IMG/VR virus record: IMGVR_UViG_3300023174_000034
DNA: 64,000 nt
Reading direction: 5' to 3' (one strand)
Origin: a virus
Lineage: Duplodnaviria > Heunggongvirae > Uroviricota > Caudoviricetes
The notes beneath the pieces are model-generated. The model searched no databases. It saw nothing but the letters and a program-made list of their open reading frames with translations, and was not told the origin of the DNA. This document shows, one piece after another, positions 1 to 64,000 of the stretch. How positions within the stretch are numbered: the first letter of the stretch is position 1; every line of letters starts with the position of its first letter. The position numbers were made by a program, and so were the translations under genes.

Positions 1-3000
1 AGTCATTGGTGACACAAATGTAAACAAACTCACAGCAGTTGGTAACATTACCAGCAGTGGTACATACTTTTCTGCAGGCGGCATTAGTGTCACAAACGGC
101 AACGTAGTCGCCACTGGTACTAGTGCCACCATTGGTGGCCTAGTTATTAACAACGGTGGATTGCCAAGTTTACCAACACTGGGTGTGATTGGCGCCGCAA
201 CGTTTGGTGCCAACGTAGACGTAACCGGTAACGTGAATGTAACTCGAGACATCATTGCATCTGGTAATATTGTTGCTGGTGGTGTACGCAAGTATGCCCA
301 GACCAGCAAACCCACAAACGCAGTACCAGGAGATGTGTGGTACAAGACTGACACAGATGTTTACTACACCTATATCAACGACGGCACCAGCAAGTATTGG
401 ATTGACTATGTAGGTGCTACAGTTAGTAATGCCGCAGTTGACAACTCAACAAATCGTGACTTTACTATTGCCAGTGGTACATTAAGCACAGATCCTACTA
501 CAGGTGCATTGGTCGTGGTAGGCGGTGTGGGCATAACAGGCGACATCAACACTACAGGCGATTTCTCAATTGATGGTACATTCACAGCATGTACCGCAGT
601 AACAGCAGGTTACTTAAACGTTGCAGACGGTATTGACAGCTACGGTAATGTGATCATTCATGGCCCTGGAACTGCAAACTACACAGTACAAGTTCGTTCT
701 AGCGATGCCGCAGACAACGTGCTTGGAATCAAGACCAGTGTAGCAGGCGGTGGATTTGCGATTGATGCACTGAACAATGAATTGATTGGCGCCACACCAT
801 TGGGTATCAATGCCAACACATTCAGCATTGGAATCAAGAACGCAGTTGGCTCAACAGTACAAGCAGATGCGCTAAAGGTAAACACTGCTGGAAATGTCAG
901 CATTGCTAAAACATTGAGCATTGGTCAGCATGTGGACGTTACTGGCAATGTTACTGCTAGCAATGCAACTTTTGTCAACAAGATAACAGCAACCACAGCC
1001 AACTTTACCACAATGAATTTGAGTGGTACATTAACTGTACCAACGTTGAATGTAACCACAACTATTGATGCTCCGGGCATCCGTAAGTATGCACAAACCA
1101 CAGCACCTGCCAGCCCAGCGGCTGGAGATGTTTGGTACAAGACCGACACAGATGTATACTATACCTATGTGAACGATGGTACAGCCAATTATTGGATTGA
1201 CTATGCAGGTGCTACAGTTAGTAATGCCGCAGTTAGCACAAGTCAATCAGTTGATTTGCGTATTGCATCTGGAACAGAAAGCACCAACACTGACACTGGT
1301 GCATTGACTGTAGTTGGCGGAATTGGTTTAACTGGTAACATCAACGCCAATTACTTGCGTGGCACGGGTATTGTTTCAGACCGCTTTACATTCAGCAATG
1401 GTGCAAGTCTTGCCGCAACAATAACAGGTACCTACAGCAATACCAATGTTGCAGGTTATCTATCTGGCAGTATAACTGCTGGCAGTATCAACGTAACAGG
1501 AACATTAACTGCTCCTGGCATACGCAAGACACAAAGCATCACAGCTCCGGCAAGTCCAGTGGTTGGTGACTTGTGGTACAAGACCGACACAGATGTTTAT
1601 TATCAATACATCAATGACGGTACAAGCAACTATTGGGTTGACTATGTGGGTGCTACTGTAAGCAATGCCGCAGTAACCGCAGGCGCGGCAACAGATTATG
1701 CGTTCACATCCGGAACACCAAGTACCAGCACAAGTACTGGTGCTGTAGTTATATCAGGCGGCGTTGGCATCAGTGGTGATTTGTTCACTGGCGGGTTTGC
1801 TAACTTTGGCGGCAACGTAACAGTTAATAATCTAAATGCCAATGTAAATGTCCAAACAAATACTCTAGTTGTTTCTGGTTCCGGCGCAATAGTTGGTAAC
1901 CTAACAACAGGCAATTTGGCAACGGGTATTGCAACCATTGCTCGCGCAGACATTGCTGGCACACTTGCAGTTGGCGGCGATGTAACAGTTACTGGCAACA
2001 TTGTTGCAGGAGGTGTCCGTAAAACACAAAGCACATCACCTCCAGTTAATCCTGTGGTTGGTGACTTGTGGTACAAGACAGATACTGATGTTTATTACCA
2101 ATACACATCAGATGGTGTGAACAAATACTGGATTGACTATGTAGGTGCAACAGTATCTAATGCCGCAGTTCAGAATAGCAGTAGTGTTGACTTCACAATA
2201 ACCAGCGGCACAGAAAGTACAAATACAACAAGTGGTGCGCTGACCATTGTTGGTGGCGTGGGCATAACTGGCAACATCAATGCTGGCAATGTAATAGCCA
2301 CCAGCTTCCGTGCAGATAACTTCTTGTTTGCAAATGGCAGAACACTTGCTGACCGTATTACTGGTACTTACAGTAACTCAAATGTAACAGCGTATCTAAC
2401 CGGATCAATCACAACAGGTGACCTCAATGCTGGTAATATCACAGCAGGTAACATTGCAACAACAGATATAACCTCTAGAGATATTACAGCTCGTAATGTC
2501 GCACTAAGCGGTAACATCACAGGTGGTGGCCTACGCAAGTATGCTCAAGCAGGAGCACCAGCCAATCCAATTCTAGGCGATGTGTGGTACAAAACTGACA
2601 CAGATGTCTATTACCAATACATAAATGATGGTGCCAACTATTTCTGGGTTGACTATGTTGGCCCAACAGTTAGTAATGCCGCAGTTCAAAATGGCACCAA
2701 CAGCGACTTTGCTATTGCCAGCGGTACATTGGGTACTAGCCCAACCACTGGTGCGTTGGTTGTTACTGGTGGCGTTGGCGTAACTGGCAATATCTACACA
2801 ACCGGCATTGCTGATTTTGGTGGCAATCTACGTGCTGATAATGTCACTGCGAATGTTAATCTACAAACAAATACACTGGCAGTTGTGCAAAACGCAACAG
2901 TTGGTGGAACATTGAATGTAACCGGAGCAGTTGCTACTGGCAATATCACAACTGGCAATATCACAGGATACGGATTCACAACCAATGCAGGTAACCTAAT

Positions 3001-6000
3001 TGCCACAGGCGCATACCTAAGTGCAGGTGGTATCAGTGCTACATCTGGCGTACTAAGCGTTGGCAATATTATCAGCAGTGGCACTCGAGCTGTGGTTGGC
3101 GGACTCACAATTGAGAATGGCGCATTTGGCAGTGTTGCAAGTTTGGCGGTTATCGCTGGCGCAACATTTGGTGGCGACGTTGCTATCACTGGTAATATCA
3201 CAGCAGGTGGCCTACGTAAATATGCTCAAACAACCGCGCCTACTACTCCAGTTGTGGGTGACGTCTGGTACAAGACTGATACCGATGTTTATTACCAGTA
3301 CATCAACGATGGCACCAGCAAGTACTGGATTGACTATTCAAGTGCAACAGTAAGCAATGCAAGCCCAACCAGCCCACAGAGCTTGCAAGACCTCCAGATT
3401 GTTTCGGGTACAGCAAGCACAAGTACCACTAGTGGTGCGCTACAAGTAACCGGCGGTGCTGGCATCAGTGGAAATGTCACAGCAGGAAATGTTGTTACTG
3501 CTCAAGTAACTGCTGACAAATTTACATACGCAAATGGCGTGAGTATACTGGCCGGAAATGAAGGCACATATTCAAACGCAAACGTAACAGCATACCTAAC
3601 AGCTCGTAGCGTTACTATTGCAGACGGAAACATCACTGCCAATGGGGGCTATTTGGCCGCAGGTGGATTTGTTGCCACTGCTGGAAACATCCGTACTACA
3701 TCTGCCAACATTGGCGGGGTTGTAATTGAGTCAGGTGGCATTGGTCAACTGGCAAGCATTGGGGTAATTGGTTCAGCAACCATTGGTGCTGATCTAGCAG
3801 TAACAGGTAATATCACTGGTGGCGGATTGCGTAAGTATGCACAAGACACAGCCCCAACGAACCCAGTGGTTGGCGATGTTTGGTACAAGACTGATACTGA
3901 TGTGTACTATCAATACATCAATGACGGAACAACTAAGTTTTGGGTTGATTATGTGGGTGCTACTGTAAGCAATGCAAGTATCACCAGTAGCCAAATTTCA
4001 TATGATATTGTGGTCACAACTGACACGCAAAGCACAAGCACCACAACAGGCGCTATCCGTGTACAGGGCGGCATTGGCTTAATTGGTAATATCTATACCA
4101 CAGGTATTGCTGACATTGGTGGTAACTTACGTGCTGGTAACATCACAGCAAATAATAATCTACAAACAAATACTCTGGCAGTGATTCAAAATGCCACAGT
4201 TGGTGGTGTATTAACATCTGGCACATTGTCGACTGGCAACTCATCAGTTGGTAACATTGCTGGTTATGGATTTACTACCAACGCAGGTAATTTGACTGCT
4301 ACTGGTGCTTACTTTGCCGCAGGTGGCATGAGCTCTACCAATGGCAATATCACAGTTGGTAATATCAACGCATACAGCTTTATTGTAAGCAATGGCAATA
4401 TTACCAGCACAGGAACCTACGCACGAGTTGGTGGCTTAGAAATCGTCAACGGTGGCTTTACTAATCTAACAAGTTTGGGTGTAGTTGGAGCCGCAACAAT
4501 TGGTGCAGACCTAGCAGTAACTGGCAACATCACAGGTGGTGGTCTACGCAAGTACACAGGTACTACTGCACCAGCAAATCCAGTGACCGGCGATGTCTGG
4601 TACAAAACAGACACAGACGTTTACTATCAATACATCACAGACGGAACAAGTTCATTCTGGGTCGATTATACCAGTGCTACAGTTGCCAACATCACGCTAG
4701 CAAACGCACAATATGGTACTGATGTAGGATTTGTAAGCGGCACAACAAGCACAAATCAAACAAACGGTGCGGTGACTGTGATTGGTGGTGTAGGGGTCAC
4801 TGGCAATATCAACTTAACAGGTCGTGTGACTGCACTAGATACCATTACTGGTCAGCGCATTATTTCCAACACAAGCATTACAGGTGCTACCCTGACTGTA
4901 ACAGGCGACACCGCAGTTGGCAACTTAATTGCCGGCAACATCACTGGTTATGGATTTACCACAAACAACGGCAACGTTGTTGCAACTGGTCAATTGACTG
5001 TTGGTGGACTAGCACAAGTTCCAGGCAACTTGACTGCTACCGGGTCTTACTTCTCCGCAGGCGGACTAACTTCTACCGCAGGCGCTATCACAGGTACAGG
5101 CTTTAGCATCACTGCTGGCAATATTATTACCACTGGACAAAAAGCAGTAGTAGGTGGGCTAACAATTGAAAACGGCGCATTGCCTAGTTTGCCAAGCATT
5201 GGGGTAATTGGTTCAGCAACCATTGGTGCTGATCTAGCAGTAACAGGTAATATCACTGGTGGCGGCTTACGAAAATATGCACAAACAAGCACACCTGCAA
5301 ATCCAGTAGTGGGTGATGTATGGTACAAAACTGATACTGATGTTTATTACCAGTATATCACAGACGGAACCACAAACGTTTGGGTTGACTACACCAGTGC
5401 AACTGTTGCCAATATTACTTTGGCAAATGCACAGTATGGCTCAGACGTTGGTTTTGTAAGCGGTACAACAAGCACAAATCAAACAAACGGTGCAGTGACA
5501 GTGATCGGCGGCATTGGCGTAACTGGCAACATCAATCTAACAGGTCGTGTGACTGCACTAGATACTGTCACCGGCCAACGCATTATTTCCAACACAAGCA
5601 TCACAGGTGCTACTTTAAGTGTAGCAGGTGACTCAAGTGTTGGCAACCTAACTGCTGGCAATGTCAGTGGTTACGGGTTTACCACAAACAATGGAAATGT
5701 AACTGCAACAGGTAATATAACTGGATACGGATTTGTAACCAGCAATGGTAACCTAAGCGCATCCGGCGCTTATTTCTCCGCAGGTGGAATGACATCCACT
5801 AACGGTAACATCACTGTTGGTAACATCAACGCATACAGTTTCATTGTAAGCAACGGTAACATAACCAGCACAGGTACCTATGCTCGAGTTGGTGGACTTG
5901 AAATCGTTAATGGTGGGTTTGGTTCACTGGCAAGTTTGGGTGTAACAGGCGCCGCAACATTTGGAGCCAATGTTGATATCACAGGTCGTGTGACAGGTGG

Positions 6001-9000
6001 TGGTATTCGCAAGACATCTAGTACCAGTGCACCTGCCGGTCCAGTGGTTGGTGACCAGTGGTACAAAACTGACACAGACATTTTATACCAGTACATCAAT
6101 GATGGTGCAAGCAACTACTGGATTGATATGGCCAGTGCCACAGTTGCAAATGTAACACAAAGCGCACAAACTGTAAGTGATCTGGCAATCGTAAGTGGTA
6201 CACCAAGCACCAGTACTTCAACAGGTGCATTGCGTGTGGCTGGCGGTGTTGGCATCACAGGCGACATCTACACAGATGGTAATTTGAGCACAAGCCAGAT
6301 CAGTTCCGGTAGTATTATTACCAATGGATTTGCAAGAGTACAAGGCCAATTGGATGTGTTCCTGGATGCCTTTATCCAAGGTAACACAATAACCATCCAA
6401 AACAATTACACAGTTGGCGATGCACAAGTCGACGGTAATGTATTTCTACAAAAAGAACTTAGAGTCGGTGGCAACGTCACAGCGTATGGATTGAGCGTAC
6501 AAAAAGGCAACCTGGTCGCCAATGGCGCTTACTTCTCGGCAGGTGGTCTAACATCTACAGCAGGAAACTTAACTGCTGGCAATATTGTTGGGTATGGATT
6601 TACCACTAGCAACGGTAATGTAACAGCAACAGGAACTTATGCTCGAGTTGGTGGCCTAGAAATCATCAACGGTGGCTTTGGTTCGCTGGCAAGCATTGGC
6701 GTAATTGGTTCAGCCACAATTGGTGGCGATGTTGCAATCACTGGTAATATCACAGCAGGTGGTCTGCGTAAGTATGCACAAACAAGCAAACCCGCAAATC
6801 CAGTTGTAGGAGATGTTTGGTACAAAACTGATACAGATGTGTACTATCAGTACATCAATGATGGTAGTGCAAATGTCTGGGTTGACTTTGTAAGTGCCAC
6901 AGTAGCAAACATCACAACGGCCAATGCACAGTATGGAACAGATGTTGGCTTTGTTTCTGGTACATTAAGTACTAATCCGCAAAATGGCGCAGTAACAGTA
7001 ATTGGTGGCGTTGGCGTTACAGGTAGCATTAACCTAACTGGCCAAATAACTGCTCAAGGTACAATCACTGGTCAAACCCTTGTTTCCAATGGTACTATTT
7101 TTGCCACAACAATAATTGGCTCTGGATCTGCGTCATTCAGAGACATAACTGCCGGCGATGTAGCCATTGGTAATATTAACAGCGTTGGCTTTACCACAAA
7201 CAACGGCAATGTTGTTGCTGGCGGTAACCTAACAGCATATGGGCTGAGCGTACAAAAAGGCAACCTGGTTGCCAATGGTGCTTACTTCTCTGCAGGTGGT
7301 CTATCATCTACAGCAGGCGCAATTACAGGCACAGGATTCAGCATTGTTGGTGGTAACATAATTACCACTGGACAAAAAGCAGTAGTTGGTGGATTGACCA
7401 TTGAGAATGGTGCGTTTGGTAACGTAGCAAGTTTGGGTGTGATTGGTTCAGCAACTATTGGTGCTGACCTAGCTGTGACAGGCAACATTACAGGTGGCGG
7501 CCTACGCAAGTATGCACAAACAAGTACACCAGCCAACCCAATCGTGGGAGATGTATGGTACAAAACAGACGCTGACATCTATTACACTTATGTAAATGAT
7601 GGTACAAGCACATACTGGATTGACTACACCAGTGCGGCAATTGCCAACATTACTGTGGCAAACTCACAGTACGGTAGCGATGTAGGATTTGTAAGCGGTA
7701 CACTAAGCACCAACCAAACAAATGGTGCTGTGGTAGTAATTGGCGGTGTTGGTGTAACAGGTAACATCAACTTAACAGGTCGTGTGACTGCACTAGATAC
7801 CATTACAGGTCAGCGTATTGTTTCTAACACAAGCATTGCTGGTGCAACATTGAGCATTGCAGGCGATACCGCAGTTGGTAACTTGACCACCGGTAGCATC
7901 ACAGCAACAGGTAATGTAACCGCAACTGGTAAACTAACAGTTGGCGGACTGTCAGTAGTACCGGGCAACTTGAGTGCAACTGGTTCTTACTTGTCTGTAA
8001 ACGGCTTCACTGCCCTAAACGGTAACATTACAGCAACAGGTACAACTGCCACAATTGGTGGATTGACTATTGCCAATGGTGGCTTTGGATCGGTAGCAAG
8101 CCTGGCTGTTATTGGCGCCGCAACTGTCGGTGGCGATGTTGCAATCACAGGCAACATCACAGCAGGTGGTGTACGTAAAACCACAAGCCTAACAGCACCT
8201 GCTAATCCTGTAGTTGGCGATCAGTGGTACAAGACTGATACTGATATCTTGTATCAATTCATGGATGATGGTACAACCAAGTACTGGGTTGACTTTGCAA
8301 GTGCAACAGTGGCCAACATCACCAGCAACTTTGATGGGCTAGGTGACTTTACTACGATTGGCAATGTGATTGGTAACGGCATTGTCAGCAACAACTATTA
8401 CTATGCAAATGGTGTGAGTTTTGTAACCACAACTGTGGCCAATACGCAGAACATTGTTGCCAATATCACAAACGGTTTCAACCTAGGATTGAATCTAACC
8501 AAGACCGGAGTAACAGCTGGCAACTACGGTAGTGCCACTAGCATTCCAACTATTGTTACAGATGATTACGGTCGCATCACAAGCATCACAAGCAATGCTG
8601 TAAGCACAACATTTGGACTGGTTGGCAATGTAGGAACCAGTTCAATCAACGGTGGTAACACACTAGTAATTGTTGGAGTTCCAAATCAAATCAGTACCAC
8701 AGTCACTGGTAACACAATCAGCATTGGATTTACTCCAAATATTACATTTACTGATTTTACAGTAAGTGGTAACTTGGTCTATCAAGGCGGTGGTATCAAA
8801 ACTACCACAAGCCCAACACCACCAAACGGTCCAATCAATGGTGACATGTGGTATCAAAGCGGAACAGACATTTTGTATCGTTATGTAAATGACGGCACAA
8901 ATGAGTACTGGTTAGATTTATTTTCTACTCCGCTACGTGCTATCCTTCCAAGCCGCGATATTGGCGGTGGTGACGGAGAAGTACAATTTAACGACAACGG

Positions 9001-9202
9001 CACTTTTGGAGCAAACGCCCGCTTTAAGTTTGACAAAACAACGGGCACTCTACAAGTGGACAGATTTAGAATTACACAGTCACAAAGCCCTGCTACTCCG
9101 GGTAGCCCAGGAAATACTGGGGAAATCACCTGGGACGGCAACTGGATGTATGTGTGCGTAGCACCAAATAGTTGGGTACGTGCAGGCTTGTACACATGGT
9201 AA
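1..9202 (+). CDS. Giant repeat-rich fibre-like virion protein, >3060 aa, 5'-truncated
   Basis: Frame is open from position 2, so the 161 TTG start is an artefact. G/T/N/V/A-rich; 14 copies of a GGxRK..P.NP.VGDxWYKTDTD..Y.Y..DG...W.D module; C-terminal GEITWDGNWMYVCVAPNSW motif of the kind that ends phage fibres. Confidence 0.8.
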   Translation, partial: VIGDTNVNKLTAVGNITSSGTYFSAGGISVTNGNVVATGTSATIGGLVINNGGLPSLPTLGVIGAATFGANVDVTGNVNVTRDIIASGNIVAGGVRKYAQTSKPTNAVPGDVWYKTDTDVYYTYINDGTSKYWIDYVGATVSNAAVDNSTNRDFTIASGTLSTDPTTGALVVVGGVGITGDINTTGDFSIDGTFTACTAVTAGYLNVADGIDSYGNVIIHGPGTANYTVQVRSSDAADNVLGIKTSVAGGGFAIDALNNELIGATPLGINANTFSIGIKNAVGSTVQADALKVNTAGNVSIAKTLSIGQHVDVTGNVTASNATFVNKITATTANFTTMNLSGTLTVPTLNVTTTIDAPGIRKYAQTTAPASPAAGDVWYKTDTDVYYTYVNDGTANYWIDYAGATVSNAAVSTSQSVDLRIASGTESTNTDTGALTVVGGIGLTGNINANYLRGTGIVSDRFTFSNGASLAATITGTYSNTNVAGYLSGSITAGSINVTGTLTAPGIRKTQSITAPASPVVGDLWYKTDTDVYYQYINDGTSNYWVDYVGATVSNAAVTAGAATDYAFTSGTPSTSTSTGAVVISGGVGISGDLFTGGFANFGGNVTVNNLNANVNVQTNTLVVSGSGAIVGNLTTGNLATGIATIARADIAGTLAVGGDVTVTGNIVAGGVRKTQSTSPPVNPVVGDLWYKTDTDVYYQYTSDGVNKYWIDYVGATVSNAAVQNSSSVDFTITSGTESTNTTSGALTIVGGVGITGNINAGNVIATSFRADNFLFANGRTLADRITGTYSNSNVTAYLTGSITTGDLNAGNITAGNIATTDITSRDITARNVALSGNITGGGLRKYAQAGAPANPILGDVWYKTDTDVYYQYINDGANYFWVDYVGPTVSNAAVQNGTNSDFAIASGTLGTSPTTGALVVTGGVGVTGNIYTTGIADFGGNLRADNVTANVNLQTNTLAVVQNATVGGTLNVTGAVATGNITTGNITGYGFTTNAGNLIATGAYLSAGGISATSGVLSVGNIISSGTRAVVGGLTIENGAFGSVASLAVIAGATFGGDVAITGNITAGGLRKYAQTTAPTTPVVGDVWYKTDTDVYYQYINDGTSKYWIDYSSATVSNASPTSPQSLQDLQIVSGTASTSTTSGALQVTGGAGISGNVTAGNVVTAQVTADKFTYANGVSILAGNEGTYSNANVTAYLTARSVTIADGNITANGGYLAAGGFVATAGNIRTTSANIGGVVIESGGIGQLASIGVIGSATIGADLAVTGNITGGGLRKYAQDTAPTNPVVGDVWYKTDTDVYYQYINDGTTKFWVDYVGATVSNASITSSQISYDIVVTTDTQSTSTTTGAIRVQGGIGLIGNIYTTGIADIGGNLRAGNITANNNLQTNTLAVIQNATVGGVLTSGTLSTGNSSVGNIAGYGFTTNAGNLTATGAYFAAGGMSSTNGNITVGNINAYSFIVSNGNITSTGTYARVGGLEIVNGGFTNLTSLGVVGAATIGADLAVTGNITGGGLRKYTGTTAPANPVTGDVWYKTDTDVYYQYITDGTSSFWVDYTSATVANITLANAQYGTDVGFVSGTTSTNQTNGAVTVIGGVGVTGNINLTGRVTALDTITGQRIISNTSITGATLTVTGDTAVGNLIAGNITGYGFTTNNGNVVATGQLTVGGLAQVPGNLTATGSYFSAGGLTSTAGAITGTGFSITAGNIITTGQKAVVGGLTIENGALPSLPSIGVIGSATIGADLAVTGNITGGGLRKYAQTSTPANPVVGDVWYKTDTDVYYQYITDGTTNVWVDYTSATVANITLANAQYGSDVGFVSGTTSTNQTNGAVTVIGGIGVTGNINLTGRVTALDTVTGQRIISNTSITGATLSVAGDSSVGNLTAGNVSGYGFTTNNGNVTATGNITGYGFVTSNGNLSASGAYFSAGGMTSTNGNITVGNINAYSFIVSNGNITSTGTYARVGGLEIVNGGFGSLASLGVTGAATFGANVDITGRVTGGGIRKTSSTSAPAGPVVGDQWYKTDTDILYQYINDGASNYWIDMASATVANVTQSAQTVSDLAIVSGTPSTSTSTGALRVAGGVGITGDIYTDGNLSTSQISSGSIITNGFARVQGQLDVFLDAFIQGNTITIQNNYTVGDAQVDGNVFLQKELRVGGNVTAYGLSVQKGNLVANGAYFSAGGLTSTAGNLTAGNIVGYGFTTSNGNVTATGTYARVGGLEIINGGFGSLASIGVIGSATIGGDVAITGNITAGGLRKYAQTSKPANPVVGDVWYKTDTDVYYQYINDGSANVWVDFVSATVANITTANAQYGTDVGFVSGTLSTNPQNGAVTVIGGVGVTGSINLTGQITAQGTITGQTLVSNGTIFATTIIGSGSASFRDITAGDVAIGNINSVGFTTNNGNVVAGGNLTAYGLSVQKGNLVANGAYFSAGGLSSTAGAITGTGFSIVGGNIITTGQKAVVGGLTIENGAFGNVASLGVIGSATIGADLAVTGNITGGGLRKYAQTSTPANPIVGDVWYKTDADIYYTYVNDGTSTYWIDYTSAAIANITVANSQYGSDVGFVSGTLSTNQTNGAVVVIGGVGVTGNINLTGRVTALDTITGQRIVSNTSIAGATLSIAGDTAVGNLTTGSITATGNVTATGKLTVGGLSVVPGNLSATGSYLSVNGFTALNGNITATGTTATIGGLTIANGGFGSVASLAVIGAATVGGDVAITGNITAGGVRKTTSLTAPANPVVGDQWYKTDTDILYQFMDDGTTKYWVDFASATVANITSNFDGLGDFTTIGNVIGNGIVSNNYYYANGVSFVTTTVANTQNIVANITNGFNLGLNLTKTGVTAGNYGSATSIPTIVTDDYGRITSITSNAVSTTFGLVGNVGTSSINGGNTLVIVGVPNQISTTVTGNTISIGFTPNITFTDFTVSGNLVYQGGGIKTTTSPTPPNGPINGDMWYQSGTDILYRYVNDGTNEYWLDLFSTPLRAILPSRDIGGGDGEVQFNDNGTFGANARFKFDKTTGTLQVDRFRITQSQSPATPGSPGNTGEITWDGNWMYVCVAPNSWVRAGLYTW

Positions 9203-9249
9203 TTTTGAGTTTGGCATAAATACTTTGACAAGAAAAAGGTACGGTAAAA

Positions 9250-9807
9250 ATGGCATTTCCATCATCACCAGTTAATGGACAACAGGCTACAGTTAATAAC
9301 ATTCTGTACACCTACAACTCCACCTACGGTACTTGGACACGTCAAGCTACCCAGATTTCCAACGTAACTATCGCTGGTGCATCCAGTATTAGCCCTACTA
9401 CAGGTGCTTTGGTTGTTACGGGTGGCGCTGGCGTGGTTGGACGACTAAACGTAGGCGGGTTAGTTAGTGCTTTGGGCGATATGTACGTTATCGGTAACAT
9501 TTATGTTGCAGGTAATACTACCACAGTTGGCACAAACACAATTTCGACCAATGATAAAAATATCACAGTAGCAAACAATGCGGTCAATGCAACAGCCGCA
9601 CGAGGCAGTGGTATTAGCGTTGGACCCAATGGCGCCTATGGTAACATTAGTGTCTATGACGGCCAGTGGGTAAGCCCAGACAATTGGGATTTCAAAGGGA
9701 TTATCACTATTAACGGTGCGCCAGTTACCACAAATAATTTCTCGGCTGATTATGGGTTAATTACCCAAGCACCAAATTACCAACAAGATTACGGGAGTAT
9801 AGCATAA
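9250..9807 (+). CDS. Small fibre-associated virion protein
   Basis: MAFPSSPVNGQ N-terminus; TGALVVTGGAGV repeat shared with the upstream giant ORF; TAAATA at 9217. Confidence 0.65.
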   Translation: MAFPSSPVNGQQATVNNILYTYNSTYGTWTRQATQISNVTIAGASSISPTTGALVVTGGAGVVGRLNVGGLVSALGDMYVIGNIYVAGNTTTVGTNTISTNDKNITVANNAVNATAARGSGISVGPNGAYGNISVYDGQWVSPDNWDFKGIITINGAPVTTNNFSADYGLITQAPNYQQDYGSIA

Positions 9808-9808
9808 A

Positions 9809-10147
9809 ATGCCAGCACAAGTACAATTTCGCAGAGGTACCACAGTACAACACAGCACATTTACAGGTGCAGTTGGTGAAGTAACTCTCGACACAACAAA
9901 ACAAACTCTAATCGTTCATGACGGCTCAACAGCTGGTGGTATTGGCGAGATGGTTAGCCTTAATGGTACACAGACTTTGACCAACAAGACATTGACTAGT
10001 CCTACATTCACAGGTAGCATGACTGTTCAGAACTTTACAGTTAGTGGCACACTGAGCTACGCAAACGCACCAACTAGTGCGTTTACAGCAAACAGCATTG
10101 TTCCGAAGAGCTATGTTGACTCAGTTGGGATTATCTTCGGTGTCTAA
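9809..10147 (+). CDS. Mtd-N-like (major tropism determinant N-terminal) domain protein
   Basis: QFRRGTT..H..FTGA.GEVT.DT....L.VHDG.T.GG motif. Confidence 0.7.
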   Translation: MPAQVQFRRGTTVQHSTFTGAVGEVTLDTTKQTLIVHDGSTAGGIGEMVSLNGTQTLTNKTLTSPTFTGSMTVQNFTVSGTLSYANAPTSAFTANSIVPKSYVDSVGIIFGV

Positions 10148-10149
10148 AG

Positions 10150-10896
10150 TTGCAAAAGCTAAACAAGATCTATAGGGCCAATTACGGTGGTGAGCGTATC
10201 ACCACCGAGGCCGCTTTTCAAGGATCTGAATGGCTTTACAAGACCGAGTGGGTGCCTACCGCAGTAGCCAATAACCAACTCTCTAAAATTGCCACAATCA
10301 TCGGCAATGGTAGCTCAAGAAAAACATTTCCAACTAAATTACTCATGACGCACTTGGCCGGCCGGCTAGGTGCTAAAAGTATGCAGACCTACGCTTGTAA
10401 TGCCGCCTATCGCGACATTACTCCTACTTTCTTAGTAGCAGTCGGCAACGACATATGCGATGAAATAGCAGGTAGTGGCTATTGCGATAGGAACATTGTA
10501 TATGCCAATAGCGACAAGATCTTAAAATATCCAAATACTTTTTATCTAGTTCCGCAGGACTATGTGAGCAATGCAGGTAGTGTTGCCACATATCTAGCTT
10601 GTTTTGATGGCCATGAAAAAATCTATTTGCTAGGTTTTGATAACGGCGCAGGTGAATACTACAATAATAACATGTATGCTGACACCAATGGATATGCTGG
10701 CCTGCATCAAAACTACAGCGATGACTATTGGATCATGTCCATGGAACATATAATGACAACCTACAGCGAAGTAGAGTTTGTACGTGTAACATCCACGCCC
10801 AGCTACTCATGTCCGCCAACTTGGCAACGTCTGTCAAACTTTAGACAGATCAGTTTCAATGATTATATTATTGAAGCAGACCTAGGTGTGTGTTAA
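10150..10896 (+). CDS. Hypothetical protein, MptE/DUF115- or sialyltransferase-like fold
   Basis: IIGNGSS, YACNA and IYLLGFD motifs; TTG start uncertain. Confidence 0.5.
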   Translation: MQKLNKIYRANYGGERITTEAAFQGSEWLYKTEWVPTAVANNQLSKIATIIGNGSSRKTFPTKLLMTHLAGRLGAKSMQTYACNAAYRDITPTFLVAVGNDICDEIAGSGYCDRNIVYANSDKILKYPNTFYLVPQDYVSNAGSVATYLACFDGHEKIYLLGFDNGAGEYYNNNMYADTNGYAGLHQNYSDDYWIMSMEHIMTTYSEVEFVRVTSTPSYSCPPTWQRLSNFRQISFNDYIIEADLGVC

Positions 10897-11321
10897 ATCA
10901 CTTGCTCTAGAGTTTTAATTTTATTAACCACAGCTTCAAATTTGAATGTGCGCCAAACGCCAGGATGCAATGGCTTTGGATATTTTTCTAACGGCACCCA
11001 GCAGTATCCATCGTGCTCGTGATTGAGTTCAGGAATGAACTCATGGTCAACTACGATATGAAACGTGTGGTAAACAAAGTTTTTGTTGTCGCTGGTAAAT
11101 TTTTCAATTGGGCGTATCTTGGCGTTAGCAATTTCACCACCTAGTTCTTCCAGGATTTCTCTGTGCAGAGCTTGGGTGACAGTTTCGCCTTTTTCTACTT
11201 TACCGCCTGCTAGGCCCCAGCTGTTTCGATAACGATTTGAATTGCGTAATAGAAAAAGATACCGATGGGTGTTTTTGCAATAAATCAACGCACCGCATCC
11301 TTCTAAAGTACTAGTCTCCAT
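10893..11321 (-). CDS. NUDIX hydrolase
   Basis: Nudix box GGKVEKGETVTQALHREILEELG; start moved to ATG 11321. Confidence 0.9.
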   Translation of the reverse strand: METSTLEGCGALIYCKNTHRYLFLLRNSNRYRNSWGLAGGKVEKGETVTQALHREILEELGGEIANAKIRPIEKFTSDNKNFVYHTFHIVVDHEFIPELNHEHDGYCWVPLEKYPKPLHPGVWRTFKFEAVVNKIKTLEQVI

Positions 11322-12715
11322 TGGCCTTCCCTGTATAACCCTTCGTAGCTCTTGACCCACTCACTGCCTGTCCATTTCAGCTGGACACCAGTTGCGGTAT
11401 TGGTTAGATATTTAATGCTAGTGATTGTTTGACTGGCAAATACCACTGTCCAGCGTGTGCCATCGTATTGTACTATATCATTGGCCTTGGCCACAAGAGG
11501 AAAACCATTGGGATTCCATGCTTTGGAGAAATCTGTATTTTCTATAGAGTCTATATCATCAAGTATCAGGAATCGCGTGCCGGCCAATGCAATGTAGTTG
11601 CCGTTGTTGTTGTATAACAAATCAATTACTGTGTTCTTGTGTGGATCAATCACAGCATCCACTGGACTTATGGTGTTGACTGGGGTGGTGTCGCTGATTG
11701 TGCTGAATAACAGTTTTGTATCATCGGTTGGATCATATGCCACAGTACCAACAATTTCGGCACCATCTTCCATTTCTAAACGTAGTTGGCTGGTACCATT
11801 TTGTAAAACGCCGTACTCATTGATCAAACTACGCCATACATCTTTGCCCTGCTCGTATAGTTCCACATCCGGAGAGCTGATGTCATTGCTCTTGACTGCC
11901 TCTTGATATTTGAGCAAACTAATTTTATTACCAATCAACACCACACCGTAGTTCATGATGGTTAAACTGCGTCGAATCAACAGCTTACCTGGATCAAAAA
12001 TGTTCTTGTCAATGTTACCATCTCCGTCGTACACGCTGGCAACAATACGTTGTATAACACCCATTTGCGTGATCTTGGCCGGCGGACTGATCCAAATTGG
12101 TAGCTCAAATGTTAGACTAGCAATGTCAATTGGATCCTCTGTGCCAACAGGCACACTACGACTGCTCCAGGTCATGTCTGTTAGTAACACAGCACTCAAG
12201 CTGGTCCAATCAACATAGTTGTCTGTGCTTTGTATTTCCAAGCTAGGATTAAACAGTGTAACAATCTGTTCAATCAGTTGCATCTTTTGCTCTGTATTGC
12301 TGGTCCAAATATCTAGTTTAAGAGTCAACAAGTATGGCACAGGCATCAGACGCTCAACAGTATACGTGTCACCTTGCTCGTGTGTTTGCATGCCAGTGGT
12401 TGGGTCATACAGGCGTTCACGAATGTTTACCTTGCCAACAAACGTAGGATCTTGCATACGTTGACGATCGTACTGCATGGCAGAAATATAAAACGCCATT
12501 GCAGGCACACTTTGCAAACTATTTTCGCTGTTGTTGTTAAGGATAGCGGCGGCCTGTCTGCTGGCGTCACCGTAAAATACCGGAACAGTTTGCAATGCCA
12601 ACTGCCCGGTGGCAGTATCAGTCTTACTGAACTGAACTTGAAAGTTACTGACCATACGACTAAACTGTAATAGGAAGCGGCGTATTTGTTGATCGTAGAA
12701 AAATTGAACAGCCAT
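11303..12715 (-). CDS. T4 gp15-like tail sheath stabiliser/terminator with C-terminal extension
   Basis: FFYDQQIRRFLLQF N-terminus, VPVFYG, PVPY.L...L.IW, QLIEQI...FNP. Confidence 0.7.
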   Translation of the reverse strand: MAVQFFYDQQIRRFLLQFSRMVSNFQVQFSKTDTATGQLALQTVPVFYGDASRQAAAILNNNSENSLQSVPAMAFYISAMQYDRQRMQDPTFVGKVNIRERLYDPTTGMQTHEQGDTYTVERLMPVPYLLTLKLDIWTSNTEQKMQLIEQIVTLFNPSLEIQSTDNYVDWTSLSAVLLTDMTWSSRSVPVGTEDPIDIASLTFELPIWISPPAKITQMGVIQRIVASVYDGDGNIDKNIFDPGKLLIRRSLTIMNYGVVLIGNKISLLKYQEAVKSNDISSPDVELYEQGKDVWRSLINEYGVLQNGTSQLRLEMEDGAEIVGTVAYDPTDDTKLLFSTISDTTPVNTISPVDAVIDPHKNTVIDLLYNNNGNYIALAGTRFLILDDIDSIENTDFSKAWNPNGFPLVAKANDIVQYDGTRWTVVFASQTITSIKYLTNTATGVQLKWTGSEWVKSYEGLYREGQWRLVL

Positions 12716-13905
12716 TAGTTGTCAGCCCTTAATGCTTTACTTAGACCTGTGCGCGAAGACACATTGCCTTGTGTGGTAGTGATGTTGCCTGTGTTATTTA
12801 CAAAAGTACTTAATTGTGTGTTATTGTCCACAGCACCTGGAGTCAAGTTAGTGCGTACACTGTCCTCGACCTTGACCCAACGACGACCATCGTAACGGAA
12901 CAAACGATTTGGCACATAGTCCAAGCGTAGGAAATAATCACCTGCTACTGATCCTAGTGGATACGCAATGCCCATGCCTACGTCTAATCCATTAGGAGCA
13001 AGTCCGTCGCCTGTCAAGTAACCTTGTATCTTTTTAGTAGGGGCAGCAATGCCGCCATCCGCTGTCAAGGTATCCGTAGCAACTGTTACATCGTCGGCAA
13101 CATTGGTACCATTGGGATCAGCAAGTGATCCGTCAGTGTTCAGTGGCACAGTATAAAACTTGCTGGTATCGTATCCAGATTTAGGAACTTCAATCTCGGC
13201 TTGTGCAATAACAGCTTCATTGATATCCAGGTATTTTTGGTAGGTACTGACAATAGATCCAATGCTTGGATTATCAGCACTTCCCACATTGCCTGCAAAC
13301 GGATCAGGGTTGGCACCCAACTTGTCCAGGATATCTTTGTATTCTTGACTGTCCACCAAGGGTTGCAATTTGCAACGCCATAAATGTGGGTACCATGTGG
13401 CACTGAACCCTTCTGCGGCACGAGTTGCTTCAGTAATGGTGTAAAATCTTTGTAATGCAAATGGCACGCTGTCATCCAATGAATCGTAGTCACGTAGGTG
13501 CATGAGTTCAACTACATCGCCGGCAACAATTTTTCGACCCAACAACTGTATCATGTCATTCAAATGAAACGTCATGAATGTTGTGCCCTGGGCTAGGAAA
13601 ATACCAAATTGACGCAAGTCAAAATCTTGGTCTGCTACCTGGTAGATGCCACGCATGGAATACACATCAGTATCGTACTTGCGATCACGGTTTTCTAAAA
13701 ACAACAAGTCTTGGATGTTCATCTCACTTTGGTTTTGGTATGCAGGCTTGGTAGCATCCGTACCATCATTTGCACTTGTATCCACGCCCAGGTACTTATG
13801 GACCAAAACACCAGTTCCGCCAATGGTGAACATTTCGCTTATACGTCGATCGATAAACTTATAGTCGCTACCGTGTTTTTCACGCCATAAACTCAAACGG
13901 GGCAT
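12715..13905 (-). CDS. T4 gp14-like neck/head-closure protein
   Basis: Adjacent to the gp15-like gene; L.QFGIFL and GDVVEL motifs; TAAATA on the minus strand at 13925-13930. Confidence 0.55.
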   Translation of the reverse strand: MPRLSLWREKHGSDYKFIDRRISEMFTIGGTGVLVHKYLGVDTSANDGTDATKPAYQNQSEMNIQDLLFLENRDRKYDTDVYSMRGIYQVADQDFDLRQFGIFLAQGTTFMTFHLNDMIQLLGRKIVAGDVVELMHLRDYDSLDDSVPFALQRFYTITEATRAAEGFSATWYPHLWRCKLQPLVDSQEYKDILDKLGANPDPFAGNVGSADNPSIGSIVSTYQKYLDINEAVIAQAEIEVPKSGYDTSKFYTVPLNTDGSLADPNGTNVADDVTVATDTLTADGGIAAPTKKIQGYLTGDGLAPNGLDVGMGIAYPLGSVAGDYFLRLDYVPNRLFRYDGRRWVKVEDSVRTNLTPGAVDNNTQLSTFVNNTGNITTTQGNVSSRTGLSKALRADN

Positions 13906-13936
13906 TTTTGGATCCTCTTTGCAGTATTTACCTAGA

Positions 13937-13965
13937 TTGACAGACTGCCCAAACGGTGCTATAAT
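13937..13965 (+). promoter_or_regulatory. sigma70-type early promoter
   Basis: TTGACA-17-TATAAT; ATG 6 nt downstream, so probably leaderless. Confidence 0.85.
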
Positions 13966-13971
13966 ACTCCT

Positions 13972-14241
13972 ATGCGTATAAAAACTTCCTTAGACTGGGC
14001 ACCTGTTAGTTCAGAGTTGCGTGACCAAATGCAAGTAGCGCCAACCAATTGCCGAAAAGATCTAGCCCGAATGATAGGCGGCGTCGAAAATCTAGTGCAT
14101 AAGCTGGGCAGTGAAGAAGTTGAGCTGAGACGCAACCGAAAAGAATCAAGCCTGCGGCAACAAGAGTTGCTGGCTCGTATAAACCAAAGTATTATAGAGT
14201 ACGAAAAATGGCTAATGTTAGCCCATTTACAACACGGTTGA
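13972..14241 (+). CDS. Hypothetical early protein
   Basis: 89-aa ORF directly behind a consensus promoter. Confidence 0.7.
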   Translation: MRIKTSLDWAPVSSELRDQMQVAPTNCRKDLARMIGGVENLVHKLGSEEVELRRNRKESSLRQQELLARINQSIIEYEKWLMLAHLQHG

Positions 14242-14266
14242 CAGCTTGTCCGTTTTATTGTATAAT
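14238..14266 (+). promoter_or_regulatory. sigma70-type early promoter
   Basis: TTGACA-17-TATAAT. Confidence 0.85.
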
Positions 14267-14297
14267 TACTAGGTAATCAATAATCCAAGGAGCAAAC

Positions 14298-15530
14298 ATG
14301 GCCACAAAAACACCCGCAAAATCTGCACCTAAAAAAGCCAACACAGGCAAAACAGTTGCAGGCGTTAAAATTGCCAAAAAGAAAGTGACTGTACGCAGGG
14401 CGCACCTTGCAGATGAAAAGTACACAGGCGGTGAGCCACAGTGGGACACAGAACGAGCACTTGCAATGAGTGACGCTGATTTTGATCACAACCTGCGCCG
14501 TAGTTTCTATTACTACAACTATCACTTCTCAGTCAAAGATTTGAAGCCGGACTTTATTTCTTGGCTCCAAGAGCAAAAACACTTTGTGGTCACTAAATCC
14601 GATCTCAGCAAGGTTATCAAAAGCCGTTGGGTTCCTATCACAGCATGTAGCATCATTGCCGCACATGGCAAGGGCATGCCACTCAAGCCTCGTGCATTGC
14701 AGTATCTTGAAACAGCCACTCGTGATGTGGTTGAAAAATACACTGAGTACAACGAGGAAGATGATCAGCCTGTTGTGGCAGAAGACAAGCCCATTGTTAG
14801 ACAGCCTACTATCCAGGATCGGCTCAACGAAAAAACGTCAGCCACCATTGGTGAGCTAGAAGGTTACTTTGACGATGCAGTAACCAACGCTGGCACAGGC
14901 TTCAAGCCCTACGACTTCTTGGTTGCACAAAACGTTCCACAAGGACAGCTAGGTAAAATTGAAACGGCATTTGTAAAGACTCGTGCTGAATTTGAGTCAG
15001 CTCAAGCTCGGGAAGATGAGCAGTTGGTTGAAGGATACAAACACTTCAAAGCCGCTGACTACAAACGCATCTATGCTTGGTTTGATGAGTTGCAAAAAGC
15101 AGTGGATCAGTATCGTGGCGTGAAGAAAGCCACTAAGAAAGCTAGAGTTAAAAAGAGTCCAACCAAAGAAAAATTGGTTGCCAAGCTCAAGTACCTCAAG
15201 CAGGATCCTGCGTCCAAATTGATGAGTATAAACCCGCAGGATATTGTGGGTGCAACAGAGCTTTGGGTGTACAACACAAAAACACGTAAATTGGGCAAGT
15301 ATGTTCCGGGTGCGTACAAAACTGGATTGAGCGTGAAAGGCACAAGTATTCTGGACTTTGACGAAAGTAAAAGTGTGCAAAAAACACTTCGCAAGCCCGA
15401 ACAGCAACTGGCTGAGTTTATGAAAACAACCAAAGTGCAAATACGCAAGCACATGGAAAGTATCAAAACAACAGAAACCAAATTAAACGGACGTTGCAAT
15501 GAGGATACATTGTTGTTGCGTGTACTGTAA
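14298..15530 (+). CDS. Hypothetical basic early protein
   Basis: AAGGAG RBS; 410-aa Lys-rich ORF. Confidence 0.8.
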   Translation: MATKTPAKSAPKKANTGKTVAGVKIAKKKVTVRRAHLADEKYTGGEPQWDTERALAMSDADFDHNLRRSFYYYNYHFSVKDLKPDFISWLQEQKHFVVTKSDLSKVIKSRWVPITACSIIAAHGKGMPLKPRALQYLETATRDVVEKYTEYNEEDDQPVVAEDKPIVRQPTIQDRLNEKTSATIGELEGYFDDAVTNAGTGFKPYDFLVAQNVPQGQLGKIETAFVKTRAEFESAQAREDEQLVEGYKHFKAADYKRIYAWFDELQKAVDQYRGVKKATKKARVKKSPTKEKLVAKLKYLKQDPASKLMSINPQDIVGATELWVYNTKTRKLGKYVPGAYKTGLSVKGTSILDFDESKSVQKTLRKPEQQLAEFMKTTKVQIRKHMESIKTTETKLNGRCNEDTLLLRVL

Positions 15531-15544
15531 CAGACCCTAGTCCG

Positions 15545-15581
15545 ATCCCCGTGTGCTAAATACAGCAACGGGGATTTTTTT
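15545..15581 (+). terminator. Intrinsic terminator with a late-promoter motif in its loop
   Basis: ATCCCCGT-GTGCT/AGCA-ACGGGGAT stem plus T-run; TAAATA at 15557-15562. Confidence 0.7.
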
Positions 15582-16715
15582 ATGGCCACACTCAAGCCAG
15601 GGTTAAACAACAGGCAAGCAATCACAGTAGACAGCTTAGGCGGTCCGGGCCCAATTGCCTACGACGAAGATGTTGTTGATTCCAATGCCAAAAAACGAAA
15701 AGATATCCAAGACTATATTCGCCTACGACTAGGTGATGGCATGGTTGATGTTGAACTAGATCCTGCCCACTATCATGTGGCAATTGATAATGCACTAAAT
15801 CGATATCGTCAACGTGCAGGCAGTGCAGAAGAAGAAAGCTATGCGTTTCTTGAACTACTGCCCGAAACCCAAGAATACATATTGCCAAGTGAAATCATGA
15901 CTGTTAGGCAAGTGTTCCGCAGAGGTATTGGTAGTGTGACAGGCACAACAGCAAGCCAATTTGAACCATTTGCCAGCGGATACCTCAACACCTATATGTT
16001 ACAAGCAGGCCGAGTTGGTGGACTAGCCAACTACGAATTGTTTGCTTCTTACCAGAAACTGGCAATGACCATGTTTGGTGGGTACCTTAATTTTACATTC
16101 AATCCAGTGAGCAAAAGATTGGTCTTGGTCAGAAAAGTGCCCGATGCCGGTCACAGTTACAAACGTATGCAAAGTCTAAGTGCGTCAGGATTGGCCGCAG
16201 GCAGTACAATTACATTCACCTTGAGTGATCCATGGGATGCAGTTGTACCTGGTAGTTCTGTCAGCATTATCAATTGCCCCACCGCTGGCTACAACAATTA
16301 CTACACACTATTGACCAAGAGCAATGACGGTAGGACTTTTACTATGTTATCAGCTGGTACCCTTGGCGCCACAAGTGTAACAGGATTTGAACTGTCCAAG
16401 TGTAACATTTATAGTGCAGGCAATGATGATCCTGCTGAAACAGTATTGTTATGGCTTTATAACAAAAAACCAGACAGCATGTTGTTCAATGATGACAGGA
16501 TATATCCGTGGTTGCAGGACTATGCCTTGGCACTGGCCAAAGAAATGTTGGGCCAGGCACGTGAAAAGTTTGCACAAATTGCAGGCCCACAAGGTGGCAC
16601 ACAACTGAATGGTGCCGCACTCAAATCAGAGGCCAAGGCTGAAATGGAAGCACTTGAAGAAGAGCTCAAACGATTCATTGATGGTAGCCAGCCTTATACT
16701 TGGATTACAGGATAG
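15582..16715 (+). CDS. T4 gp13-like neck protein
   Basis: YIRLRLG...VDVEL, WLQDYALALAK..LGQAR.KF, GG..LNG..L motifs. Confidence 0.8.
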   Translation: MATLKPGLNNRQAITVDSLGGPGPIAYDEDVVDSNAKKRKDIQDYIRLRLGDGMVDVELDPAHYHVAIDNALNRYRQRAGSAEEESYAFLELLPETQEYILPSEIMTVRQVFRRGIGSVTGTTASQFEPFASGYLNTYMLQAGRVGGLANYELFASYQKLAMTMFGGYLNFTFNPVSKRLVLVRKVPDAGHSYKRMQSLSASGLAAGSTITFTLSDPWDAVVPGSSVSIINCPTAGYNNYYTLLTKSNDGRTFTMLSAGTLGATSVTGFELSKCNIYSAGNDDPAETVLLWLYNKKPDSMLFNDDRIYPWLQDYALALAKEMLGQAREKFAQIAGPQGGTQLNGAALKSEAKAEMEALEEELKRFIDGSQPYTWITG

Positions 16716-16719
16716 AAAA

Positions 16720-17532
16720 ATGAAAGTAACTGAAATTGTTGTAGAAGAAAAAGTCCGTCTAGACCCCAAGTGCTGGACAGGCAAAAAAATTGGCAACCCC
16801 AAAACAAAAATGAAGGGTGGAGTACGAGTGAATAACTGTGTGCCCGCTGAGTCAGTAGAAGAAGCTGCCAATGCCGCACAACGAGCCGCTATTGCTGTGA
16901 ACATGAAAAAGGCAGGCAAGAAGCCAAAAAAAGTTGATGAAGGATTTAATCCCGAATACGATGACGAAGCAGGCATGGCAGACAACAACATTGAAACAAT
17001 GAAACGTGCTGTGGATGGACTAGATGGACTGATACACTCTGGCGATAACTTACCTGAGTGGTGCCAAGAAAAGATTGCAGTGGCAAAATCAATGTTGGTC
17101 ACTGTGTGGGACTATATGGCATCCGAAGAAGGCAATGAAGATCCAGAGATTGCAGAAATGTACGAAGCAATGGAAATGTTTGCTGAGGAAGTTGCAACCA
17201 ACACACGAACTAGTGTTGATGCAGTGTGGGAAACATTTGAAGCCATGGATGACCATGCTCTGTTTGAAACAGCGGCCTGGAGACGTAGTGCGGGCAAGAG
17301 CAAAAAGGGCGGCCTCAATGCCAAAGGTGTAGCAAGTTACCGCAGAGAGAACCCAGGTTCAAAACTGCAAATGGCAGTGACTACCAAACCTAGCAAACTC
17401 AAGCCAGGTAGTAAAGCCGCCAAGCGCCGCAAGAGTTTCTGTGCTAGAATGGGCGGAGTAAAAGGACCTATGAAGAAACCCAATGGCAAACCAACTCGCA
17501 AAGCTCTAGCACTAAGAAAATGGAACTGCTAA
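16720..17532 (+). CDS. Modular putative capsid-internal protein
   Basis: MKVTEIVVEE start (moved to ATG 16720); CW.G...VNNCVP, LPEW..EKI and RRKSFCARM...LRKWNC modules. Confidence 0.65.
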   Translation: MKVTEIVVEEKVRLDPKCWTGKKIGNPKTKMKGGVRVNNCVPAESVEEAANAAQRAAIAVNMKKAGKKPKKVDEGFNPEYDDEAGMADNNIETMKRAVDGLDGLIHSGDNLPEWCQEKIAVAKSMLVTVWDYMASEEGNEDPEIAEMYEAMEMFAEEVATNTRTSVDAVWETFEAMDDHALFETAAWRRSAGKSKKGGLNAKGVASYRRENPGSKLQMAVTTKPSKLKPGSKAAKRRKSFCARMGGVKGPMKKPNGKPTRKALALRKWNC

Positions 17533-17910
17533 ATGAAAATTAACGAAATCATCATGGAGATCAAAGCTGGCAAGGTGCCCGATGGCTACAAAGAAGCCAG
17601 CACCGGACTGCATACCTTTGGCGACAGTGAAAAAATGAACTCTGATTATGCACACTATCGCCTGGGTCTAGCACTGGCCTGTTCTGACGGTAAAGGCAAA
17701 ATTGACATGGATCCAAAAACGTTTTATGGCAAAAAACACACAGCACATCCATACACACAAGAAGAATCAGACATGCTAAAGCAAAGCTACAAGATGGTTG
17801 GTGCTAGCCATAGTGATTTGAACAAAGGCAACCTGCGAAGCCAAGAGCCCAAGGACACACACAAAGTTAGCCCGCATCCTGCCAAGAAAAAGAACAAATA
17901 CGGCGTTTGA
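17533..17910 (+). CDS. Hypothetical protein, putative internal head protein
   Basis: MKINEIIME start; abuts the upstream stop. Confidence 0.65.
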   Translation: MKINEIIMEIKAGKVPDGYKEASTGLHTFGDSEKMNSDYAHYRLGLALACSDGKGKIDMDPKTFYGKKHTAHPYTQEESDMLKQSYKMVGASHSDLNKGNLRSQEPKDTHKVSPHPAKKKNKYGV

Positions 17911-17935
17911 CATTTACCATTTAATTGTGTAAACT
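17907..17935 (+). promoter_or_regulatory. sigma70-type promoter
   Basis: TTGACA-17-TAAACT. Confidence 0.65.
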
Positions 17936-17961
17936 AGCCTCTATACACTAGGGGCTTTTTT

Positions 17962-18642
17962 ATGATCATAGGCATTTGCGGTTTCATTGGCAGCGGCAAA
18001 GACACAGCCGCAGACTACTTGGTAGGTTTTCATGGCTTTAGACGCGACAGCTTTGCTGGCACTCTTAAAGATGCCGTAGCGGCAGTGTTCGGCTGGGACC
18101 GAGAACTGATTGAAGGACGCACACCAGAAGCTCGTGCCTGGCGCGAGCAAGTGGACACTTGGTGGGCAGAAAGATTGCAAATGCCACACTTGACGCCTCG
18201 CTGGATTTTACAACACTGGGGTACTGAGGTGTGCCGCCAACACTTCCATGACGATATTTGGATTGCCGCATTGCAGGCACGTCTTGCAAGACGCAGTGAT
18301 CACACTGTGATTAGTGATGTACGTTTTCCAAACGAGATCAAAGCTATCAAAGAACAAGGTGGTAAGATTGTATGGATACAACGTGGTGCATTACCCAGTT
18401 GGCATATTATGGCCGCTAAAGCAAATGCTGGAGATTTGTACGCACAAACCAAACTCAAAGAGCTAGGAGTTCATGCCAGCGAAACCAGCTGGGTTGGCAC
18501 AGACTTTGATGAAGTAATTGATAATAACCGTAGCATCGAAGATCTATACAATCAAATTAAAAATCTGGTACAATCCCCGCAGGCTTCCAAGGAAGACGTG
18601 ATTTCGTTATCATTGGTCGACAGTTTAAGCACACAGTCTTGA
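17962..18642 (+). CDS. Deoxynucleoside monophosphate kinase (T4 gp1-like)
   Basis: P-loop GFIGSGKDT, SFA..LK, PR.ILQ..GTE, VISDVRFPNE, H.SE. Confidence 0.9.
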   Translation: MIIGICGFIGSGKDTAADYLVGFHGFRRDSFAGTLKDAVAAVFGWDRELIEGRTPEARAWREQVDTWWAERLQMPHLTPRWILQHWGTEVCRQHFHDDIWIAALQARLARRSDHTVISDVRFPNEIKAIKEQGGKIVWIQRGALPSWHIMAAKANAGDLYAQTKLKELGVHASETSWVGTDFDEVIDNNRSIEDLYNQIKNLVQSPQASKEDVISLSLVDSLSTQS

Positions 18643-18907
18643 GATTCAATCGATCGTTGTTGTTTAGACTACCATCCACATGGTACACTAACAACTGAGC
18701 TTCTGCTTCAGATTTGAACCCACAGCGATCACATGTGGGTTTTTTTCTATATCCGCTTTGATACCATGCTGGCGGCTTTACTTTGACCTTCTTGCCTTTT
18801 CGGGCACATGATCCACACACATTACGATAGTGGGTCTTTCCGTTGCGTATATAGTTAATAGCAACAGGGTTTTTATTGCACACAGGGCATAGTTTACGTT
18901 CACTCAT
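18557..18907 (-). CDS. Zn-binding HNH-like protein
   Basis: Several CxxC pairs; VYHVDG...NN...NL..VC.NC. Confidence 0.65.
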   Translation of the reverse strand: MSERKLCPVCNKNPVAINYIRNGKTHYRNVCGSCARKGKKVKVKPPAWYQSGYRKKPTCDRCGFKSEAEAQLLVYHVDGSLNNNDRLNLKTVCLNCRPMITKSRLPWKPAGIVPDF

Positions 18908-19007
18908 ACAGCTATTTACTCCAGACCTTTCCAAAGGCACCTGTAACGAGGTTCTTTTGCCAAAACCAAATAAATATCTAAAACGTCATATAAAGGAAAA
19001 AGACGAC

Positions 19008-22000
19008 ATGGCAATCCTAACTTCACCAGGTGTAAGCATCACAGTAACAGACGAAAGTCAGTACGTACCAGCAGGTAACGGCACAGTTCCTCTAATTCTG
19101 TTGGCCACACAAACAAACAAAACCAGTCCTGCAACTGGTACTACCGCGGCCGGTACTACCACTACCAATGCCGGTAAGCTTCTATCATTCACAAGCCAGC
19201 GCGAATTGATCAACTCGCTAGGTTATCCAAGTTTCCGCACCAGCGGCGGCGCATCGTTGCATGGCGACGAGCGTAATGAATATGGTCTACAAGCGGCTTA
19301 TTCAGCACTGGGTTTGGGCAATCAATTGTATGTTATCCGTGCTGATATTGACCTAGATCAATTGACTTCAACTACAGTACGTCCAAAAGGAGAAGTTAGC
19401 AATGGCTTCTTATGGTTGGATCTAGCCAAGACTGATTATGGAGTATTCCAATGGAGCAGTGCCACACAGTCCTACACAAAGATTACTCCTACCATTATCA
19501 CAAGTTCCGGTGATGTTTTGACAGATGCTCTAAACACACCAAAGACCACAGTTGGTCAAGTTGGCACATACGCAGTGGTAGCATATAACGTAAACAATCC
19601 TTTGTTCTACAAAAATGCCAGCAACACATGGGTACCGGTTGGTACAACTGACTGGCAAAAAGCCTGGACAACTGTACAAAGTACATACTCTACCTATGCT
19701 GGTAACGAAGTACTTGCTAACGGTAGCGTAACATTAACAATCAACGGTACTGCAATTTCTATCACTGGCGCCAGCACAAATGCCACTGGAGCAGAAGTTG
19801 TTACTAGCATTAACTCTGCCTTTGCAGCCTCATATGGTGATGGTATTCGCGCAGAAATTGACACCAACGGTCGTTTGGTAATTCGTGCCACCAGTGCCGC
19901 CAAGAGCAATGGCTCAACAGTGGACGGCAAAGTAACTATTACTGCCAGTTCCGGCGCCGCGTCACTTGGCCTAACAGCAGCCACATACTACGCACCAATG
20001 TTGGACTTTGGTTCATATACAGATGTTCCGACATATGCAACTGGCGAAGCTACTCCAGCACCAAGTGGTTCTATCTGGATCAAGACAAGTGCAACTGGCT
20101 CTGGAGCAAGCTGGGCTGTTAAAAAATACAACAGCACAACCGATAGTTGGACCAAACTGGCAGCACCTTTGTATGCCAGCACACAAGAAGCCATTTACGG
20201 CCTAGACAGCCTAAATGGTGGATCAGGAATTGCTGATGGTGCAGTATTTGTTCAGTACAGTTCATTAGATGGTTATCCAGCAACGTTCAAAGTGTTTGAA
20301 CGTAACGGTTCAGGCCAAACTAAAGTAACTGGTGCTGTACCTAGTTCCAACTTTACAGTTGGTCACACATTCACACTAGCAGTATCTGCCGCAGGCAGCA
20401 GTACACTGACAGCTTACACATTCAGTGGTTCTTATGCTGTGGCCGGTACCAGCGTAGACAGCTTTGTTAGTTTGGTTCTTTCACGCAACATTCCAGATGT
20501 TTATGCCGTAAAAGAATCAACTGGTGCAATTAGCTTTATTCATCGTTCAGGCGGCGAGATTGTGTTGATTGACACCACAGTAGGTTCAGGCAATCCAGTT
20601 GCCACAGCAGGTATCACAACCAACACAACCGGTATTGAATACGAGTACGCTGGTACATACACTGGTAGCCTACGTGCCAGCAAGTGGACAGCACTTGGCA
20701 CTGCGCTGACATTCAGCATTGAAACTCCTTACATCGCTCCACCAGCCGGCACATTATGGTACTACGGTAATGCAACTGAAGCTGACGTGATGGTCTGTGG
20801 TAGCAATGGCTGGAAAGGTTATCGTAACGTAACCAGCGATGCACGTGGTTACAACCTAAGCAACTCAGACCCAATGGGTCCAATCTTTAGTCCAACACAA
20901 CCAACACTACAAAGTGACGGCACAAGTTTGGCAGCAGGTGATTTGTGGGTTGACACAGGTGACTTAGAAAACTTTCCATTATTGTATCGTTACAGTGGCA
21001 CTACATGGACAGTGATTGACAAGACTGACAAAGTCAGCCAAAATGGTATCGTATTTGCAGATGCACGATGGGATGCCAGCTTGGATGGCACTGGCGCCAG
21101 TGTCGGCGGCATTGTTGATCCAATCAGTGGTGACTTGCCAGACATTGAAACAATGTTAACAAGCAATTATATCGATCTTGATTGCCCAGATTATCGCTTG
21201 TATCCACGTGGTACATTGCTATGGAACACACGCCGTAACGGCATGAACGTTAAAGAGTATGTGGCTGACAAGTTTACAGCAACCGCTTATCCAGATGCAA
21301 TAGATGATGGTAGTAACATAGTAGGCACAATTCCAACTTATGCAAGTACTTGGAGCAATGCAAGTGGTGTGCAAAGCAATGGCACACCATACCATGGCCA
21401 TAAAGCACAACGTCAAATGGTTGTCAAGGCACTACGCAGTGCAGTTGACAGTAACACAGACGTTCGTGAAGACCAATACAACTTTAATTTGATTGTGTGC
21501 CCTGGTTATCCAGAGTTGATTCCTAACATGGTTTCACTGAACAATGATCGCAATGAAACAGCATTTATCATTGGAGATACACCACTTGACTTGCAACCAA
21601 CTACCACTGCACTAACTGAGTGGAGCAACACAGTCGAAACCAGCGCAAGTGTCTATGCTGGTGTGTACTACCCATCAGGATTGACAAATGATGTAAACGG
21701 CAACGAAATTGTTGTACCACCAAGCCACATGGCATTGCGTACATTCATCTATAGCGATAACATCAGCTATCCTTGGTTTGCACCTGCTGGCACACGCCGC
21801 GGTATTGTTGACAATGCCACAGCAATTGGTTATGTGAACTACACAACTGGTACGTTTGTACGCACTGGTATCACACAAGGCCAGCGTGACTCGCTGTATA
21901 CATTGCGTATCAACCCAATCAGCTTGTTACCAGGTTCTGGCCTAACAGTATACGGTAACAAGACACGTAGCTCAATCGCTCAAAGTACAGACCGTGTGAA

Positions 22001-22313
22001 CGTAAGCCGTTTGACCAACTACATTCGTACAATCCTAACAAGTATCAGCAATGCTTATTTGTTTGAACCAAACGACAAGAGCACACGTGATCAAATCAAA
22101 ACTGCAATTGAAGGTGCAATGAATGATTTGATTGCCAAGCGTGGTATCTATGACTACCTGGTGGTATGTGATACTAGCAACAACACAAGCGCTCGAATTG
22201 CTCGTAACGAGTTGTATGTTGACATTGCTATTGAGCCAATGAAAGATGTTGAATTTATTTACATCCCAATTCGCTTGAAGAACCCAGGTGAAATCGCAAC
22301 GGGCGGTAAGTAA
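19008..22313 (+). CDS. Tail sheath protein (gp18-like)
   Basis: MAILTSPGVSITVTDES start with AAGGA RBS; PWFAPAG..RG, LY..RINPI, DRVNV.RL, LFEPND. Confidence 0.95.
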   Translation: MAILTSPGVSITVTDESQYVPAGNGTVPLILLATQTNKTSPATGTTAAGTTTTNAGKLLSFTSQRELINSLGYPSFRTSGGASLHGDERNEYGLQAAYSALGLGNQLYVIRADIDLDQLTSTTVRPKGEVSNGFLWLDLAKTDYGVFQWSSATQSYTKITPTIITSSGDVLTDALNTPKTTVGQVGTYAVVAYNVNNPLFYKNASNTWVPVGTTDWQKAWTTVQSTYSTYAGNEVLANGSVTLTINGTAISITGASTNATGAEVVTSINSAFAASYGDGIRAEIDTNGRLVIRATSAAKSNGSTVDGKVTITASSGAASLGLTAATYYAPMLDFGSYTDVPTYATGEATPAPSGSIWIKTSATGSGASWAVKKYNSTTDSWTKLAAPLYASTQEAIYGLDSLNGGSGIADGAVFVQYSSLDGYPATFKVFERNGSGQTKVTGAVPSSNFTVGHTFTLAVSAAGSSTLTAYTFSGSYAVAGTSVDSFVSLVLSRNIPDVYAVKESTGAISFIHRSGGEIVLIDTTVGSGNPVATAGITTNTTGIEYEYAGTYTGSLRASKWTALGTALTFSIETPYIAPPAGTLWYYGNATEADVMVCGSNGWKGYRNVTSDARGYNLSNSDPMGPIFSPTQPTLQSDGTSLAAGDLWVDTGDLENFPLLYRYSGTTWTVIDKTDKVSQNGIVFADARWDASLDGTGASVGGIVDPISGDLPDIETMLTSNYIDLDCPDYRLYPRGTLLWNTRRNGMNVKEYVADKFTATAYPDAIDDGSNIVGTIPTYASTWSNASGVQSNGTPYHGHKAQRQMVVKALRSAVDSNTDVREDQYNFNLIVCPGYPELIPNMVSLNNDRNETAFIIGDTPLDLQPTTTALTEWSNTVETSASVYAGVYYPSGLTNDVNGNEIVVPPSHMALRTFIYSDNISYPWFAPAGTRRGIVDNATAIGYVNYTTGTFVRTGITQGQRDSLYTLRINPISLLPGSGLTVYGNKTRSSIAQSTDRVNVSRLTNYIRTILTSISNAYLFEPNDKSTRDQIKTAIEGAMNDLIAKRGIYDYLVVCDTSNNTSARIARNELYVDIAIEPMKDVEFIYIPIRLKNPGEIATGGK

Positions 22314-22323
22314 TAGTGGTACA

Positions 22324-22350
22324 TAATGGAACACCTGGTGTGTTCCATTA
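22324..22350 (+). other. Intergenic hairpin between sheath and tube genes
   Basis: TAATGGAACAC/GTGTTCCATTA inverted repeat with no U-tract. Confidence 0.6.
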
Positions 22351-22394
22351 ACTACCCAAAACAAGGTAAATAAGAGTAATAGGAGATTATTAAA

Positions 22395-23009
22395 ATGGCT
22401 GTTGCATCATTATCAAAATTCACAGTACCGTTGGCCACTAACCAAAGTGCGTCAGCACAAGGTCTGTTGATGCCAAAACTGGCCTATAGATTCCGTATCA
22501 CATTTAATGGTTTTGGTGTAAGCAATCCAAAAACTGAATTAACCAAACAAATAATGGACTTCACTCGTCCACAAGTACAGTTTGATGAAATCACAGTTGA
22601 TGCTTATAACAGCCGCGTTAAGTTAATTGGTAAGCCAGCTTGGCAAGACATCACAATTAACTTGCGTGACGACGCACCGGGCAATGTGAGCAGACTCGTA
22701 GGCGAACAACTTCAGAAACAATTTGACTTCATGGAACAAGCTTCGGCTGCTTCTGGTATTGATTACAAATTTATCACAATTTGTGAAATGCTAGACGGTG
22801 GCAATGGTGCCAACACACCTAACGTTCTTGAAACATGGGAAATTTATGGTTGCTTGTTGAGTGCAGTTAACTACGGTGAAATGAACTACACAACAAACGA
22901 TCCGGTTAAAATTGCTTTAACATTGAAGTACGACAATGCTATCCAGACACAGGGTGTTGCTGGTATTGGAGCGGCAATTGGCCGATCACTAGGTACAACA
23001 ATCAACTAA
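22395..23009 (+). CDS. Tail tube protein (gp19-like)
   Basis: Follows the sheath gene; GK..WQDITINLRDD, W..YGC......YG. Confidence 0.85.
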   Translation: MAVASLSKFTVPLATNQSASAQGLLMPKLAYRFRITFNGFGVSNPKTELTKQIMDFTRPQVQFDEITVDAYNSRVKLIGKPAWQDITINLRDDAPGNVSRLVGEQLQKQFDFMEQASAASGIDYKFITICEMLDGGNGANTPNVLETWEIYGCLLSAVNYGEMNYTTNDPVKIALTLKYDNAIQTQGVAGIGAAIGRSLGTTIN

Positions 23010-23031
23010 TTGTTGCTTAGATGAAAAACTC

Positions 23032-23061
23032 AAAAAGCCTGGAAATACCAGGCTTTTTTTT
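23032..23061 (+). terminator. Intrinsic terminator, possibly bidirectional
   Basis: AAAAAGCCTGG-AAATA-CCAGGCTTTTTTTT. Confidence 0.85.
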
Positions 23062-23092
23062 GTTCATAAATAGTTGATATAAAGGAATTGTT

Positions 23093-25036
23093 ATGGCCGG
23101 TATAATGGATACCATTCTGCAGGGGCTTGCCTCTACAGACAATGTTAAAACGTATCAACATGCTACCCGCATATTTGTGGACAGCAATCTGTTGCGTAGT
23201 CCAAAATATGCATTCCTGTTTTATGTAATTTTTGACTACGATGATTCGGAAAATGGATTAGCTACTCCTGCGAGTCGCGCAGTACAAATAGGCGCACTGT
23301 GTAAGTCTGCACAGCTACCTAAGTTTACCATAGAGACGCAGACCAACAATGCCTACAATAGACAGAACATCACACAGAAACGTATCAAATATGAACCTAT
23401 CAATTTGAAGTTCCACGACGATAGCGATGATATCATTCGAGAGTTTTGGTATGATTACATGAGCTTTTACTACAGAGACAGCGATTATCAAACACCGATT
23501 TATAACCAAGAGCACAAATATTCTGATAGACAAAAAGATACTTGGGGCTACGGCCTGCGTACACAACAAGATGGCGCACCACCCAAAGCTAACGCTTACA
23601 AACCATTGAAAGCCATTCGTATCTATAGTTTCTATAGAAAGCGTTTCAGTGAGTATATGTTGATCAATCCTACCATTACTTCGTTCCGACACGGAGAGCA
23701 CACAAACGAGGGTTCTGGTTTGTTGGAACACGAAATGACTGTGCAGTATGAAGCAGTCAAGTATGCAGTTGGATATGTGTCTTCAGACATATTTGGTGAT
23801 AGCATGTTATTGTTGTATGATCGTGCTCCTAGCTCATTGAGTGCAGGCAGCACCAGGAGCATTTTTGGAGCAGGTGGTTTGGTTGGAACGATTGATAGTA
23901 CTTTCCAAGACTTGGCCAATGGTAACTATGCGGCAGCGTTCTTGAAGATAAATCGTGCTACTCAAACATTCAAAGGAGCAAATCTTGAAGAAGTACTTCG
24001 TGCCGAAAGTGCCGATAACCTACTGAATCGAGCCATGCAACGTGGAACCAATCCATTGAGTACAGTCAATGCACCTTACATTGGAGGTTCAAGTTCGCTA
24101 GGCCTTGGATTGATTGCATATGCCGCGGGCGGAGTGGCACAAACATCGACCACCGGCCAACAAAATAATATTGGACCACAAATAACTATAGCAAGAAGTA
24201 CGCCAGCAAGGATTGATCAAGCCAGTCCGTCGGCCGACTATCGGGCTGTGTCTGGCGGGCAGTATGTTACACAAGCATATAGACCAGTACAACAAAAGCC
24301 ACAGTTTCCTCTGCTACCTACTATTGTGCCAACAGTTAGAAATGGAGTAAGGTCCACAGCAATATCTAATGTAACTGCATCAGAAGTAGCAAGTCAGAAT
24401 ATCAACTTGAATAAATCTAGCACAGTGATAAGTGGATCTAAACAAGGCACTCCTGCAATACAAGTACCTCCTAAAATGCCAACGCTGGCAGATACTGATC
24501 CAGCAGTAATTGGATTGACTATACCAGCAACACTAGACGAAATTGATGGAGCAACTGATACTGCTCGTATTGCAAAATGTAATGCACAACTTCAACGACT
24601 AATGTCAGGCTCTTCGGTACAAAAATTGTTGGCAAATGATCGAGAAAATAAAAGAGCCGCTGATATACTGGTACAAAATGCTTTTACACCTGGCATTGGC
24701 GCATCAACTTATGGCAGTGAAGAAGCTTGGTTGGCCATAAAAGAAACATTGCTAACAAAACTGGAACAGCTTGGCACGCCAGACACTCAAAATATTGTAG
24801 CAGAGTGGACACAACTTAAATTAAAATTACAAGCAGCCGCCGATGCCGGAGACAAAACTACACTAAAAGGATTGCTAGAAGAACTATCAACATTTGGAAA
24901 AACTTTAGCCATACGCTCGGCCTATAAAAATCTAATAGATATGGTGGCATTGTCAAATGACATAGCAAGTATTGCCAACGGTGACGCGGCAACTGCAATT
25001 AGTTTTGATATCAAGAATTACTGGATTACCTCATGA
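23093..25036 (+). CDS. Baseplate tube-initiator-like protein (tube fold, gp54/gp48-like) with long C-terminal extension
   Basis: KSAQLPKF, YEPINLKFHDD, M.VQYE tube-fold motifs. Confidence 0.6.
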   Translation: MAGIMDTILQGLASTDNVKTYQHATRIFVDSNLLRSPKYAFLFYVIFDYDDSENGLATPASRAVQIGALCKSAQLPKFTIETQTNNAYNRQNITQKRIKYEPINLKFHDDSDDIIREFWYDYMSFYYRDSDYQTPIYNQEHKYSDRQKDTWGYGLRTQQDGAPPKANAYKPLKAIRIYSFYRKRFSEYMLINPTITSFRHGEHTNEGSGLLEHEMTVQYEAVKYAVGYVSSDIFGDSMLLLYDRAPSSLSAGSTRSIFGAGGLVGTIDSTFQDLANGNYAAAFLKINRATQTFKGANLEEVLRAESADNLLNRAMQRGTNPLSTVNAPYIGGSSSLGLGLIAYAAGGVAQTSTTGQQNNIGPQITIARSTPARIDQASPSADYRAVSGGQYVTQAYRPVQQKPQFPLLPTIVPTVRNGVRSTAISNVTASEVASQNINLNKSSTVISGSKQGTPAIQVPPKMPTLADTDPAVIGLTIPATLDEIDGATDTARIAKCNAQLQRLMSGSSVQKLLANDRENKRAADILVQNAFTPGIGASTYGSEEAWLAIKETLLTKLEQLGTPDTQNIVAEWTQLKLKLQAAADAGDKTTLKGLLEELSTFGKTLAIRSAYKNLIDMVALSNDIASIANGDAATAISFDIKNYWITS

Positions 25037-25416
25037 GCTATACCAACAACCTATCAACCCCTGAACTAACACGGACATCTACAGAAAGACAGGATACTGA
25101 CACATACTTTAGTAATGTTTACAAGCCTTTATTCAATGCAAGTCCTGATCAAGCGGCAGCATTACAAACATACTTTGAAGGGGTAACCAATGACAAAGAA
25201 AGTGCAAGGCTATTGACAACGTCTGTGATTTACACAGCACTAAGTCAAAATATAAATCCAATGACTGTGCTGGCGGATTTCAAAAAAATAAATCAAGGCG
25301 AATTAGATTTGTATCTAGCGACCTTTCTTAATTTTAGTCGAGTCAACTCTAGCCTGTTGGGAGTGATTAGCACTCCTGGCATCAACATCTTTGTACAAAG
25401 AAGCGTACTGGCATAA
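25033..25416 (+). CDS. Hypothetical structural-module protein
   Basis: ATGA overlap with the upstream gene; 127 aa. Confidence 0.7.
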   Translation: MSYTNNLSTPELTRTSTERQDTDTYFSNVYKPLFNASPDQAAALQTYFEGVTNDKESARLLTTSVIYTALSQNINPMTVLADFKKINQGELDLYLATFLNFSRVNSSLLGVISTPGINIFVQRSVLA

Positions 25417-25417
25417 A

Positions 25418-25855
25418 ATGGCACGTAACTATGCACAGGGCAAGTTTCAGGTCAAAAACCCGGGCAAGTATATAGGCAAAGGTGCTCCCACATATCGATC
25501 TGGCTGGGAATTTTCGTTCATGCAATTTTGCGATAACAATCCGTCCATCCTGCAATGGGCCAGTGAAGCAATTAACATTCCCTATCGTAATCCGTTCACA
25601 GGCAAAAACACAGTGTATGTTCCAGACTTCTTGATCATTTATGTAAACAACAAAGGCCAAAAGCTGGCTGAAGTAATTGAAGTCAAGCCGTCAACTGAAA
25701 CAACTCTTGAAGCCGCACGTAGTCCACGTGACAGAGCATACGTGGCACTCAATATGGCCAAATGGCAGGCCGCCACAGCATGGTGCCGCAACCAAGGATT
25801 AAAATTTCGAGTGGTTACGGAGAATGAGATTTTCCACCAAGGTAAAAAGCGGTAA
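25418..25855 (+). CDS. Head completion nuclease (T4 gp4-like, TnsA fold)
   Basis: NP.KY.G, YRS.WE, W.SE...IPY, Y.PDF, IEVKP, N.AKW.AA. Confidence 0.9.
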   Translation: MARNYAQGKFQVKNPGKYIGKGAPTYRSGWEFSFMQFCDNNPSILQWASEAINIPYRNPFTGKNTVYVPDFLIIYVNNKGQKLAEVIEVKPSTETTLEAARSPRDRAYVALNMAKWQAATAWCRNQGLKFRVVTENEIFHQGKKR

Positions 25856-25863
25856 ATATCAGC

Positions 25864-26355
25864 ATGACTAAGAAATTAGAACAACTGTTTGATCTGCCCT
25901 CTCTGGAGATAACACCTGACAATCAGGAAGATATACATTCTCACATGGAGCATATAAACGATATCAATGATGCAATTGACAAGATTGATGCGGCTTTGCC
26001 TGGTGTGCGTGATCTAGAAGTTGCAGATGGCGAAATGGACGAACTAGCAACCATGGCCACAGACAAGTTCAATGACCTAATGGATTTGGGCATGAATGTA
26101 GAAGCTCGTTATGCCGGTGCTATTTTCCAAACTGCCGGCGTGTTGCTAGGACATGCTATTACAGCCAAACAGGCAAAGCTAGACAAAAAACTACGCATGG
26201 TAGATCTACAGCTTAAAAAGCTACGGATTGATCAAGTATCACGCAAAGAAGGCACTGCTGAAGTTCCTGTAGACGGGCAAGGTGTGGTTGTGGACCGCAA
26301 TACCCTGCTACGAGAGATACTCCAAGGGCAGGCTAAAAAACCTGCAAACGAATAA
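25864..26355 (+). CDS. Putative terminase small subunit
   Basis: Size, helical acidic composition and C-terminal DRN.LL; weak recognition. Confidence 0.4.
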   Translation: MTKKLEQLFDLPSLEITPDNQEDIHSHMEHINDINDAIDKIDAALPGVRDLEVADGEMDELATMATDKFNDLMDLGMNVEARYAGAIFQTAGVLLGHAITAKQAKLDKKLRMVDLQLKKLRIDQVSRKEGTAEVPVDGQGVVVDRNTLLREILQGQAKKPANE

Positions 26356-26376
26356 ATACTGCAATAGGATCCGGAC

Positions 26377-26982
26377 ATGAAAGCATTTAAGGCATATCTT
26401 ACAGAAAGCAAGCGCACATACGATTTTCGTGTGCGTATAGCCAACTGCGATTTGACTTCAGATTTACTAGACAAAATTGAGCTTGGACTCAAAGCATTTG
26501 ATCTAGCTGATATCACGAAGCCAAAAAGTCAACCAGTGACTCACTGCAATGAATTTGCGGCGCTAGGTCCGGTTGCACGAGAACAGTTTGAAATCAAACT
26601 AAATTACCCAACTACCAATGAAGGTGTACGTTCTTGCATACATCGTTGTAGTGGTATTCCTGAACAGCAGATTGTAGTGCGTGGAGTGATGGAAGACGAT
26701 ATGGTCACTGACGAGACCAGCGGCGATATGTCAGTTAACATTGGCAACGACGAATTAAAAGATCAACCAGGCGCCCAGGAACATGTTGGCACCAAGCGCA
26801 AAGAAAGTTTGCTAAAGCAATTGATTGCTGACCGCACAGAGCCAACACAACAAACTGGCGTGAATGACCAAATCCTGGCCAAGTCTCTGCACAAAGAGAC
26901 AGCCCCCAAAGCTGATGCTACACAAAACAATACTAGTCCTGTGAGCAAGCCCAAACACAAGATAAACCCACGAGGAAAATAA
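26377..26982 (+). CDS. Hypothetical protein, putative internal head protein
   Basis: MKAFKAYLTES start; TAAATA at 26353. Confidence 0.65.
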   Translation: MKAFKAYLTESKRTYDFRVRIANCDLTSDLLDKIELGLKAFDLADITKPKSQPVTHCNEFAALGPVAREQFEIKLNYPTTNEGVRSCIHRCSGIPEQQIVVRGVMEDDMVTDETSGDMSVNIGNDELKDQPGAQEHVGTKRKESLLKQLIADRTEPTQQTGVNDQILAKSLHKETAPKADATQNNTSPVSKPKHKINPRGK

Positions 26983-26984
26983 AC

Positions 26985-29612
26985 ATGAGTAAGCATGACA
27001 ACATTTACAGTATTCTTGGCAAGTTAGCCTCGCTGGAACCACAGCCTCCCAAGCAACAGAATATTCTCAAACAACTGAACGAAAGCGCAGTTGTTGCCAC
27101 CAATCCACTTTCACTGAAAGACCGCCTGGCACAAAAGCTGGCTGAAACAAAAGAAGTCGACGAAGACATGCTGGCTCCTAAACAGAAAAAGCTGGACAAA
27201 AATGACAATGGCAAGATTGATGCCAATGACCTAGCCGCACTACGTGCCGGCAAAACCAAAGAAAAAGAAGGCAACGAATTCTCAGGTGAATTAGCCAAAG
27301 CCAAAGCTCAGCACAAAGACAGTTTTAGTGTTGATGGTAAAACTTATCCTGTTAAAGAAGCTGAAGAGCACACAATGAGTCGTGCTGCCAAAGGTTATGA
27401 AAAGTATGGCAAAGAAGGCATGCAAGCATTAGCTAAGGCAGGTAAAGAAGGCAAAGACCTTGACAAGGTCAGAGACAAGTACAACAAATACAAAGACGAC
27501 GTCAACGAAGGTGAATACCAAGACGGCCCTAACAAGAGTGATGTTCCTGCTTTCCAACGCAAAGCCAAAGCCGCTCCTGGCGACGACAGCTGGAAGACAT
27601 CACAACAAGACCTAGACGACGAAGCCAGCAAGAGCCCAACCGGTGCCGCAGGTTTGGCCAAAGCCAAAGCACGACTAGGTATGAATGAGGCAATTGATTT
27701 TGATAAAGTATTAGATGCTATTGCCGCGTTGTATGGTGAAGACATGTGGGAAAATGATGCCATGCAAGATCTAGCCCAAGAGCTTGAGCAAGCAGGTCCA
27801 ACTGATAAAGAATTGGATTTTATTATTGCCAAAGGTAAGTTGCCAAAGCGTCTGGCTGGTATTCAATTCTCTGCAGGCGATAGTGTGCAGTTTGGCGAAG
27901 GCGGAATGCGTGAAGAACAGTACGACGAGAATAATGCACATTCATCATTACCGGGCACACGTCGGGTATCTGATGAAGAGCACAGTGAGTATGATGCAGC
28001 CGCACACACAGTTCGTAAGTGGATGCGTAAGCGTGGTTGGGATCCAAAGTCAGAATTCAAACCAGCAATGAAATATATCATTGACAATCTTGACGCTACA
28101 CACGACGACACACTAACTGATGATGTCAAGATGGCAGCTTGCACCTGCCGCAAGCATCATGGCGGAATTGTTGACGAAGGGTGGGACGACATGATGAAGT
28201 CTGTCAAAGACCGTTCTGAACAAGGCACAGGTAAGTTTGATGTACAAAAAACATCAACAGGCACACGCTACACACGCAAGCCAGAAACATTTGACAGTGG
28301 TGACGATGATGGCGAAGAAAAAAGCACAAGCGACGGTCCTAAGAAAAAAGGTCGTCCTGCTAAAGCCAAAGCACCAGAGCGTACAACAAGCAAAGCATGG
28401 AAACACAAAGGTGCCCGTGTAACAGAAGCAATCAATCTAGAAACATACGTAGAAGATACCATGGCAGAAATTGAAGCATTGTTCATTATCGAAAAAGATA
28501 TGGGCAAGCACAACAATGCTACCACAGGATTCAAGGCACTCGCAAAAAAAGCGGGCGGCGGTGAAAAGGGCCAACGAATCGCCGGCGCACAATTTCAGAA
28601 AATGAAAAAGGCCGGACAGTTAGAAGAAGCAGTGTTAACTGAAAGCACATTACAATCTATTGTGCGTAAGTTTGGTAAAGAAGTACGTGAGTTTGCAGAA
28701 GGTGGCGATTTTGATCAAGACCTGTTTGAAGCATTGTATGACTACTACTTTGATGACATGCCATATGGTGTGAAGAAAGCACGTGACGGAGATCCATATG
28801 AATGGGTGGCTGATCACTTCCATGACGCTATTCAAAGTGGCGACGTAGAAATCAACGAAACAAAAGTAGGTCATAAAGATCTAGACGAACTTGCCGCATT
28901 GGCAGGTATCGGTGGCAAACAACAAATGGAATCAAGTTGCAACATGACAGCAGAAGGCCAAATGTGTCCGGAACACGGCATGGTTGAATGCGGCGGCATG
29001 ATGTATGAAGGCGAAGAAAAGCCAGACTTCTTGGATGTTGACAAAGACGATGATAAAGAAGAGCCAATGAAAAAAGCCATTGGCGACAAGTGGAAGCCAG
29101 CTAAAACCTCCAACGCATTCACGCAGACAGCACCTTATCCGTCCTTCAAGAAAAAGAATCCAGTTAGTAACAAAAAAGAAGAACTTGAAGAATGTGGCAT
29201 GCCCCCAATGGGCGGTATGGTGGGCACTGAAGAAGCAGAGTCTGGAATGAGCATCAATACTAGCATGGATACCAAGACTGGTCGTAAGACTGTTACTGTA
29301 ACAGCCGATGGTGAAGCTGCCGAAGAACTAGCATCTATGCTACGCATGGCTGGTATGGGTGGCGCACAGTCTCAACCACAGCAGAAACACATTGATGTGG
29401 TTATTGGTCGCCCAGGTGGCCAAGAAGTTGACGAAGAATATGCCAATGAACCTAATGTTCAAAACGGATCAACTCGTGCTATCATGCAACAAGGCAATGA
29501 CTTGAACAAACCAAAGTCCATGTACAAGCACAACTACAGAGGTGGCGACAATCCAATGTCAATGAAAGAAGACAAGTTGTTCAAATTATATGATGCAATG
29601 AAATCCAGGTAA
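26985..29612 (+). CDS. Large modular charged protein, putative internal/core protein
   Basis: Segments delimited by (L/V/I/M)xE motifs; EF-hand-like LDKNDNGKIDAND. Confidence 0.65.
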   Translation: MSKHDNIYSILGKLASLEPQPPKQQNILKQLNESAVVATNPLSLKDRLAQKLAETKEVDEDMLAPKQKKLDKNDNGKIDANDLAALRAGKTKEKEGNEFSGELAKAKAQHKDSFSVDGKTYPVKEAEEHTMSRAAKGYEKYGKEGMQALAKAGKEGKDLDKVRDKYNKYKDDVNEGEYQDGPNKSDVPAFQRKAKAAPGDDSWKTSQQDLDDEASKSPTGAAGLAKAKARLGMNEAIDFDKVLDAIAALYGEDMWENDAMQDLAQELEQAGPTDKELDFIIAKGKLPKRLAGIQFSAGDSVQFGEGGMREEQYDENNAHSSLPGTRRVSDEEHSEYDAAAHTVRKWMRKRGWDPKSEFKPAMKYIIDNLDATHDDTLTDDVKMAACTCRKHHGGIVDEGWDDMMKSVKDRSEQGTGKFDVQKTSTGTRYTRKPETFDSGDDDGEEKSTSDGPKKKGRPAKAKAPERTTSKAWKHKGARVTEAINLETYVEDTMAEIEALFIIEKDMGKHNNATTGFKALAKKAGGGEKGQRIAGAQFQKMKKAGQLEEAVLTESTLQSIVRKFGKEVREFAEGGDFDQDLFEALYDYYFDDMPYGVKKARDGDPYEWVADHFHDAIQSGDVEINETKVGHKDLDELAALAGIGGKQQMESSCNMTAEGQMCPEHGMVECGGMMYEGEEKPDFLDVDKDDDKEEPMKKAIGDKWKPAKTSNAFTQTAPYPSFKKKNPVSNKKEELEECGMPPMGGMVGTEEAESGMSINTSMDTKTGRKTVTVTADGEAAEELASMLRMAGMGGAQSQPQQKHIDVVIGRPGGQEVDEEYANEPNVQNGSTRAIMQQGNDLNKPKSMYKHNYRGGDNPMSMKEDKLFKLYDAMKSR

Positions 29613-29631
29613 TTCAAAACTACTGCCAAAC

Positions 29632-29666
29632 AAAGCCCTTGATAAGTAATTACTCAAGGGCTTTTT
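29632..29666 (+). terminator. Intrinsic terminator
   Basis: AAAGCCCTTGA...TCAAGGGCTTTTT. Confidence 0.75.
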
Positions 29667-29667
29667 C

Positions 29668-30564
29668 ATGAAACGTTATCAATTTTTCAAAATGTTACTA
29701 CAGGTATCATACAGTTGCAACATGAGTTGCAAGGGCTGTGTGACTGTGAGCGACATTCCACGCGACGGTGTACAGGACTATGACGAAGTAGTACAGTCAA
29801 TTGAAGAATGGAGCAAAGTACTCGAGCCAGAATGGGTAATGATATTTGGCGGTGAACCACTCATGCACCCGCGTATCAAAGACATCACTAGACAAGTTCG
29901 CAAGCACTGGCCTAACGCACGTATTAGTATTCCTACCAATGGACTATTGCTACGCCGTATAATGGATACAGATTGGATAACAGAAGTACAGCCATTGGAA
30001 GTGCGAGTGAGCCTGCACAAGGACGACAAAGAAGGACGATTTTTCAAAGGGTTGATCTCAGACTTTATGGAAATGTATACTGGGTGGAAACCAAACACTC
30101 GCCCTATAGGAGAAGCAGGATTACAACCCGGAGAAGGAATTGAATTTAAGTTTAATTTTATACACGACTCTGGACTTAGTATTGCAGTTAGTCAAAACGA
30201 AGAATATATCGTTCCTTATACATTTGATGAATACGGAAACAAAGCACCTTTTGCCAGCGACCCAGTCAAAGCACAAAAACGTTGTGTGAGTCCTGAGCTG
30301 GTGTTTATATACAAAAATCTGTTATGGAAGTGCATACCTTACCCAAATCTCAAAGACACTGAGTCAGACTTTACAACCAAATGGCCAGAGTATGTTCCTT
30401 ACCGACCAACTGACGACCTTACTAAGTTTTTCTATAACGTAACACGAGCTGAATCAGTGTGCAGTATGTGCCCAGAGTCCGGAACAATGATGCACAACGA
30501 TCCAAGTGTGGTTAAAATTTTACCTAAATCAAAATGGATTGAAGCACAAATCAAGGCTAAATAA
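29668..30564 (+). CDS. Radical SAM protein
   Basis: CNMSCKGC, FGGEPLMHP, TNG, C-terminal CxxC. Confidence 0.9.
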   Translation: MKRYQFFKMLLQVSYSCNMSCKGCVTVSDIPRDGVQDYDEVVQSIEEWSKVLEPEWVMIFGGEPLMHPRIKDITRQVRKHWPNARISIPTNGLLLRRIMDTDWITEVQPLEVRVSLHKDDKEGRFFKGLISDFMEMYTGWKPNTRPIGEAGLQPGEGIEFKFNFIHDSGLSIAVSQNEEYIVPYTFDEYGNKAPFASDPVKAQKRCVSPELVFIYKNLLWKCIPYPNLKDTESDFTTKWPEYVPYRPTDDLTKFFYNVTRAESVCSMCPESGTMMHNDPSVVKILPKSKWIEAQIKAK

Positions 30565-30583
30565 TCGATAACGGAGAGTTTCA

Positions 30584-31402
30584 ATGAAGAAGTTACTATC
30601 GATTTTAGCAATCACATTATTCGCGACCGCGGCCCAAGCCTGGGAACAATGGCCGCCAAAAGCACCTGCTCAGTGTCAAGCACAAGCACCCTACGGTTTC
30701 CCACAAACCAAAAAGCCTGGCGTGGCAATCTGCCGCCATGCTTACCTCACACTAAATGATCCGGCTGCACGTATTCCAGTCTGGGTCAGTTACACACTAA
30801 CACCACAAAACGCACTAGGTTGCGTGGCACGTTCAAATGGTTTTGCACCAGACCAAAGCATTCCTAAAGGGCAACGTGCTGAGTTGAGCGACTATGCCAA
30901 GTCAGGTTATGACATTGGTCACGTGGCTCCTAACGGCGACATGAGTTTCGATGACCGTGCGGAGAAAGAAAGTTTTTTGTTAACAAACATGTACCCACAA
31001 CTTCCTGGTTTCAATCGTGGCATTTGGAAGTTACTGGAGACTGCAACCCGTGGATGGGCAGTACAACGCGGACACACCCTTGTGGTGTACGTTGGAGCTA
31101 TATATGGCGCTGGTGACAAAACCATTGGCGATAACAAAGTTGTAGTACCGCACATGTTTTATAAAATTGTAACAGACACTGTCACAGGTGAAGTCATGGC
31201 TTTTGCTTTCAAGCACGAAGGTGGTCAAGGCAACGATCTAGTCCCCATGCGTGTTAGTTTAGACGCTGTTGAAAAAGCATCAGGTGTGGCATTTGCATTC
31301 CCTGCCAACGCCAAAGAAGTACCAGGCGGTCAAATTTGGCCTGTGGACTACGGTGCATTGACCAATGCCAAACGTGCCAAGTGCAAAGGCACCGCTGAAT
31401 GA
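30584..31402 (+). CDS. DNA/RNA non-specific endonuclease (NucA/EndoG family) with signal peptide
   Basis: SGYDIGHVAP, TNMYPQ...FNRGIWK.LE; N-terminal MKKLL...AQA. Confidence 0.9.
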   Translation: MKKLLSILAITLFATAAQAWEQWPPKAPAQCQAQAPYGFPQTKKPGVAICRHAYLTLNDPAARIPVWVSYTLTPQNALGCVARSNGFAPDQSIPKGQRAELSDYAKSGYDIGHVAPNGDMSFDDRAEKESFLLTNMYPQLPGFNRGIWKLLETATRGWAVQRGHTLVVYVGAIYGAGDKTIGDNKVVVPHMFYKIVTDTVTGEVMAFAFKHEGGQGNDLVPMRVSLDAVEKASGVAFAFPANAKEVPGGQIWPVDYGALTNAKRAKCKGTAE

Positions 31403-31593
31403 ACAAGCCGGACTTTTACTACTATGCTGAAAGTGAATGGGATCGCCTAGGATGCGGCCCATTGCCTGACGCTCGTAAGCGCCCAGAGCCTTTATCTAAA
31501 GAATCAAAGTTTTTAGGCAAGGAAGAAAAGTACTTGGTATATCCTGAACCAACTGGATATGATCTTCCTGTAAATCCTTACGGACAACACTAA
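31399..31593 (+). CDS. Hypothetical protein
   Basis: ATGA overlap; 64 aa. Confidence 0.55.
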   Translation: MNKPDFYYYAESEWDRLGCGPLPDARKRPEPLSKESKFLGKEEKYLVYPEPTGYDLPVNPYGQH

Positions 31594-31841
31594 TGAAGCA
31601 ACGTGTTTTTACTAGGTCAGACTTTGGCTTATCTGAAAACGAAACAGGTGAAGAGGATGCTGTGCTGGATCCTAATGATCCTATTTTCCAAATTGCGCGA
31701 GGCGAAGAACCCAAACGTGACTACTCACAGCTAGTGGCATGGCAAAAAGATAATCCACAAAATAACAAAGCTCTTTACATGAAAGAGAATAATATCAAAC
31801 CAGGTACCCCTGCGTGGTTTGCTTTATGGTTTGGCCGATAA
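31593..31841 (+). CDS. Hypothetical protein
   Basis: TAATG coupling; NIKPGT..WF.LWF C-terminus. Confidence 0.65.
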   Translation: MKQRVFTRSDFGLSENETGEEDAVLDPNDPIFQIARGEEPKRDYSQLVAWQKDNPQNNKALYMKENNIKPGTPAWFALWFGR

Positions 31842-33491
31842 GTTTATAAAGTCACGAATCTTAATTGTGTTTACAAGTGTTGTTGAATTGTAAAGTTTGT
31901 TGTCGGCTAGCACATAAAAGGGCATTACACCATATTTGTCTAGTAACTTTCTAAATTTCTCACCATCACGCTGGGCTCGATCCCACATGTGAGGCCTAAG
32001 AGAATTATAATTTTTTTTCAAAAACTTAGTTTCGTTACGAACTCTAGTTAGGCTTGTTAGTGCTAGTACGGCATATTGCATGTACAAATTTTCCTCTAAC
32101 CCAGCTGAGTAGTGCTCCCAGATAACATCACTACGATAAGATATTGGTAACTCATCGTTTTCGATTGAGTGTAACATTCGTTCTGTAATCATCTCATCAG
32201 TATACCCAGTCCAGTCTAAGTCAGGCCTGACGCTTGTATCGTACATTGGGAAAATAGTTGGGGTGACTTTTATTTTGTGCTTCTTAATATACTCTGCATC
32301 CGCACCAGGAGATGTTGGTAGCATGTGCCACGGTGAAGCATTCATGCTCCAAAGTGGAGCTAGGTCTGTGAACTCAATTAACATTTGATCCCACGATTCT
32401 CTAGTTTCGCCTGGCAAGCCTGTCATTAGTACAGGAAGGAATTTTAATGTATAATCTTTCTTTAGATCTATTAACATTTTTTTATATTCGGTCCAAGGAA
32501 TCGCTGGTCGATCAATGTTCTCCAACACTTGGGGAGTTATTGATTGTAACGGTACCTTGCATTCTATCTCTCCGAATATATCTCCCCTCATGCGATAAAT
32601 TGCGTGTACTCTATCTTTATGTAATTTTGCCCAGCTTGGTTCTGTAGCTCGTGGGATTCTTCCGGCTTTTTGCAATTTCCAAATATGCTCAATGCTTTTT
32701 AAGTCTTTTTCGTAAATTCCAAAGTTGGCATTATTAAATGAAATTTTACAACTTTGCTCAGCAAATAGTTCAATTTCATCATGGTGGTCATATTTTTTTG
32801 CAATTACCTTATGGTGCAAGCCTGACTCCCAGTCACAGAAGCTACAATCATAAGGACATCCTCTATCACTTTCCCATGCCACAATCGGTGCATTGCCGGT
32901 CCTGGCTTTTATTTCGTTGCAATCTCTTACAAATGTTTCCTTGCAATGGATCCAAGGGCTGTGGTGTGTGTATACTTTGCCCTTGTACAATTGGTGAGGC
33001 GTATTATGCACTTTTCCTTTTGTGTCTTTGAAGATTAAATTTTTAATATTCAACAAGTCTAGCGTGGTAGTCTTGTTATCAAATATAGCATCTATTAGAT
33101 CAATAAATGTTTGCTCACCGTCACCATAACAGATGTAGTCATAGTACGGATATTTGTTAGAAAATCCTGTTGGATCCTTCCAGTCAACCTCTGGTCCGCC
33201 TAGTAGTATAACAGTCTCGGGCGATTCTTCACGAATACGTTTTGCTAGATAGTGCAGGATTTCGGCCGACCATAGGTACATACTTAGACATACGATGTCT
33301 GGTTTTGAATCTACAAATGCCTGCCAAATTTGTGTTTTGTTAGGTTGCCATATGTATGCTGGCAACCATTCAAGTTTGTCAGGGTATTTGCCTTCTATAT
33401 CATACGCCAGTTGAAACATGTACTGAATAACTGGCGTATGAATTTCCGATGAAATAGTGGTTGGTATAAAAACCATTATTTTTTTAGTCAT
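31824..33491 (-). CDS. Cobalamin-binding radical SAM protein
   Basis: PDIVCLS.Y.W, LGGPE, GDGE, RGCPYDCSFC, GLPGET. Confidence 0.9.
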   Translation of the reverse strand: MTKKIMVFIPTTISSEIHTPVIQYMFQLAYDIEGKYPDKLEWLPAYIWQPNKTQIWQAFVDSKPDIVCLSMYLWSAEILHYLAKRIREESPETVILLGGPEVDWKDPTGFSNKYPYYDYICYGDGEQTFIDLIDAIFDNKTTTLDLLNIKNLIFKDTKGKVHNTPHQLYKGKVYTHHSPWIHCKETFVRDCNEIKARTGNAPIVAWESDRGCPYDCSFCDWESGLHHKVIAKKYDHHDEIELFAEQSCKISFNNANFGIYEKDLKSIEHIWKLQKAGRIPRATEPSWAKLHKDRVHAIYRMRGDIFGEIECKVPLQSITPQVLENIDRPAIPWTEYKKMLIDLKKDYTLKFLPVLMTGLPGETRESWDQMLIEFTDLAPLWSMNASPWHMLPTSPGADAEYIKKHKIKVTPTIFPMYDTSVRPDLDWTGYTDEMITERMLHSIENDELPISYRSDVIWEHYSAGLEENLYMQYAVLALTSLTRVRNETKFLKKNYNSLRPHMWDRAQRDGEKFRKLLDKYGVMPFYVLADNKLYNSTTLVNTIKIRDFINLSAKP

Positions 33492-33494
33492 TGA

Positions 33495-34028
33495 TCATCC
33501 CATGGCCTGTTGCTTGTCCTCAATGCCTAGATACTGGTACCAACTTGAATGCTGGATATGCACAGGACGACCCTTCCACTTGTTGACCAATTGGTAGTAG
33601 TCAGGCTTGTAGGGCATGTTCATAGGCTTCCATAGCTTGGTGCCTTTTTTATGATTGCATGTCTTGCAAGCAGTAACAGCATTTTCCCAGTTGACCTTAC
33701 CACCTGATGCTTTTGGGATCATGTGGTCGATAGTCAGCTCGTTGTTGTCAAATGTGTCACCGCAGTATTGGCACTGGTACAAGTCACGTAGGTACAAGTT
33801 AGCACGGCTAAAACGCACACCCTTCTTGTTGTTGAAGTAGTTTTTGGTCACAGCAACCGCAGGGTAATGAATAGTCAAGCTGGCACTACGAGCAACGTGG
33901 TTCTCGTATTCTTCAAGCACAGTAATTCTATCCAAAAACATCAGCTTGATAGCATGTTGCCAGTTGATGATGCTCAATGGAAGGATTGAAATAGGCTCGT
34001 AATTAGAGTTTAGAAGAAGGCAGTTCAT
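33495..34028 (-). CDS. HNH endonuclease (McrA-like)
   Basis: LRD.YQCQYCG, TIDH.IP...GG...WEN.VTAC..CN..KG. Confidence 0.9.
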   Translation of the reverse strand: MNCLLLNSNYEPISILPLSIINWQHAIKLMFLDRITVLEEYENHVARSASLTIHYPAVAVTKNYFNNKKGVRFSRANLYLRDLYQCQYCGDTFDNNELTIDHMIPKASGGKVNWENAVTACKTCNHKKGTKLWKPMNMPYKPDYYQLVNKWKGRPVHIQHSSWYQYLGIEDKQQAMG

Positions 34029-34042
34029 GTTAAATACTTATT

Positions 34043-35605
34043 ATGTCGACACTAGAATCAGTTATTGTAAAAAAAGCTCACCAACAAGAGAGCTTTACCG
34101 AACAGCAAATCCTTGAAATAGCCAAGTGCGCCCATCCCGTGACAGGTCCGCAATATTTCATGGACAACTACTTTTACATACAGCACCCAACCAAGGGCAG
34201 TATGCAATATCATCCCTGGGACTATCAAAAGCGTCTCATTGATACTTACCACAATTATAGATACAGCATTAGTTTAATGCCACGACAAACAGGCAAAAGT
34301 ACCAGTGCCGCAGGATATTTATTGTGGTACGCAATGTTCATGCCCGATAGTACTATCCTAGTAGCGGCTCACAAATATCTGGGTGCCCAAGAAATCATGC
34401 AACGTGTGCGATATGCTTACGAAAATTGTCCTGACTTCATACGTGCCGGAGTAGTCAGTTACAACAAGGGCTCAATTGATTTTGACAACGGAAGCCGCAT
34501 TGTGGCGCAAACTACTACAGAAAATACTGGTCGTGGTATGAGTATTTCACTGTTGTACATGGACGAATTTGCATTCGTTAGGCCCAGCATTGCAACAGAG
34601 TTCTGGACAGCCATTGCACCTACATTATCTACAGGTGGTAAGTGTATTATAACATCAACTCCTAATTCGGACGAGGATCAATTTGCCCAAATCTGGCGCC
34701 AGGCCAACAAGTGTGTGGACGAGTTTGGCAACGAAACCGAAGTGGGCACAAACGGATTCAAGAGCTATCGTAGTGCATGGCAAGAGCATCCGGATCGTGA
34801 TGATGCTTGGGCCATCGGCATGCGTAGCCAGCTGGGCGAAGAACGTTTCCGCCGCGAGATGGAATGCGAATTCTTGATCTTTGACGAAACCTTGATCAAC
34901 TCTATTCATCTATTAGAAATGGCCGGCATTGAGCCATTGGAAAAGCAAGGGCAAGTGCGTTGGTACAAAAAGCCACAAAAAGACTGCACCTACATTGTGG
35001 CACTGGATCCCAGTCTAGGCACAGGCGGAGATCCAAGTGCGATTCAAATCATTGAACTTCCTAGCCTGATGCAGGTAGGAGAATGGCAGCACAACAAAAC
35101 ACCTGTGCAAGCACAAGTACGTATCCTGCGCGAAATTACCACATACATCGTGGATGTCATTGGTAACAACAACGATGTGTACTATTCTGTAGAAAATAAC
35201 ACACTGGGCGAAGCCGCACTGGTTGCCATTGCTGAAGTTGGAGAAGAAAATATTCCGGGCATTTTCCTCAGTGAGCCGCGCCGGGCCGGCTCAAGCAATA
35301 TCTATCGCAAGGGCTTTAACACCAGCAACAAAACCAAGCTCGCTGCCTGCGCCAAGTTCAAGCAGTTGATTGAAACCAAAAAGCTCAAAGTAGCCAGCAA
35401 GAACTTGATATCTGAAATGAAAACCTTTGTTGCCCATGGTGTAAGTTATGCGGCAAAACAGGGTGAGACTGATGATTTGGTCATGAGTATGCTGTTAGCG
35501 GTGCGTATGCTACAGTTACTTAAAGAGTTTGATGCCAACCTGGACAAGTCTGTACGAGACACTCTGGACGACTTTGTTGAACCCATGCCCTTTATTATGA
35601 TATGA
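34043..35605 (+). CDS. Terminase large subunit (gp17-like)
   Basis: PRQTGKST Walker A, YMDEFAF Walker B, ITSTPN, LDPS.G.G.D, DDLVM. Confidence 0.95.
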   Translation: MSTLESVIVKKAHQQESFTEQQILEIAKCAHPVTGPQYFMDNYFYIQHPTKGSMQYHPWDYQKRLIDTYHNYRYSISLMPRQTGKSTSAAGYLLWYAMFMPDSTILVAAHKYLGAQEIMQRVRYAYENCPDFIRAGVVSYNKGSIDFDNGSRIVAQTTTENTGRGMSISLLYMDEFAFVRPSIATEFWTAIAPTLSTGGKCIITSTPNSDEDQFAQIWRQANKCVDEFGNETEVGTNGFKSYRSAWQEHPDRDDAWAIGMRSQLGEERFRREMECEFLIFDETLINSIHLLEMAGIEPLEKQGQVRWYKKPQKDCTYIVALDPSLGTGGDPSAIQIIELPSLMQVGEWQHNKTPVQAQVRILREITTYIVDVIGNNNDVYYSVENNTLGEAALVAIAEVGEENIPGIFLSEPRRAGSSNIYRKGFNTSNKTKLAACAKFKQLIETKKLKVASKNLISEMKTFVAHGVSYAAKQGETDDLVMSMLLAVRMLQLLKEFDANLDKSVRDTLDDFVEPMPFIMI

Positions 35606-36123
35606 CAATTACTCCAGTTACTGAAGTGCCTGGGTTATACCTGGTAGACCAAGTGTATGACATAGAATTGCTGGGCCAGTTCTTGGCAGAAGATTTGTCG
35701 CATGTGCCGACCAAAAGTGTGGCATTGCAAGAACATTGGGCGTTTCGCAAAAATTACAAACTGTTCCCTAAACAAAGTTGCTGGAATCAGCTACAGCAGT
35801 CAGTTGACTACACTCTAATACATCAATTGGGTTACTACAAACGCCAGGCACTAGATACTGTGCATTGGATTGATCTGCCAGGATTTATTACAGGTATACA
35901 TCAAGATGATCCAGGCGTTTTTGCCAGCTTGCAAGTGTACTTAGACACAGCAGAAGGACTTGGCACACAGTTTTACAGTAACCATTCAAAGTTGATTTTT
36001 ACTGTGCCCTATAGAAAAAACAGCGGATACCTATTGGTAAACAGCGGCCAACGCCACGGCTTTCCCCAGCCCGTGCAAAAAACTCGCTACAGCACATATA
36101 CTTGGTTAACACCAAAAAGCTAA
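35602..36123 (+). CDS. 2OG-Fe(II) oxygenase-like protein
   Basis: HQD...QVYL...GT.FY...HGF...RYS. Confidence 0.65.
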   Translation: MTITPVTEVPGLYLVDQVYDIELLGQFLAEDLSHVPTKSVALQEHWAFRKNYKLFPKQSCWNQLQQSVDYTLIHQLGYYKRQALDTVHWIDLPGFITGIHQDDPGVFASLQVYLDTAEGLGTQFYSNHSKLIFTVPYRKNSGYLLVNSGQRHGFPQPVQKTRYSTYTWLTPKS

Positions 36124-36131
36124 ATACACAC

Positions 36132-37913
36132 ATGGCACAAGAAATTAACAAAGTAGCAGACGCACTATTTGAAAAAATCCGTAGCAGATTTGAGGATGTG
36201 AGCCTGGGTGACGACAAAGCCGAATCCACAGTAAAACCCGAAGATGCACGTTTTTTCAACTTTGACTACAAAAGCTCAGATGGCGAAAGTTTTGGCAACA
36301 TCACCATCAGCATAATTGATGCTGACAGTCTCAAGATCTACTTTAGCAAAAACATCAGCGAAAAGCTAGATCCAGAACAACTCAAAGAGTGGTACCAATT
36401 CTTATACGAAATGCGTAAATTTGCTCGTCGTAACTTGATGAGCTTTGACACTCGCGACATCAGTCGCAGTAACCTAAACCTCAAGGACATACAGCAAGTG
36501 AGCAAAGCAGATTCTACATACAACTCAAATGACGTGGCAGTGACAGAAAGTCGCTTGTACGGCACACCCAAAACAAGTTTTGAAAACATTGGCACAGCAC
36601 GTATTCGCATTATACATACCGAAAGCATCAACTCAGAAGTTCGTGGTTCACGTGCCAGACATATCAATGCTATCTATGTTGAAAATGCACAAGGTGAACG
36701 TTTCAAGCTGGAACACAACAAGCTGGGCGGCGCCAGAGCAATGGCACGCCACATTGCCGAAGGTGGTAACCCTTACGATCAAGTTGGCGCACACATCAAT
36801 GAGATGGTGCGTGAAATGGCTGAACTGGGTACATTTGTACGTGGCATGCGCCGCAGGGTGTTCGAAGACAACATGACCAAGACCATGGTTGAAGCCGCGG
36901 CAGCACACTACAATCAAATGCACCACCAGTTGAATTCCTTGAAGGGTGCAAGAACATACAATCAGTTTGTGGAATCATTTGAACCACAAACAACACAACT
37001 AGATGAAATGGACATGAACGATCTCAAAGAACGTTTTGTCAAGAAAATTTTTGATGACCGTATGACAGCGGCACTGCCGCATGTGTACAAGGCATACAAG
37101 CTACAAGAGCAAAGCAAACAAAAACAAATTGAAATTGTAAGTAACATCCTGGAAGGACAAGCTGATCTAACACTAGCAGTCAATGAAGGCATGGACGAAT
37201 ACATGAAAATGCTCAGATTCCAAGATACAAACAGCTTGGTTAAGACAGTACTAGAAGATATTGCTAGCCGTGCTGTTACCATGCCAGAGGTTGCACAATT
37301 CGCATCATACTGGGCAAAAAACTACGATACCATTACCGAAGACGACAGTCAAGAACAAAATAGAACAATAGCGATACAGCTTGCCACACACTACATTCGC
37401 GACCTACGCAACATAAGAGAAAACTCAAACTTACGTATTGAATCAGAATACCACGTCAATGAAGAACTGGATGCAGGTTCAGATCTCATTGACGAAGGTA
37501 CAGGCGCAATACCCAAGACTCCAGAAGAACTGCAAGCACTACAACAAATGTTGTCGCAACCAATTCCGTTTGGCATGGACGGTACCAATGTAACTGCTAC
37601 GCTGGGTGAGATTCTCGCTGATGATGAATTGTTTGATACGTTGAGCGCCTTGGCTGACGACCTGGGTGAAGAAGCAGATGCTGTTCCAGCCATCAAAGAA
37701 TGGCTCAAAGACAACTGGCCCGGCATTTATCAACAGTTAGGATTTGGCAACGAAGAATTGGACGCACCACCTGCACAACCACAAATGCCTCCTGCTCCTG
37801 CACCAATGCCCACAGCAGCCGATCAGCCTGCTGGACAAGCCAGTGGTGGCGTGGTAAGTGAAGACGCAGAGCTGGTACAGATGCTTCGAATCGCAGGCTT
37901 GCTCATAAAGTAA
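36132..37913 (+). CDS. Hypothetical late protein
   Basis: TAAATA at 36121 then ATG 36132; long ORF with xTE/xNE motifs. Confidence 0.75.
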   Translation: MAQEINKVADALFEKIRSRFEDVSLGDDKAESTVKPEDARFFNFDYKSSDGESFGNITISIIDADSLKIYFSKNISEKLDPEQLKEWYQFLYEMRKFARRNLMSFDTRDISRSNLNLKDIQQVSKADSTYNSNDVAVTESRLYGTPKTSFENIGTARIRIIHTESINSEVRGSRARHINAIYVENAQGERFKLEHNKLGGARAMARHIAEGGNPYDQVGAHINEMVREMAELGTFVRGMRRRVFEDNMTKTMVEAAAAHYNQMHHQLNSLKGARTYNQFVESFEPQTTQLDEMDMNDLKERFVKKIFDDRMTAALPHVYKAYKLQEQSKQKQIEIVSNILEGQADLTLAVNEGMDEYMKMLRFQDTNSLVKTVLEDIASRAVTMPEVAQFASYWAKNYDTITEDDSQEQNRTIAIQLATHYIRDLRNIRENSNLRIESEYHVNEELDAGSDLIDEGTGAIPKTPEELQALQQMLSQPIPFGMDGTNVTATLGEILADDELFDTLSALADDLGEEADAVPAIKEWLKDNWPGIYQQLGFGNEELDAPPAQPQMPPAPAPMPTAADQPAGQASGGVVSEDAELVQMLRIAGLLIK

Positions 37914-38055
37914 GCAATTCGAACTAAATCATCCAAAGGCGCTTTTTTTGCGCCTTTTCTCTTGCATTGATAAATAAATTTGTTATATACTAGCAGGGTG
38001 CTAGTAAATATCTAGGCACATTAAAGACCATCTTAAACTTATAAAGGAAACTATC

Positions 38056-39045
38056 ATGGCTACATCTCTCGCAGACATCCGCGCTAAACTACAAGCGCAA
38101 GAAAACCGCAAAGGCGGTCAATCACAAGGTGGCGACAACGCTATCTATCCACACTGGAACATTGCAGAAGGTTCCACAGCAAAAATCCGTTTTCTACCAG
38201 ACGGTAATTCCAAAAATGACTTTTTCTGGGTCGAGCGACTAATGATTCGTTTGCCATTTGCTGGCGTAAAAGGCCAAGCAGACAGCAAGCCTGTTATTGT
38301 GCAAGTACCTTGCGTGGAAATGTATGGCGATGCTTGCCCTGTGCTAGCAGAAGTTCGTACATGGTTCAAGGACAAGAGCCTTGAGGAAATGGGTCGTAAG
38401 TACTGGAAGAAGAAGAGTTATTTGTTCCAAGGTTTCGTTCGTGAGAACCCACTTGGTGATGACAAGACTCCAGAGAATCCAATCCGTCGTTTTGTGATCT
38501 CTCCACAGATCTTTAACCTGGTTCGTAATGCGCTAATGGATCCAGACATGGAATCCATGCCAACTGACTACACAGCTGGTCTTGACTTCACAGTTAAGAA
38601 AACCAGCAAAGGTGGTTATGCTGACTACAGCACCAGCAACTGGGCACGTAAAGAATCTTCACTTACCAGTGAAGAACAAGCCGCAGTTGATGCACATGGT
38701 TTGTTTAACTTGAGCGACTTCTTGCCCAAGAAGCCAAGTGATGTAGAGTTAAAGGTTATTAAAGAGATGTTTGAAGCATCTGTTGATGGCCAAGCCTATG
38801 ATCCAGATCGTTGGAGTGCTTACTTCAAGCCTAGCGGCTTCACAGGTGGTAATGCACCTGCCGCAGGTCACGACGATGCTCCTAAGGCAGCTCCGGTTGC
38901 CAAGGCAGCACCTGCTCCAGTTGACGATACTCCTCCATTTGACGTGGATGAGCCAGCTGAAGCAACGGCACCAGTTGCGGCCAAGCCATCCAATGCTCGC
39001 GCAGAGGATATCCTGGCCATGATCCGTAACCGTCAGAAGTCTTAA
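38056..39045 (+). CDS. Single-stranded DNA-binding protein (gp32-like)
   Basis: IRFLP, C.E.YG..CPV, Y.DY..S, acidic low-complexity tail. Confidence 0.85.
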   Translation: MATSLADIRAKLQAQENRKGGQSQGGDNAIYPHWNIAEGSTAKIRFLPDGNSKNDFFWVERLMIRLPFAGVKGQADSKPVIVQVPCVEMYGDACPVLAEVRTWFKDKSLEEMGRKYWKKKSYLFQGFVRENPLGDDKTPENPIRRFVISPQIFNLVRNALMDPDMESMPTDYTAGLDFTVKKTSKGGYADYSTSNWARKESSLTSEEQAAVDAHGLFNLSDFLPKKPSDVELKVIKEMFEASVDGQAYDPDRWSAYFKPSGFTGGNAPAAGHDDAPKAAPVAKAAPAPVDDTPPFDVDEPAEATAPVAAKPSNARAEDILAMIRNRQKS

Positions 39046-39117
39046 ACGGAACCGTGGGCGAGAAGATATCGAGCGCCAGATCGATAAACTGGTAGGCTCA
39101 CTCGCCCACATCTTTTT

Positions 39118-39894
39118 ATGAAACTAATTTGGTTATCAAGTGGTGATGAAATTGAAGTCACGCCTTCCAATCAAGAACTTGCTGAATACTATGTAGATGC
39201 TATTGCTCCGTACAACAATTTTGTTTGTACAGAGTCTGCAATTGAAACAGAAAAAGCCACAAGACTGATATGGGCGCTAGAAGATATCAATCGATTTGTC
39301 ACAGAACATAAAATTGCACCTGCATTTGCAGTAGGCAATCCGTACGATCAACAATACCTGAATGAACTGCATCGTGCCTGGGTAAAGTTTCACATATCCA
39401 CACCAAAGATCATACAGTTATTGAGAGCCAAACAGCCTGACTTGATCAATCAATTTCGCGGCATTAACCAGATACTGCACAGCATTGAGCAGATGTTTCA
39501 TCAAGTTTGGGCCAGCACAGACAACGGGGAAGTACACCAGGTACCAAACCCTTTTATCAATGCTCTCACGCATGACATTGCAAATGTACAAATAGTGTTC
39601 AATGACCTGGGCCGCAACACGTTTAACAAATGGTTGTACTTTGATGATAATCTAGATCCAGCAGACACCAACGACTTTGTTAATCTACCAGTTGAAATTG
39701 AAATCAGCCTCAAGCGTCCAATCAACTACACAGCACCCAATCACTATGTTGATTGGTGCAAGCAACAAGGATTAGACCAACCGCCCGGGCGTTGGTTAAA
39801 CTTGGGAAACATTCGTGACCTTGAGTCAAAGCTAGAACACTATCGACTCGTACTTACGAGAAACAGATCAGTTGACATGCACATCGCAATGTAA
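39118..39894 (+). CDS. Hypothetical protein
   Basis: 258-aa ORF with LNELH and LH.IE motifs. Confidence 0.7.
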   Translation: MKLIWLSSGDEIEVTPSNQELAEYYVDAIAPYNNFVCTESAIETEKATRLIWALEDINRFVTEHKIAPAFAVGNPYDQQYLNELHRAWVKFHISTPKIIQLLRAKQPDLINQFRGINQILHSIEQMFHQVWASTDNGEVHQVPNPFINALTHDIANVQIVFNDLGRNTFNKWLYFDDNLDPADTNDFVNLPVEIEISLKRPINYTAPNHYVDWCKQQGLDQPPGRWLNLGNIRDLESKLEHYRLVLTRNRSVDMHIAM

Positions 39895-39900
39895 CATAAT
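39872..39900 (+). promoter_or_regulatory. sigma70-type promoter for uvsX
   Basis: TTGACA-17-CATAAT. Confidence 0.7.
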
Positions 39901-39918
39901 ACAACAAAGGAAACTATC

Positions 39919-40989
39919 ATGGCAAAACCATTTGACCTAAGCAAATTTAGAAAAAGCATTACAAAAAGCATTGACGGTATCTCTGTCGGCTTCCATGATC
40001 CGGACACATGGATCTCAACAGGCAACTACACATTAAACTATCTTATCTCGGGTGCATTTGATAAAGGCATTCCGATGGGCAAGGTCACTGTGTTTGCAGG
40101 TGAATCGGGCGCAGGTAAAAGTTTTATCTGTTCGGGCAACTTGATTGCCAATGCACAAAAACAAGGTATCTATCCAATCCTCATTGATAGCGAAAATGCT
40201 CTCGACGAGAAATGGTTACACGCACTTGGTGTAGACACAAGTGAAGATAAACTTCTCAAATTGAACATGGCCATGATTGATGATGTGGCCAAGATGGTTA
40301 GCGAATTTGTCAAAGAATACAAAACCATGCCAGAGGCAGAACGTCCCAAGGTCCTGTTTGTGGTTGACTCATTGGGCATGTTGCTCACACCCACAGACGT
40401 CAACCAGTTTGAAGCAGGCGACATGAAAGGCGACATGGGTCGTAAACCCAAAGCACTGGCCGCATTGGTTCGTAATTGCGTGAACATGTTTGGTAACTTG
40501 AATCTAGGCCTGGTATGTACAGCACACACCTATGCAAGCCAGGACATGTTTGACCCTGATGACAAGATCTCAGGCGGTCAAGGCTTTATCTACGCCAGCT
40601 CAATCGTGGTTGCCATGCGTAAATTGAAACTGAAAGAAGATGAAGACGGCAACAAGATTTCAGAAGTAAAAGGTATTCGTGCCGCTTGCAAGGTCATGAA
40701 GACTCGCTATGCCAAACCTTTTGAATCAGTACAAGTCAAGATTCCGTATGAGTCAGGCATGAGCCCATATTCAGGCATGACAGACATGTTGGAAGGCAAG
40801 GAACTTCTTAAGAAGGAAGGCAACAGTTTGCTATATACACTAGCTGATGGAACAGTGATCAAGAAGTTCCGTAAAGCCTGGGAACGCAACGATGACGAGT
40901 GTTTGGACAAAGTAATGAAAGACTTTGTTGACAATCCTCATCATGTAGTAGCCACTGCCCAACCAACTGAAGAGGAACCAGTAGAATGA
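39919..40989 (+). CDS. uvsX: RecA-like recombinase UvsX
   Basis: GESGAGKS, IDSENA, VVDSLG, SGG.G..YASS. Confidence 0.93.
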   Translation: MAKPFDLSKFRKSITKSIDGISVGFHDPDTWISTGNYTLNYLISGAFDKGIPMGKVTVFAGESGAGKSFICSGNLIANAQKQGIYPILIDSENALDEKWLHALGVDTSEDKLLKLNMAMIDDVAKMVSEFVKEYKTMPEAERPKVLFVVDSLGMLLTPTDVNQFEAGDMKGDMGRKPKALAALVRNCVNMFGNLNLGLVCTAHTYASQDMFDPDDKISGGQGFIYASSIVVAMRKLKLKEDEDGNKISEVKGIRAACKVMKTRYAKPFESVQVKIPYESGMSPYSGMTDMLEGKELLKKEGNSLLYTLADGTVIKKFRKAWERNDDECLDKVMKDFVDNPHHVVATAQPTEEEPVE

Positions 40990-41228
40990 TTGATGTAGAA
41001 GTTTTATGCGAAACCTATGGGGTAATGAAAGAATACATTAGCTCAAAAGATCGTCAGGCAGTTGCTGACCATGTGTTTAGTATTTTGAGTGATAGCGATG
41101 GCATCTCTGAAAAAGATCTCAAAGTCTTTGCAGGGTGCGATAGCTATCTACAACGAGCCTGTGCCGACTACTTCGAGGACGACGAAGAAGTGGACGAGGA
41201 TAACTTTGACGACGGCGAAGAAGACTAA
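40986..41228 (+). CDS. Small acidic hypothetical protein
   Basis: ATGA overlap; D/E-rich tail. Confidence 0.7.
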   Translation: MIDVEVLCETYGVMKEYISSKDRQAVADHVFSILSDSDGISEKDLKVFAGCDSYLQRACADYFEDDEEVDEDNFDDGEED

Positions 41229-41681
41229 ATGTGGTATAACAAGGTAGTCCAAGATTTAAGCAACATTCCAGGATTTATCGACTACTACGAAGCAGAACTT
41301 TTTATTGCAAAAAAAGATGTGTCTGTGCATGGTAGAGTTGAACGTAGCCTAACGGATTTGCCCGGACTAACCGAGCATCGTTTCAATCAGCTACAAGAGA
41401 TTGAAGCGGTGCTGGAATTCCTCAATATTCAGTTGCGGAAAATACGTAGAAAACACTTTCAAAAATATCTAGAAACCTATGCTCGTGCGCTGACATCACG
41501 TGATGCTGAAAAGTATGTGGATGGAGAAGACGAAGTGATTGACTTTGAAACCATCATCAACGAAGTGGCACTGCTACGCAATCGTTGGCTAGGTATCTTA
41601 AAAGGGCTAGAAAGCAAAAACTTCATGCTGGGTCATGTGGTACGACTACGCACAGCCGGAATGGAAGATGTCTCAGTTTAA
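41229..41681 (+). CDS. uvsY: Recombination mediator UvsY-like protein
   Basis: Helical 150 aa near uvsX; AEKYVDGE motif. Confidence 0.7.
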   Translation: MWYNKVVQDLSNIPGFIDYYEAELFIAKKDVSVHGRVERSLTDLPGLTEHRFNQLQEIEAVLEFLNIQLRKIRRKHFQKYLETYARALTSRDAEKYVDGEDEVIDFETIINEVALLRNRWLGILKGLESKNFMLGHVVRLRTAGMEDVSV

Positions 41682-42417
41682 CAACGCACATCAAAGTCAT
41701 GACCATAGTATGTATGTGCTCGGATTGCTTAGAGAGCATGATACATTCATGGAAAGTATCAGCTCTGTGGCCGACATGGGCGCAGGACAATGCTTGGACA
41801 CACTATGGTGGGCCAATGCTACCACACGTGATGAACCACGTGAATCACTTGATCTAAAGTGTTATGCTGTGGATCGACTGCCACTCACAATAGACTTTGA
41901 GCCGCCCAAGAACTTTACCTATATACAGCGTGACTTTGAAAAGCCATGCTTGCCAACACCCGTGGATGTTATCTGGTGTCACGATGCGTTTCAATATGCA
42001 ATCAACCCACTCAAAACCCTAGGAGTGTTCAACCAACAGATGAACACCAACGGCATGTTGTACCTGGGTATTCCTGTGCTCACACATCATGTGTACGGTA
42101 AATGGCAAAGTGTGGCACAGAATTATCAGTACTATAACCACACGTTTCTTAACCTGGTGTACATGCTGGCCATCAATGGATTTGATGTCAAAGATGCGTA
42201 TTTCCGCAAAGCAATAGATGATCCGTGGTTACATGCCGCTGTGTTCAAGGTCAGCGATGAATTGCTAGACCCTGCCACAACCAGCTGGTTTGAACTGGCA
42301 GATCGTGGGCTATTGCACGACAGCCTGGTGCAAAGCATACGGCAATTTGGCCTTGTGCGCCAACAAGATGCACTGTATACCTGGCTGGACAAAGCTCTGT
42401 ACCGGATTGATCACTGA
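41668..42417 (+). CDS. Class I SAM-dependent methyltransferase
   Basis: VADMGAG, DVIWCHD, NGMLYL. Confidence 0.75.
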   Translation: MSQFNNAHQSHDHSMYVLGLLREHDTFMESISSVADMGAGQCLDTLWWANATTRDEPRESLDLKCYAVDRLPLTIDFEPPKNFTYIQRDFEKPCLPTPVDVIWCHDAFQYAINPLKTLGVFNQQMNTNGMLYLGIPVLTHHVYGKWQSVAQNYQYYNHTFLNLVYMLAINGFDVKDAYFRKAIDDPWLHAAVFKVSDELLDPATTSWFELADRGLLHDSLVQSIRQFGLVRQQDALYTWLDKALYRIDH

Positions 42418-42445
42418 TGCATAAATACTCTTATTACGAGTAAAC

Positions 42446-44002
42446 ATGCGATACTTAGAACTATTTGAAAACCTAGATCAGCTAACCACTCCAGAGTTGG
42501 ACTCAATGAAAAGCATCATTGCTGGCAAAATTAAGTTGTTGCCAGATGATGATGCTACTGCAAAAACTCTGCGTGAAATTGAAGAACTACTACAGCACGT
42601 GAATGCTGGAGGACGCATGGGCATGATCAAAGGGCGTTTACAAAAGATCAATGATCCTGCTGTGATGGCAAGCCAAAAGAAACTGGCACAGTATTTGGCC
42701 AGCATGGAAGTGTCGCCCAAAGATCGCGATGAGTTGTTCAGCCTGTGGGCCGCAGACAAACTTGTAAACATTGATAAACTATTGAGTAAAAACTCACACA
42801 CCTTCAGTGACATCTTCAATGGTTATGACAGTAATCCTGCCATCAAAGAGCTTGTGGATGATGTGATGGAAGAACAAGCCCTGGGCCAAGGCAAGGGCGA
42901 GTTTGGTCTAAACGTACTAAGCAAGAGCGTGAGTAAGCCCGGGAACTTTGTACAGAACCAAACAACTGATGTTGACGGCGATGGCGACAAAGAAGAAGCC
43001 AAAGGCGACTTGTTGGTCAAACTGGACAACAAGTGGATCAAAGTTGAAGTTAAAACAACACACGGCGGCGCCGCACGTTTCTCAGATCAAGAAGTACGTC
43101 CGGCAGAAGGCTACGAAGCCGCTGCCACTGCACTCAACCGTTTTGTAGTTGGATTCAGCAAGCAATCCTGGTTCAAAGAATTGTTTCCTAAAGGTGTTCC
43201 TGCCTACGGTGTAAACATGAACAAAGCAATGGCCATGTATCAATTGATGAAAGACGGCGAGTATGGCGAAAAGCTACTGTCTCAAGTTCAAAATCTGGTC
43301 ACACTGATCTTTGGCGGCAAAAAAGCAGATGCTAAAATGGTTAAAAATATCATGTCAAACTTCAAGGCCAATAATGCCAATGAAGTGCTACAGTTGTATT
43401 CGCAAGCAAGTTTCAACTACTACATGAGCAAAAAGGATGATGCTGGTGTACTAAGTATCAACCTGAACAGCAAGGCTTTTGTGTTTTATTCTGATGCAAA
43501 TGATCTCAAGAAAGCCAAAATGCGTTTGAATACAGACACAATTTATCTAAGTGCCAAAGATGCCAACCGCGGTGCATACCCGCAGTTGAGTGTTATTCCC
43601 ACAACCTTTGGTGCAAATGCCAAAGCCAAAGCTGAAAAAGATGCACAGAAGCAAGCAATCAAAACAGCCAAAGCAAACCCAGTTGATGTTCCTAGTCTCG
43701 ATGGCACCAAGAAACAACAGATCGAAGCCAAGGTATCTGAATTTGTTACAAACGTGGCCACAGCCAAGGGTATCTTTGATCAGGACGCAATTGATGCTGC
43801 CACAATGCAAGCAGTAGATCTTATTGTACAAGGTGTACCCACTGCCAAGATCAAATCAATGATCAACTCTTTGCTAACACAAAGTAAAGCAGCCGCAGAA
43901 GTTCCAGCTGAACCTGCAGAGCCGATACAACCCACGACACCACAACAGCCCATAGCGGCCACAACCAGACCGCAATTCCCAACACCCAGACCTGGCGGTT
44001 GA
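42446..44002 (+). CDS. Late protein with PD-(D/E)xK nuclease-like motifs
   Basis: GKGEF...KGDL...IKVEVK; MRYLELFE start; TAAATA at 42422. Confidence 0.5.
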   Translation: MRYLELFENLDQLTTPELDSMKSIIAGKIKLLPDDDATAKTLREIEELLQHVNAGGRMGMIKGRLQKINDPAVMASQKKLAQYLASMEVSPKDRDELFSLWAADKLVNIDKLLSKNSHTFSDIFNGYDSNPAIKELVDDVMEEQALGQGKGEFGLNVLSKSVSKPGNFVQNQTTDVDGDGDKEEAKGDLLVKLDNKWIKVEVKTTHGGAARFSDQEVRPAEGYEAAATALNRFVVGFSKQSWFKELFPKGVPAYGVNMNKAMAMYQLMKDGEYGEKLLSQVQNLVTLIFGGKKADAKMVKNIMSNFKANNANEVLQLYSQASFNYYMSKKDDAGVLSINLNSKAFVFYSDANDLKKAKMRLNTDTIYLSAKDANRGAYPQLSVIPTTFGANAKAKAEKDAQKQAIKTAKANPVDVPSLDGTKKQQIEAKVSEFVTNVATAKGIFDQDAIDAATMQAVDLIVQGVPTAKIKSMINSLLTQSKAAAEVPAEPAEPIQPTTPQQPIAATTRPQFPTPRPGG

Positions 44003-44027
44003 CACTAAGTCAACCCTAGCATATAAT
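43999..44027 (+). promoter_or_regulatory. sigma70 promoter for tRNA genes
   Basis: TTGACA-17-TATAAT. Confidence 0.9.
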
Positions 44028-44035
44028 ACACACTC

Positions 44036-44112
44036 GGGCCGATAGCTTAGTGTCCTAAAGCAGTGGCCTCATAAGCCATTGATCCTGGGTTAGAATCCCA
44101 GTCGGCCCACCA
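44036..44112 (+). tRNA. tRNA-CAT, probably Ile2
   Basis: Cloverleaf, CT-CAT-AA loop, GGGCCGA acceptor, ACCA end. Confidence 0.8.
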
Positions 44113-44117
44113 AACAC

Positions 44118-44192
44118 CTGGCGTTAGTATAACGGATAATACAGTAAGCTTCTACCTTACGAATACGGGTTCGATTCCTGTGCGCCGGACCA
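44118..44192 (+). tRNA. tRNA-Arg(TCT)
   Basis: GTAAG-CTTCTAC-CTTAC arm, CCA. Confidence 0.85.
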
Positions 44193-44208
44193 AGACATAA
44201 GTAAATGC

Positions 44209-44676
44209 ATGGAACAAAAATCAAACCTTGCCAAGGGTAGAGACAGTTATGATTCTACTAGCACAGGCGCAATGATTCCGTTTTTCAATCGAAACGTCAC
44301 ACCTTACCCAACAGAAGCAGGTGGTCCTAAGTTTGACCTTGTGCCTGTGACACAGCAAAAAGATCTCATGATCAACCATGCCAGGATGTATGCCCAGCAA
44401 GAGTATGACAGGATCATGGAACTGGTAGTTGTGCTGGAAAAACAAGCACAAGCCATCAAGCGTAGATTAGATATCACTGATGCAGTGCATGCCGCAGTAT
44501 ATCAATTCCAGCCTGTGATGGGCAATGTGTACTGGTTGGCTTGGGATAAACGAAAGCAACAGAATATTTTAACACCAATGGGGCCAAATGACTGGTCAAG
44601 CTCTGCACCTGAAGACTATGAATACCAGGCACAAGTAAAGTACATGGGTGACCATACCTGGTTAGAAATTGAATAA
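44209..44676 (+). CDS. DUF2452-like protein
   Basis: PYPT..G.PKF, F.PV.G..Y.L, GP.DW, D.TW. Confidence 0.65.
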   Translation: MEQKSNLAKGRDSYDSTSTGAMIPFFNRNVTPYPTEAGGPKFDLVPVTQQKDLMINHARMYAQQEYDRIMELVVVLEKQAQAIKRRLDITDAVHAAVYQFQPVMGNVYWLAWDKRKQQNILTPMGPNDWSSSAPEDYEYQAQVKYMGDHTWLEIE

Positions 44677-44684
44677 AAACTACT

Positions 44685-44769
44685 GCGAGTATGGGGGAAT
44701 TGGTAGACCCAGCGGACTTAAAATCCGCCGCCGTTAGGCGTACCGGTTCGACTCCGGTTACTCGTACCA
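44685..44769 (+). tRNA. tRNA-Leu(TAA)
   Basis: Cloverleaf with long variable arm, CCA. Confidence 0.92.
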
Positions 44770-44812
44770 ACTATAATATTTTGTATCCTAGTCCGACGAT
44801 ATAAGTAATTTA

Positions 44813-44989
44813 ATGTCAGAGACACATGCCCGTACAATCGTCCGTACAGTAAGTTATAGAATAACAGCCCTGCTGATCACAGCAATTTGGACTGGACTAG
44901 GTGATGCAATAGTGATCCATATAGTTCTAGCAACATTGCATTATGCCATGGAACGTGCCTGGCTCAAAATACACTGGGGAAAACTATGA
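44813..44989 (+). CDS. DUF2061-like small membrane protein (58 aa, below the ORF-track cutoff)
   Basis: MSETHARTIVRTVSYRI...HYAMERAWLKIHWG; ATGA overlap with the next gene. Confidence 0.8.
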   Translation: MSETHARTIVRTVSYRITALLITAIWTGLGDAIVIHIVLATLHYAMERAWLKIHWGKL

Positions 44990-45861
44990 ACTATCACTTG
45001 CATGAAAACGGCTGGACTGTGATCCTGGATGATTTTGACTTTGCCACAGCCACACAAGAAGATATCAATGAAATTGGTTGTTTGTTAGCAACCAATACCC
45101 TTGTAGTTGCTCACGACCAAAATCATCTCACAGTACAAGACGAAGTGCATGTGGCACAAATGTTTGGCACAGTAGAAGATTTATCAGCAGTGGCAGATGT
45201 GCCACCTTACAATCATATCTTGGTACCAGGTAGTGGTAACAAAATGGAACGGGTGACCGGTGAACTAGATGAACACGGACTGCCTGGCTTGTTTGGTCAC
45301 GTGAGTGATCTTGATTGGCATTGCAATCAGCCAGGTGATCCTCAGCGCAAGCCACTAGTTTGGTTGTTGGGTGTGCGTGGTACCGAAGGTAGCAGGACCA
45401 GTTGGACCAACAACATCCTGGCCTACGATGATTTGAGCGAAGAAGAAAAGCAAACTTTTGCGGACTTTCGTATGGTGTGTGGTTGGAAACGCTACAGCTA
45501 CAGCGAGTTTGACTTTGGTGGTGCCAAACAAGGTCGGCAAGAAGACTTCAACGAACACTACACACCAAATCTTGTGCATACCAACATTGGACGCAAGACA
45601 GGACTATTTTTTCCGTTTTTGCAATTTCGTAACTTTGTGGGGTTGACAGAAAGCATGAGCAAGCGCATAATACAAGACTTACGCGATCATGTGTTGCAAG
45701 ACAAATACATTTACCATCATGACTGGAAGGATGGGGATGTAGTGATCTCGGAACAGTGGTTGGGAATACACAAGCGTTGGAAGTTCGATGGCATGCCTGA
45801 TCGTGTGCTACACCGTACAACATTTGACTTTGCCAACTGCGATCTAAGTAAAATTAGTTAA
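44986..45861 (+). CDS. TauD/TfdA-family dioxygenase-like protein
   Basis: WHCN, H.W.DGD.V, distal H.R, RVLHR. Confidence 0.8.
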   Translation: MNYHLHENGWTVILDDFDFATATQEDINEIGCLLATNTLVVAHDQNHLTVQDEVHVAQMFGTVEDLSAVADVPPYNHILVPGSGNKMERVTGELDEHGLPGLFGHVSDLDWHCNQPGDPQRKPLVWLLGVRGTEGSRTSWTNNILAYDDLSEEEKQTFADFRMVCGWKRYSYSEFDFGGAKQGRQEDFNEHYTPNLVHTNIGRKTGLFFPFLQFRNFVGLTESMSKRIIQDLRDHVLQDKYIYHHDWKDGDVVISEQWLGIHKRWKFDGMPDRVLHRTTFDFANCDLSKIS

Positions 45862-45904
45862 TTTGCAATTTTTTGCCATTTGACTAAATAAAACACAATA
45901 GAGG

Positions 45905-45933
45905 TTGACAGCATTGCTAAATATCTCTACAAT
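45905..45933 (+). promoter_or_regulatory. sigma70 promoter of the attenuated leader
   Basis: TTGACA-17-TACAAT. Confidence 0.85.
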
Positions 45934-45987
45934 ACAAGACATACACAGCGTATAGTACGCTAGGTATCAAAAGGAAAAAGAAACAAA

Positions 45988-46128
45988 ATGAAATCGACAT
46001 TCGTTCTCAACTGCAAACAGCATAGCCAAGCATATTCATTTATGCCGGTGGCCTTGTGGTCTGCGACTGAGATTAGTAATGATCGCACACTACCAGGCAC
46101 CAAGGGTCCAGGAGATTCGCATAGTTAA
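45988..46128 (+). CDS. Putative attenuator leader peptide (46 aa, all 20 amino acids)
   Basis: AAGGA RBS at 45971; MKSTFVLNCKQHSQAYSFMPVALWSATEISNDRTLPGTKGPGDSHS*. Confidence 0.8.
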   Translation: MKSTFVLNCKQHSQAYSFMPVALWSATEISNDRTLPGTKGPGDSHS

Positions 46129-46160
46129 CACAAATTAACTCAGCAAACTCCAAGGACCCT
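46103..46160 (+). promoter_or_regulatory. Antiterminator hairpin
   Basis: AGGGTCC/GGACCCT, GGAG/CTCC and AGTTAA/TTAACT nested pairings. Confidence 0.75.
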
Positions 46161-46191
46161 AGGCTTAAAAACCCTGGGGTTTTTTGTTTTT
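46156..46191 (+). terminator. Intrinsic (attenuator) terminator
   Basis: ACCCTAGG-9nt-CCTGGGGT followed by TTTTTGTTTTT. Confidence 0.85.
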
Positions 46192-46206
46192 AGGATCATG
46201 AAAAGT

Positions 46207-46312
46207 GTGTATAGGGAACGCGACCCTGCTGGCACTATAAACATCGGCTATAATGAGGGCGGCTTACCGGATGAGAAGTCTGTGGTGGAAACGCAGATGG
46301 TAAAATGGTAAC
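46207..46312 (+). ncRNA. Putative structured RNA with GATGAGAAG module
   Basis: TTACC/GGTAA stem enclosing GATGAGAAG and a TCTGTG/CGCAGA hairpin; no ORF. Confidence 0.4.
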
Positions 46313-46376
46313 GTATTAAAGCATTCTCTACCCGCGAGGGGACAAGTGGGTTCATCCATGTAGAGTGCTTTAATAC
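46313..46376 (+). ncRNA. Closed-stem three-way-junction RNA
   Basis: GTATTAAAGCATTCTCTA/TAGAGTGCTTTAATAC enclosing two small hairpins. Confidence 0.55.
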
Positions 46377-46449
46377 CTGCATTGGATGGCCAAGCCTAAC
46401 CGACTGTGAATCGGCAGGCGGCAGGTTGTGGACGCAACAACCAGTGCAG
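46377..46449 (+). ncRNA. Closed-stem three-way-junction RNA
   Basis: CTGCATTGG/CCAGTGCAG enclosing two hairpins. Confidence 0.5.
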
Positions 46450-46493
46450 TAAAAACAAAGACCTTACAGCTTGTAGGGTTATAAAAACAGAGG

Positions 46494-46521
46494 TTGACGT
46501 TTTCGCAAAAGATGTTATACT
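46494..46521 (+). promoter_or_regulatory. sigma70 promoter (extended -10) upstream of the main tRNA array
   Basis: TTGACG-16-TATACT with TGn. Confidence 0.65.
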
Positions 46522-46581
46522 TGTGGAACTGTAGCAAACATCGTGTTGCTAGAACAACTGCATACTCATGCAGACGAATAC

Positions 46582-46597
46582 AGTTCATTAACAATCT
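46582..46597 (+). promoter_or_regulatory. boxA-like antitermination element
   Basis: AGTTCATTAACAATCT resembles rrn boxA TGCTCTTTAACAATTT. Confidence 0.55.
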
Positions 46598-46610
46598 GTT
46601 GTGACAAATT

Positions 46611-46695
46611 GCCCCGATGGTGGAATTGGTAGACACGCTGGTCTTAGAAGCCAGTGCCGAGAGGCGTAGGAGTTCAAGTCTCCTTTGGGGCACCA
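46611..46695 (+). tRNA. tRNA-Leu(TAG)
   Basis: Cloverleaf, long variable arm, CCA. Confidence 0.93.
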
Positions 46696-46902
46696 TATTA
46701 AAATGTATTAGAGGTTGTCAGCACCGCTAGGTGCTTGCACTGAGGATAACTAGCTGACGGGCTGGCTCTGTGCAACGCACATGAAAGTTGAGGGGAAACC
46801 CAAGTATGACACGGTGGAGTATGCTGAACTGTAATGACGAAGCGGAAGTAGCAGGAGACGGTCCTGTGAGGTAAGTGGAGTTCCTGTAGTATGTTTTAAT
46901 AT
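46696..46902 (+). ncRNA. Putative ~205-nt structured RNA
   Basis: ATATTAAAATGTATTA/TAGTATGTTTTAATAT closing stem fills the whole Leu-Tyr spacer. Confidence 0.55.
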
Positions 46903-46988
46903 GGAGATGTGGCAGAGTGGTTGATTGCAACAGACTGTAAATCTGTCCCCTAAAAAGCGCGGTGGTTCGAATCCATCCATCTCCACCA
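46903..46988 (+). tRNA. tRNA-Tyr(GTA)
   Basis: Cloverleaf, CCA. Confidence 0.93.
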
Positions 46989-46994
46989 TTTAAT

Positions 46995-47070
46995 GCACGG
47001 TTCGTCTATCGGTTTAGGACACTAGCCTTTCACGTTAGTAAGACGGGTTCGATTCCCGTACCGTGTACCA
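46995..47070 (+). tRNA. tRNA-Glu(TTC)
   Basis: Cloverleaf, CCA. Confidence 0.92.
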
Positions 47071-47074
47071 TTAT

Positions 47075-47150
47075 GCTTCGTTAGCTCAATTGGGAGAGCG
47101 CGACACTGTCACTGTCGAGGTAAGGGGATCGAAACCCCTACGAGGCGCCA
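47075..47150 (+). tRNA. tRNA-Asp(GTC)
   Basis: Cloverleaf, GCCA end; T-loop begins ATCG. Confidence 0.9.
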
Positions 47151-47153
47151 AGT

Positions 47154-47376
47154 TTTGAGAGTGTCAGCAAGTACAGTCACGCTAATGAGGTTTCTTCGAA
47201 GGACCAAGTTAGTAAAAGGGGACGGGTTCAACTCCCGGCCGATCGCTTGAATGGGATCGGCGCAGATGGTTGCTAACTGGACAGGTACCCAAGTGATATC
47301 CATCGTGCTCGAGGTCAGGCTAGGCGGCCGGTAAGTCCTGAATAAATCTACGATAAAAGCGGCGTAGGCTCTCAAA
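47154..47376 (+). ncRNA. Putative ~220-nt structured RNA
   Basis: TTTGAGAGT/GCTCTCAAA closing stem, GCCGATC/GATCGGC hairpin, T-arm-like GGGTTCAACTCCC. Confidence 0.55.
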
Positions 47377-47393
47377 TTCAATCTCACCCTTAC

Positions 47394-47455
47394 ATACATT
47401 GGTCTACCGCCACCGAGAGGTAGTTAAAGACAATGACAAGCAACAGCCAGTGTGT
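47394..47455 (+). ncRNA. Small closed-stem RNA
   Basis: ATACATTGG/CCAGTGTGT closing stem; CTACC/GGTAG hairpin. Confidence 0.4.
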
Positions 47456-47469
47456 TTCAGTATAGCAAC

Positions 47470-47547
47470 GCAACGGTGGCAGAGCGGCCCAATGCACGGG
47501 ATTGCAAATCCTGAAAACCACAGGTTCAAATCCTGTCCGTTGCTCCA
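47470..47547 (+). tRNA. tRNA-Cys(GCA)
   Basis: Cloverleaf, TCCA end. Confidence 0.9.
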
Positions 47548-47765
47548 AGAACGTTCTGCCCTAATCAGCAGATAGTGTGACCCGCACGATGAGAAGTGGT
47601 GTGATAGCCAAGGGTGGTAGTCTTCTTACCAAAAGGCCGCTGGCAATGCGAGAACGGAACCTGTCGGGAAGTGGGTGGAGGCCGTGCGTGATGAAAGACT
47701 AATTGGGGCAACCTGACCAAATTTCTGATGCGGTATAATTACCACCGGGGTCGCCGAGCATTTTT
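47548..47765 (+). ncRNA. Putative ~215-nt structured RNA
   Basis: GC-rich non-coding spacer with multiple stems and a GATGAGAAG module. Confidence 0.45.
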
Positions 47766-47786
47766 AATTTAACATTGGAGAATGAC

Positions 47787-47807
47787 ATGAAACGAGGTAA
47801 ACTCTAG
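47787..47807 (+). CDS. Minigene MKRGKL* upstream of the tRNA-Lys pair
   Basis: GGAG RBS at 47777-47780; ATG AAA CGA GGT AAA CTC TAG. Confidence 0.55.
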   Translation: MKRGKL

Positions 47808-47867
47808 TGTCACTCTAGGCATCCGTATGGTCTAGGGTTGGCACGTAAAATCAAACGATACGTACAA

Positions 47868-47943
47868 CCCTGTGTGGCGCAGTTGGTAGCGCAACGGACT
47901 CTTAATCCGCTGGTCGTCAGTTCGAGCCTGACCGCAGGGACCA
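47868..47943 (+). tRNA. tRNA-Lys(CTT)
   Basis: Cloverleaf, ACCA. Confidence 0.9.
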
Positions 47944-47946
47944 TAT

Positions 47947-48022
47947 GGAAGCATAACTCAATGGCTAGAGTACCCGGCTTTTAACCGGATAGTTGTGGGT
48001 TCGAGTCCCACTGCTTCTACCA
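47947..48022 (+). tRNA. tRNA-Lys(TTT)
   Basis: Cloverleaf, ACCA. Confidence 0.9.
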
Positions 48023-48093
48023 TATAAAAACATACTACGCACGGTGAACAGCCCGTCCCAAGGAACTTGAGAGGATAGTGTGTTTCTATATGG
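48023..48093 (+). ncRNA. Small closed-stem RNA
   Basis: (ACCA)TATAAAAACATACTA/TAGTGTGTTTCTATATGGT stem around a ~38-nt insert. Confidence 0.5.
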
Positions 48094-48099
48094 TATTAT

Positions 48100-48174
48100 T
48101 GCCTATTAGCTCAGTGGTAGAGCACCGTCTTGATAAGGCGGGGGTCCTTGGATCGTTCCCAAGATAGGCAACCA
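48100..48174 (+). tRNA. tRNA-Ile(GAT)
   Basis: Cloverleaf; atypical T-loop ATCGTTC. Confidence 0.85.
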
Positions 48175-48218
48175 AAAATTTTGTAATAGCAATATTGCAT
48201 TGATAAGTAGAAGTGTAT

Positions 48219-48294
48219 GCGGGAATAGCTCAGTTGGTAGAGCGATACCTTGCCAAGGTATAGGTCGGGAGTTCGAGCCTCCTTTCCCGCTCCA
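48219..48294 (+). tRNA. tRNA-Gly(GCC)
   Basis: Canonical cloverleaf, TCCA. Confidence 0.95.
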
Positions 48295-48315
48295 TACATT
48301 TCAAACAAAATATAT

Positions 48316-48391
48316 TCCGCAGTAGCTCAGTCGGTAGAGTAGATGACTGTTAATCATTTGGTCGGTGGTTCGAGCCCACCCTGTGGAGCCA
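48316..48391 (+). tRNA. tRNA-Asn(GTT)
   Basis: Cloverleaf, GCCA. Confidence 0.93.
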
Positions 48392-48397
48392 GTATTT

Positions 48398-48473
48398 GGG
48401 GGATTAGCTCAGTTGGGAGAGCGGTTGCTTTGCAAGCAATAGGTCGCAGGTTCGATCCCTGTATCCTCCACCA
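48398..48473 (+). tRNA. tRNA-Ala(TGC)
   Basis: G3:U70, ACCA. Confidence 0.95.
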
Positions 48474-48480
48474 ATTTATT

Positions 48481-48557
48481 CGGAGTGTGGCGCAGTCCGG
48501 TAGCGCACCTGGTTTGGGACCAGGGGGTCCAAGGTTCGAATCCTTGTACTCCGACCA
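48481..48557 (+). tRNA. tRNA-Pro(TGG)
   Basis: Canonical cloverleaf. Confidence 0.95.
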
Positions 48558-48566
48558 TGTTAGTTT

Positions 48567-48641
48567 GCATCCTTAGCTCAGGGGTAGAGCGTTTCCTTTA
48601 CACGGAAAGGGTCCGCGGTTCGAAACCGTGAGGATGTACCA
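48567..48641 (+). tRNA. tRNA-Val(TAC)
   Basis: Cloverleaf, ACCA. Confidence 0.9.
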
Positions 48642-48678
48642 ATTTTTATCAGCAAGCACAAGTGATTAAATATTAACT

Positions 48679-49488
48679 ATGCAAAACAAACCAACTGATA
48701 CATTGTATCCACTCAATGACGCTTTGTTTCAAAGATTAAGACAGCAATGGTTTCAGGATCCGCAACGCGAAGTATCCAAAGATGAATACATTGCAGTTGC
48801 ACAGGAATGGTTTCGATCTACTCGACTTAACAATTTAACTGGATGGGACGCTTTTCCTTGTGTGGATTCAACCATGGGTTGTACTCATTTCATTGAGTCT
48901 GTGGCCGGCAAACATGGTTGGAACAATATCCAGATTCTGCCAGACGAATATTCTTACTATAGCAAAATGGGCATGGCTCCAACACAGCCAGGACAGCTTC
49001 GCCCAGGTGTGCCGCTGATGCTGTCGTTGCCTAATCATAGTTATACAGATGTAAGGCCGGACTGGCCAGATGTACTAGCAGAGTGTGAAGCCAAGAACAT
49101 TGACATACACATTGACTGTGCTTGGCTAACCTGTTCTAGAGATATAACACTTAATTTTGATCATCCCAGGATACAGAGCTTTGCAATGAGCATGAGCAAG
49201 TACTCGCTGGAATGGAATCGCATAGGATTGCGCTGGGCAAGAAAACGTTATATTGATTCCATTACAATGTTTAATCATCTTTACCGTGGTCGCGTAAATC
49301 TAAGTTTGATGAGTTGCGGCGTGTACATGATGCAAAACATTCCACGTGACCATGCGTGGAACACATACGGAGAGTTGCATCACAAGATATGCAATGATCT
49401 AAATCTATTGCCTACAAAAGCAATACACGTAGCATACTGCAATCAAACACATAAAAATGTTGGCATTGGCAATATGCTATCAGAATAG
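48679..49488 (+). CDS. Hypothetical protein, PLP-dependent transferase-like fold
   Basis: S.PN, IHIDCAW, FAMSMSK......RIG; TAAATA at 48667. Confidence 0.6.
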   Translation: MQNKPTDTLYPLNDALFQRLRQQWFQDPQREVSKDEYIAVAQEWFRSTRLNNLTGWDAFPCVDSTMGCTHFIESVAGKHGWNNIQILPDEYSYYSKMGMAPTQPGQLRPGVPLMLSLPNHSYTDVRPDWPDVLAECEAKNIDIHIDCAWLTCSRDITLNFDHPRIQSFAMSMSKYSLEWNRIGLRWARKRYIDSITMFNHLYRGRVNLSLMSCGVYMMQNIPRDHAWNTYGELHHKICNDLNLLPTKAIHVAYCNQTHKNVGIGNMLSE

Positions 49489-49494
49489 TTCTGT

Positions 49495-49570
49495 TGGGGT
49501 GTCGCCTAGTGGCCTAAGGCAACGGTCTTTGAAATCGTCATCATGAGTTCGAATCTCATCTCCCCTGCCA
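49495..49570 (+). tRNA. tRNA-Gln(TTG)
   Basis: Cloverleaf with acceptor mismatches, GCCA. Confidence 0.85.
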
Positions 49571-49578
49571 AATACAAT

Positions 49579-49655
49579 GCGACCGTAGCTCAGTTGGATA
49601 GAGTACTGGCCTACGAAGTCAGGTGTCGGGAGTTCGAGTCTCTCCGGTCGCACCA
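49579..49655 (+). tRNA. tRNA-Arg(ACG)
   Basis: Cloverleaf, CCA. Confidence 0.93.
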
Positions 49656-49661
49656 ATACAA

Positions 49662-49735
49662 GCCCTGTTAGTTAAGTGGTATAACAACTGTTTTGTAATC
49701 AGTAGTTGGCAGTTCGATTCTGTCACGGGGCACCA
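49662..49735 (+). tRNA. tRNA-Thr(TGT)
   Basis: Cloverleaf, CCA. Confidence 0.88.
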
Positions 49736-49742
49736 GTTTTAT

Positions 49743-49817
49743 GTTGAGGTTAGTTTAGTGGTAAAACCGCGGGTTGTGATTCCGCTATCACGAGTTCGAT
49801 CCTCGTACCTCAACCCA
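49743..49817 (+). tRNA. tRNA-His(GTG)
   Basis: G-1:C73 pair, CCA. Confidence 0.9.
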
Positions 49818-49824
49818 ATACAAT

Positions 49825-49900
49825 GCCAAGATAGCTCATCAGGTAGAGCACTAGTTTGAAGCACTAGGTGTGGTTGGTTCGAGTCCAACTCTTGGTACCA
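49825..49900 (+). tRNA. tRNA-Phe(GAA)
   Basis: Cloverleaf; G37. Confidence 0.88.
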
Positions 49901-49903
49901 TAT

Positions 49904-49978
49904 GCCTCTTTGGTGAAATGGATATCATCTTTGTCTTCGAAACAAAGGGTGTGGGTTCGATTCCTGCAAGAGGCGCCA
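49904..49978 (+). tRNA. tRNA-Arg(TCG)
   Basis: Cloverleaf, GCCA. Confidence 0.88.
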
Positions 49979-49980
49979 AC

Positions 49981-50055
49981 ATCGCTATAGTTCAGTGGAT
50001 AGAACAAAACACTCCTAAGGTTAAGACGGAGGTTCGATTCCTCCTAGCGGTACCA
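49981..50055 (+). tRNA. tRNA-Arg(CCT)
   Basis: Cloverleaf with weak anticodon stem, CCA. Confidence 0.78.
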
Positions 50056-50057
50056 AC

Positions 50058-50133
50058 AGTTCCTTAGCTCAGTTGGTAGAGCGTTACGTTGACATCGTAA
50101 AGGTCAGTGGTTCAAACCCGCTAGGAACTACCA
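50058..50133 (+). tRNA. tRNA-Val(GAC)
   Basis: Cloverleaf, ACCA. Confidence 0.92.
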
Positions 50134-50142
50134 AAATAAACA

Positions 50143-50171
50143 TTGACATCAATGTAGTATCAATATATAAT
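50143..50171 (+). promoter_or_regulatory. Internal sigma70 promoter in the tRNA array
   Basis: TTGACA-17-TATAAT. Confidence 0.88.
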
Positions 50172-50181
50172 ACAAACAACT

Positions 50182-50273
50182 GGAAACGTGGCCGAGTGGT
50201 CTAAGGCAGCAGGTTGCTAACCTGTCGTGTCAAGTAATTGGCACCGAGAGTTCGAATCTCTCCGTTTCCGCCA
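50182..50273 (+). tRNA. tRNA-Ser(GCT)
   Basis: Long variable arm, GCCA. Confidence 0.93.
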
Positions 50274-50280
50274 AGATTAT

Positions 50281-50354
50281 CGCGGGATAGAGTAACGGTA
50301 ATTCAGAAGTCTCATAAGCTTCAGATGGTGGTTCGATTCCGCCTCCCGCAACCA
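50281..50354 (+). tRNA. tRNA-fMet-like (CAT)
   Basis: CGCGGG start, C1:A72 mismatch. Confidence 0.85.
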
Positions 50355-50359
50355 GTTAT

Positions 50360-50473
50360 GCTTTCTGTAGTAGCTACAATGGAACACCGAAATACTTGTC
50401 AATGTCGACCATGTACAAGGACCGGCCATGAAGAGTAGGGCTACCGTGGATTCAAGCGCCGCAGAAAGCACCA
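50360..50473 (+). ncRNA. CCA-terminated tRNA-like RNA
   Basis: GCTTTCTGT/GCAGAAAGC stem + ACCA; long irregular arm in place of D and anticodon arms. Confidence 0.6.
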
Positions 50474-50478
50474 TACAT

Positions 50479-50555
50479 GGCTCCGTAGTTCAGTCCGGCA
50501 GAACGTTGGTCTCCAAAACCAAATGTCAGTGGTTCAAATCCATTCGGGGTCGCCA
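50479..50555 (+). tRNA. tRNA-Trp(CCA)
   Basis: Cloverleaf, GCCA. Confidence 0.9.
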
Positions 50556-50559
50556 ATTT

Positions 50560-50635
50560 GGATGTATAGCATAGTGGCTAATGCAGTTCCTTCATACGGA
50601 AAAGATCGTTGGTTCGAGTCCAACTACATCCACCA
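50560..50635 (+). tRNA. tRNA-Met(CAT), elongator
   Basis: TT-CAT-AC loop, ACCA. Confidence 0.85.
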
Positions 50636-50637
50636 AG

Positions 50638-50790
50638 TTTCTGAGATAGACGTAGGGTTTGAGTCCCACTTAGTCTAGCCGAGTGGCTGCTCGGTGACAA
50701 CGCAAGATGGCTATTTGTGGTCAGCAAAGACTTGCCCTTACGAGACAATCCAGCAAGGCCGGGCCACCCGGATAGTTGGGCACTTGGAAA
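50638..50790 (+). ncRNA. Putative ~150-nt structured RNA
   Basis: TTTCTGAG/CTTGGAAA closing stem, T-arm-like GGGTTTGAGTCCC, CCGAG/CTCGG hairpin. Confidence 0.5.
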
Positions 50791-50799
50791 ACCTATAAC

Positions 50800-50877
50800 G
50801 CCCCTGTGGACAAATTGGCAAAGTCGTCTCTCTCAAAAGGAGAAATTCTCTCGGTTCGACTCCGAGCGGGGGTACCA
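50800..50877 (+). tRNA. tRNA-Leu(CAA), short variable loop
   Basis: TCTCT-CTCAAAA-GGAGA arm, ACCA. Confidence 0.8.
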
Positions 50878-50878
50878 C

Positions 50879-50952
50879 GCTCTTGTAGTTAAGTGGCATA
50901 ACGGCTCCATGGTAAGGAGCAATCGACAGTTCGATTCTGTACTTGAGCACCA
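50879..50952 (+). tRNA. tRNA-Thr(GGT)
   Basis: GCTCC-ATGGTAA-GGAGC arm; two U:U mismatches in the acceptor stem. Confidence 0.78.
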
Positions 50953-50958
50953 ATATTG

Positions 50959-50987
50959 TTGACTAGCTTTGTGCAGTACTATATACT
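50959..50987 (+). promoter_or_regulatory. sigma70 promoter, probably giving a leaderless mRNA
   Basis: TTGACT-17-TATACT; ATG ATG at 50991/50994. Confidence 0.75.
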
Positions 50988-50990
50988 GTT

Positions 50991-51389
50991 ATGATGAATA
51001 GAGTTTTTGTTAATGGTACGTTTGATATCCTGCATCCAGGCCATGTGATGTTGTTGCAGTATGCGGCCAGTCTTGGTCAAGTCACAGTTGCCATTGACAC
51101 AGACCGTCGGGTACGCCAGCTGAAAGGCGCAGGTCGTCCGTTCTTTAATCAAGACGAACGCCGACTAATGCTACAAGGTCTAAAGTATGTGAGCAAGGTA
51201 TGTACCTTTGACACAGATCAAGAACTAGAATACCTTATTCAAACCAGCGAACCAGACATCATGGTCAAAGGCAGTGATTACCGTGGGCGTCCAATCATTG
51301 GAGAAGAGCACGTGCCACACATAGAATTTTTTGAAAGACTTGATGAGTACTCCAGTACAAAAGCAATTCAACATATTGTTACTAGGTGA
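50991..51389 (+). CDS. Cytidylyltransferase-like nucleotidyltransferase (HldE/RfaE domain II-like)
   Basis: NGTFDILHPGH, LKG.GRP, VKGSDY, YSST. Confidence 0.9.
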   Translation: MMNRVFVNGTFDILHPGHVMLLQYAASLGQVTVAIDTDRRVRQLKGAGRPFFNQDERRLMLQGLKYVSKVCTFDTDQELEYLIQTSEPDIMVKGSDYRGRPIIGEEHVPHIEFFERLDEYSSTKAIQHIVTR

Positions 51390-52092
51390 CAGTTGTTTAG
51401 ACGTTTATCAATACGGCACAGTTGATCGCATGAGTCCAGAAGCTCCTGTTCCTGTGTTTGTGCCTGCACATGAAGAAACCCGTCCGGGCATGGCGTCCAA
51501 TGTATATGAAAATCTCAAAGCACTTGGGCTGACTGCAAATTTTATCACAGGGCAAGAAGGCACAAAGACCAGACTGATTGACAGTCGTAGCAAGCAACAG
51601 ATTGTTCGCATTGATGCTGATGTCAAAAACGATCCGCTAGTGTTTGAAACAGCAATACCACAAGTGTATCATGCCATTGTGATCAGCGACTACAACAAAG
51701 GCTTGATCACATACGAACTGGTAGAAGAACTACGTAGAGAATTTCCAGGTCCTATTTTCATTGACACCAAGAAGCAGGACCTAAAACGATTTGAAGGTTG
51801 CATTGTAAAGATCAACGAAGTTGAATACAAGGCAAGACACAGCGATTGTACTGACATGATTGTAACGCTGGGCAAAGCAGGCGCTTTGCACAATTTTGTC
51901 ATGTATCCGGCGCCTGAAATAGACGTTACTGACGTGTGTGGAGCCGGTGATACATTCCTTGCCGCACTGGCATATGAATATCTAAATACAGACGGTGACA
52001 TGAGCCAAGCAATTCAATTTGCTATTCGGGCCAGCGCCGTCACTGTACAACACACAGGTGTGTACGCACCCCGATTAGAGGAAATCAAATGA
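51343..52092 (+). CDS. PfkB-family sugar kinase (HldE/RfaE domain I-like)
   Basis: RMSPEAPVP, ISDYNKG, DVCGAGDTF. Confidence 0.9.
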   Translation: MSTPVQKQFNILLLGDSCLDVYQYGTVDRMSPEAPVPVFVPAHEETRPGMASNVYENLKALGLTANFITGQEGTKTRLIDSRSKQQIVRIDADVKNDPLVFETAIPQVYHAIVISDYNKGLITYELVEELRREFPGPIFIDTKKQDLKRFEGCIVKINEVEYKARHSDCTDMIVTLGKAGALHNFVMYPAPEIDVTDVCGAGDTFLAALAYEYLNTDGDMSQAIQFAIRASAVTVQHTGVYAPRLEEIK

Positions 52093-52448
52093 CACAGTTA
52101 AAAGGACTAGTACCCAAGGGGTGGGGTTCAGAGTTTATCTGGGCCACCAATGACAAGTACTGCGGCAAGTTCATGAACTTCAATGCAGGTGCAAAGTTCA
52201 GTATGCACTTTCATCAGTTCAAAGAAGAAACCTGGTATGTACAATCAGGACGGTTTATTGTGCGCTGGATTGACACTGCCACTGCTGAACACCATGAAAA
52301 AGAACTGCGTGATGGTGCAGTATGGCACAACGAACCCTGCAAGCCACATCAGTTGGAATGTCTTGAAGCAGGCACAGTAATTGAGGTCAGCACACCAGAC
52401 TCAGTGGAAGACAACTACAGAGTGGGCAAAGGCGACAGTCAAACGTAA
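52089..52448 (+). CDS. Cupin (sugar-phosphate isomerase-like)
   Basis: KGWG.E, SMHFH..KEETW, H, EVST. Confidence 0.85.
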   Translation: MTQLKGLVPKGWGSEFIWATNDKYCGKFMNFNAGAKFSMHFHQFKEETWYVQSGRFIVRWIDTATAEHHEKELRDGAVWHNEPCKPHQLECLEAGTVIEVSTPDSVEDNYRVGKGDSQT

Positions 52449-53617
52449 TGTTCTTTCGCATAGCACCAGAGCAGGACATGCGATTTCCTGTGCAGTTTCT
52501 GCTTAGAGATAATCTGTGGTTGAACTGCGATACAGGATGGACAGAGATCTGGACAGAGCATGGCTTTGCTTACATCAAAGGCTACTGTCATGAACATGGA
52601 CTTAGCCAGTATTTTGCTACCAAGCTCATGCAGGACCCTGAGCCCTGTTACACAGGTAGCTTTGTTGCGGTGCTGGCCAAGAACGACGGTGCAGTTGTGG
52701 TCACAAACGATACATCAAGAGCTACACCACTGTGGCGTAACGATGACAAGTTTGAACTAGGCAACATGGGTGTGACAGGTCAGAATGTCTGGGCAGATGC
52801 CTGGGTTGTCATGACCAGCACAATACTTGAACATCGCTGGGGTGCTGTGCCTGGCATAGACCCACAGTCAATCTACAGCGTGTTGGACGAAATACATAAT
52901 ATGTTAACTGCTCGTTTTCAGTGGTTGGCACTCAACACAGACAATATCCGAGTGTTCTTTTCGGGCGGAATTGATACGCTAACATGCATCAGTTACTTGC
53001 GAGCATTAGAAATACCATTTGAACTTGTGTGTGGAGAACATTATGACTATGATCAGTTCACATGCGAGTTTGACAACGAACTAAAAGCCCATTGGGGCTA
53101 TACACAGATTCATCACTACCGTGAGCCTACCATGCTTGTGACTGGTGCTTGCGGAGATGAATATTTTTTGCGTGGACCAGCAACAGCAAATATCATGCTC
53201 ATGCACTTGGGCAAGAGCATGGAGCAGGTGTTAACCCCTGATCATTATCACTACCAGTACTTTCGGGGCATAGAGAAATCAGCCCTGTACAAGCGACAAG
53301 TACAGGACGAACAAATACAAAAGGCAATACAAAGTAGAGAAACAACTGCGGACTATATTCTGCGGATGTGCATTAACGATCACCAGCACTGGCACCTTGG
53401 GCAAACACTAACGTTTACTCCGTTCAAGGACATTGGCATACTCAAGCTAATACTCAGTATGGACGACCAACAACATATAATTGAATCTATCGTTGATGCC
53501 AAAATACAAAAATTACTCATAGCTCGCAATGAGCCTGAGTTACTTGGCTATCTAGTCAAGCATAAAAACATGGACCGCACAGCAATATACAAACTGTACG
53601 AGTTCCTATCAAGATAA
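52448..53617 (+). CDS. Asparagine synthetase-like protein (degenerate Ntn + PP-loop)
   Basis: GSF.AV, D...A.PL, FFSGGIDT, TG..GDE.F. Confidence 0.6.
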   Translation: MFFRIAPEQDMRFPVQFLLRDNLWLNCDTGWTEIWTEHGFAYIKGYCHEHGLSQYFATKLMQDPEPCYTGSFVAVLAKNDGAVVVTNDTSRATPLWRNDDKFELGNMGVTGQNVWADAWVVMTSTILEHRWGAVPGIDPQSIYSVLDEIHNMLTARFQWLALNTDNIRVFFSGGIDTLTCISYLRALEIPFELVCGEHYDYDQFTCEFDNELKAHWGYTQIHHYREPTMLVTGACGDEYFLRGPATANIMLMHLGKSMEQVLTPDHYHYQYFRGIEKSALYKRQVQDEQIQKAIQSRETTADYILRMCINDHQHWHLGQTLTFTPFKDIGILKLILSMDDQQHIIESIVDAKIQKLLIARNEPELLGYLVKHKNMDRTAIYKLYEFLSR

Positions 53618-53618
53618 T

Positions 53619-53708
53619 GGAAGTGTGGCTGAGCATGGCTTAAGGCAGCAGTCTTGAAAACTGAAGTGTCGAAAGGCACCGTGGGTTCGAATCCTACCAC
53701 TTCCGCCA
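53619..53708 (+). tRNA. tRNA-Ser(TGA)
   Basis: Long variable arm, GCCA. Confidence 0.93.
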
Positions 53709-53716
53709 ATAACACG

Positions 53717-53766
53717 GCCCTGACCTCTGCGGATTGATCATCCATGCACGTCAGGGTTTTTCTTTT
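53717..53766 (+). terminator. Intrinsic terminator
   Basis: CCCTGAC...GTCAGGG + TTTTTCTTTT. Confidence 0.65.
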
Positions 53767-53788
53767 GACCTCTGTTTTTGCACCACAG

Positions 53789-53796
53789 TATAAATA
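53789..53796 (+). promoter_or_regulatory. T4-type late promoter TATAAATA (representative of many TAAATA sites)
   Basis: TAAATA also at 9217, 15557, 18971, 22367, 23067, 25853, 26353, 30558, 34031, 36121, 42422, 48667, 55062 and 61344, each just upstream of a gene. Confidence 0.75.
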
Positions 53797-53823
53797 CGCA
53801 CATAACTCAACCAGGAAATTTCC

Positions 53824-54381
53824 ATGATCATCCCATCCAACTCTGAAAAATTTGACAAGCAATGGCTCGAGCTCATCAGCCACGACCCTGTTCATCCAAC
53901 TATTGCTAAAGAATCTCGTACCCTGGGCACACGTACAGTATTGATGTACGAGGAACAAGATCAAAATCAGTGCATGATTTGCACAAAGATAAGTGACGAC
54001 CTGGTGCGAAGCATGAAAGATATCTTCGTGGACAGCAAAGACGAAGGACTCACTGCCATGTTCTACACCATCTTTCGCTTGCCTGATGCACTGATGGGTG
54101 TGGGTGCCAGAGCACTGAAAGAAGCTGTGAGCCATTTCAGCGCACAAGGTGTGAAAAACTTTTACACACTGAGTCCTATTCCAAGTCTGAGCAAGCACTT
54201 TGACGCACCTCCTACAGAAGAACAGGTGCGTGAATTCATTGCAGAGCGTAAAGATCCTGTGGCCAAGTTCCATCTGGGCAACGGTGCTAGCCTACACGCA
54301 GTAAACTTTGATGCAGATTCCAGCGATATTCGCCAGGGCGAAAGCTGGGGAATCATGGTCAACTACCGTTATACTGTTTAA
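53824..54381 (+). CDS. Malonyl-CoA decarboxylase C-terminal-domain-like protein
   Basis: DPVHP, AMFYTI, FYTLSPIP, DPVAKFHLGNGA, SWGIMVNYRY. Confidence 0.85.
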   Translation: MIIPSNSEKFDKQWLELISHDPVHPTIAKESRTLGTRTVLMYEEQDQNQCMICTKISDDLVRSMKDIFVDSKDEGLTAMFYTIFRLPDALMGVGARALKEAVSHFSAQGVKNFYTLSPIPSLSKHFDAPPTEEQVREFIAERKDPVAKFHLGNGASLHAVNFDADSSDIRQGESWGIMVNYRYTV

Positions 54382-55019
54382 GGGGTATTAACACGGAACC
54401 GCTGGGCGTCTTGTTTCAGCTTGACCATTTCTTCTGCTAGTGCCTGGCCGCTAACTGCGTCAGGGTACCGATCTAGTATCTCTTGAGCCAGCGCAAGATC
54501 TCTGCAGACCACGCCCAGTCCTGCGGAATGCAAAAATGCCACTTTGGCTTGAGCACCTACTTCTAGAAATACTCGAGTAACATCTGGGTAGGATGTGATA
54601 TCGTGCATGAGTACCACTCCTGTGGCGCTCACGTGCGGACCCCAGTTCACAAAGTCCATCAAACAAGCTTCATATGTGTGTAGCCCGTCAATGTGCAAGA
54701 TATCAATTGGTGCTACCCAATACTGTGCAAGCTCAGTGAAGTCGCCTTTGATCAACTGTACATTGGTGTACTCGTTGTCTGTTGCAAACTGTTGCACTGT
54801 TTCGTGTTGATTTTTTTCACGTGTGCCTGCATGTGCATCACCTTCAAATAGGTCAATGCCAATCACACGCCCTGGGTTTTTGTTTGCTAGGCAAAACAAG
54901 CTGTAGCCGTAATCCACGCCTAATTCTACTGTTATTTTGGGTTGCAAACGCTGTGTTAGCCATTCAGCAAACGCACGATGCCCTTTCCAGCTACTTTCAA
55001 GTTGTTCAAGTTTATCCAT
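54378..55019 (-). CDS. Class I SAM methyltransferase (Methyltransf_24-like)
   Basis: VELGVDYG.S, IDILHIDGLHTYE, G.V.MHD. Confidence 0.88.
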   Translation of the reverse strand: MDKLEQLESSWKGHRAFAEWLTQRLQPKITVELGVDYGYSLFCLANKNPGRVIGIDLFEGDAHAGTREKNQHETVQQFATDNEYTNVQLIKGDFTELAQYWVAPIDILHIDGLHTYEACLMDFVNWGPHVSATGVVLMHDITSYPDVTRVFLEVGAQAKVAFLHSAGLGVVCRDLALAQEILDRYPDAVSGQALAEEMVKLKQDAQRFRVNTP

Positions 55020-55090
55020 ACACTTATTTAATTGCCTGCTACGGGGTATTGCAGTTTTCCATAAATACTGGATACAGATGATGGTATCCT

Positions 55091-55588
55091 ATGCAAACAA
55101 TCGACGTTTTTTGGTATAAAAATATCCTGGAAGTCCAGGTGCAGGATCCTGCCATCTTCACCACAAGGAACAGGATTGTGTACAGCAGACCTATAAAAAT
55201 CTACCAGGGTATTGACAACCCTATCCACATTGTGGCTAAAAATCAAGATCAAAAATCAGTTGATCTCACAGGCTACACCATGGAAATTGCCATCCAGGAC
55301 CTTATAAATGAGCTGACTGTTTCGGTTTTTGCTGTGTCTGCATTTACATGGAATCGAGGACTAGGGCAGTTTACCATTCCAGTAGAAACGGTAAATGCGC
55401 TGGATCAAGAATTTTACTGGCTCACTGCCAGACTGGTCAACACCGCTACCAATGCGCTACAACCACTTTATATTGATGACAATCATGAAGTACGACTAAC
55501 ACTGCAAGTATTGCCAGCATACTACCAAAGTGTATCACAAGACCTAGTGCTAAACGATGGCATCATAGATTCAGGAGTCATCGGATAA
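55091..55588 (+). CDS. Hypothetical virion protein
   Basis: Late motif upstream; IYQGIDN.I...KNQDQK. Confidence 0.65.
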   Translation: MQTIDVFWYKNILEVQVQDPAIFTTRNRIVYSRPIKIYQGIDNPIHIVAKNQDQKSVDLTGYTMEIAIQDLINELTVSVFAVSAFTWNRGLGQFTIPVETVNALDQEFYWLTARLVNTATNALQPLYIDDNHEVRLTLQVLPAYYQSVSQDLVLNDGIIDSGVIG

Positions 55589-58353
55589 TGACCACAGCAA
55601 ATATACAAATTAGAGAAGTGTTATTCAAGCGTGGTAACACATCAGCCGCGGCAAACTACACAGGCCCTGTTGGTACCATTGTGATTGACACAGGACTCAA
55701 TACCATACGCATCCAGGACGGTGCTACACCAGGTGGATTTCCAATAGCACAAGGCATCCGTGGACTGCAGGGCAATGCAGGCGCACAGGGACCACAAGGC
55801 ATACAAGGCAATGCCAGCACGGTGGCAGGACCACAAGGCATCCAGGGCAATACCGGCCCACAAGGCGTACAGGGCATACAAGGCAATGCCGGCCCACAAG
55901 GCGTACAGGGAATCCAGGGAATCCAGGGCAATACAGGCGCACAAGGCACCAGCGTGACCTTGGTTGGCAACGTGGCCAATCCTGCGGCTTTACCAGGATC
56001 TGGGTCAGCTGGACAAGGTTATATCGTAAACAGCACAGGCAATCTCTTTATTTGGAACACCATTACCACATCATGGAACAACGTTGGCCCAATAGTTGGA
56101 CCACAAGGTAATGCAGGCGCACAGGGTATCCAAGGTAATGCAGGCGCACAGGGTATCCAAGGCATACAGGGCAATGCAGGCGCACAGGGACCACAAGGCA
56201 TACAGGGCAATACAGGCGCACAAGGGCCACAGGGCATTCAAGGAAATGCAGGGCCACAGGGACCACAAGGCATACAGGGCAATGTTGGCGCAACAGGCAC
56301 AGTGGACTACACATTATTGATTCCAATCAATGCAAACATAGCGGCAGCAAATGCGGCCATTGTCACTGCCAATACCAGCTTGAAGAGCTACACTGACACA
56401 GCCATCAGCACAGCCATCAACAACTTGATCAATTCAGCACCTGGCACCTTGGACACACTGGGTGAAATCGCAGCCAACTTGGCCAGCTCAGGTGGTGCCA
56501 TTGCCAGTATACTGACCAGCATAACAAACACCAACAGCAATGTTACCACTGCCAACACAGGCATGAAGAGCTATGTTGATGCACAGGTTACCACACTGAC
56601 TTCTAATTCAGCAACACAAGCATCGTTGCTCAACACTATCAATGCAAACTTGTCAGCGGCCAATACCAGCATCTCCACAAATCTCTCTCGACTGATCACA
56701 CTAGAAAGCAACGTTGGTGCATATGAAGCTTATGCCAATCTAACATTCAGCAGTGTGAGTAATGCGGCCGCACAAGCCACAAGTATCAACACATTAGATG
56801 CCAACCTAGGCACAGCCACAACCAACATCACGACCTTGTTTAGTAATGCGGCCACACAGGCAAACAGTATTGTATCTGTCAATGCCAACGTCACAGCGGC
56901 CAATTCTGCAATGCAGACAATCACGGCCAACCTAGGTGCTTACCAGACCTGGGCTAATGGACGTATTACCACTCTTGATGGTAATCTTGGTACTGCCACT
57001 ACAAATATCACAAACATCAGTGCCAATATTGGTGCTTACCAGACCTGGGCTAATGGACGTATTACCACTCTTGATGGTAATCTTGGTACTGCCACTACAA
57101 ATATCACAAACATCAGTGCTAATATTGGTGCTTACCAAACATATGGTAACCTAACATTCAGCACAGTGGCCAATGCAGGTACACAACAAACAGAGATCAA
57201 TGCTCTACGTGCCAACGTCACAGCAGCCAACACATTGACCTACAGCAATACCAATGTCACAGCATTGCTGTCTGCAAACACAGTGACCACAATATCAACC
57301 ACTGGCAACATCACCACCATAGCCAATGTTATTGCTCCAAACTATTTGTTTGCCAATGGTGTAAACATATTGTCAGGTAGTATATATGGTAACACACAAG
57401 CCAATGCCTTGTTGTCCAGCAACATAGTCAGTACAATATTCACAACTGGCAATATCACAACCATAGCCAATGTTATTGTATCCGGCACCACTCCTGCCAC
57501 CACAGCAACCACAGGCGCAGTACAAATCACAGGTGGCATGGGCATTGCTGGTAACATATTCCAAACAGGACAACATACCATATCAAACGGTACACCTGCT
57601 ACTAGTGCTGTAAGTGGTGCATTGATTGTGTCGGGTGGTATTGGTGTCACCGGCAACATATTCCAAACTGGACAACATACCATATCAAACGGTACACCTG
57701 CTACCAGTGCTGTAAGTGGTGCATTGATTGTGTCACCGGGTGGCATGGGCATTGCTGGTAACATATTCCAAACAGGACAACTCACTGTTTCAAACACCAC
57801 ACCTGCTACCAGTGCTGTAAGTGGTGCAGTACAAATTACAGGTGGCATGGGCATTGCTGGTAACATATTCCAAACAGGACAACTCACTGTTTCAAACAGT
57901 ACCATAAGTGCAAACACTGTGAGTGGTGCAGTGATCATCACAGGTGGTGCTGGCGTCGGCGGTAACTTGAACATAGGTGGAAACCTAGTGGCCAACGTGA
58001 ACATCAGTTCACTCAGCAATAGAGCATACAGCGTGGGCTATCTGGGTATACCACAGAACACACAAGGTGCCAATTATGGAATATTGATAGGCGATGCTGG
58101 TCGACACATATATGTCACAGCAACCAGCACAGTGACTATTCCTGCCAACAGCTCAGTTGCATTCCCGATCGGAACTGCCATCAGTATCATTGCCGGAACA
58201 GGTGCCACAGTCACTATCGCTATCACAACAGACACCATGTACCTGGCAGGTACAGGCACAACAGGATCACGCACACTGGCTGCATTTGGTATGGCCACAG
58301 CAGTCAAGGTCACAAGCACCGCATGGTTTATCAACGGAACAGGATTGACCTAA
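55588..58353 (+). CDS. Collagen-repeat tail fibre
   Basis: Mtd-N-like start, G-X-Q triplets, [11 protein letters not shown] motif, coiled-coil, C-terminal FPIGT...W.ING..L. Confidence 0.85.
55760..56300 (+). repeat. Collagen-like Gly-X-Y repeats (GPQ/GIQ/GNA), two blocks
   Basis: 9-nt periodic repeats. Confidence 0.9.
56935..57137 (+). repeat. Near-perfect 96-bp tandem duplication
   Basis: GGTGCTTACCA recurs at 56935, 57031 and 57127. Confidence 0.9.
57530..57900 (+). repeat. Four ~40-aa repeats ([27 protein letters not shown])
   Basis: Visible at both DNA and protein level. Confidence 0.85.
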
Positions 58354-58354
58354 C

Positions 58355-59731
58355 ATGAGTGGTACCATGATGTTACAAGCCAGTTATGGCGCTGCCGCAC
58401 CAGTCAGCTTGATCTGGAGTCTGGACGCATCAGCTCTGGGTGCCATGCCTGGTGCAAGTCTAACAACCAGTGCCAGTTTCAATGGTTCAAGTCAGTATCT
58501 CACTGTTACCAATTCAGCACTTGTTTTTGACCCTGCGGTATCAGCAGGCGATTTTACTGTGGAGGCATGGTTTTATCCCACAAACGTAACCGGCAGTCAC
58601 ACGCTGTTTTGTTTGGGCACAGAAACCACCAACAGATTTGTTGTTGCTTTAGCCGGCACTTCAGTGACTACCAATTTGTTTGGTTCTGGCACTGTGACCT
58701 ACACCAGTACAGTGCCTATCACGACCTGGACTCACATTGCTGTGGTTCGTTCAGGAACCACGGTCAGCGTTTATATCAACGGTACTGCCAGTGCCACAAC
58801 AGATACTCAAGCCGGCGCTTTGGGTAATGGTGCTGTGAACATCGGTGCAGACTCTGGTGGTGCGGCATTGTTTGTGGGTTATATATCAAACTTTCGAGTT
58901 GGCAGCACAGCAGTATACACAGCAGGCTTCACTCCATCCACCACAGCACTGGGCTTGGTCGCAGGAACCATATTGTTGTTGCCACTGACCGGCGCACCAT
59001 TCACAGACGTATCACGATCAGACATGATAGTGACCAACAACGGATCTGTTGCGACCACTGCCAGTGCTCCCACTCTCACCGCACCAACCACAGATCTACT
59101 GGGCTCGTATGGTGCATTGACAGTGACCAATAATCTGTCGCAGATTGCCTGGAGCAGTTCGCAAGGTGGCACATTGACCAAGCTCTCAGGTGGCACCAGC
59201 GGCAACACACAAAAAATCTCAGGTGGCCCGGCTATCAACAGCACCACAAGTTACAGCGTGTTCTTTGCATACAAGCTGGAACCTGTTTCATCCAGCAACG
59301 GCAACGGCAGGATGTTGAGCACGAACAATGAAGCAACCTACGGCGACTGGCTGTTGGGCTCATATGCTCCAGGATCTCCAAGCACACCACAGTATATAAA
59401 TTCATGGTACAACGGTACTGACATGGGCTACAACGTGGACGCAGGCGACACAGACTGGCACTTTATCTGGGCCACATGGAAAAAAGGCACTACCACACCC
59501 AAGAAGTACATTGCATCAGCCACTGTGAACAACACCGTGGGTCCAACATCAGCATACAAGACTGGTACTTCAGCAGGCAATGGATTCAATGGATTTTACT
59601 TGTGGAACAGAAGCAACACATTTGAACCCGCATGTGGCAGGATAGGATTCATCAGGGTGTATGACGGTGAGCTCAGTCTGGCACAGATACAAAATCAGTG
59701 GGCCGCACAACATGCAAGATTCGGAATCTAA
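58355..59731 (+). CDS. LamG/concanavalin A-like lectin domain virion protein
   Basis: DFTVEAWFY, WTHIAVVRSG...YING, GYISNFR; second LamG-like domain at the C-terminus. Confidence 0.85.
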   Translation: MSGTMMLQASYGAAAPVSLIWSLDASALGAMPGASLTTSASFNGSSQYLTVTNSALVFDPAVSAGDFTVEAWFYPTNVTGSHTLFCLGTETTNRFVVALAGTSVTTNLFGSGTVTYTSTVPITTWTHIAVVRSGTTVSVYINGTASATTDTQAGALGNGAVNIGADSGGAALFVGYISNFRVGSTAVYTAGFTPSTTALGLVAGTILLLPLTGAPFTDVSRSDMIVTNNGSVATTASAPTLTAPTTDLLGSYGALTVTNNLSQIAWSSSQGGTLTKLSGGTSGNTQKISGGPAINSTTSYSVFFAYKLEPVSSSNGNGRMLSTNNEATYGDWLLGSYAPGSPSTPQYINSWYNGTDMGYNVDAGDTDWHFIWATWKKGTTTPKKYIASATVNNTVGPTSAYKTGTSAGNGFNGFYLWNRSNTFEPACGRIGFIRVYDGELSLAQIQNQWAAQHARFGI

Positions 59732-59759
59732 GTATGAATACACAAGCGACTAATAAACA

Positions 59760-61340
59760 ATGACAGACTTTACACAGGATCTTTTTGCTAGACGCCGTAA
59801 TGCCAGCGATGGAAACACCAGAGTTGTTTCTGAAGGCAGGCTATGGTATGACAGCGTCACCAATACCATGCGTGTTAGTGATGGTCACACACCTGGCGGG
59901 CAAATTGTAACAGGGCAAAGTGGGTCGTACACACTACCCACTGCTACGTCTAGTGTGAAAGGTGGTGTGCAACTTGGCGCCAACGTTATTGCCGCAGGTG
60001 CATCAATTGATGTGCTACAACCAACTCGTGTGAGTCAGCTGGAAAACGATTCAAACTATTTGAGCGGCTCAGTATTAGCAGGCTATGCAACAGAAACATT
60101 TGTAACCACTCGTGGGTATATCACCAGCGCGGCGCTGTCTACAGGCAACGCCAATGTGATCGCGGCCAATAGCCGTATTGCTTCTATAGATGCCAACATT
60201 GGTGCTTACCAAATTTGGGCAAATGCCAACATTGCTGGACTCAGTTCCAACGCAGGCACACAAGCCACCAGCATCAATACCATTTCAGCTAATCTGGGTG
60301 CATACCAGACTTTTGCTAACAGTCGTATTACCACACTGGATGCCAATCTTGGCACAGCCACAACAAACATAACCACACTGGATGCCAATCTAGGTGTGAG
60401 ATTTACCACACTGAATACATTACATGCCAACGTTGGTGCTTATCAAACCTGGGCTAACGGTCGCATTACCACACTGGATGCCAACTTAGGCACAGCAACA
60501 ACCAATATTTCAAATTTAGTCACACAGTCCAACGCCAACACCGCAGCCTACCTAACAACCTACACTGGTAATATTGCAAGTGGTAATGTGAGAACAACTG
60601 CCAATGTAACTGTAGGTGGCAACATATTGGTCACCAATGGTTATGCCAATGTTATCTATGCGCCTAGTACTACAATTGGTGCCGCGTATCAGGCCACAGC
60701 GGCCAACACACAAGGTGGCACAGGCTACGCCGATTTCTTGCGAGCTACCAACACTTCTGGTGGAGCAACCAATCCAAACAAAACATTCCGCTTGAACAGC
60801 ACCGGCGCAATGGAAGTTATCAATAGTGCCTATACTGCAACCTTGATGTCAATCAGTGACGCAGGTTTTATGAGTGTTAGTGCAGGGTATCAAGTTGCAG
60901 GTAAACAAGCAGTGAATGGTCCTGCGTTTAGAGCCTATGTAGACACTGGTCAGACCATTACATCAGGTAGTCAGCAAAGAGTAACTTTTGGCACTGAAAA
61001 TTTTGATACCAACAGTAATTTTGCTAGCTCAACATTTACACCCACTCTTGAAGGCTACTATCAGTTTAATGCAGTGGTTCGTATCAGTGGCACAGCAACC
61101 ACCGGTGAATGTATGCTGGTACTGTACAGGAACGGCACAGAATATGCTCGTGGCACCAATGAGTCTGGAACTGAACAAGGCGCAAACTTCTACTCAATGA
61201 TGGTATCCGACATTGCCTATGCCAATGGTACAGGAGACTACTTTGATGTGAGGATTCAACAAACTTCGGGTGGAGATAGAACCACCACAGCAGGCTCAGC
61301 GATTTCGCACTTTAGTGGGTGTATGATACGTGGTGCATGA
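59760..61340 (+). CDS. Fibre protein with C-terminal C1q-like domain
   Basis: GPAFRAY, FDT..NF....FTP...GYYQF, FSG motifs. Confidence 0.75.
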   Translation: MTDFTQDLFARRRNASDGNTRVVSEGRLWYDSVTNTMRVSDGHTPGGQIVTGQSGSYTLPTATSSVKGGVQLGANVIAAGASIDVLQPTRVSQLENDSNYLSGSVLAGYATETFVTTRGYITSAALSTGNANVIAANSRIASIDANIGAYQIWANANIAGLSSNAGTQATSINTISANLGAYQTFANSRITTLDANLGTATTNITTLDANLGVRFTTLNTLHANVGAYQTWANGRITTLDANLGTATTNISNLVTQSNANTAAYLTTYTGNIASGNVRTTANVTVGGNILVTNGYANVIYAPSTTIGAAYQATAANTQGGTGYADFLRATNTSGGATNPNKTFRLNSTGAMEVINSAYTATLMSISDAGFMSVSAGYQVAGKQAVNGPAFRAYVDTGQTITSGSQQRVTFGTENFDTNSNFASSTFTPTLEGYYQFNAVVRISGTATTGECMLVLYRNGTEYARGTNESGTEQGANFYSMMVSDIAYANGTGDYFDVRIQQTSGGDRTTTAGSAISHFSGCMIRGA

Positions 61341-61370
61341 CAATAAATACACAATAAACGGATACATAAA

Positions 61371-64000
61371 ATGGCCAAGCAAGTAATATACCGCAGAGGA
61401 ACCACAGCAGAACATGCAAATTTTGTGGGTGCAAATGGTGAGATCACAGTAGACACAGTGAAACATGTGGTGATCGTTCATGACGGTGTCACTCCCGGCG
61501 GTTTTCCACTTGCCAATGCCAGCACAATAACTGCCAACATCAGCGCACTCACTGCCAATGCTGCCAACCAAGCCGCTGCCATCACAGTGCTACAAGCCAA
61601 TGCCGCAACACAATCTGCCAACATTGCCACCCTGGTTGCCAATGCTGCCGCACAACAGGCCAGCATCAATGCATTTACATTGTCATCAAACGCCACTGCT
61701 ATCTTTGCCAACATTGCAGGAGTTCGTGCCAACGTTGAGGCCGCAAATGTGCAGATTGGTCTGCTGTACGGCAATGCCACAATACAAAGCGAATCAATCA
61801 CACTAGCCAATGCCAGCATCACGGCACTGCGAGCAAACATTGCCGCGGCCAACGTGGCCATTGCTGGTATTGTGACTGGCACCGCATTTGTAACACAAAC
61901 AGCATTTGCCAACAACTTGACAGCAGTGAACTCTGCTATCAGCACACAAGGTACAACCTTTGCCACCAACGTGGCAGTAGCAGGAATTCGTGCCAACGTC
62001 ACAGCAGCCAATGTAGAGATCAGTCGCTTGCAGGCCAATATTGCGGCGGCCAATGTGGCTATTGAAAACATTGCGCTGAGTCCGTCATTGATCAATTCAA
62101 TTGCTCAATCGGTCGGCCCTATTGTCACAGCTGGATCATTCTACTCAAATTCAAACTTGGCAGGATATCTGAGTGGCAACGTCACTGTTGGTAATATTAA
62201 ATCTGCACAATACAATTTTGCCAACGGTGTGAACATCTTGACTACAGTACCAGGTACATATTCAAATGCCAACGTGGCCTCATACTTGCCAACCTACACT
62301 GGCAACATTGCTGCCAATATTGTCAAGAATGGCAATGTCTGGACTTTTGGCACAGATGGTACCACACGATTCCCAACTGGTGGCCTGATATCAAATTTTC
62401 CAGGCATCACAGGTGCCAACAACAGTTGGTTTGTAACACCCGGCAACGGTACTGGTGGTATTTCCAGCCAAGACGGTCAGCAATACATACAGGTAAACAA
62501 TGATTTGTTTGTTGAGATTGGCACAGGTTACGGCACAGCAAATGCATTTGTTTGGCAATTTGGCCTTGATGGTACGTTTGCTCTTGATGGCAACATCAGC
62601 ACCACGGGCAATGTCAATGCAGGATACTTGCAAGTAGGCAGTGGTATTGTTGCTGGGCCATTTGCATCAAGTCCGGCACCGGTCATTTCTGGATTCAGTA
62701 GCATCAGTGCTGAGAATTTCAAATTCCTGGCCAACGGTGTGAACATTTTAACCACTGTGGCAGGTACATATTCAAATGCCAACGTGGCCGCATACCTTAC
62801 TCGTGGAACATCTCCGTATGCTGGTATTACTATGGCAGGAAATGTATATGCAGGTCCAGTGACTGGATCCGCCGCGGAGGCAGGATTCCGTCCATTAACC
62901 GTTACTGATTTGCCAAACCTCAGCGCCAACATCTCAAGTTACTTGAGTTCCAACAGTAGCACAAACATTTCTACCACAGGTAACTTGTATGTGGGAGGCA
63001 CGCTGTACGTGGTTGGTAATGTTACCCAAATGAACTACGAGATCGTAAACAACACAGAAATAGCCAATGCTATCTCTGCCACTGGCAACATTTCTACCAC
63101 TGCCAACATTATTGCTCCAAACTACCTGGTAACAGGTGCTGGATCAATTGGCCGGTACACACAGGGTGGTCTTGTGGGCATAAAGATGGTGGCCAATTCT
63201 GCCCTGGGCACCAACGTGGCCATCATGGGCACAGGAAACATCACGTTTCCAATCTTGAACTATGTTGGTACCACACTGTATGGCGTCACTATAGGTACAC
63301 CGGGCGGAGACTGGAACTTCAGTGCCAACACTGGTGATTTAACATTGCCAAGCCAACTGTTATTCCCCCAAGGCACAACTCTTTACAACAACGGAATGAC
63401 AGTTAGTGCAAATGTATTTTACGCTATTCGTGCATCTGGAAACACTGGTGGTGCCGATCTACAATGGTTTGGTAATGCAAATGTAGGAACTACAAAGTGG
63501 AACGCCGTGAGATTGAATAGTCCAGAGGCCGCAACTGAAGGAACTATAGTATTATCTGCTGGGCGATTTGTTGCCAGTAAAAACTGGGAATTTAGAGCAG
63601 ATGGTAGTTTAACAACGCCCGGTAATATAACATTGCCCAACGGTGCAGTGATTCGAGACACAGCCGGTGATGCCATAGCATACGGACGAAATGCTGGACT
63701 AACCTCACAAGGCACAGAGGCTGTGGCAATTGGTGTAGTCGCAGGTGGTTCAGCACAAGGTACTGGTGCAGTGGCGATTGGCAGCGCGGCCGGCTACACC
63801 AATCAAGGTACTAATTCTATAGCAATTGGCAAGGCAGCGGGTTCAACCAATCAAGCCAGTAACTCAATCCAGCTGAACGCCACTGGTGGTTCTTTGGATC
63901 AACCCACTGCCAACACATTCACAGTGGCACCGGTCCGAAACGATGTGGCCAATGTGTCTCAGGTCCTGTTCTACAACACCACTTCAAAAGAAGTCACTTA
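61371..64000 (+). CDS. Fibre/adhesin-like protein, 3'-truncated (absent from the ORF track)
   Basis: MAKQVIYRRGTTAEHANFVGANGEITVDT start; W.F..DG repeats; AVAIG YadA-like repeats; appears open to the window end. Confidence 0.8.
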   Translation, partial: MAKQVIYRRGTTAEHANFVGANGEITVDTVKHVVIVHDGVTPGGFPLANASTITANISALTANAANQAAAITVLQANAATQSANIATLVANAAAQQASINAFTLSSNATAIFANIAGVRANVEAANVQIGLLYGNATIQSESITLANASITALRANIAAANVAIAGIVTGTAFVTQTAFANNLTAVNSAISTQGTTFATNVAVAGIRANVTAANVEISRLQANIAAANVAIENIALSPSLINSIAQSVGPIVTAGSFYSNSNLAGYLSGNVTVGNIKSAQYNFANGVNILTTVPGTYSNANVASYLPTYTGNIAANIVKNGNVWTFGTDGTTRFPTGGLISNFPGITGANNSWFVTPGNGTGGISSQDGQQYIQVNNDLFVEIGTGYGTANAFVWQFGLDGTFALDGNISTTGNVNAGYLQVGSGIVAGPFASSPAPVISGFSSISAENFKFLANGVNILTTVAGTYSNANVAAYLTRGTSPYAGITMAGNVYAGPVTGSAAEAGFRPLTVTDLPNLSANISSYLSSNSSTNISTTGNLYVGGTLYVVGNVTQMNYEIVNNTEIANAISATGNISTTANIIAPNYLVTGAGSIGRYTQGGLVGIKMVANSALGTNVAIMGTGNITFPILNYVGTTLYGVTIGTPGGDWNFSANTGDLTLPSQLLFPQGTTLYNNGMTVSANVFYAIRASGNTGGADLQWFGNANVGTTKWNAVRLNSPEAATEGTIVLSAGRFVASKNWEFRADGSLTTPGNITLPNGAVIRDTAGDAIAYGRNAGLTSQGTEAVAIGVVAGGSAQGTGAVAIGSAAGYTNQGTNSIAIGKAAGSTNQASNSIQLNATGGSLDQPTANTFTVAPVRNDVANVSQVLFYNTTSKEVT

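Follow-up and report, generated by a model that had tools for sequence, protein, structure and literature searches.

Upstream of an array of 27 tRNA genes, the window (the whole 64-kb stretch of phage DNA analyzed here) carries what is quite probably a ribosome-controlled transcription attenuator, in which a short leader ORF senses the supply of aminoacyl-tRNA across the 20 amino acids and gates the RNA and tRNA module that follows it. The promoter, the conserved short ORF, the mutually exclusive helices and the tRNA array are established from sequence and comparison. That the element is a genuine attenuator comes close to certain, and that it senses aminoacyl-tRNAs broadly is likely. Its output would be transcription attenuation controlled by translation, which amends the "translational attenuator" of a first-pass annotation of the same DNA.

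Leader ORF of the window

A promoter scan and coordinate check placed a sigma70-type promoter, P1 (TTGACA at 45905-45910 and TACAAT at 45928-45933, separated by 17 nt; 45905-45933, + strand), before a 46-codon ORF (45988-46128, +). Translation and comparison with homologs gave a leader peptide in which every one of the 20 amino acids occurs, Met also internally, with the 20th reached at codon 37. The AAGGA that the first-pass annotation took for the ribosome-binding site is present (45971-45975, +, by sequence inspection), but with 12 nt between it and the ATG, in A-rich surroundings, it makes a weak Shine-Dalgarno sequence. The annotated promoter, ORF, amino acid and codon coordinates were otherwise all reproduced.

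Codons 1-40 comprise 37 distinct codons, with ATG, AAA and ACA the repeated ones. At least 37 distinct codons among 40 has a probability of 2.4e-4 with uniform codons, and none of 200,000 draws from the codon usage of the window reached this count, the 40-codon cut being post hoc; the maximum among 13,952 40-codon segments of real genes was 34. Over all 46 codons, 38 are distinct (P = 0.011, uniform; P = 1.1e-4, genome usage), and because of this weaker excess the codon statistic of a single locus is not decisive alone. The leader holds 38 of the 61 sense codons, lacking 23; of the 32 wobble classes, 4 are missing. It shows neither the tandem regulatory codons that are the hallmark of trp/his-type leaders nor the alanine enrichment of whiB7 uORFs (Ala, 3 of 46 codons). 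On both strands of the 64 kb, a terminator follows just three short ORFs, and this one alone has 20 amino acids.

Antiterminator, terminator and switch folding

Within the ORF, folding predicted a hairpin (46051-46098, +, -17.2 kcal/mol), a candidate RNA polymerase pause hairpin, and corresponding complementary motifs are visible in alignment A2 (by eye, covariation not counted). The 5′ arm of the antiterminator (46100-46114, +, by folding) lies in the last ORF codons, where AGGGTCC (46103-46109) and GGAG (46111-46114) face CTCC..GGACCCT (46148-46160), and a small hairpin across the stop codon (46123-46140, +, by folding) is nested in it. The 3′ arm of the antiterminator and the 5′ arm of the terminator share one strand (46148-46163, +, by folding and covariation). 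The intrinsic terminator (46156-46191, +, by terminator scan and folding) has its stem at 46156-46180 (8-9 bp, 9-nt loop, -11.1 kcal/mol) and a U tract to 46191; a standard terminator scanner skipped it because the loop limit of that program is 8. Antiterminator and terminator overlap at 46156-46163, so that folding and covariation make them mutually exclusive helices, and the pairing and shared strand claimed at first pass were recovered, with covarying stems.

The naked RNA of the window folded into the antiterminator (z = -5.3, -26.6 kcal/mol). Among homologs, the median antiterminator probability of naked RNA was 0.99, and a 1:2 protector giving termination when the leader is untranslated was not found. 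A pairing of 46051-46060 with 46099-46108, which had been raised as a possible limit on effective stall sites, is absent from the minimum-energy structure; there 46051-46060 pairs with 46092-46098, and no such limit is predicted.

Ribosome positions were simulated by removing the RNA under and behind the ribosome (an equilibrium model with an assumed footprint). In 102 homologs, this gave a median antiterminator probability of 0.92-1.0 for A sites up to ~12-15 nt before the arm, and a terminator probability of ~1 from 9 nt before the arm through the stop codon. For the window, the model predicts readthrough with the ribosome at codons 2-35 or 2-36, depending on the footprint, and termination beyond. 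Gly37, the first Gly of the window leader, is a borderline position (P = 0.31 for a footprint of 9 nt, 0 for 12 nt), and Glu is frequently found at the switch boundary in homologs. Before this boundary, homologs cover 19.1 amino acids, compared to 15.9 expected. Both conformations of the first-pass scheme are found in the model, and its masking logic, in which a ribosome reaching the stop codon covers the antiterminator, agrees with the predicted early readthrough and late termination.

Covariation was counted in 66 loci not chosen on their stems. Antiterminator pairs occurred as A-T (41), G-C (17) and G-T (6), and as C-G (59) and T-A (7), and the terminator partners remained paired through these swaps. 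Four loci (L263, L292, L295 and L305) have rewritten stems with pairing kept. Rfam 15 covariance models, including those for T-box, Trp, His, Leu, Thr and Phe leaders and ribozymes, gave no match.

Homologous loci

An RNA-only pattern search matched at least 119 IMG/VR stretches. Family counts refer to 107 unique loci, the window included, which are related, so that counts are not independent. A short ORF of 36-54 codons is present in 106 of the 107, starting 80-140 nt before the antiterminator arm and stopping mostly 21-27 nt after the first base of the arm, with its end in any of the three frames relative to the stem (79/6/21). The homolog comparison thus gave conserved ORF length and position, diverging peptides and covarying stems. 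Sigma70-type promoters lie within 130 nt of the leader ATG in 99 of 103 homologs, and in 28 promoter matches only 6-11 nt separate the end of the promoter from the ATG, which suggests leaderless initiation in a subset.

Same-strand tRNAs follow within 2 kb in all 67 loci with that much downstream DNA and lie upstream in 13 of 82, which bears out the link to a tRNA array drawn at first pass. In an independent sample collected only via a neighboring small gene, the leader was found in 36 of 36 loci, with 20 amino acids in 33. A 291-aa gene upstream of the element (44986-45861) was considered as a system component; since the element occurs in only 1 of 13 neighborhoods of this gene, it was placed outside the system.

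The same pattern run on 185,579 prokaryotic genomes gave 45 matches, one with a 20-amino-acid ORF, on a phage-like contig. That contig, 6 kb long and carrying the family member L172 (JBBAKF010000113.1), was binned in a Polynucleobacter MAG, which is a weak hint of the host or else mis-binning. L157 (Nanopelagicaceae), considered as a bacterial copy, reads by eye as the end of a cold-shock-protein-like gene. A second pattern with an altered core extended the search to further lineages, with a short ORF in 30 of 46, some of which are probably chance occurrences. In one of these loci, L369, a Leu/Ser/Gln-rich leader precedes Leu/Ser/Gln tRNAs. The most compact leaders seen (L361 and L389) have 25 codons and 19 amino acid types.

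Cultured phages

A generic scan covered the tRNA regions of 14 cultured jumbo phages (with the window, 625 kb in total) and found the leader-attenuator layout before tRNA blocks in four: Atu_ph07, Phosso, RsoM2USA and SCTP-2. In the Agrobacterium phage Atu_ph07, the leader is gp469, annotated as hypothetical (NC_042013.1 339118-339246, L311:4247, - strand), with 42 codons and 18 amino acid types, 123 nt before a tRNA cluster. The leader of the Sinorhizobium phage Phosso (PV764938.1, GTG start near 419754, L307:4755) has 54 codons and 19 types; it lacks Cys, and the tRNA-Cys of Phosso is located outside the array. In the Ralstonia phage RsoM2USA (L326:15362, -), an Asn/Ala-rich leader lies 17 nt before Met, Ile, Asn and Asn tRNAs. 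The Salicola phage SCTP-2 (MF360958.1) has four leaders (L337:4521, L337:11695, L337:16742 and L338:4198), 26-38 nt before four tRNA blocks, each richest in the amino acids of its own block (0.62, 0.57, 0.50 and 0.48, versus at most 0.31 elsewhere); with blocks defined by position, this matching is the best of 24 assignments.

Folding backs the switch in most cultured leaders; in SCTP-2, the model did not favor the antiterminator for leader 3 or, in leader 4, for the early codons. Because their sequences differ, the cultured leaders are analogues or remote relatives of the window family. A scan of tRNA regions for leaders with ATG starts found no leader-attenuator in Paride, PBECO4, GAP32, BF, Munch, Turkey5, XbC2, XaC1, XacN1 and Vibrio 2.275.O; GTG or TTG leaders could escape it in these ten phages.

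The tRNA array and elements downstream of the switch

PHROG matches to terminase, tail sheath, ssDNA-binding protein and UvsX identify the window as part of a large myovirus-type phage. Its closest cultured relatives, at ~50% identity, are the jumbo phages PA5oct/Paride, Phosso, Atu_ph07 and PBECO4, of which Atu_ph07 has been described as near Rak2-like phages; BLAST of the window region against cultured phages gave matches to tRNA-Leu only. By tRNA calls, 27 of the 31 tRNAs of the window sit in one array (46611-50952, +) covering all 20 amino acids, so that at the amino acid level there are 20 in the leader and 20 in the array.

Upstream of the attenuator, three tRNAs (CAT, Arg TCT and Leu TAA) lie at 44036-44769, and the window leader lacks ATA, AGA, AGG and TTA; the same trio is also upstream in several homologs whose leaders do hold such codons, and the match is not general. 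A long GC-rich non-coding spacer after tRNA-Cys (47550-47760) contains a GATGAGAAG motif found again at ~46271. A very short ORF with a GGAG site (47788-47805) is directly 5′ of two tRNA-Lys genes, and a perfect TTGACA-17-TATAAT promoter (50143-50171) lies within the array before tRNA-Ser(GCT). CTA-anticodon (amber-reading) tRNAs were called in or near the phage tRNA regions of L068, L308, L327 and L329.

The first element past the terminator is a conserved structured RNA (46203-46300, +, ends approximate), whose motif occurs in 52 of 95 homologs, with two stems covarying through double changes and several invariant loops; it has no Rfam match. Between there and the first tRNA, the non-coding DNA has further stable hairpins (46313-46376, 46380-46480 and 46520-46605). 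Sixty-five homologs have a small, conserved ORF of 45-62 aa just after the terminator, which is absent from the window. In L002:9650-9811 and 60 similar ORFs, the 45-62 aa protein has invariant Lys and Arg residues. For this protein, no match was obtained in PHROG, among cultured phages or in Atlas, and no convincing one in Pfam. No whiB7 gene lies downstream; what follows is ncRNA, tRNAs and often the small ORF without known family.

The attenuator might mainly control this adjoining element (the structured RNA, or in most homologs the 45-62 aa protein), with the array on promoters of its own. Such a division is compatible with tRNA control, and its probability, although low, is not negligible. 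It is suggested by the conserved RNA and small ORF themselves and by a second promoter, P2, located by promoter scan between attenuator and array (TTGACG-16-TATACT with TG, 46494-46521, +). The first-pass annotation had flagged this promoter as a caveat, and the caveat is real. P2-like promoters occur in 32 of 90 loci, including the window, and promoter-like sites inside arrays number ~0.44 per kb. Against this reading, the other 58 of the 90 lack a strong promoter ahead of the first tRNA, and in SCTP-2, RsoM2USA and Atu_ph07 the first tRNA is 17-123 nt past the terminator. In addition, no + strand terminator was found at 46192-51100, that at 46156-46191 being the only one in 45900-51100, so readthrough can cover the array. 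Given P2, control of the array in the window may be partial, and since P2 is a good match, the attenuator most likely adds inducible transcription over a basal level. Meaningful control of the array by the attenuator in this genome is nonetheless the favored expectation, by a fair margin of belief.

Amino acid completeness under selection

All 20 amino acids are present in 78 of 105 unique leader peptides, and the other 27 lack one to three. When alignment columns were shuffled among sequences, 12% of the peptides were complete (at most 23% over 2000 runs). Of crossover chimeras, 49% were complete; each of the five other frames gave 0-4%, and 47-codon segments of real genes gave 2.6%. The amino acid excess persisted after clustering at 70% and 60% identity (10 clusters at 60%: 19.4 versus 17.3). 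A single Cys was found in 24 different alignment columns, and an internal Met was present in 94% of leaders, as expected if the leader samples elongator tRNA-Met apart from the initiator.

On this comparative evidence, selection is for amino acid completeness and not for all codons; the leader is pan-amino-acid, not pan-codon. The pan-codon label given to the window leader at first pass is overstated, given its missing sense codons and wobble classes. For the family, literal pan-codon sampling was rejected: given the peptide, the codon excess was 0.3 codon (uniform synonyms) or 1.6 codons (pooled leader usage), or ~1 wobble class. With completeness and ~1 extra synonymous class, the sensing of "any tRNA" proposed at first pass stands for amino acids and shrinks, for isoacceptors, to roughly one or two per amino acid. 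A codon-level census of the phage's own anticodons was likewise rejected across the family (90.6% own versus 90.4% permuted, P = 0.37). Absence of a residue from the leader coincided with absence of its tRNA in 7 of 15 cases versus 158 of 965 (P = 0.007; loci incomplete and related).

The attenuator could also act as a general gauge of how fast translation runs or whether ribosomes are available (antibiotics, dormancy, coupling), its amino acid variety a by-product. Untranslated RNA defaults to the antiterminator, so any translation block would give readthrough; having a single codon for each amino acid makes for low sensitivity, and the whiB7 leader governs a response best known for antibiotic resistance. 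A general gauge, however, has no need for Cys, Trp, His and internal Met each to be kept while their positions shift, and the cognate leader-block matching in SCTP-2 and L369 points to tRNA identity, which renders it improbable. More improbable still is that the ORF product works as a small protein or arrest peptide and that the terminator behind it is an ordinary one. Some residues do recur (Trp and a DRTPE-like motif), but they fall where the in-ORF hairpin has its arms, all three frames occur for the C-terminal segment, the leader has no PHROG match, and a plain terminator needs no covarying antiterminator. A chance ORF with chance complementarity, to which the 40-codon cut chosen after looking and the P of only 0.011 over 46 uniform codons might point, is refuted by the homolog set, through family-wide conservation and all controls.

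Proposed mechanism

In the tRNA-supply reading, host RNA polymerase would start at P1 and a ribosome would follow on the leader ORF. If the ribosome passed about codon 36-37 in time, it would cover the 5′ arm of the antiterminator, the terminator would form and transcription would stop at 46191. If it were held at an earlier codon, or had never started, the more stable antiterminator would persist and transcription would continue into the structured RNA and the 27 tRNAs. Extra tRNAs are thus probably made when ribosomes stall, and the newly made tRNAs would relieve the stall, closing a negative feedback loop. Translation, pausing, conditional termination and feedback are what we infer from the layout of the sequence.

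At one or two leader codons for each amino acid, the response would be to severe tRNA loss or general slowdown, not to mild shortage, in agreement with attenuation theory, in which sparse regulatory codons give low sensitivity (PMC1183508). Extra tRNA would help more against tRNA destruction than against starvation. On balance, we lean slightly toward a wider proposal, that in jumbo phages of several lineages a leader audits aminoacyl-tRNA supply, either across the 20 amino acids together or one block at a time, and induces phage tRNAs on demand, chiefly to repair pools cut by host defense or infection. If so, leader composition is a record of the tRNAs that each phage was selected to monitor.

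The purpose of phage tRNA genes has been open for decades, according to two reports (PMC13015707, PMC10264068). If phage tRNAs compensate for codon usage, their expression should be steady; if they replace lost tRNAs, it should come on demand. A sensor connected to the array distinguishes the two and shows which signal matters. The Agrobacterium and Sinorhizobium cultured phages make the idea testable now, and a cassette of 25-46 codons reporting all amino acids would be a compact biosensor of translation stress.

Comparison with known systems

The trpL, hisL, pheL, thrL and ilv leaders carry repeated codons that specify one, two or three amino acids. T-box riboswitches bind one uncharged tRNA directly, without translation; the phage element resembles them in that tRNA status sets the choice between terminator and antiterminator, and has no Rfam T-box match. 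With amino acid operon leaders (model in PMC1183508), it shares a race between ribosome and RNA polymerase, an ORF end over the antiterminator, an intrinsic terminator and a probable pause hairpin. Those leaders control biosynthetic or synthetase genes and, if untranslated, give termination through a 1:2 protector, whereas the phage element has no repeats, contains 20 amino acids and, if untranslated, would give readthrough.

The trn operon of Anabaena PCC 7120 is a long tRNA array inducible when translation is impaired (PMC8421152), with TrcR as repressor (PMC10272220). It is like the phage element in inducing a tRNA array on translation impairment, and differs in its protein repressor and its location on a bacterial plasmid. 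The tRNA-Tyr of phage T5 counters retron-Eco7, and the accessible text of that study attributes its expression to a strong promoter and describes no sensing element (PMC11555353); the case as given there offers a motive for the phage element, the replacement of tRNAs destroyed by host defense. A search of open-access literature turned up no report that tRNA genes are controlled by attenuation, or that phage tRNA arrays contain it; ribosome-mediated attenuation is known, and no earlier description was found with tRNA genes as its target.

The closest precedent is the mycobacterial whiB7 uORF attenuator, where stalling on the uORF leads to readthrough and loss of its start codon raises expression (PMC10274678). 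In M. smegmatis, the whiB7 (wblC) uORF contains 19 of the 20 amino acids, and it depends on this composition which starvations it detects, one Trp codon being enough (PMC10274678). Both systems combine a uORF of broad amino acid content with an antiterminator and terminator and read through if the uORF is stalled or untranslated, a likeness in mode of action. The whiB7 element is bacterial and controls a transcription factor, whereas the output of the phage element is tRNA genes; and the whiB7 uORF is alanine-enriched, with several amino acids missing in M. tuberculosis, whereas the phage family conserves completeness itself.

Follow-up and report, generated by a model that had tools for sequence, protein, structure and literature searches.

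Why does a lysine-rich reading frame of six codons, with its own ribosome-binding site, stand directly before two tRNA-Lys genes in a phage tRNA array? The question was raised by an earlier note on a 64,000-nucleotide stretch of tailed-phage DNA (hereafter the window). It proposed that the position of a ribosome on this minigene selects between two hairpins, one of which captures the start of the first tRNA. All the parts that it listed were present, and it missed two further helices (H0 and H3) and a loop–spacer pseudoknot. Comparison of homologues indicates that the element is conserved and bigger than first described. We regard it as probably a codon-sensing, attenuator-like RNA switch that would control maturation of the phage’s own tRNA-Lys precursors, the translation and maturation steps being those that we infer.

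The lysine cassette and its genomic setting

The window is a segment of a large tailed-phage genome, with matches to tail sheath, tail tube, terminase, and SSB, and a RecA-like ORF assigned by inspection. Its + strand carries 31 tRNA genes, and related contigs reach up to 349–373 kb. The lysine cassette sits within the tRNA array, 3′ of promoter-like sites at 45905 and 46494. The window scan detected neither a promoter of its own nor a + strand terminator near the element, and intrinsic termination was rejected for lack of the latter. An alternative genetic code was also rejected, as TAA, TGA, and TAG are ordinary stops in the window and no suppressor tRNA is present.

All features given below lie on the + strand. 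The Shine–Dalgarno sequence GGAG (47777–47780), part of segment 1 of the switch, precedes the minigene M-K-R-G-K-L-stop (47787–47807), which reads ATG (47787–47789), AAA (47790–47792), CGA, GGT, AAA (47799–47801), CTC, and TAG (47805–47807). Its control codons are the AAA at codon 2 and the penultimate AAA. The genes of tRNA-Lys(CUU) (CTT anticodon gene, 47868–47943) and tRNA-Lys(UUU) (TTT anticodon gene, 47947–48022) follow, both recognised by ARAGORN and Rfam. Ribosome-binding site, minigene, and tRNA order were all where the earlier note had placed them.

Helices between the minigene and the first tRNA

Hairpin H1 (47807–47844; segments 2:3, the ON state) starts at the G of the stop codon, and its outer GTGTC/GGCAC is invariant. 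In the window H1 had an energy of −16.9 kcal/mol (z −4.24, 0/200 shuffles as good), and the mean across 101 distinct homologues was −18.5 kcal/mol. H1 positions were paired in 90% of cases, compared with 24–54% for slid controls. Two-sided changes were seen at 7 of the 14 pairs, and 0/500 shuffles reached the covariation score.

Hairpin H2 (47834–47871; segments 3:4, the OFF state) showed −13.7 kcal/mol (z −4.64, 0/200 shuffles as good) and captures nt −3 to +4 of tRNA-Lys(CUU). Folding confirmed the pairing of tRNA nt 1–4 (CCCT) that had been claimed. H2 with its own partner gave −11.3, compared with −8.8 for permuted partners and −4.9 for other tRNAs; the homologues are related and permutation ignores relatedness, so these and all later permutation figures are not p-values. 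Compensatory swaps (U-A/A-U and G-C/U-A) were present in H2, and both hairpins thus showed the covariation in relatives that had been proposed as a check. As both need 47834–47844, H1 and H2 are mutually exclusive, which agrees with the original description. Among the homologues no U-run was found after H2, which continued into tRNA sequence in all of them.

Helix H0, found by folding longer stretches, pairs GGAG (47777–47780) and TGACAT (47783–47788) with 47807–47816 and hides the ribosome-binding site and the start codon. Its energy was −8.3 kcal/mol, compared with −4.8 kcal/mol for shuffled upstream sequence. H0 covariation was not seen among the homologues because its partner strand is invariant.

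The pseudoknot would join CGTAT in the H1 loop (47824–47828) with ATACG in the spacer (47858–47862). The same ATACG alternates between this pairing in the ON state and the inner stem of H2 in the OFF state. The effect was modest (own −4.62; permuted −4.05 with sd 0.12 and, among 10,000 permutations, a best value of −4.52), and covariation was visible as several pair types: CGTAT/ATACG in the window, and CATGT/ACATG, AGTAT/ATACT, GTAATT/AATTAC, and GCGTA/TACGC elsewhere. We read this as a probable pseudoknot, which in the ON state would protect both the anti-tRNA strand and the H2 toehold. Two loci, L049 and L057, have a duplication-like insertion of ~33 nt (ACATTAAAGAA twice) in the spacer that separates hairpin 1 from tRNA-Lys(CUU), with the remaining layout kept.

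Conservation of the minigene

Minigene conservation in relatives, the other check proposed, was examined with several scans. In total, 202 distinct homologous cassettes were found, and 202/202 precede tRNA-Lys. An exact-pattern scan gave 46 IMG/VR matches, with tRNA-Lys 81–84 nt after the ATG wherever the downstream sequence sufficed; at one of the 46 (L031) it was recognised only with a lower ARAGORN threshold. Since parts of the minigene were fixed in the first two scans, the conservation claims rest on the scans with freed codons and on the minigene-blind scans. When codons 3–6 were left free, 117 of 119 distinct matches had Lys at codon 5; the two exceptions had no tRNA, and codons 3, 4, and 6 were variable. 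With codon 2 free, five new non-Lys matches were inspected and all were without a tRNA. Two minigene-blind scans, anchored only downstream of hairpin 1, produced 89 further loci linked to tRNA-Lys; each of them had AAA-NNN-TAG-TGTC and an ATG-AAR in frame. AAA-NNN-TAG-TGTC was present in 136/136 tRNA-Lys-linked anchors. Judged from these comparisons, the association of minigene and tRNA-Lys is not chance.

The minigene has 6, 7, 8, or 9 codons, with length differences of whole codons only, and always starts with ATG-AAR (in three cassettes scored as having 3 codons, an in-frame ATG lies upstream). Lys is found at codon 2 and at the penultimate codon in all cassettes, and the invariant Lys-X-TAG-TGTC adjoins hairpin 1. 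Given the whole-codon length changes and the invariant Lys-X-TAG, the penultimate Lys, the stop, and hairpin 1 therefore form a rigid unit. The first Lys moves, shifting by 0–3 codons relative to hairpin 1, and the distance of the penultimate Lys is fixed. An SD-like 4-mer precedes the minigene in 112 of 114 homologues.

The family was seen solely in uncultured contigs; a blastn search of 50,697 GenBank phages with the leader gave no match. A GTDB scan gave 73 pattern matches, two of them tRNA-linked, on short contigs in a Candidatus Planktophila bin (L148) and a Crocinitomicaceae bin (L157). These two cassettes are probably phage DNA in the bins, so they are not host evidence. Two cassettes share one contig (L119, + strand, 4034–4220 and 3623–3794); one is UUU-first (MKRGKR), the other CUU+UUU (MKASAKQ).

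The conserved frame could also be read as a source of product, either a basic micro-peptide or a lambda bar-like minigene which drains tRNA-Lys by peptidyl-tRNA drop-off. The K/R-rich sequence, the strong ribosome-binding site, and AAA at codon 2 suit such a product, but the minigenes encode 49 different peptides, Arg is encoded by CGN only, and codons 3 and last covary as a small RNA hairpin (−2.3, compared with −1.25 permuted). A product would also leave the covarying helices to the tRNA ends unexplained, and we consider it very unlikely. In the window the small hairpin is GAG/CTC, with the penultimate AAA in its loop. Comparison suggests that the Arg/Leu/Pro/Gln variation is explained at the RNA level by this hairpin. 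Conservation of the penultimate AAA may also be partly RNA-level, because the codon lies in the covarying hairpin loop.

The alternative offered by the earlier note, that H1 stimulates UAG readthrough, fared badly. An invariant TAG with a stable hairpin, or hairpin with pseudoknot, directly after it is what readthrough or recoding would be expected to use. However, the H1 lengths of 36–41 and 44 nt place all three frames after the stop, and the extended peptides end after 3 to >49 codons, share no conserved sequence or product, and would enter the tRNA. H1 has the G of TAG in its first base pair (G-C in 60/60), which accounts for the TAG, and the window genes use all three stops in the ordinary way, with no suppressor tRNA. 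Readthrough is therefore extremely improbable.

A proposed clamp on the ends of both tRNAs

On folding longer stretches a third helix, H3, was seen, in which TCCGTATGGTC (47822–47832) pairs with GACCATATGGA (47939–47949) in the OFF state. The anti-tRNA strand consists of the H1 loop and the start of the 3′ arm. Its target consists of GACCA from the 3′ end of tRNA-Lys(CUU), a TAT spacer, and GGA, which is nt 1–3 of tRNA-Lys(UUU). In the window H3 reaches only these three nucleotides of tRNA-Lys(UUU) and then meets an A-A mismatch. tRNA-Lys(CUU) has C1-G72; its 5′ end is clamped by H2 and G72–A76 by H3. This tRNA (47868 in the window) starts with C1 in 91/91 homologues counted (CCC 52, CCA 32, CCT 6, CTC 1), and C1 pairs with the leader and puts G72 inside H3.

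The H3 duplex showed −17.1 with its own target, compared with −12.6 (sd 0.26) when permuted and −5.4 for other tRNAs, and in 105 of 111 loci the best target was tRNA-Lys(UUU). Because the H1 loop is misaligned by MAFFT, which lowers the H3 pair counts, pairing was scored in the best register against a permutation control; 91% of the H3 cells were paired, compared with 81% permuted. Compensatory changes comprised G-C/A-U swaps at tRNA +3 and +4, and the spacer showed several pair types. In the UUU-first cassettes (n = 23) the CUU-specific clamp was lost (−4.7), but the UUU clamp was kept (−15.9) as one ~20-bp hairpin.

H3 is the strongest covariation case among the helices. For the helices as a whole, the weight of the covariation evidence rests on how many distinct pair types occur and on the clamp swap in the UUU-first cassettes. 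The clamp had been assigned to tRNA-Lys(CUU). Capture by H2 bears that out, but comparison indicates that the clamp conserved across every cassette type is the one on tRNA-Lys(UUU) via H3.

Codon choice and the tRNA set

tRNA-Lys(CUU) decodes AAG only. It is included in 183 of the 202 distinct cassettes, and the penultimate codon is AAA in 183/183 of these. The other 19 have tRNA-Lys(UUU) alone, and 9 of them have AAG as the penultimate codon. AAG anywhere in the minigene was found in 10/183 cassettes with tRNA-Lys(CUU) and in 15/19 without it. AAA/AAA was seen in three UUU-first cassettes that have a CUU gene a short way downstream. Tree-aware independent pairs, taken on a cassette tree without the Lys-codon columns, gave 5:0 with a median p of 0.06, which does not reach 0.05 on this short DNA tree. 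The codon choice matches the expectation for a tRNA-Lys(UUU) sensor, and the tree-aware test is suggestive only. The AAA/AAG pattern argues for decoding rather than for peptide or RNA shape, and tRNA-Lys(UUU) appears to be the tRNA whose function the minigene senses.

The same data bear on the idea that H2 and H3 serve processing or storage whatever the lysine status, for example as an RNase III or RNase E guide which splits the tandem Lys tRNAs or as a protected reserve, with the minigene merely bringing a ribosome to remodel the RNA. H2 and H3 together give ~20 bp on one strand, the UUU-first ~20-bp hairpins are near RNase III substrate size, and the OFF fold dominates at equilibrium. However, no conserved minigene was found before any other tRNA of the same arrays, and the other tandem tRNAs there do not pair with the leader. 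The invariant Lys codons, the fixed Lys-X-TAG spacing, and the AAG seen when tRNA-Lys(CUU) is absent would likewise be left unexplained. We find such a helix distinctly unlikely; were it a reversible reserve that a stall sets free, it would count as a variant of the codon-sensing switch.

Ribosome position and folding models

The ribosome was modelled by masking the RNA beneath it, and ddG(ON−OFF) was compared for each position. The helicase boundary of the ribosome lies at +11 from the P-site. The lowest ddG was obtained with masking up to the base before H1, which, given this boundary, corresponds to the penultimate Lys in the A site. This position was better than no ribosome by 5.9 kcal/mol and better than a ribosome at the stop by 7.9 kcal/mol, each in 29/29. 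A stall at codon 2 was 4.3 kcal/mol better than no ribosome. The earlier note had a stall on the first Lys open the switch; a Lys-codon stall did favour H1, but the codon at fixed distance from H1 is the penultimate Lys. With a larger footprint (toeprint edge 13–14 nt past the A-site), a penultimate-Lys stall would cover the outer stem of H1, and the switch would open with a codon-2 stall alone.

During transcription H1 was predicted to form first (P 0.98). With tRNA(CUU) complete in the window, P(H1) was 0.00 without a ribosome, 0.93 with a stalled one, and 0.00 with one at the stop. The predicted switch follows ribosome position. The claim that a ribosome at the UAG sets the OFF state agreed with these models, but it was incomplete, as the switch is likewise predicted to be OFF without a ribosome (H0 + H2 + H3). 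In the predicted ON fold, H1 and the probable pseudoknot leave both cloverleaves free. In the predicted OFF fold, H0 lies over the ribosome-binding site and H2 and H3 open both acceptor stems, with the CCA of tRNA-Lys(CUU) buried.

Once the 5′ end of tRNA(UUU) was present, OFF was lower in 2D equilibrium for all ribosome states. At the best ribosome position the ON−OFF difference was on average +4.0 kcal/mol in CUU-first and +1.6 kcal/mol in UUU-first cassettes, and +7.5 kcal/mol in the window, in a folding model that takes no account of the pseudoknot, of tRNA tertiary structure, or of irreversible cleavage. As OFF is favoured at 2D equilibrium for the full transcript, ON must therefore be kinetic or tertiary-stabilised, and this stabilisation is the weakest step of the model.

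Proposed mechanism

The core of the original proposal, that ribosome position chooses between hairpin 1 and a tRNA-capturing helix without a terminator, came through the sequence tests (in-frame minigene, invariant Lys, covariation, and masking models). In the mechanism that we propose, H1 would fold first in transcription and leave the ribosome-binding site exposed. When Lys-tRNA(UUU) is available, the ribosome would reach the stop and unwind H1 from its first base; H2 and H3 would then clamp the tRNA ends, RNase P would be unable to cut, and the precursor would stay inert or be degraded. With tRNA-Lys(UUU) cleaved, uncharged, or in short supply, the ribosome would wait at an AAA in its A site; H1 together with the pseudoknot would persist, and both tRNAs would fold and be processed. 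RNase P requires an intact acceptor stem. We infer that RNase P access is the step gated here, and that the output is maturation rather than decay or Rho.

The same Lys-codon sensor could have that other output. Unfolding of the tRNAs in the OFF fold would lead to Rho-dependent termination or pausing and gate transcription of the rest of the array, instead of or besides tRNA-Lys processing. Known attenuators act on transcription, opened tRNA bodies could act as Rho loading sites, tufB-thrT is said to provide a precedent, and the cassette lies inside a long transcript from the promoters at 45905 and 46494. However, the element has no intrinsic + strand terminator nearby, the homologues lack a U-run after H2, and the pairing is aimed precisely at the two Lys acceptor ends. 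The downstream tRNAs also vary between phages (Ile, Met, His, Pro, Tyr), so polarity would strike unrelated genes. We consider this output unlikely and retain control of tRNA-Lys maturation as the preferred reading.

Such maturation control likely serves to replace host tRNA-Lys(UUU) when it is needed, and would add a tier specific for lysine to an array that has a 20-amino-acid attenuator at its head. Host tRNA-Lys(UUU) is a target of PrrC, PARIS/AriB, and Schlafen defences (PMC12409363, PMC13056530), and its cleavage stalls ribosomes at AAA (PMC11464382, PMC12409363, PMC13056530). It is on balance plausible that the cassette closes a feedback loop, in which failed AAA decoding would free pre-tRNA-Lys(UUU) and pre-tRNA-Lys(CUU) from the acceptor-stem clamp. 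This would be attenuation with tRNA folding and RNase P access as output, and an automatic counter of giant phages to host tRNA-Lys anticodon nucleases.

Comparison with known regulatory systems

Leader-peptide attenuators (trpL, hisL, pheL, thrL) resemble the cassette in having a ribosome-binding site and a short ORF with cognate control codons, and in regulating genes that relieve the sensed shortage. Both have segments 1:2, 2:3, and 3:4 (here H0, H1, and H2/H3), with a stall giving 2:3 ON and full or no translation giving 3:4 OFF. The cassette has the translatable leader with conserved control codons, the exclusive helices selected by the ribosome in the models, and targets cognate to the codon. 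However, its 3:4 helix is not an intrinsic terminator; it lacks a U-run, is made of the tRNA genes’ own ends, and would block acceptor stems rather than RNA polymerase, the targets being tRNAs. Because the terminator is lacking, the cassette was not classed as a leader-peptide transcription attenuator. It further differs in its two separated Lys codons instead of a run, its place inside a transcript rather than at a promoter, and its being phage-encoded.

In the translational attenuators ermCL, cat, and cmlA, a leader-stalled ribosome also refolds the RNA and frees a downstream element without termination. There the freed element is a ribosome-binding site and the stall depends on drug and nascent peptide, whereas the cassette would free a tRNA acceptor stem and stall by codon hunger, with a peptide that varies in sequence. 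No downstream ORF with a ribosome-binding site was found as a target of the switch, the targets being tRNA ends.

In the Salmonella thrU-tyrU-glyT-thrT-tufB transcript, ribosome speed reportedly sets mRNA–tRNA pairing within the same transcript (Brandis et al. 2016 are said to have described this). In that autoregulation the tRNA is upstream and the output is tufB expression, whereas in the cassette the tRNAs are downstream and are themselves the output, and a single codon type serves as the signal. T-box riboswitches likewise sense the status of one tRNA species and raise the supply of related functions, but they bind the tRNA directly and the cassette would sense it via the ribosome. Rfam, T-box included, gave no match over 47777–47867 at E ≤ 1, nor over the leader in six homologous loci.

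As in phage counter-defence by tRNA-Lys(UUU), which covers T5 against PARIS/AriB (PMC11464382, PMC12409363), PrrC, and Schlafen (PMC13056530), the phage tRNA-Lys(UUU) could here replace cleaved host tRNA. Codon-sensing control of a phage tRNA is not described in the accessible parts of this work (PMC11464382, PMC12409363, PMC13056530), whereas the cassette has a predicted one. The literature searched, with poor coverage of subscription journals, contained no published description of this control, and the Weinberg 2017 main text no such motif. The comparative evidence supports the cassette well as a real element, which would represent a new form of ribosome-mediated attenuation.

Why phages carry tRNAs is a long-standing question, and the current answer is that they make up for host tRNAs that defence nucleases cut, often tRNA-Lys(UUU). 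If the proposed mechanism is true, the cassette would be direct genomic evidence for this answer, testable with a 250-nt construct, and tRNA maturation would be a third output of ribosome-mediated attenuation, beside termination and RBS masking. The element could possibly be used as a reporter for tRNA-Lys-cleaving immunity.

Other structured elements of the array

At the head of the array we observed a 46-codon leader ORF (45988–46190) in which all 20 amino acids are present. It overlaps an antiterminator/terminator, and CCAAGGGTCCAGGAG at its 3′ end pairs with the 5′ arm of the terminator, which ends in a U-run. Many of the other loci examined have diverged array-head leaders with 19–20 amino acids and this same terminator. 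Ribosome sensing appears to operate at two levels in these phages, through the array-head leader and the lysine-specific cassette.

A multi-stem non-coding element of ~220 nt with a T-arm-like hairpin lies between tRNA-Asp and tRNA-Cys (~47154–47376), and a GC-rich structured spacer of ~210 nt lies immediately 5′ of the cassette (~47552–47761). Neither gave an Rfam match, and the 3′ end of the spacer is similar to three other loci (L007, L011, L036). An AU-rich stem beginning TATAAAAACA(C/T)A(C/T)T often stands 3′ of tRNA-Lys(UUU) (48019–48094 in the window, and in homologues), and it is possibly the processing boundary of the cassette.
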